In this document: piece after piece, positions 1 through 64,000 of the stretch
Position numbering within the stretch: position 1 is the stretch's first letter
Layout of the letters: the number at the start of each line of letters is the position of its first letter
DNA from: a virus
Virus record (IMG/VR): IMGVR_UViG_3300009506_000017
Span: 7,327-71,326 of that record
Length of the DNA: 64,000 nucleotides
Strand: one strand, 5' to 3'
Position numbers and translations under genes: made by a program
Notes under the pieces: generated by a model
The model's input: only the letters and a program-made list of their open reading frames with translations
The model's database searches: none
Told to the model about the DNA's origin: nothing

Positions 1-36626: not shown

Positions 36627-37476
36627 GAAGGACCGAAGACGGGACATCATCGTCGATTCGTTCGACACCGTCTGGTGCTACCTGAACGAGCTGAAGTACT
36701 CCGGGGGTGGCAAACCGGAGATAGGGATTGCGCTGGAGCATATCTACACGATTGCCCACCAGTCCTGGCGCAACGAGTGCGACGCACGCGATGCACGAGA
36801 GACCCTTCGTGACCGTTTTGCGATGGCGTTCATCGCCGGTGGAGCGAGCTCCCCAGAGGAGGCCTACGCAGCCGCTGACCGCATGCTCGAGCATCGCGAG
36901 ATCCGGTGTTCACACACCTACGCAAATGGACCCCAGTGCTCCCGTAGGAGCGGCCACGAGGGGCAGCACCTATACCGGTGTGCGAGCCCGAAGTGTCCTG
37001 GGTACCCGTATCCAGCGAGCAAGCTGGCCCACCCATGCAAGGAGACAGACAATGCGTGAGCAAATCGCTGCTGTACGGCGCGTACTGCGCGCGGTGGAGG
37101 AGCTGTCTCCTTGCTGTCCAGTGTGCGGACAGAACTTTGAAGAACACCTGAGGGGATGTGAGTTCGCACAGCTGAAGGAATTCGCTGATCCGCGGCCGCT
37201 ACCCAACCCGGACCTGCTCGAGGAGGCCTCACGGAGGGGATGATGCTCGACCCACGTCCAGGCCAGCTCGTGCGGTTTCACTACGCACGGAAGTGGTGGC
37301 GCAACGCCATCTACCACGAGCGCCATGGTGTAGTCGTGGTGGTCTGGAATGGGAGAGGACCCCGGAACGTGGGTGTCCGACTCCGTGAAGGCACACTGGT
37401 GTGCGTTCCGAGGGGACACCTGGTCGAGTACGACCCCGACTGGAAACTCAAGCGCAAACAGCAGCAGCTGTTCTGA
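36619..37476 (+). CDS. Three small hypothetical genes (36619-37059, 37052-37243, 37240-37476)
   Basis: Coupled overlaps; Cys/His motifs; the last is KOW/SH3-like. Confidence 0.55.
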
Positions 37477-37486
37477 GGAGGCGACG

Positions 37487-38101
37487 ATGTACAACAAACT
37501 GCGATATCGGCTCAAGGGCATCCAACCGATGATTATGGCCAACGGACGAATGGCCGACCCACTGGATCCATTCGCTAAGCTACTGCACAAATTGGCAATC
37601 AAGAAAAACAAGGTGGACAAGGACCATATGGACATGGCTCACGTTGAATGGGCTGGATGTCTGTACCACACCGATGGCGACATAAGCTTCAACGGTGTCA
37701 ACGTCATCTTCGACGAGTCCATGCGAGTCATTGTTCCGGCAGAAAATATCAAGCGACTCATCCGAGACGGTGCTGCAAAAAGCCGGGAAGGCAAGTTGGT
37801 AAAAGCGGGTGTCATCATCCCCTCTGATCCATTGTTGAACTATGGCAACGGTCCACCCAACATCAACGAACTCATGAAGCTACACCGGTATTCGTATCGG
37901 AAGCGAGTCGGGCTCAGGGGGAGCTCGGTCATGCGAACACGGCCGATTTTTCGACAATGGTCACTCGATCTGGACATTGAACACGACTCGACCATTATCG
38001 ACGCGGACAAGATCGACACCGCGCTCACGACAGCCGGTCACGTAATTGGCTTGTCTGACTGGAGACCAGACACCGGAAGATTCATTGTCGAAAAACTCTG
38101 A
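37487..38101 (+). CDS. Solo RAMP-superfamily (Cas7-like) RNA-binding protein
   Basis: N-terminal strand RLKGIQPMIM, helix IVPAENIKRLIRDGA, VMRTRPIFRQWS, C-terminal Gly loop AGHVIGLSDWRPDTGRF; GAGGAGG RBS. Confidence 0.8.
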   Translation: MYNKLRYRLKGIQPMIMANGRMADPLDPFAKLLHKLAIKKNKVDKDHMDMAHVEWAGCLYHTDGDISFNGVNVIFDESMRVIVPAENIKRLIRDGAAKSREGKLVKAGVIIPSDPLLNYGNGPPNINELMKLHRYSYRKRVGLRGSSVMRTRPIFRQWSLDLDIEHDSTIIDADKIDTALTTAGHVIGLSDWRPDTGRFIVEKL

Positions 38102-38655
38102 CCATCCGGGCGTGACAACCCTGATGGTCACCAATATCGGAGCGGAATGGACGGGACCGGAAGGCAACCCACCGGAGCCCAGCGCAGCGGAGAGCAGTGG
38201 AATGCACGGCAGCGGACCGGAGAGCAAACCAACGGAGCCCACGACTGGTGTGACAGCCCTCGTGGGCGCAACGCAACCCACGGCACCGCAAGGGAAAGGA
38301 CAGGAGCGGAGCCCAGCGCAGTGGATTGGAATGCAACGGAGTGGAGAGCAAACCAACGGAGCCCACGACTGGTGTGACATCCCTCGTGGGCGCAACGCAA
38401 GGCGAACGGATCCCAGTGCAGGGGAGAGGACTGCAACGGGCCGGGGAGCAGCGGACTGCAGCGGACTGGAGAGCAAACCAACGGAGCCCACGACTGGTGT
38501 GACAGCCCTCGTGGGCGCAACGCAATTCACTGCACCGCAAGGGAAAGGACCGGAGCGGAGCCCAGCGCAGTGGAGCGGAATGCAACGGAGCGAACCGGAG
38601 AGCAAACCAACGGAGCCCACGACTGGTGTGACAACCCTCGTGGGCGCAAAGGAGT
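38101..38655 (+). ncRNA. Putative guide-RNA array: four [SSA-NN] pentamer tracts separated by conserved hairpins
   Basis: 53-bp block GGAGAGCAAACCAACGGAGCCCACGACTGGTGTGACAnCCCTCGTGGGCGCAA at 38219, 38343, 38468 and 38597; 77 of 82 pentamers start with GGA, GCA or CCA. Confidence 0.8.
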
Positions 38656-38662
38656 AACTGCA

Positions 38663-39145
38663 ATGGACATTCACCCTGTCGACGTTGCGCAACTTCAGAA
38701 GGGCGACGTTATATCAGTTGAACGAGTCGAATCAATCACTGGAACCAGACGCGATACGCAAGAATTTGACTTTGCTCTGATGTCTCTTCGTGACTTCATA
38801 GAACGGGAGAGCGCCAAGGTTGGTGACCCACTTCTGTGCAGAACCCGAAACGGGGATCTGATCGTGATGCATGATGCGGAAGCGGTTCATTACACGCGTT
38901 CCCAGTTCTGCTGTGGAGAGCAAAAGATGTACCGCAACATGGCGAGAATGATGGCAGTAGACCCATCGAAACTGTCGGAGAACGAACTCAAGACATACGA
39001 CACCAACATGCGCAATTGTGGTGCGAAGATTGCGTCCCTGTCTGCCATGACGTCAGGCAAGCGAACGATCAGCATTCGCAGAGACGGAAACCGACTTCTC
39101 GTAGATTCTGCTGGAACAAACGATGAAGACACATCCGTACGCTGA
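38663..39145 (+). CDS. Hypothetical protein directly downstream of the array
   Basis: AAGGAG RBS at the array end, ATG 38663. Confidence 0.75.
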   Translation: MDIHPVDVAQLQKGDVISVERVESITGTRRDTQEFDFALMSLRDFIERESAKVGDPLLCRTRNGDLIVMHDAEAVHYTRSQFCCGEQKMYRNMARMMAVDPSKLSENELKTYDTNMRNCGAKIASLSAMTSGKRTISIRRDGNRLLVDSAGTNDEDTSVR

Positions 39146-39407
39146 CAGGCTAGCTCGCGAGCTCCACCTGGACTCTGCAACGGGTCACATTCGTGGACCA
39201 CGGGCACTCGAGATAATCTCACGAGTGCTATGGCAAGCGGCCGATAGGTCCGAAGTCTGTACTCCATCTCCAAGGTCGTCGGTATGGAAACTACTTGGAG
39301 ACATCCGTTGCTGGCGGTGTGGATCAGACAATGTCGAGAAACGTGGACAGCTTTCCGATGCGACGTACTGGTGCATGGACTGCAAGACGTCATGGAGAGA
39401 AGGATGA
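39123..39407 (+). CDS. Hypothetical protein with C-terminal Zn ribbon
   Basis: CWRC...CMDC. Confidence 0.55.
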   Translation: MKTHPYADRLARELHLDSATGHIRGPRALEIISRVLWQAADRSEVCTPSPRSSVWKLLGDIRCWRCGSDNVEKRGQLSDATYWCMDCKTSWREG

Positions 39408-39673
39408 ACGTGAACCAACGGATTGCATGGCTCCGAACCACGACGGATCTCAGCGTACGTGAGGCGGCGCAGCTGCTCGGCATGAGCTGGAGCGGTCTTG
39501 CCCGCATTGAACGCGGGGACCGCAGCCCGAGCCTGGAGACCCTTCGCAAGGTGCATCATGTGTATGGGGTGAGCATCACGTGGCTGCTGGGGATGGACGG
39601 AGCCGTGTTTCCTGACAAGCAAGACGTCGTCAAGTCGGTAGAGGAGAGGCGCCATGGCCAACCTACCTCCTGA
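39404..39673 (+). CDS. XRE-family HTH transcriptional regulator
   Basis: LSVREAAQLLGMSWSGLARIERGDRSPSLETLRKV...GVSITWLL. Confidence 0.9.
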   Translation: MNVNQRIAWLRTTTDLSVREAAQLLGMSWSGLARIERGDRSPSLETLRKVHHVYGVSITWLLGMDGAVFPDKQDVVKSVEERRHGQPTS

Positions 39674-40211
39674 AGCGGAACAGGCAACGCGTCCACCGTC
39701 TGGCGCGATACGCATCATCTGCGATGCCGTACGCCAGGAGATACGGGCCATGGGGATCCTCGAGCAACCGTTCGCGATGCAGGCGCCCCCGCCACGCGAC
39801 CTGGACGCGGAAGATGCAGTGTGCTCCACAGCGTTCGAGGGCAAGCTTCCGCAGAATCTCAGTCACCTGGACTTTTGGTCGGCGCTGAACGCCTCCATCT
39901 ACATATCGTGCCAGCTCCAGATCGGAAAGGGGATCAAACCCAGTGTGGAGTTCATTCTGAAGGCGATGTCAAGACAAGGGTTTGCCGGCGCGGAGCTCGA
40001 GCGGGCAGTCCTCGACATCATCACCAAGGTTCCATATGCCGTTGATCTAGAAGAGAAGGCATGGAGGATTCGCACCCTCGCCAAGCGGCGCAGAGCGCTC
40101 CGGATCGTGGAGCAGTTGGACGCAGTGATCCGCGTTCCTGACACCAAGTCCGATGAACTCGAACGTCTAGCGAAGCAGCTTGGAGAGGTCCTCAGTGGCG
40201 AAGACACTTGA
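39654..40211 (+). CDS. DnaB N-terminal-like helical protein (helicase partner/loader)
   Basis: DFWSALNASIY..C..QI.KG.KP pattern; sits directly before the helicase. Confidence 0.4.
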   Translation: MANLPPEAEQATRPPSGAIRIICDAVRQEIRAMGILEQPFAMQAPPPRDLDAEDAVCSTAFEGKLPQNLSHLDFWSALNASIYISCQLQIGKGIKPSVEFILKAMSRQGFAGAELERAVLDIITKVPYAVDLEEKAWRIRTLAKRRRALRIVEQLDAVIRVPDTKSDELERLAKQLGEVLSGEDT

Positions 40212-41379
40212 TCCCAACCGGTTCGCCGACGATACACGTGACATGCTCGGCGAACCCCCAGCCGGTCGTTTCGATGACGACGACGCACTCGACGAGCAGC
40301 GCGGGCTTCGTCCGGTCAAATTGGTCGAGGGCAACAAGGTGGAGATCGTTCCGCCGCTGAAGTGGATCGATGCGAACGAAGCCGCCAAGCCGCTGCCGGC
40401 TCCGAAGTGGGTGTGCCACGACTTGTACGTGTGCCCAGGCAGGCCGTGTATGCTGGCCGGATACGGATACTCAGGCAAGACGATCATGAGCCAGAGCGCC
40501 GTGCTCCAGGCAGCAGCGGGCGAGCCCATCTGGGGCCAGTTCCGGGCTGGACCAATCAAGGCGTGCCACCTCGACCATGAGCAAGGTCGCTACGCCACCC
40601 TCAGGAGGTACCAGCGTTTGGCTCATGGCCTCGAGCTCGACTTAGAGGACCTCCAGGGCAACTTCCGGGTCGCATGTCTACCGAGGGTGTACCTCACGAC
40701 CCAGGGGGTGTTCGACATCTACTGCAAGGCGCTGGAGGGCTGGGATCTGTGCATATTGGACAGCGTTCGGGCGGCCACCCCAGGAATCGATGAGAACGAC
40801 AGCGCAATCCGGCGCTACATCGACCTATTGACCGAGGTATCGGAGAAGATCGAGATCGCTTTCTGGCTGATCCATCACTTCGGCAAGCCCAAGGAGGGAG
40901 GCAAGAACGAGCAGAAGTACAGGCTTAGGGGCAACTCGGCGATATTCGATGCATGCGGCACTGTGTTCGCCCTGGCGGCTGGAGAGGTCGGGGAGCCGAT
41001 CGAGGTCAAGAACATCAAGTCCGCCGCGGAAGCCGAGGGGGGAGCCATCGACACCTTCTACACACGGATCGAGGACGTCCCCTACCGCGGGAACAGCAGC
41101 GGTGGCCTCATAGTCCGCTATCTGCCTGCGAAGCAGGTGGAGCCCACGGACACCCCTGAGAACCGCTTTGCTCAGGCCAAGCAGGTCGTGCTCGACTACA
41201 TCCGGAAGCACCCGGGATGCGGTGGACGCAATGAGATCGCAGAGCACACCGGACTGGGACGACCACGTGTGAGCCAGTCGCTGAAAGAATTGGAGAGCTC
41301 GGGCTTCATTGAGAATCGGGGTGGTTCAGCACAAACACCAAGGCTGTACGTTATGGAACGTCCGGGAGAGGATGTATAA
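40180..41379 (+). CDS. RepA-like (AAA_25) replicative helicase with C-terminal wHTH
   Basis: AGYGYSGKT Walker A, LDHE, ILDS Walker B, IHHFGK, LRGNSAI; C-terminal HTH GRNEIAEHTGLGRPRVSQSL. Confidence 0.85.
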   Translation: MERSSVAKTLDPNRFADDTRDMLGEPPAGRFDDDDALDEQRGLRPVKLVEGNKVEIVPPLKWIDANEAAKPLPAPKWVCHDLYVCPGRPCMLAGYGYSGKTIMSQSAVLQAAAGEPIWGQFRAGPIKACHLDHEQGRYATLRRYQRLAHGLELDLEDLQGNFRVACLPRVYLTTQGVFDIYCKALEGWDLCILDSVRAATPGIDENDSAIRRYIDLLTEVSEKIEIAFWLIHHFGKPKEGGKNEQKYRLRGNSAIFDACGTVFALAAGEVGEPIEVKNIKSAAEAEGGAIDTFYTRIEDVPYRGNSSGGLIVRYLPAKQVEPTDTPENRFAQAKQVVLDYIRKHPGCGGRNEIAEHTGLGRPRVSQSLKELESSGFIENRGGSAQTPRLYVMERPGEDV

Positions 41380-41406
41380 AAGTGGCACGGCGCATGCTTT
41401 CAGCAA

Positions 41407-41676
41407 GGTGGGATCGGAGGTGGGATCGGGGCCACTTTCTGCGTCGCATCAAATGTGCGTCAAGTACTGGAGATGATTGTCGAACAGGTGGGATCGGAGT
41501 CGCCGATCCCACCTCGGTGGGATCGGAGGTGGGATCGGGGTGGGATCGCGCCTGCAAAAGAGCTGCAAATCCTTCAACTGCAACCCTCTCCACGGGTGGG
41601 ATCGCCCCCCCCTCCCCCTTTTACGAAGTAAAAGGGGGGGGCGAACACCACCTGGAAGGGTGGGTCCGATCCCACC
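41407..41676. repeat. Putative replication origin: GGTGGGATCG iterons and a C/G hairpin
   Basis: Seven direct copies (41407, 41419, 41487, 41516, 41528, 41539, 41595), two inverted copies (41504, 41667); hairpin CCCCCTTTTAC-GAA-GTAAAAGGGGG at 41614-41638. Confidence 0.75.
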
Positions 41677-41719
41677 TGTCCCACCTTGAAGGAAAAAACG
41701 AGACAGGAGATTCGAAGAG

Positions 41720-43375
41720 ATGGCCTGGATATTGTATGCCGACGATGAGCAGGTCGAACTGGAGAACGTGGGACGCCTGCTCGTTCGACTTCACGATTGG
41801 AACATCTGGCACATGTCGCTCGCCCATGGGGTGATGGCGTTCTGGGCGCGAGTGGATCGTGCCAGCGTACTCGATGATCCCAAACGTCGAGCCTGGCTGC
41901 GCCGGCACATCTTTGCGCTCGAGCAGGCAGAGCCGCCGGAGCGGTTGCAATGACGAATCCCTACCGTACTCCATGGGAAAAGCCGCCTCCAGTGTGTGTG
42001 TTGCGCAACCTGGAGATCCATACACGCGTGCTCGACATCTGCCCACGATGCAACCGTGGTGGCTGCTGGACCTGCAATGGGAGAAGGGCTGTTCACACAG
42101 TGGAGCACACCCGGAGTCCGACGTGGCTGACGATGTACATCGAACCATGCGAGTTCCATGGTGGAAAGCACCACCTATTCCAGCACTGCCTGTGGTGCAA
42201 TCACTCATGGATCGTGGAGGACTCATGGTCTGGCTGATCTGGAACAAGGCGAGCAGTAAGCCGTACCTACAGCTGGCCTGGAAGACACGGGAGGAAGCAC
42301 GCAAGGAGCTCGTCGAGCTCCTAAGGCCATATCCAAAGGGCCACGAGTGGAGGCGTTGTCTCGAACTGCGAGAGCGCAGGTGGATTCCGGTGGGATTCCA
42401 ACTGGTGGGGTTCGGCAAATGATCATCGATTTGGAGAAAAAGAAGCTCGAGTTGAAGCCTAAAAATGCTCTGCCTGTGCAGACTCACCGGAGTAAGAAGA
42501 CCCGATACTGCCTACACAGGTCCGTGCTTGTCGATGACAACGCCCGCACGGTGGAGTGCTCGAAATGCGGGGCGAACCTTGATCCGTTCGCGGTTCTGTT
42601 GACCTACGCCCGCGATGGGGACCGCCTTCGTTGGATGTACCTGGAGATACAACAAGCGAATAAGACCATAGAGGAACTGAAGGCTGAGGAACGACGGGTG
42701 AAGGCACGGCTGAGAAACGCCAGAAAGAAGGGCGCATGACGAGAGCTAGCGAACCTGATTGGACTCGGATTGGACGATGGTGCAACGCTGAGCGTCGATC
42801 GATCTGGGCACGTGTCAACCAGCGTCTTGGGGAGCCTCCACACTCATTGGAGATCTGCGCGGGGCGTGAGGGTGACGACTTCTACAAGCATATCCTGTCT
42901 GACGATCCATGTTGGCCGTGGCTGCACGAGCTCGTCTCGAGAGCGATATGGTTCGCTCGAACGAACGAGGAAGGTGGGCCATGAATGAGGTCGAGCCGCG
43001 GCTGAGAAACGCCAGAAAGAAGGAAGCATGAGAGTGTTGATCGTTGCTTGTTGGCTCGTGAAGGTCGAGCAAAAGCCGCACCCGTACTTCGCTGACATGT
43101 GTCGCGCGGTGCGGACATCGTTTACCAGTGACACTTGCAGGATAGTCACTGGTGGAGCATCAGGTCATGAGCCTAACGATTCGGATTTACACGTCGTTCA
43201 CGGAGCATGGCTTGTCGACGTTGAACGGGACGAGCTCCTCACCGAGACCGACCAGAGTGCGCAGCTGCTCGATCTGGTCGATGAAGCAATGACCGAAGCC
43301 TTGGTTGATGGCGCCAAGGTGATAACTGGTGGCATGACCGCCCACCACGTAGGCGTAGACGATGAAGGAGACTGA
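41720..43375 (+). CDS. Cluster of small hypothetical genes (41720-41953, 41950-42237, 42419-42739, 42736-42984, 43028-43375)
   Basis: Coupled ORFs with RBSs; Zn ribbons (CPRC, CSKC). Confidence 0.55.
42707..43023 (+). repeat. 25-bp direct repeat CGGCTGAGAAACGCCAGAAAGAAGG
   Basis: Exact copies at 42707-42731 and 42999-43023. Confidence 0.85.
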
Positions 43376-44039
43376 GCTGGCAGCAGCCGTTGTCTCATGG
43401 CTTCGGTCCAACGGGTGGCACGTTTGGCAGGAAGTCCGCGGCATCGACATAGTGGCCACGGCCGACCACCATCGGATTTGGGCGATCGAGTGCAAGACTG
43501 CTCTCAACTTCGAGGTCATCGCGCAGGCCGCGGACCGGGGGTACACGGTGCACTGGGTATCGGTGGCTGTGCCACACAAGACCAACCGGAAAACCAGCCA
43601 GCAGTCGCGGGGACACTATTTGGCTCGCGAGGTTCTCCGTGAGCGTGGCGTCGGCTTGTTGTTCGTCGACAAGGGAAACGTGTGGGTAGAGTCCGAAGCG
43701 AAGCTCTGCAGGCGTCTTGGTGACCGATTGATCCTTGGATACGTGAAATCGCTTCGGGCTCAGTTGGCTGATACTCCGCAAGACTTCTGCGCCGCTGGTA
43801 CGAGCTCCCCATCGCCATGGTCCCCATTCAAGAGCACGGTCAATGAGCTGATAGCGCATGTCCAGCAGAATCCAGGGACCAGCATCAGGGATGCGGTACG
43901 CGCTATCGAGCACCACTACCGGCGCGATAGTACAGCTCGCGCATGCCTCACCCACTGGCTCAGCAAGGGGATCATCAAGGGAGTGCGCATCGATCGAAGT
44001 GGCAAAGCCTGGAAGTTGTACCCTCAGGAGGTGATGTGA
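43362..44039 (+). CDS. PD-(D/E)xK nuclease-like protein with C-terminal HTH
   Basis: QEVRGIDIVA...WAIECK...AQA. Confidence 0.65.
   Translation: MKETELAAAVVSWLRSNGWHVWQEVRGIDIVATADHHRIWAIECKTALNFEVIAQAADRGYTVHWVSVAVPHKTNRKTSQQSRGHYLAREVLRERGVGLLFVDKGNVWVESEAKLCRRLGDRLILGYVKSLRAQLADTPQDFCAAGTSSPSPWSPFKSTVNELIAHVQQNPGTSIRDAVRAIEHHYRRDSTARACLTHWLSKGIIKGVRIDRSGKAWKLYPQEVM

Positions 44040-64000: not shown

What the first reader, a model, noticed from the sequence alone, without database searches (positions are those of the whole stretch)
37487..38655. Solo Cas7-like RAMP gene plus a hairpin-punctuated periodic array: candidate non-CRISPR RNA-guided system
Seen: a 204-aa protein with RAMP hallmarks (N-terminal strand-Gly, P-x-x-N-I-K helix, C-terminal GLSDWRPDTGRF Gly loop). 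Its stop codon abuts a 555-nt array of four units (hairpin period 124, 125, 129 nt). No cas1, cas2, cas3, cas5 or cas6 is recognisable in the window, and the cassette looks more AT-rich than its flanks by eye. Known: Cas7-type RAMPs polymerise along guide RNA at a fixed nucleotide step. Inference: array units are processed into guides coated by a filament of this protein that binds DNA of competing viruses or the host. It recalls recently reported phage RAMP plus GGY/NN repeat (VIPR-type) systems (my recollection, to be verified), but the scaffold triplets here are GGA/GCA/CCA, so it may be a new variant.
Basis: partly seen in the sequence, partly recalled or inferred. Interest (0 to 1): 0.97.

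Follow-up and report, generated by a model that had tools for sequence, protein, structure and literature searches.

The report
Phage VIPR guide-RNA system, odd scaffold
This marine-sediment phage carries a VIPR system, a CRISPR-related RNA-guided DNA-silencing system first described in 2026. The kind is known, but its four guide RNAs use GGA/GCA/CCA spacer triplets instead of the usual GGY.

Summary
The kind is already published (VIPR, 2026 preprints), and this scan has noted it in about 100 other genomes.

- **Protein.** The 204-aa ORF (37487-38101) is a Vipr protein. It matches the solved SUSP1 Vipr over its full length (E 8e-22). Its model (pLDDT 97) is closest to Csm3/Cas7 folds.
- **Array.** Five hairpins bound four guide tracts of 17-21 pentamers between 38100 and 38645. 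This is the only such tract in the 72-kb viral genome.
- **Accessory gene.** A conserved gene follows at 38663-39145. There are no cas1 or cas2 genes.
- **What is unusual.** The scaffold triplet is GGA, GCA or CCA, never CGA, with A at position 3 in 77 of 79 pentamers. The canonical triplet is GGY.
  - The nearest Vipr relatives have GGY arrays.
  - A separate group of viral Viprs has strict GGA/NN arrays and shares this protein's G-loop motif (IGLSDW).
  - This protein alone has lost the histidine that reads G1 in SUSP1.
- **Guides.** Guides 1, 2 and 4 keep their NN dinucleotides while guide 1 uses different scaffold triplets. This supports NN as the code.

No target was found and transcription is untested. 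I class it as a new variant of a known kind, of moderate interest.

The parts
37487..38101 (+). vipr gene (204 aa, P0001), a Cas7-like RAMP of the Vipr family
   Evidence: phmmer against PDB chain 36pp_D 'SUSP1 Vipr protein', E 7.7e-22, residues 5-202. PHROG 4652, E 3e-35. AF2 pLDDT 97.3. Foldseek top hits are Csm3/Cas7.
38100..38129 (+). Leader hairpin H0. It has the same two-tier shape and GUGACA loop as the four tails, but a different outer-stem sequence.
   Evidence: RNAfold -16.9 kcal/mol, z -3.8. Loop motif shared with the tails.
38139..38243 (+). Guide tract 1: 21 SSA/NN pentamers. The last 5 are constant in all four units.
38237..38267 (+). Tail hairpin T1 (8-bp outer stem, 3-bp inner stem)
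   Evidence: RNAfold -18.8 kcal/mol, z -3.95
38268..38367 (+). Guide tract 2: 20 pentamers
38361..38391 (+). Tail hairpin T2
38408..38492 (+). Guide tract 3: 17 pentamers, two of them GGG. Its NN set is unrelated to the other three guides.
38486..38516 (+). Tail hairpin T3
38517..38621 (+). Guide tract 4: 21 pentamers, a recent duplicate of tract 2
38615..38645 (+). Tail hairpin T4
38663..39145 (+). Candidate vipr-accessory gene (vap; 160 aa, P0157), with AAGGAG 8 nt upstream of the ATG
   Evidence: phmmer homologs lie beside vipr in three other loci: L092 3e-17, L144 3e-15, L001 4e-14. The AF2 model shows a winged-helix-like N-terminus plus two long helices, pLDDT 76.5.

Best explanation
This is a phage-borne VIPR system (Viral Interference Programmable Repeat): vipr, then an array of four vrRNA genes, then an accessory gene.

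The likely mechanism, by analogy with the solved SUSP1 system:
1. The array is transcribed with vipr.
2. It is cut into units of about 124 nt, each a guide tract plus a 3' hairpin tail.
3. One Vipr protomer binds each pentamer. It hides the scaffold triplet and exposes the NN dinucleotide.
4. The 16-21 NN pairs read double-stranded DNA with one skipped base between pairs, giving a footprint of about 50-60 bp.
5. Binding silences transcription of a competing mobile element.

The local peculiarity is the scaffold: an invariant A at position 3 preceded by GG, GC or CC, instead of GGY.

Shown here: family membership of the protein, the array anatomy, the conserved neighbour gene, the viral context and the absence of a self-target. 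Inferred: transcription, processing, filament formation, the skip rule and the target.
For: **Protein**
- Full-length sequence match to the solved SUSP1 Vipr.
- The family has 2058 cluster representatives at E <= 1e-3.
- RAMP fold, with Csm3, gRAMP and Csf2 as best solved matches.
- SUSP1's RNA-contact residues D177, W178, R179, R138 and E71 are conserved, as D191, W192, R193, R152 and E86 (residue roles from bioRxiv 10.64898/2026.04.26.720927).

**Array**
- Strict 5-nt register, lag-5 z = 10.5.
- Unique in the genome and on the vipr strand.
- The guide tract is not structured (z 0.31), while all five hairpins are (z -3.2 to -4.5).
- The leader hairpin keeps the tails' shape with a different stem sequence.

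**Relatives**
- The nearest homologs carry pentamer arrays directly after the vipr stop codon.
- 14 other viral loci with A-type pentamers encode a Vipr on the same strand.

**NN as the code**
- Guides 2 and 4 are 97% identical in scaffold positions but only 80% in NN.
- Guide 1 against guides 2 and 4 is 70-78% identical in NN (permutation mean about 35%, none of 5000 permutations reached it) but only 50% in scaffold positions.

**Constraint rather than decay**
- 54 of the 56 non-G letters at scaffold positions 1-2 are C, and CGA never occurs.

**Self-target**
- None found under skip rules 0-3, as the published systems report.
Against: - No RNA data: only one DNA run, from marine sediment, holds the stretch.
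- No target was found in IMG/VR, GTDB genomes or JGI metagenomes with exact-match gapped patterns.
- The SUSP1 structure paper says the position-3 pocket sterically excludes purines, so an A there needs a different pocket. I could only infer that from sequence covariation.
- The G1-reading histidine is replaced by alanine, which could mean weaker RNA binding rather than relaxed specificity.
- The guide 1 against guides 2/4 comparison is partly ambiguous, because three successive GC dinucleotides allow an alternative alignment shifted by one pentamer.
- The protein has no relative above 50% identity, so no comparative test within its own lineage is possible.
Confidence: 0.85

Rival explanations
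1. A decaying VIPR locus: the array is a relic whose GG scaffolds have mutated, and it no longer loads onto Vipr.
For: - Half of the pentamers lack the canonical GG.
- The G1-reading histidine is lost.
- Unit 3 has two GGG pentamers and a 6-nt irregularity.
- No target was found.
Against: - Changes at scaffold positions 1-2 are almost only G to C transversions (54 of 56), with no CG combination.
- A3 is kept in 77 of 79 pentamers and the register is unbroken.
- The hairpins are intact, and the leader hairpin has compensated stem changes.
- NN is conserved between guide 1 and guides 2/4 far above chance.
- vipr and vap are intact ORFs.
Confidence: 0.07
2. A VIPR-like system with a different code: the G/C pair before each A also pairs with the target, so four letters per pentamer are read and the targeting rule is not the 1-nt skip rule.
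For: Scaffold positions 1-2 vary within one array, unlike the strict GGA or GCA arrays of other loci. The protein has four substitutions unique among 56 homologs at or near nucleic-acid contacts.
Against: - Guides 1 and 2/4 share NN but not the G/C pairs, which is expected if only NN is read.
- The G2 contacts R152 and W192 are conserved.
- blastn of the array against phage genomes, which would detect a same-period target, found nothing.
Confidence: 0.06
3. Not guide RNAs at all: the tract is a protein-coding ORF (38046-38657 is open) or a set of DNA repeats such as iterons for the nearby replication-type protein.
For: Several frames on both strands are open across the tract. An AAA_25 plus winged-helix protein lies 1.5 kb downstream.
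Against: - The open frames follow from the near absence of T.
- A 5-nt period is incompatible with codon structure.
- The same arrangement, vipr stop followed by a pentamer array, recurs in unrelated contigs.
- The five hairpins have RNA-like compensated stems.
Confidence: 0.02

Closest known systems
Type II VIPR system of Escherichia phage SUSP1 (Vipr, vap1, vrRNAs; bioRxiv 10.64898/2026.04.26.720920 and .720927; PDB 36pp)
   Same: - Homologous Vipr protein (E 8e-22, about 30% identity).
- Conserved DWRP G-loop and thumb arginine.
- Array of ~100-125-nt units, each a run of pentamers (fixed triplet plus NN) followed by a constant structured 3' tail.
- A small accessory gene alongside.
- Phage-encoded, with no cas genes and no self-target.
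   Different: - The triplet is GGA/GCA/CCA, not GGY.
- 17-21 pentamers per guide, against 9-16.
- The tail is a two-tier hairpin; I did not identify a pseudoknot.
- The array lies between vipr and the accessory gene.
- H17 is replaced by A and K33 by H.
- The accessory protein shows no significant similarity to the wV8/SUSP1-type vap1 (hhalign probability 2.8%).
Non-canonical VIPR arrays reported from the Evo-PIN/COMPASS survey (bioRxiv 10.64898/2026.10.21.760802): 21 clusters with GAC/NN, CAC/NN, WGT/NN, TGH/NN and others
   Same: A 5-nt period, a non-GGY fixed triplet and an adjacent Vipr-like fold.
   Different: The triplets named in the text I could read end in a pyrimidine or H. This one ends in an invariant A and mixes three triplets within one array. 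The paper's figure S10 is not readable with these tools, so overlap cannot be excluded.
Strict GGA/NN and GCA/NN Vipr loci found here in IMG/VR (L144, L092, L153, L050, L065, L122, L140, L117; L040, L136)
   Same: A at position 3, array on the vipr strand, and in the nearer ones the same G-loop motif IGLS(D/E)(W/Y). L092 and L144 also carry a homolog of the accessory gene.
   Different: Those arrays use a single triplet in 90-100% of pentamers. The window uses GGA 49%, GCA 31% and CCA 19%. By overall sequence the window's protein is closer to GGY-type Viprs, and its place in the tree is unresolved.
Class 1 CRISPR backbone subunits (Csm3/Cas7, Csf2, gRAMP)
   Same: RAMP fold, with best solved structural matches at E 2e-5 to 5e-4. 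One subunit binds per fixed step of guide RNA.
   Different: No CRISPR repeats, no cas1, cas2 or other cas genes. The step is 5 nt with a gapped code, not 6 nt with contiguous pairing. Sequence identity is only 8-16%.

Membership tests
VIPR system | Vipr protein: a minimal RAMP with RRM core, glycine-rich loop and thumb, homologous to published Viprs | tested here: met
   phmmer to the SUSP1 Vipr chain 36pp_D, E 7.7e-22, full length. AF2 pLDDT 97.3. Csm3/Cas7 are the top folds.
VIPR system | vrRNA made of tandem pentamers in which a fixed triplet alternates with a variable NN (at least 4 units) | tested here: met
   79 pentamers in four tracts. Position 3 is A in 77 of 79, and NN takes 14 different values. 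Lag-5 z = 10.5.
VIPR system | Canonical triplet GGY (the papers also allow a 'related consensus') | tested here: not met
   GGA 36, GCA 25, CCA 14, GGY 0. There are no GGY runs anywhere in the genome.
VIPR system | Constant structured 3' tail after each repeat tract | tested here: met
   Four near-identical hairpins plus a leader hairpin, z -3.2 to -4.5.
VIPR system | Minimal locus with a vap accessory gene and no CRISPR array or cas genes | tested here: met
   P0157 has homologs beside vipr in L092, L144 and L001. No Cas1 or Cas2 match. This is the only large tandem array in the window apart from a 45-nt coding repeat. Identity with one of the published vap1-6 is not established.
VIPR system | Viral or proviral context | tested here: met
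   IMG/VR virus record of 72,434 nt. PHROG hits to tail protein, helicase and topoisomerase.
VIPR system | vrRNAs are expressed and co-purify with Vipr | not testable with these tools
   Only one DNA run holds the stretch, and no RNA run does.
VIPR system | NN strings match a natural DNA target under the 1-nt skip rule (at least 80% NN match) and none in the own genome | tested here: inconclusive
   The own genome scores at shuffled-control level, as expected. No external target was found. Hits in GTDB genomes and JGI metagenomes reach at most 71% NN match and look like chance.
Class 1 CRISPR-Cas | CRISPR repeat-spacer array plus cas genes (adaptation module or other effector subunits) | tested here: not met

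The most novel reading that the evidence does not exclude
This Vipr has a relaxed scaffold specificity. It accepts GG, GC or CC (never CG) before an obligatory A. This goes with loss of the G1-reading histidine and a G-loop of the A-type (IGLSDW). The phage uses that freedom to carry 'synonymous' guides, tract 1 against tracts 2 and 4, which spell nearly the same NN code on different scaffolds. These would be redundant guides against one target family without long DNA repeats. If so, this is natural evidence that only NN carries specificity, and it widens the design space for engineered vrRNAs.
Probability: 0.4. Interest if true: 0.55.

Novelty: new variant of a known kind. Interest (0 to 1): 0.4.

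Why it matters
VIPR is a newly described RNA-guided DNA-recognition system with a gapped code. The published structure explains GGY recognition residue by residue and states that purines are excluded at position 3.

This locus, together with the GGA/NN loci found alongside it, shows a natural class with a purine at that position. In the near subfamily the difference tracks one G-loop residue: Ser with A3, and Gly (once Cys) with Y3, in 13 of 13 loci. That gives a directly testable specificity switch.

The mixed GGA/GCA/CCA scaffold and the scaffold-recoded guide paralogs suggest how much of a vrRNA can be changed without altering its target. That is useful for engineering. It does not change the picture of what VIPR is.

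Tried and rejected
**Close relatives of the protein**
- Single-sequence scans of IMG/VR and GTDB found none.
- The 90%-cluster search shows a singleton with no relative above 50% identity.

**Target search**
- Own genome under skip rules 0-3: all at shuffled-control level.
- Consensus 1-nt-skip pattern of guides 1/2/4: 0 hits in IMG/VR, 16 in GTDB genomes and 17 in JGI metagenomes. The hits are scattered over unrelated high-GC taxa, reach at most 71% NN match and are judged to be chance.
- Guide 3 pattern: 0 hits.
- Patterns that include the constant pentamers: 0 hits.
- These scans accept only exact matches, so imperfect natural targets would be missed.

**Sibling arrays**
- Tail motif scan of IMG/VR: 0 hits.
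- blastn of the array against phage genomes: no match.

**Other checks**
- Rfam has no ribozyme or other family in 37900-38800.
- No sigma-70-like promoter or terminator stands out.
- The window has no tRNA to hint at a host, so the host remains unknown.
- The accessory protein against the wV8/SUSP1-type vap1: BLAST nothing, hhalign probability 2.8%. Its PDB fold matches are weak (ScpB-like winged helix, E 0.05).
- The upstream 78-aa ORF (37240-37476) is not conserved beside other vipr genes, so I do not count it as part of the system.
- A tree of 16 Viprs with known scaffold type did not resolve whether the window's A-type G-loop is shared by descent or convergent.

Full report
**Observation.** A hairpin starts inside its stop codon at 38100, followed by four units. 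Their constant tail core recurs at 38238, 38362, 38487 and 38616, giving periods of 124, 125 and 129 nt (Tandem Repeats Finder period 124, score 566). Within the units the sequence runs in an unbroken 5-nt register. Identity at lag 5 is 0.506 against 0.297 in shuffles (z = 10.5), and the vipr coding sequence shows no such signal. A scan of both strands of the whole 72,434-nt viral record found such runs only here and no GGY-type runs anywhere. The 'AT-rich cassette' remark holds for the two genes (GC 0.51 against 0.60 in the flanks) but not for the array (0.65).

**The protein.**
- Pfam has no model for it. PHROG 4652, of unknown function, matches at 3e-35.
- phmmer against PDB sequences finds one chain, 36pp_D 'SUSP1 Vipr protein', at E 7.7e-22 over residues 5-202.
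- An exhaustive HMMER search finds 2058 cluster representatives at E <= 1e-3. The nearest is 42-45% identical.
- The 90%-identity cluster holds this single sequence from this single contig.
- An AlphaFold2 model built on 56 homologs has pLDDT 97.3. Its best solved matches are Csm3/Cas7 of type III-A, gRAMP/Cas7-11 and Csf2 (E 2e-5 to 5e-4). That Foldseek library ends before the Vipr structures were released.
- The protein is therefore a Vipr. This family was described in April 2026 (bioRxiv 10.64898/2026.04.26.720920) and solved by cryo-EM (10.64898/2026.04.26.720927).

**The array.**
- Five hairpins bound four guide tracts: 38139-38243, 38268-38367, 38408-38492 and 38517-38621, holding 21, 20, 17 and 21 pentamers.
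- The four tails are near-identical, with an 8-bp outer stem, a 3-bp inner stem and a loop containing GUGACA.
- The leader hairpin has the same two-tier shape and loop motif but a different outer-stem sequence, so its stem changes are compensated. All five fold much better than shuffles (z -3.2 to -4.5).
- A whole unit is no more structured than its shuffles (z 0.31), which fits a single-stranded guide.
- The last five pentamers before each tail are identical in all four units. They may belong to the constant tail module rather than to the guide.
- Rfam finds no ribozyme or other family here.

**The scaffold.**
- Of 79 pentamers, 36 are GGA, 25 GCA, 14 CCA and none CGA. Position 3 is A in 77. 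At positions 1-2, 54 of the 56 non-G letters are C. This is a constrained alphabet, not mutational decay.
- The published canonical unit is GGY/NN, and the structure paper describes a position-3 pocket that sterically excludes purines.
- The three nearest homologs whose contigs I could read (39-44% identity; L001, L002/L003, L004) all carry GGY/NN arrays directly after the vipr stop codon.
- A pattern scan of IMG/VR for 14 successive SSA/NN pentamers returned mostly simple tandem repeats. Nineteen loci had diverse NN, and 14 of those encode a Vipr homolog next to the array on the same strand.
- Those arrays are strict: 90-100% GGA, or 93-100% GCA. The window's array is mixed.
- One further locus, L161, shows a mixed A-type scaffold (GGA, GCA, GTA, TGA, TCA).
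- So A at position 3 is a recurrent natural class. The G/C mixture within one array is the window's own peculiarity.

**Protein-RNA covariation.** I aligned Viprs whose arrays I could read.
- The residue before the G-loop aspartate (position 190 here) is Ser in every near-subfamily locus with A at position 3: the window, L144, L092, L153, L050, L160 and L161.
- It is Gly, or once Cys, in every locus with Y at position 3: L001, L002, L004, wV8, L162 and L163.
- L160-L163 were fetched as a prediction test after the pattern was seen.
- L092 and L153 are near-identical, and relatedness is not controlled for, so this is a lead and not proof. More distant GGA-type Viprs have Ala or Cys at this site.
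- Position 187, which is C173 in SUSP1 and one of the residues said to restrict the pocket, is Ile in the nearer A-type loci (Val in L160 and L161).
- Four substitutions are unique to the window's protein among 56 homologs: H18A (SUSP1 H17, which hydrogen-bonds G1), K34H (SUSP1 K33, a backbone contact at the skipped base), and D195 and T196 in place of a basic and an aromatic residue.
- The G2 contacts R152 and W192 are conserved.
- Loss of the G1-reading histidine fits the relaxed first position, but this is inference.
- A tree of 16 Viprs groups the A-type proteins (support 86/90) and leaves the window's protein outside on its own branch, unresolved.

**The guides.**
- Aligned in register from the tail, tracts 2 and 4 are 97% identical at scaffold positions 1-2 and 80% identical at NN. 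Six of their seven substitutions fall in NN, which is the published signature of hypervariable NN.
- Tract 1 against tracts 2 and 4 shows the reverse. NN is 70-78% identical (permutation mean about 35%; none of 5000 permutations reached it). Scaffold positions are only 50% identical, below the permutation mean of about 62%.
- Tract 3 is unrelated in NN to the others (14-29%).
- The clearest stretch is five successive pentamers in which all five triplets differ while 8 of 10 NN letters agree.
- A run of three GC dinucleotides allows an alternative alignment, shifted by one pentamer, for the middle part. The effect is therefore somewhat less clean than the totals suggest.
- My reading: three of the four guides address one target family, NN is what selection preserves, and GGA, GCA and CCA are interchangeable.

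**Neighbours and context.**
- The ORF at 38663-39145 (160 aa, AAGGAG 8 nt upstream of the ATG) has homologs beside vipr in L092, L144 and L001, in variable gene order.
- Its model (pLDDT 76.5) has a winged-helix-like N-terminus and two long helices. It matches only uncharacterised AlphaFold clusters (best E 4e-7), with weak ScpB-type winged-helix hits in the PDB.
- I treat it as the accessory gene (vap). Identity with the published vap1 is not established.
- The genome has no Cas1 or Cas2.
- The record is an IMG/VR virus, estimated 80% complete, with phage-type helicase, topoisomerase and tail-protein matches. It was assembled from a marine sediment metagenome.

**Targets.**
- No site in the phage's own genome exceeds shuffled-guide controls under skip rules 0-3. 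This agrees with the published absence of self-targeting.
- Gapped exact-match patterns derived from the guides found nothing in IMG/VR. In GTDB genomes and JGI metagenomes they found only scattered matches of at most 71% NN identity that look like chance.
- The target is unknown, and so is the host (no tRNA).

**Mechanism and verdict.**
- Most likely (about 0.85) this is a working VIPR system that silences a competing mobile element through Vipr filaments on four vrRNAs.
- It is a member of a published kind, and this scan has already noted VIPR in about 100 other genomes.
- It departs from the canonical description in its scaffold triplets. Non-canonical triplets are reported in general (10.64898/2026.10.21.760802), but none of the examples named in the text I could read ends in A or mixes triplets within one array.
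- I class it as a new variant of a known kind, of moderate interest. The useful leads are the Ser/Gly G-loop switch and the scaffold-recoded guide paralogs. Both are cheap to test at the bench.

Noticed in passing
L140:6830-6880, 6970-7015, 7125-7170: In another viral Vipr locus with strict GGA/NN arrays, each guide ends in a tail that looks like a tRNA minihelix: a T-arm with GGTTCGACTCC plus an acceptor-like stem. This suggests processing by tRNA-maturing enzymes. ARAGORN calls no tRNA there.
   Followed up: partly
L161:2190-2480: A second Vipr locus whose A-type array mixes scaffold triplets (GGA, GCA, GTA, TGA, TCA). A BstA_C-domain gene lies nearby.
   Followed up: partly
window 39284-39673 and 40180-41379: Just downstream of the VIPR cassette lie a Cro/CI-type HTH_3 protein (E 2e-12) and an AAA_25 plus winged-helix protein of the RepA/primase-helicase type (E 5e-21). 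This is probably the phage's regulatory and replication module.
   Followed up: no
window 37487-39145: vipr and the accessory gene have GC about 0.51, against about 0.60 for the flanks and 0.593 for the window. This suggests the cassette was acquired horizontally.
   Followed up: partly
window 57551-57706: A 45-nt tandem repeat of 3.7 copies (64% matches) lies inside the 586-aa ORF at 57020-58780.
   Followed up: no
window 20720-24421: A 1233-aa ORF whose only PHROG hit is a short one (residues 746-799).
   Followed up: no

What the first reader, a model, noticed from the sequence alone, without database searches (positions are those of the whole stretch)
38101..38645. Five hairpins share a loop motif, with a fully compensated stem in the first
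Seen: four repeats GCCCACGA-CTGGTGTGACAnCCC-TCGTGGGC at 38237, 38361, 38486 and 38615. A leader copy at 38101-38128, ACCATC-CGGGCGTGACAACCCT-GATGGT, has a different stem sequence but the same GTGACAnCCCT core. Stem covariation with a fixed loop is direct evidence for RNA structure. Five hairpins bracket four tracts, like CRISPR repeats bracketing spacers. Inference: these are processing or loading sites.
Basis: partly seen in the sequence, partly recalled or inferred. Interest (0 to 1): 0.75.

Follow-up and report, generated by a model that had tools for sequence, protein, structure and literature searches.

The report
Phage VIPR guide-RNA array, variant code
The five hairpins are real: they are the constant end-pieces of four guide RNAs written in five-base units, and together with the small Cas7-like gene just upstream they form a phage VIPR system, a CRISPR-related DNA-silencing system first described in 2026 preprints, here with an unusual constant motif.

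Summary
Four near-identical 31-nt hairpins and one leader hairpin, which has a fully replaced stem, share a GG-(Y)GUGACA(N)-CC apex.

The tracts between the hairpins run in strict 5-nt register: 72 pentamers reading G-S-A-N-N, with A at 97%. The gene directly upstream (37487-38101) is a lone Cas7/Csm3-like RAMP, 30% identical to the phage phiSUSP1 gene that sits between GGT/NN tracts.

This makes the locus a VIPR system as described in bioRxiv 10.64898/2026.04.26.720920 and .720927. It has a Vipr gene, four vrRNAs (each a pentamer guide plus a 3' hairpin tail) and a conserved accessory gene (38663-39145).

About 70 of 80 distant Vipr loci from IMG/VR show the same tract-plus-tail layout. One group has the same GUGAMA hexaloop on different stems, with G.U pairs that fit only the + strand RNA.

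The variant features are:
- A purine (A) where GGY systems need a pyrimidine, matched by a Ser in the Vipr G-loop.
- G1/G2 relaxed to G/C, with Ala in place of the His that contacts G1.
- Guides of 15-20 pentamers.
- A hairpin tail instead of a pseudoknot, plus a leader hairpin.

No target was found and expression could not be tested. The scan has reported VIPR systems on other DNA before.

The parts
37487..38101 (+). vipr: lone 204-aa Cas7-like RAMP protein (phrog_4652)
38099..38130 (+). Leader hairpin: same GGG-CGUGACAA-CCC apex on a different 8-bp stem; overlaps the vipr stop codon
   Evidence: -16.8 kcal/mol against -6.1 for shuffles. Its role as the 5' boundary of the first guide is inferred.
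38131..38236 (+). vrRNA1 guide tract: about 20 pentamers of G-S-A-N-N, ending GGAGA GCAAA CCAAC GGA
   Evidence: Pentamer lay-out is. Its NN positions match those of vrRNA4 at 25 of 32, while positions 1-2 match at only 16 of 32.
38237..38267 (+). 3' tail hairpin of vrRNA1
38268..38360 (+). vrRNA2 guide tract: 18 pentamers plus a terminal GGA
   Evidence: It differs from vrRNA4 at 7 bases, 6 of them at NN positions, and by one whole pentamer.
38361..38391 (+). 3' tail hairpin of vrRNA2
38392..38485 (+). vrRNA3 guide tract: 18 units (one of them 6 nt) with an NN sequence unlike the other three
38486..38516 (+). 3' tail hairpin of vrRNA3
38517..38614 (+). vrRNA4 guide tract: 19 pentamers plus a terminal GGA
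38615..38645 (+). 3' tail hairpin of vrRNA4, followed by AGGAG and the ATG of the next gene
38663..39145 (+). Candidate vap (Vipr accessory protein), 160 aa
   Evidence: Homologues (25-36% identity, E 1e-8 to 5e-20) lie beside vipr in at least 20 of the fetched loci. The AF2 model has pLDDT 84. Fold matches to winged-helix proteins are weak only (E 0.1-1.7). There is no Pfam, PHROG or PADLOC hit.

Best explanation
Region 37487-39145 is a phage VIPR (Viral Interference Programmable Repeat) system, and the finding is its guide-RNA array.

Inferred steps. The + strand is transcribed through vipr, the array and the accessory gene. The transcript is cut or trimmed at the hairpins into four vrRNAs of about 125 nt. 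Each vrRNA is a guide tract of 15-20 pentamers followed by a constant module: three fixed pentamers, GGA, then the 31-nt hairpin.

Steps taken from the published homologous system. One Vipr protomer binds each pentamer. It hides the constant trinucleotide, here G-S-A, and exposes the two variable bases. Those bases pair with double-stranded target DNA that is read as NNx triplets. Binding represses genes of competing mobile elements.

Role of the hairpins. They are the constant 3' tail, or handle. Their conserved GG-GUGACA-CC apex is the likely recognition point for filament start and/or end definition. The leader hairpin would set the 5' end of the first guide.

Shown here: the anatomy, the RAMP fold, homology to an experimentally characterised Vipr, the same architecture in distant relatives, and the position-specific variation. 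Not shown here: transcription, processing, binding and targets.
For: Periodicity. The 72 pentamers read G 83%, G/C 47/50%, A 97%, N, N. The period-5 signal is unique in the 64 kb.

Coding is excluded. Repeat periods are 124, 125 and 129 nt, not multiples of 3.

Variation follows the code. vrRNA2 and vrRNA4 differ at 7 bases, 6 of them at NN positions (Fisher p=0.014), plus an indel of exactly one pentamer. vrRNA1 and vrRNA4 keep 25 of 32 NN bases while positions 1-2 match at only 16 of 32; none of 20,000 permutations reached 25.

Relatives share the layout. Of 80 IMG/VR loci holding a homologue, about 70 have same-strand GGN-NN pentamer tracts next to the gene, followed by lineage-specific tails.

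The hairpin is conserved as RNA. The L002-L004 group has six tails with a GG-GUGAMA-CC hexaloop on different stems, plus a leader hairpin with the same GUGACA sequence in its loop but without the GG/CC closing pairs. Its stem changes are G-C to G.U or compensatory. The + strand folds at -20 to -27 kcal/mol, against -6 to -21 for the opposite strand.

Protein and RNA co-vary. The G-loop residue before D177 is Ser in all 6 GGA-type Viprs and in the window, and never Ser in the 62 GGY-type (Gly or Cys in most). The window also has Ala at H17, the G1 contact named in 10.64898/2026.04.26.720927.

A conserved accessory gene follows the array.

There is no self-target under skip 0-2, as reported for natural VIPR systems.
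Against: No target was found. Hits under the 1-nt-skip rule were at chance level.

The constant motif departs from GGY. In SUSP1 a GGY>GGA change was among the substitutions reported to abolish silencing, and the Y pocket excludes purines.

Half of the G2 positions are C and the G1-contacting His is lost. The array could therefore be relaxed or decaying rather than a working variant.

The guides, at 15-20 pentamers, exceed the published range of 9-16.

No promoter or terminator stands out.
Confidence: 0.88

Rival explanations
1. A decaying VIPR array. The locus descends from a VIPR system, but the guides no longer work. The constant GG has drifted to GC/CC and the Vipr has lost the His that contacts G1.
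For: Position 2 is G in 47% and C in 50% of pentamers, and position 1 is C in 14%. H17 is Ala in the window and His in 78 of the other 80 Viprs compared. No target was found.
Against: The register is kept over 72 pentamers and the indel between vrRNA2 and vrRNA4 is a whole pentamer. A3 is 97% conserved. The four tails are identical apart from one loop base. NN bases are conserved between vrRNA1 and vrRNA4 while positions 1-2 differ, which indicates selection on the guide information. The vipr frame is open, with R136, R138, D177, W178 and R179 intact. Positions 1-2 vary only between G and C, not freely.
Confidence: 0.07
2. A DNA-level element of the replication module. The purine-rich, strand-skewed repeats with palindromes would serve as an origin (iterons, or R-loop priming) for the AAA_25 plus winged-helix protein encoded at 40180-41379.
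For: The array lies 1.5 kb upstream of a RepA/helicase-like gene and among early genes. It has strong purine skew. In the window, the hairpins fold equally well on both strands.
Against: The same tract-plus-tail layout follows the RAMP gene in about 70 loci with different neighbours, always on the strand of the gene. In the L002 group, G.U pairs make the structure specific to one strand. The homologous tracts in SUSP1 are expressed RNAs that co-purify with the protein. A 5-nt period with two free bases per unit has no known role at origins (established knowledge, not tested).
Confidence: 0.02
3. A sponge RNA for a GGA-binding regulator such as CsrA/RsmA. The 38 GGA motifs in 560 nt would titrate the host protein.
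For: There are 38 GGA on the + strand against 3 on the - strand. The window mean is 14 +/- 3.9, and mononucleotide shuffles give 19 +/- 3.5.
Against: The GGA motifs sit in fixed 5-nt register and are replaced by GCA or CCA in half of the units. Relatives use GGC or GGT in the same architecture. No Rfam family matches, CsrB/Rsm included, even at E<=1. The motifs are not presented in small hairpin loops.
Confidence: 0.02

Closest known systems
VIPR systems; type II examples are Escherichia phage SUSP1 and a Pseudomonas fulva prophage (bioRxiv 10.64898/2026.04.26.720920 and 10.64898/2026.04.26.720927)
   Same: A lone Cas7-like Vipr of about 200 aa, with sequence homology to the SUSP1 gene. A small accessory gene. 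Guide RNAs built from tandem pentamers with three constant and two variable bases, each capped by an invariant structured 3' tail. Phage-borne. No self-target.
   Different: The constant motif is G-S-A rather than GGY: a purine at position 3, and G or C at position 2. H17 is Ala, and the G-loop reads GLSDWR where most GGY-type Viprs have GLGDWR. Guides have 15-20 pentamers, against 9-16. The tail is a plain 31-nt hairpin with a GUGACA hexaloop instead of a pseudoknot. An extra leader hairpin precedes the array. The array sits between vipr and the accessory gene. The accessory protein shows no sequence match to SUSP1 vap1. The preprint mentions other consensus forms (NNNGG, YNNNG, NNNNG), but its figures could not be read, so I cannot exclude that a GGA-like type is already drawn there.
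Class 1 CRISPR crRNA arrays and Cas7 backbones (types I and III)
   Different: The step is 5 nt, not 6. The guide information is non-contiguous. The 'spacers' are 93-106 nt, internally periodic and partly related to each other. There is no Cas1 in the record, no other cas genes were seen in the neighbours scanned, and there is no adaptation module.
GGA-type Vipr loci in uncultivated phages
   Same: A purine at position 3 of the pentamer. Ser in the G-loop. The best matches to the window's accessory protein (30-36% identity for L017, L026 and L007; 26% for L059/L060).
   Different: They keep a strict GG (87-97% GGA), keep H17, and have Trp at SUSP1 position 68 where the window has Val. Their tails are different. 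The window's Vipr is a long unresolved branch, not inside their clade.
CsrB/RsmZ-type GGA sponge RNAs
   Same: High GGA density on one strand.
   Different: The window has a strict 5-nt register, GCA/CCA substitutions, no loop presentation of the motifs, no covariance-model match, and an adjacent RAMP gene.

Membership tests
VIPR system | A small stand-alone RAMP (Vipr) with RRM core, G-loop and thumb | tested here: met
VIPR system | Sequence homology to an experimentally characterised Vipr | tested here: met
   30% identity and E 8.5e-23 over residues 5-202 to the phiSUSP1 ORF. That ORF is flanked by GGT/NN tracts and followed by a 146-aa gene.
VIPR system | vrRNA guide: tandem pentamers with a constant trinucleotide (GGY or a related consensus) and two hypervariable bases, 9-16 units | tested here: met
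   The pentamer register and the variability at NN positions are met. The consensus is G-S-A and the unit number is 15-20, so this is a variant form.
VIPR system | An invariant structured 3' tail after each tract | tested here: met
   There are four identical 31-nt hairpins apart from one loop base. The same hexaloop occurs on other stems in L002-L004. The published tail is a pseudoknot; this one is a simple hairpin.
VIPR system | An adjacent vap accessory gene | tested here: inconclusive
   A gene family that neighbours vipr in at least 20 loci is present. It shows no similarity to SUSP1 vap1, and only weak winged-helix-like fold matches at E 0.1-1.7.
VIPR system | Residues that hold the constant bases (SUSP1 H17, R138, D177, W178, R179) | tested here: inconclusive
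   R138, D177, W178 and R179 are kept. H17 is Ala. This fits the relaxed G1/G2, but it could also mean loss of function.
VIPR system | vrRNAs expressed as RNAs of about 100 nt that co-purify with Vipr | not testable with these tools
There are no RNA data for this uncultivated phage.
VIPR system | Guides match DNA targets by the 1-nt-skip rule (NNx) | tested here: inconclusive
   There is no self-target. Pattern scans of viral, metagenome and genome collections gave nothing or chance-level numbers without extension.
CRISPR array | Short direct repeats separated by unique spacers of similar length, with an adaptation module (Cas1/Cas2) | tested here: not met
   The tracts are 93-106 nt, periodic and mutually related. 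No Cas1 is present in the 72-kb record, while the positive controls were found. There are no PADLOC hits.
CsrB/Rsm sponge RNA | GGA motifs presented in hairpin loops; match to the known covariance models | tested here: not met
   No Rfam match at the gathering threshold or at E<=1. The GGA motifs lie in fixed pentamer register and are replaced by GCA/CCA.

The most novel reading that the evidence does not exclude
This is a working VIPR specificity class with a different constant code. An adenine at position 3 would be the main anchor, read by a Vipr whose G-loop carries Ser instead of Gly. Positions 1-2 would need only G or C, because the His that reads G1 has been replaced. The guides would be defined by a GUGACA-hexaloop hairpin that acts both as the 3' handle and, as a separate leader copy, as the 5' boundary signal. 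If so, the constant part of the VIPR code can be re-tuned through a few identifiable residues, and this tail type may use its own processing step.
Probability: 0.3. Interest if true: 0.6.

Novelty: new variant of a known kind. Interest (0 to 1): 0.45.

Why it matters
VIPR is a very recent addition to RNA-guided systems, and so far it has been characterised mainly in GGY-type examples.

This locus, together with the GGA-type relatives found here, shows natural systems with a purine at the position where the published structure sterically excludes purines. The change comes with a matching Ser in the G-loop. In this phage, G1/G2 are also relaxed, alongside loss of the His that contacts G1.

That gives concrete residue-to-base predictions for how the constant part of the code is read and how it could be re-engineered.

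It also adds a simple hairpin handle with a conserved hexaloop and a leader copy. These are easy to test as loading or processing signals.

For annotation, these T-poor arrays create long false ORFs, and public gene calls in related contigs already label them as genes.

Tried and rejected
Protein-coding repeats. Rejected. The unit lengths are 124, 125 and 129 nt, and open frames appear on both strands only because T is rare.

CsrA sponge and replication origin. Considered early and kept only as low-probability rivals.

Close relatives. Near and distant DNA searches of GenBank phages, a single-protein locus search and an exact-motif scan of IMG/VR all found no close relative of this array.

Rfam. 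No hit at the gathering threshold or at E<=1.

Global RNA fold. The fold of the whole array is not better than shuffles on either strand (z -0.9 and -0.3). Only the local hairpins stand out.

Target searches under the 1-nt-skip rule:
- Own genome: no hit above shuffled guides.
- Merged vrRNA1/2/4 core, 10 pentamers, in IMG/VR: 3 hits that do not extend.
- 13-pentamer pattern in metagenomes and genomes: 0 hits.
- 11-pentamer pattern in genomes: 31 hits scattered over unrelated phyla, best 25 of 30, consistent with chance.
- vrRNA3, 11 pentamers, in metagenomes: 0 hits.
- vrRNA3, 9 pentamers, in IMG/VR: 4 hits where about 3 are expected.

Tape-measure peptide motif. A tblastn search for this motif in GenBank phages found nothing.

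Ser-type G-loop as a predictor. L012 has the Ser, but no array was seen in the 5.5 kb held.

Promoter and terminator scan. Nothing above shuffles.

Vipr tree. The window's branch is unresolved, so no VIPR type (I-VII) could be assigned.

Full report
**Observation**

The sequence shows four 31-nt hairpins at 38237, 38361, 38486 and 38615. They are identical apart from one loop base. A fifth hairpin lies at 38099-38130.

The fifth has a different 8-bp stem; 7 of 8 positions are changed and every pair is still Watson-Crick. It keeps the apex: two or three G-C pairs closing a loop that contains GUGACA. The 13-nt core occurs five times in the 64 kb, only here, and no shuffle reached that count. Each hairpin is 7-10 kcal/mol more stable than shuffles. 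The leader stem overlaps the stop codon of the upstream gene.

**What the tracts are**

The unit is a tandem repeat of 124/125/129 nt. These lengths are not multiples of three, so the many open frames across it are a by-product of 8% T.

When each tract is laid out backwards from its hairpin, all four fall into pentamers. Over 72 pentamers, position 1 is G in 83%, position 2 is G or C (47/50%), position 3 is A in 97%, and positions 4-5 are free. The 5-nt periodicity of adenine is the strongest in the whole window and is confined to 38141-38561.

Every tract ends with the same three pentamers plus GGA, directly before the hairpin. Three of the tracts begin with the same two pentamers.

Variation follows the register:
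- Tracts 2 and 4 differ at seven bases, six of them at positions 4-5 (p=0.014), and by one whole pentamer.
- Tracts 1 and 4 share 25 of 32 bases at positions 4-5 although positions 1-2 agree at only 16 of 32. None of 20,000 permutations reached 25.

Positions 4-5 therefore carry information that is both diversified and conserved. Position 3 is fixed. Positions 1-2 need only be G or C.

**Surroundings**

The window is an IMG/VR phage contig of 72 kb. The array lies between a 204-aa gene (37487-38101, phrog_4652, no Pfam hit) and a 160-aa gene (38663-39145), in a run of + strand early genes.

**Relatives**

Distant homologues of the 204-aa protein (28-44% identity) were collected from assemblies and from IMG/VR.

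In about 70 of 80 IMG/VR loci, the gene is flanked on its own strand by tracts of strict GGN-NN pentamers. The motif is GGC in most, GGT or mixed in some, and GGA in seven loci, six of them distinct. Tracts usually have 8-25 units and are separated by constant elements of about 35 nt.

In the L002-L004 group these elements are 12-bp hairpins with a GUGACA, GUGAAA or AUGACA hexaloop closed by GG/CC, the same apex as in the window but on unrelated stems. Their stem differences are compensatory or G-C to G.U, so the + strand folds at -20 to -27 kcal/mol and the opposite strand at only -6 to -21. That is the strand-specific evidence for an RNA structure which the window's own hairpins cannot give.

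The L002 group also has a leader-type hairpin upstream of its first tract, with GUGACA in its loop on another stem.

**Identification**

A literature search on the pentamer pattern led to bioRxiv 10.64898/2026.04.26.720920. It describes VIPR systems as follows:
- A minimal RAMP (Vipr, about 20 kDa) and an accessory gene (vap).
- vrRNAs of about 100 nt made of 9-16 YNNGG repeats followed by an invariant structured 3' tail.
- The NN bases pair with double-stranded DNA read as NNx triplets.
- Binding silences competing phages and satellites.

The companion structure paper, 10.64898/2026.04.26.720927, shows:
- One protomer per pentamer.
- G1 held by H17 and D177.
- G2 held by R138 and W178.
- Y3 in a pocket that excludes purines.
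- A 3' pseudoknot cap, from which protomers resolve in the 3'-to-5' direction.

**Membership tests**

- It aligns over its full length with the phiSUSP1 gene that lies between GGT/NN tracts and precedes a 146-aa gene (E 8.5e-23).
- R136, R138, D177, W178 and R179 are conserved.
- There is no Cas1 in the record and no PADLOC hit.
- The downstream 160-aa gene belongs to a family found next to vipr in at least 20 loci. Its model shows only weak winged-helix-like matches and it is unrelated in sequence to SUSP1 vap1.

**How this copy differs**

Position 3 is a purine. The preprint lists GGY>GGA among the substitutions that abolished silencing in SUSP1.

Across 81 Viprs, the G-loop residue before D177 is Ser in all six GGA-type proteins and in the window. 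It is never Ser in the 62 GGY-type proteins, most of which have Gly or Cys there. The GGA label needs only two changes on the tree, so this rests on a few independent lineages.

The window alone combines this Ser with Ala at H17; 78 of the other 80 keep His. That matches its relaxed positions 1-2.

The other differences are:
- Guides of 15-20 pentamers.
- A plain hairpin tail.
- The leader hairpin.
- The array placed between vipr and the accessory gene.
- A 19-residue insertion in Vipr.

The window's Vipr sits on a long unresolved branch, so I could not assign a published type.

**Mechanism**

By homology, the transcript is processed into four guides, each capped by the hairpin. Vipr protomers coat the pentamers and expose the NN bases. 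The particle then binds matching DNA and represses it.

The hairpin, with the three fixed pentamers before it, is the constant module. I infer that it marks where assembly starts and where ends are defined. The leader copy would then give the first guide its 5' end. None of this is shown for this phage.

Guides 1, 2 and 4 are variants of one sequence, as expected if they cover alleles of one target. Guide 3 is distinct.

**Targets**

No self-target exists. Pattern scans under the NNx rule in viral, metagenome and genome collections gave either nothing or numbers expected by chance, with no extension beyond the seed.

The nine central pentamers of guide 3 spell G-E-L-T-P-E-A-L-A in codon register inside the tape-measure genes of two IMG/VR phages (24 of 30 and 20 of 30 NN matches). 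Four seed hits were found where about three are expected, and the motif is absent from GenBank phages. This is a lead, not a result.

**Verdict**

The thing itself is a member of the VIPR family described in 2026 preprints. The scan has reported this family on other DNA.

Its interest lies in the variant constant motif, with matching changes in the protein, and in the hairpin handle with a leader copy.

Noticed in passing
window 38057-38080: The last codons of vipr, which encode the G-loop SDWRPDTGR, resemble the constant pentamers that precede each tail hairpin (GACTGGAGA..., 80-87% over 15 nt; family D4). They lie about 40 nt before the leader hairpin. This may be chance in purine-rich codons or a trace of how the array arose.
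   Followed up: no
L125:1293-1318 (-) and L127:12096-12121 (+): The central nine pentamers of vrRNA3 spell GELTPEALA, with the skipped base at codon position 3, inside the tape-measure genes of two uncultivated phages. Overall NN matches are 24 of 30 and 20 of 30. The number of seed hits equals the chance expectation.
   Followed up: partly
L002:6082-6722 (also L003, L004); window 37961-38692 (-) and 38046-38657 (+): Pentamer arrays are poor in stop codons. Public gene calls in L002 place two 'genes' of 111 and 102 aa on the array, and the window's array carries false ORFs of 193-243 aa in several frames.
   Followed up: yes
81 Vipr proteins from loci L001-L090 (alignment made): The G-loop residue before the invariant Asp is Ser in every GGA-type Vipr, while most GGY-type ones have Gly or Cys and none has Ser. 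GGA-type proteins also have Trp at SUSP1 position 68, which the window's protein lacks.
   Followed up: partly
window 40180-41379: A 399-aa protein with an AAA_25 (RepA/DnaB-like) domain and a C-terminal winged helix-turn-helix. It is the likely replication initiator or helicase of the phage.
   Followed up: no
window 41406-41548: Two short runs of a 12-nt tandem repeat (AGGTGGGATCGG, 2 and 2.8 copies) inside ORF 41382-41834, downstream of the replication gene. Unexplained.
   Followed up: no
window 20720-24421, 27203-29359, 57020-58780: Three large genes. One is a 1233-aa protein with a Mg-chelatase (ChlI) AAA domain. One is an SNF2-family helicase. One is a 586-aa protein with Gln-rich 45-nt repeats at 57551-57706.
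   Followed up: no
L014:3690-3720: A hairpin with the same GG-GUGAAA-CC apex (stem CGATGG/CCATCG) about 600 nt downstream of a Vipr gene, but not preceded by a pentamer tract.
   Followed up: no

What the first reader, a model, noticed from the sequence alone, without database searches (positions are those of the whole stretch)
38139..38596. Units 1, 2 and 4 conserve NN while exchanging scaffold triplets
Seen: across the 16 variable pentamers of U1 and U4, only 3 of 16 triplets are identical, but 10 of 16 dinucleotides are, and five of the other six differ by one base. U2 shares the CC AG AA..GC GC GC GT..AT AC run with U4, while U3 is unrelated. Neutral divergence of duplicates would not spare NN specifically. 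Inference: information sits in NN, triplets are interchangeable, and three guides cover variants of one target while U3 aims elsewhere.
Basis: partly seen in the sequence, partly recalled or inferred. Interest (0 to 1): 0.85.

Follow-up and report, generated by a model that had tools for sequence, protein, structure and literature searches.

The report
Phage VIPR guides sharing one code
This stretch is the guide part of a four-unit VIPR RNA array (a CRISPR-like, RNA-guided DNA-silencing system of phages first described in 2026), and three of its guides carry almost the same two-base code on differently spelled scaffold triplets, which fits the published rule that only the two-base positions specify the target.

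Summary
U1 and U4 share 3 of 16 triplets and 10 of 16 NN dinucleotides. A permutation test gives P = 3e-5 for the NN identity, and no other register exceeds 3 matches. U3 is unrelated. One correction: U2 and U4 are recent duplicates with 14 of 15 triplets identical, so triplets are exchanged only between U1 and the U2/U4 pair.

The locus is a VIPR system, known from three 2026 bioRxiv preprints. It has a lone Cas7-like Vipr gene (37487-38101; AF2 pLDDT 93; top fold hits Csm3/gRAMP). Four vrRNA units follow, each a pentamer tract, a constant 25-nt block and a hairpin. A small accessory gene closes the locus (38663-39145). This scan has already reported VIPR on at least 16 other genomes.

Two things are unusual here. 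The scaffold is GGA/GCA/CCA (never CGA) instead of GGY. The Vipr has Ala where the solved SUSP1 Vipr has the His that reads the first G, the only such case among 158 relatives.

"Three guides, one target family" stays untested. Eleven pattern scans of virus, metagenome and genome collections, plus scans of the phage's own genome and 90 related VIPR loci, gave only chance-level matches.

The parts
37487..38101 (+). vipr gene: a 204-aa stand-alone Cas7-like RAMP protein (P0001). The longer 250-aa ORF from 37349 is not supported by homologues.
   Evidence: Called product is 204 aa. AF2 mean pLDDT 93.3. Foldseek PDB top hits are all Csm3/gRAMP/Cas7-11, E 1.6e-5, probability 1.0. VIA-align Z 10.5. 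2018 relatives at E<=1e-3. G-loop D191-W192-R193 and thumb R152 are kept; Ala18 stands where SUSP1-type Vipr has His17.
38100..38129 (+). Diverged leader hairpin: a 7-bp stem with a different sequence and the same GTGACA..CCC loop motif. It overlaps the vipr stop codon.
   Evidence: Sequence; alignment and consensus fold of the five hairpin copies.
38139..38218 (+). U1 variable guide tract, 16 pentamers.
38219..38267 (+). Constant 3' tail of U1: five invariant pentamers (38219-38243) running into an 8-bp hairpin (38237-38267).
   Evidence: Identical block at four places; hairpin predicted in the consensus fold and in the single-sequence fold.
38268..38342 (+). U2 variable guide tract, 15 pentamers; close duplicate of U4.
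38343..38391 (+). Constant tail of U2 (block plus hairpin).
38392..38467 (+). U3 variable tract (76 nt): twelve in-phase pentamers after a 1-nt phase slip near its 5' end. Its NN string is unrelated to the other units.
38468..38516 (+). Constant tail of U3.
38517..38596 (+). U4 variable guide tract, 16 pentamers.
38597..38645 (+). Constant tail of U4, directly followed by the AAGGAG ribosome-binding site (38649-38654) of the next gene.
38663..39145 (+). vap-like accessory gene, 160 aa, of no known family.
   Evidence: No Pfam or PHROG hit. Homologues lie next to vipr in 16 other loci. AF2 pLDDT 82. Fold search gave only non-significant winged-helix-like hints, best E 0.24.

Best explanation
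The region is the guide portion of a VIPR vrRNA array of an uncultivated marine-sediment phage.

Mechanism, by analogy with the SUSP1 and Pseudomonas fulva systems studied in the preprints. The array is transcribed with or after vipr and cut into four RNAs of about 125 nt. Vipr protomers polymerise along each RNA, one per pentamer. They bury the three scaffold bases in protein pockets and present the two NN bases. The NN string pairs with double-stranded DNA that reads NN-x-NN-x, with one target base skipped per unit (usually the codon wobble base). The bound filament then silences transcription of a competing mobile element.

Because only NN is read, guides aimed at related sequences must keep their NN string, while their scaffold can drift within what the protein tolerates, here GGA, GCA or CCA. 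U1 and the U2/U4 pair therefore most likely recognise related target sequences, such as alleles of one gene in competing phages. U3 recognises something else.

Shown here: the anatomy, the statistics, the RAMP fold, the homology to the studied Vipr clade, and the co-occurrence of such tracts with the gene in 75 of 86 related loci.

Inferred: expression, processing, filament formation, the 1-nt-skip rule for this lineage, and the shared target.
For: Protein. The fold is Cas7/Csm3-like. tblastn matches proteins of Felixounavirus and other cultured phages at about E 6e-24. The Felixounavirus (bumzen) homologue carries H17, K33, R39, E71, M72, K82, K88, R138, C173, D177, W178 and R179 at exactly the residue numbers cited for SUSP1 Vipr.

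Association. 75 of 86 loci encoding a homologue have 5-nt periodic GG-type tracts within about 1 kb on the same strand. These include cultured phages bumzen, LESphi2, LittleE and MakoManhole.

Published code and mechanism.

The tract is no more structured than shuffled sequence (z = 0.19), and the hairpin tail is conserved.

NN against triplet statistics. At equal NN divergence (7 of 32 bases for U1-U4, 6 of 30 for U2-U4), scaffold position 2 differs at 12 of 16 pentamers in U1-U4 and at 0 of 15 in U2-U4 (Fisher P = 1.6e-5). So the NN likeness of U1 to U4 is not residual similarity from a recent copy.

Covariation. All eight loci with Ser before the G-loop D-[WFY]-R motif in which a tract was found use A at scaffold position 3, this window among them (L015, also Ser, showed no tract); loci with Gly, Cys or Leu there use C or T.
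Against: No target was found for any of the four guides, so neither the skip rule nor the shared target is verified for this phage.

No RNA data exist. The only run that holds the sequence is a DNA metagenome kept as contigs.

The scaffold departs from the published GGY. The protein lacks the His that reads G1, and the alignment also places His34 and Ala97 at K33 and K82, residues whose alanine mutants abolish silencing in SUSP1. Function in this lineage is therefore assumed, not shown.

Three related guides within one array were not seen in any of 252 other tracts, so this array may be atypical.
Confidence: 0.85

Rival explanations
1. U1, U2 and U4 are simply descendants of one ancestral guide that are drifting apart, decaying or being retargeted. 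Their NN likeness is leftover ancestry and there is no common target family.
For: U2 and U4 are evident recent duplicates, with 14 of 15 triplets identical. No targets were found.
Against: Between U1 and U4 the scaffold has been randomised (3 of 16 triplets, position 2 identical in 4 of 16), yet 25 of 32 NN bases are kept. U2-U4 show the same NN divergence with no position-2 change (Fisher P = 1.6e-5). One neutral process cannot give both patterns. NN in U1 and U4 must be held by selection, or set independently by similar targets.
Confidence: 0.2
2. The scaffold triplets are not neutral. The G or C at scaffold positions 1 and 2 carries extra information, for example a preference for the skipped target base or for protomer geometry, so U1 and U4 differ functionally despite similar NN.
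For: The triplet set is restricted: CG-A never occurs among 75 triplets of the form [G/C][G/C]A, and the positions are not independent (P = 3e-5). The constant block keeps its triplets in all four units. The G1-reading His is replaced by Ala in this protein alone.
Against: In the solved SUSP1 complexes all three scaffold bases are flipped into protein pockets and make no contact with the target. Position-2 identity between U1 and U4 is statistically compatible with plain randomisation.
Confidence: 0.1
3. The tracts are not guide RNAs. They are a protein-titrating RNA leader (TRAP-like: triplet plus 2-nt spacer) or DNA iterons of the nearby replication module.
For: The 5-nt period resembles the TRAP binding site (my own knowledge; this was my first reading). 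A helicase gene lies 1.5 kb downstream.
Against: The adjacent protein belongs to the Vipr family, for which guide function was shown experimentally. The tracts are strand-specific and follow the gene across very distant phages. The variable positions are exactly those the published code uses.
Confidence: 0.03
4. The NN identity is a chance product of a skewed NN composition, with many GC and CC dinucleotides.
For: GC makes up 15 of 62 NN, and three consecutive GC units sit in the middle of U1, U2 and U4.
Against: Permutation that keeps the composition gives P = 3e-5. All shifted registers give at most 3 of 16 matches.
Confidence: 0.01

Closest known systems
VIPR systems, nearest to type II of Escherichia phage SUSP1 and the Pseudomonas fulva prophage (bioRxiv 10.64898/2026.04.26.720920, 10.64898/2026.04.26.720927, 10.64898/2026.10.15.759431)
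   Same: A lone small RAMP protein with the G-loop D-W-R and the thumb Arg. RNAs made of 15-16 variable pentamers (conserved triplet plus variable NN), followed by an invariant structured 3' tail. A small accessory gene. Phage-borne. Several guides per locus.
   Different: The scaffold is GGA/GCA/CCA rather than GGY; GGY>GGA was among the scaffold changes that abolished silencing in SUSP1. Ala replaces the His that reads G1. The whole array sits between vipr and the accessory gene. The tail starts with five invariant pentamers and ends in a plain hairpin, not the SUSP1 pseudoknot. Three of the four guides are related to each other. The accessory protein shows no detectable sequence similarity to the Felixounavirus one. 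Targets are unknown.
Cas7 backbone of type III CRISPR-Cas effectors (Csm3/Cmr4, gRAMP/Cas7-11)
   Same: The same fold (Foldseek probability 1.0, VIA-align Z about 10). The same principle of one protomer per fixed number of guide bases, with a thumb that interrupts pairing.
   Different: A 5-nt rather than a 6-nt period. Three guide bases are displaced per unit instead of one. No CRISPR repeat-spacer array, and no Cas10, Cas5, Cas6 or Cas1/2. No Rfam CRISPR repeat hit in the window.
TRAP-trp leader RNA of Bacillus (triplet plus 2-3 nt spacer wrapped on a protein ring; from my own knowledge)
   Same: An RNA with about a 5-nt period in which the protein reads the triplets.
   Different: In TRAP the spacers carry no information. 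Here the two-base spacers are the informative part, and the protein is a RAMP filament rather than an 11-mer ring.

Membership tests
VIPR | Vipr protein: a minimal RAMP with RRM core, G-loop and thumb | tested here: met
   AF2 pLDDT 93. Csm3/gRAMP/Cmr4 are the top hits in three fold libraries.
VIPR | Sequence homology to the experimentally studied Vipr clade | tested here: met
   tblastn E about 6e-24 at 29-30% identity to Felixounavirus proteins. The bumzen homologue carries the SUSP1 contact residues at identical numbers.
VIPR | Residues that hold the scaffold bases: G-loop D177/W178/R179 and thumb R138 | tested here: met
   D191, W192, R193 and R152 in the window's protein.
VIPR | His17, which hydrogen-bonds G1 of the scaffold | tested here: not met
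   Ala18 stands in its place. It is the only Ala among 158 representatives and 91 loci; 145 of the 158 have His.
VIPR | vrRNA: 9-16 tandem pentamers of GGY or a related consensus alternating with hypervariable NN | tested here: met
   There are 15-16 variable plus 5 constant pentamers per unit. Triplets are GGA 36, GCA 25 and CCA 14 of 79 in-phase pentamers, a related but not canonical consensus.
VIPR | Invariant structured 3' tail after the tract | tested here: met
   A 25-nt block plus an 8-bp hairpin is conserved in four units. A fifth, diverged copy keeps a stem of different sequence.
VIPR | Adjacent vap accessory gene | tested here: met
   A 160-aa gene whose homologues flank vipr in 16 other loci. 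Which of vap1-6 it is was not determined.
VIPR | Expressed small RNAs that co-purify with Vipr | not testable with these tools
   No RNA run holds the locus.
VIPR | Natural targets found by the 1-nt-skip rule at 80% NN match or better | tested here: inconclusive
   Scans that required an exact part-match, then scored the rest, and a mismatch-tolerant local scan. The best hits were 27 of 32 in cellular membrane and sugar-metabolism genes, at the rate expected by chance.
CRISPR-Cas type III | CRISPR repeat-spacer array and a multi-subunit effector (Cas10, Cas5, several Cas7) | tested here: not met
   Only one RAMP gene. The neighbouring ORFs have no cas families. No Rfam CRISPR repeat in 64 kb. 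The period is 5 nt, not 6.

The most novel reading that the evidence does not exclude
This lineage runs an altered scaffold code: G or C at positions 1 and 2 with CG excluded, and A at position 3. It is read by a Vipr that has lost the G1-reading His and has Ser before the G-loop motif. If so, its RNAs would be orthogonal to GGY systems, and its scaffold bases would behave like synonymous sites. The U1/U4 pair would then be the first natural case of two guides held on one target family by selection, or derived independently from it, while their scaffolds were fully re-spelled. That would give a way to date guides and to ask how VIPR arrays gain new guides without an adaptation module.
Probability: 0.25. 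Interest if true: 0.6.

Novelty: new variant of a known kind. Interest (0 to 1): 0.4.

Why it matters
It was published in 2026, so the finding confirms that rule rather than discovering it.

What it adds is modest but usable. It is natural comparative evidence for the code from within a single array: NN is kept while the scaffold is scrambled. It also gives a scaffold variant (GGA/GCA/CCA) paired with specific changes in the RNA-reading residues of the protein. That points to how scaffold specificity is set, and to possibly orthogonal VIPR pairs for multiplexed use.

If the three related guides do cover alleles of one competitor gene, it would show how a system with no adaptation machinery keeps up with target variation: by duplicating guides and editing them.

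Tried and rejected
1. My first reading was a TRAP-like protein-wrapping leader or a set of DNA iterons. I dropped it once the neighbouring protein folded as Cas7 and the VIPR preprints were read.

2. Coding potential. The unit lengths (124, 125 and 129 nt) are not multiples of three, and all frames are open only because T is rare. The tract is not coding.

3. Rfam and tRNA scans of the window and of eight related loci found nothing.

4. Close DNA or protein relatives of this phage: none in the phage collection or IMG/VR. So no orthologous array exists against which to test whether the NN excess recurs.

5. [quoted passage not shown] - A merged U1/U2/U4 pattern over units 1-13 found 0 hits in GTDB genomes and 0 in JGI metagenomes.
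The flanks match at chance. The best was 27 of 32, in glycosyltransferase-like, aminotransferase and permease genes.
- U4 halves in IMG/VR: best 24 of 32.
- Units 3-14 in GTDB genomes: 5 hits in unrelated bacteria, at most 26 of 32.
- U3: 0 hits, then 1 hit at 20 of 24 with its flanks at chance.
- The collection scans accept only exact matches to a pattern, so a target with scattered mismatches would have been missed.

6. Population variation. The one run that holds the phage is kept as contigs that break inside the array, so it gives no variant information.

7. I looked for the same pattern (similar NN, different scaffold) among 252 tracts of other loci. None was found. Similar pairs came only from near-identical contigs, or from orthologues in which NN changed and the triplets did not.

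8. Fold of the accessory protein: no significant match.

Full report
**What is there**

The interval 38102-38662 is a 561-nt gap between two + strand genes. It holds five copies of a hairpin. The first copy (38100-38129) is diverged: its stem has a different sequence but its loop motif is the same. The other four are near-identical.

Four tracts lie between the hairpins. Cut in the register of the following hairpin, each is a run of pentamers of the form [GGA, GCA or CCA] + NN. Each tract has 15-16 variable pentamers, followed by five pentamers that are identical in all four units and run into the 8-bp hairpin stem. The tract is no more structured than shuffled sequence (z = 0.19). Unit lengths of 124, 125 and 129 nt rule out a conserved reading frame. 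No Rfam family and no tRNA matches.

**Check of the observation**

The counts are exact. U1 against U4 gives 3 of 16 triplets and 10 of 16 NN identical, with five of the remaining six NN one base apart.

Shuffling the order of pentamers 200,000 times gives an expected NN identity of 2.6 and P = 3e-5. The triplet identity of 3 is slightly below the expected 5.9 (P = 0.08). Registers shifted by one to four pentamers give at most 3 NN matches, and a pentamer-level alignment that allows gaps returns the ungapped register. Without the first two pentamers, which are constant in U2-U4, the result is 9 of 14, P = 5e-6. U1-U2 gives 7 of 15 NN (P = 3e-4). U3 matches nothing (0-1 NN).

The title needs one correction. 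U2 and U4 share 14 of 15 triplets and 10 of 15 NN, so they are recent duplicates in which NN changed and the scaffold did not.

The two comparisons make a useful contrast. NN divergence is equal (7 of 32 against 6 of 30 bases), but scaffold position 2 differs at 12 of 16 pentamers in U1-U4 and at 0 of 15 in U2-U4 (Fisher P = 1.6e-5). A single neutral process cannot give both. In the old or independent pair, NN has been held while the scaffold was re-spelled. In the young pair, NN moved first.

**What it is**

The upstream gene product (204 aa, 37487-38101) has no Pfam hit and only an unnamed PHROG. It belongs to a large family, with 2018 representatives at E <= 1e-3.

With ten homologues it folds at pLDDT 93. 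Every top match is a Cas7-type RAMP:
- Csm3, gRAMP and Cas7-11 by Foldseek (E 1.6e-5, probability 1.0).
- Z 10.5 by VIA-align against all PDB representatives.
- Cmr6 and type III RAMPs in AlphaFold DB clusters.

I fetched 80 IMG/VR loci that encode a homologue, plus six from other assemblies. In 75 of these 86 loci there are tracts with a 5-nt period within about 1 kb of the gene, on the same strand. They have GG at two positions and a lineage-specific third base, A, C or T.

Cultured phages carry the gene and the tracts too: Felixounavirus (bumzen, wV8 and others), Pseudomonas LESphi2, Mycobacterium LittleE and Gordonia MakoManhole.

A look-up of this scan's earlier notes pointed to 2026 preprints, which I then read. 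They describe the VIPR system: the Vipr RAMP protein plus vrRNAs of alternating GGY and NN. In those papers:
- One protomer binds each pentamer and flips G1, G2 and Y3 into protein pockets.
- NN pairs with double-stranded DNA while skipping one target base per unit.
- The skipped base usually falls on the codon wobble position.
- Specificity is reprogrammed through NN alone.
- Natural targets are satellites, prophages and other VIPR loci.
- A small vap gene enhances the effect.

The bumzen homologue has every contact residue at the numbers given for SUSP1 Vipr, which ties the window's protein to the studied clade. The window's downstream 160-aa gene has homologues next to vipr in 16 other loci, so it is a conserved accessory gene. 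Its fold gave only non-significant winged-helix-like hints.

**How the finding reads in that light**

The U1/U4 statistics are what that code predicts for two guides that recognise similar sequences: NN is constrained by the target and the scaffold only by the protein.

"Interchangeable" needs qualifying:
- Among 79 in-phase pentamers the scaffold doublets before A are GG 36, GC 25, CC 14 and CG 0, and the two positions are not independent (P = 3e-5).
- The five constant pentamers keep their triplets in all four units.
- In SUSP1, altering the GGY scaffold, GGY>GGA included, abolished silencing.

**What is unusual here**

Canonical vrRNAs use GGY. The first preprint mentions NNNGG, YNNNG and NNNNG variants. 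This array has A at position 3 and G or C at positions 1 and 2.

Across the loci, all eight with Ser just before the G-loop D-[WFY]-R motif in which a tract was found use A at position 3 (L009, L020, L029, L033, L041, L062, L063 and this window; L015, also Ser, showed no tract). Those with Gly, Cys or Leu there use C or T. This agrees with the structural statement that G-loop residues shape the position-3 pocket.

The window's protein also has Ala18 where SUSP1 has His17, the residue that hydrogen-bonds G1. It is the only Ala among 158 representatives and 91 loci, and this is also the only array in which GG is relaxed to GG/GC/CC. That is a single co-occurrence, so it is a hypothesis and not a demonstrated link.

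The alignment also places His34 and Ala97 at K33 and K82, but that region contains a 14-residue insertion and the alignment may be off.

**Targets**

- No match above a shuffled-guide null exists in the phage's own 72-kb record or in 90 VIPR loci.
- The collection scans allow only exact IUPAC matches. I therefore used patterns merged over U1, U2 and U4, and half-guides, and scored the remaining positions afterwards.
- Nothing beyond chance appeared in IMG/VR, JGI metagenomes or GTDB genomes. The best hit was 27 of 32, in cellular membrane and sugar-metabolism genes with Ala-rich stretches. The best in IMG/VR was 24 of 32.

The claim that U1, U2 and U4 cover variants of one target therefore remains an inference. 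I put it at roughly 0.55-0.6. The sequence comes from a marine-sediment metagenome, and the only run that holds it is DNA kept as contigs.

**Generality**

Among 252 tracts of other loci I found no second case of similar NN on a different scaffold. Similar pairs were either the same phage assembled twice, or orthologous guides in which NN had changed and the triplets had not: L024/L025 with 10 of 12 NN and 11 of 12 triplets, and L081/L082 with 13 of 16 NN and 16 of 16 triplets. This fits NN as the fast-evolving, target-tracking part. It also shows that a trio of related guides within one array is uncommon.

**Verdict**

The core interpretation is correct but already known, and this scan has reported VIPR on at least 16 other genomes. 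The locus is a VIPR member with a non-canonical scaffold and a matching change in the protein. The shared-target claim is plausible and untested.

Noticed in passing
L094:2972-3036 and 3088-3152; L093:5330-5400; L008:3960-4020: In actinophage VIPR arrays (Gordonia MakoManhole, Mycobacterium LittleE, and a WhiB-carrying contig) each pentamer tract is followed by a tRNA-like minihelix: a T-arm with a GGTTCGA-type 7-nt loop stacked on an acceptor-like stem. This hints at processing by host RNase P or RNase Z. ARAGORN calls no tRNA there, and the first VIPR preprint does not mention tRNA-like tails.
   Followed up: partly
Loci L009, L020, L029, L033, L041, L062, L063 and window 37487-38101: The residue just before the G-loop D-[WFY]-R motif tracks the third scaffold base. 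Ser goes with A (GGA-type tracts); Gly, Cys or Leu go with C or T. This is a protein-RNA covariation that could be used to predict scaffold type.
   Followed up: partly
window 38219-38243, 38343-38367, 38468-38492, 38597-38621: Five pentamers with the same triplets and the same NN (GA AA AC GC CG) end every tract and overlap the hairpin stem. They look like protomer-binding units but cannot be target-specific, so they may act as a spacer or assembly platform between guide and tail.
   Followed up: no
window 38392-38410: U3 has a 1-nt insertion shortly after the hairpin, making it a 125-nt unit. Its first three pentamers are therefore out of phase with the other twelve, and it may be a shorter guide.
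   Followed up: no
L009:3090-4580 and L029:3770-5400: In the nearest GGA-type relatives the tracts occupy three successive gaps: before vipr, between vipr and the accessory gene, and after it. Each gap holds two tracts split by a conserved ~45-nt hairpin element. Each tract ends in GG followed by a T-rich run, about 30 nt before a start codon or at a terminator.
   Followed up: partly
window 38646-38665: The array's last hairpin is followed directly by the AAGGAG site and the ATG of the accessory gene. Its translation may therefore depend on how the array transcript is processed.
   Followed up: no
L091:3430-4000 and 5020-5550 (Escherichia phage bumzen): Felixounavirus vrRNA units share a conserved 5' element (AAAAGGTCTTT..AGAGGGTCTTTTAAT) and a 3' hairpin. 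GenBank annotates part of one tract only as 'repeat_region', so these arrays are unannotated in more than 100 deposited phage genomes.
   Followed up: no
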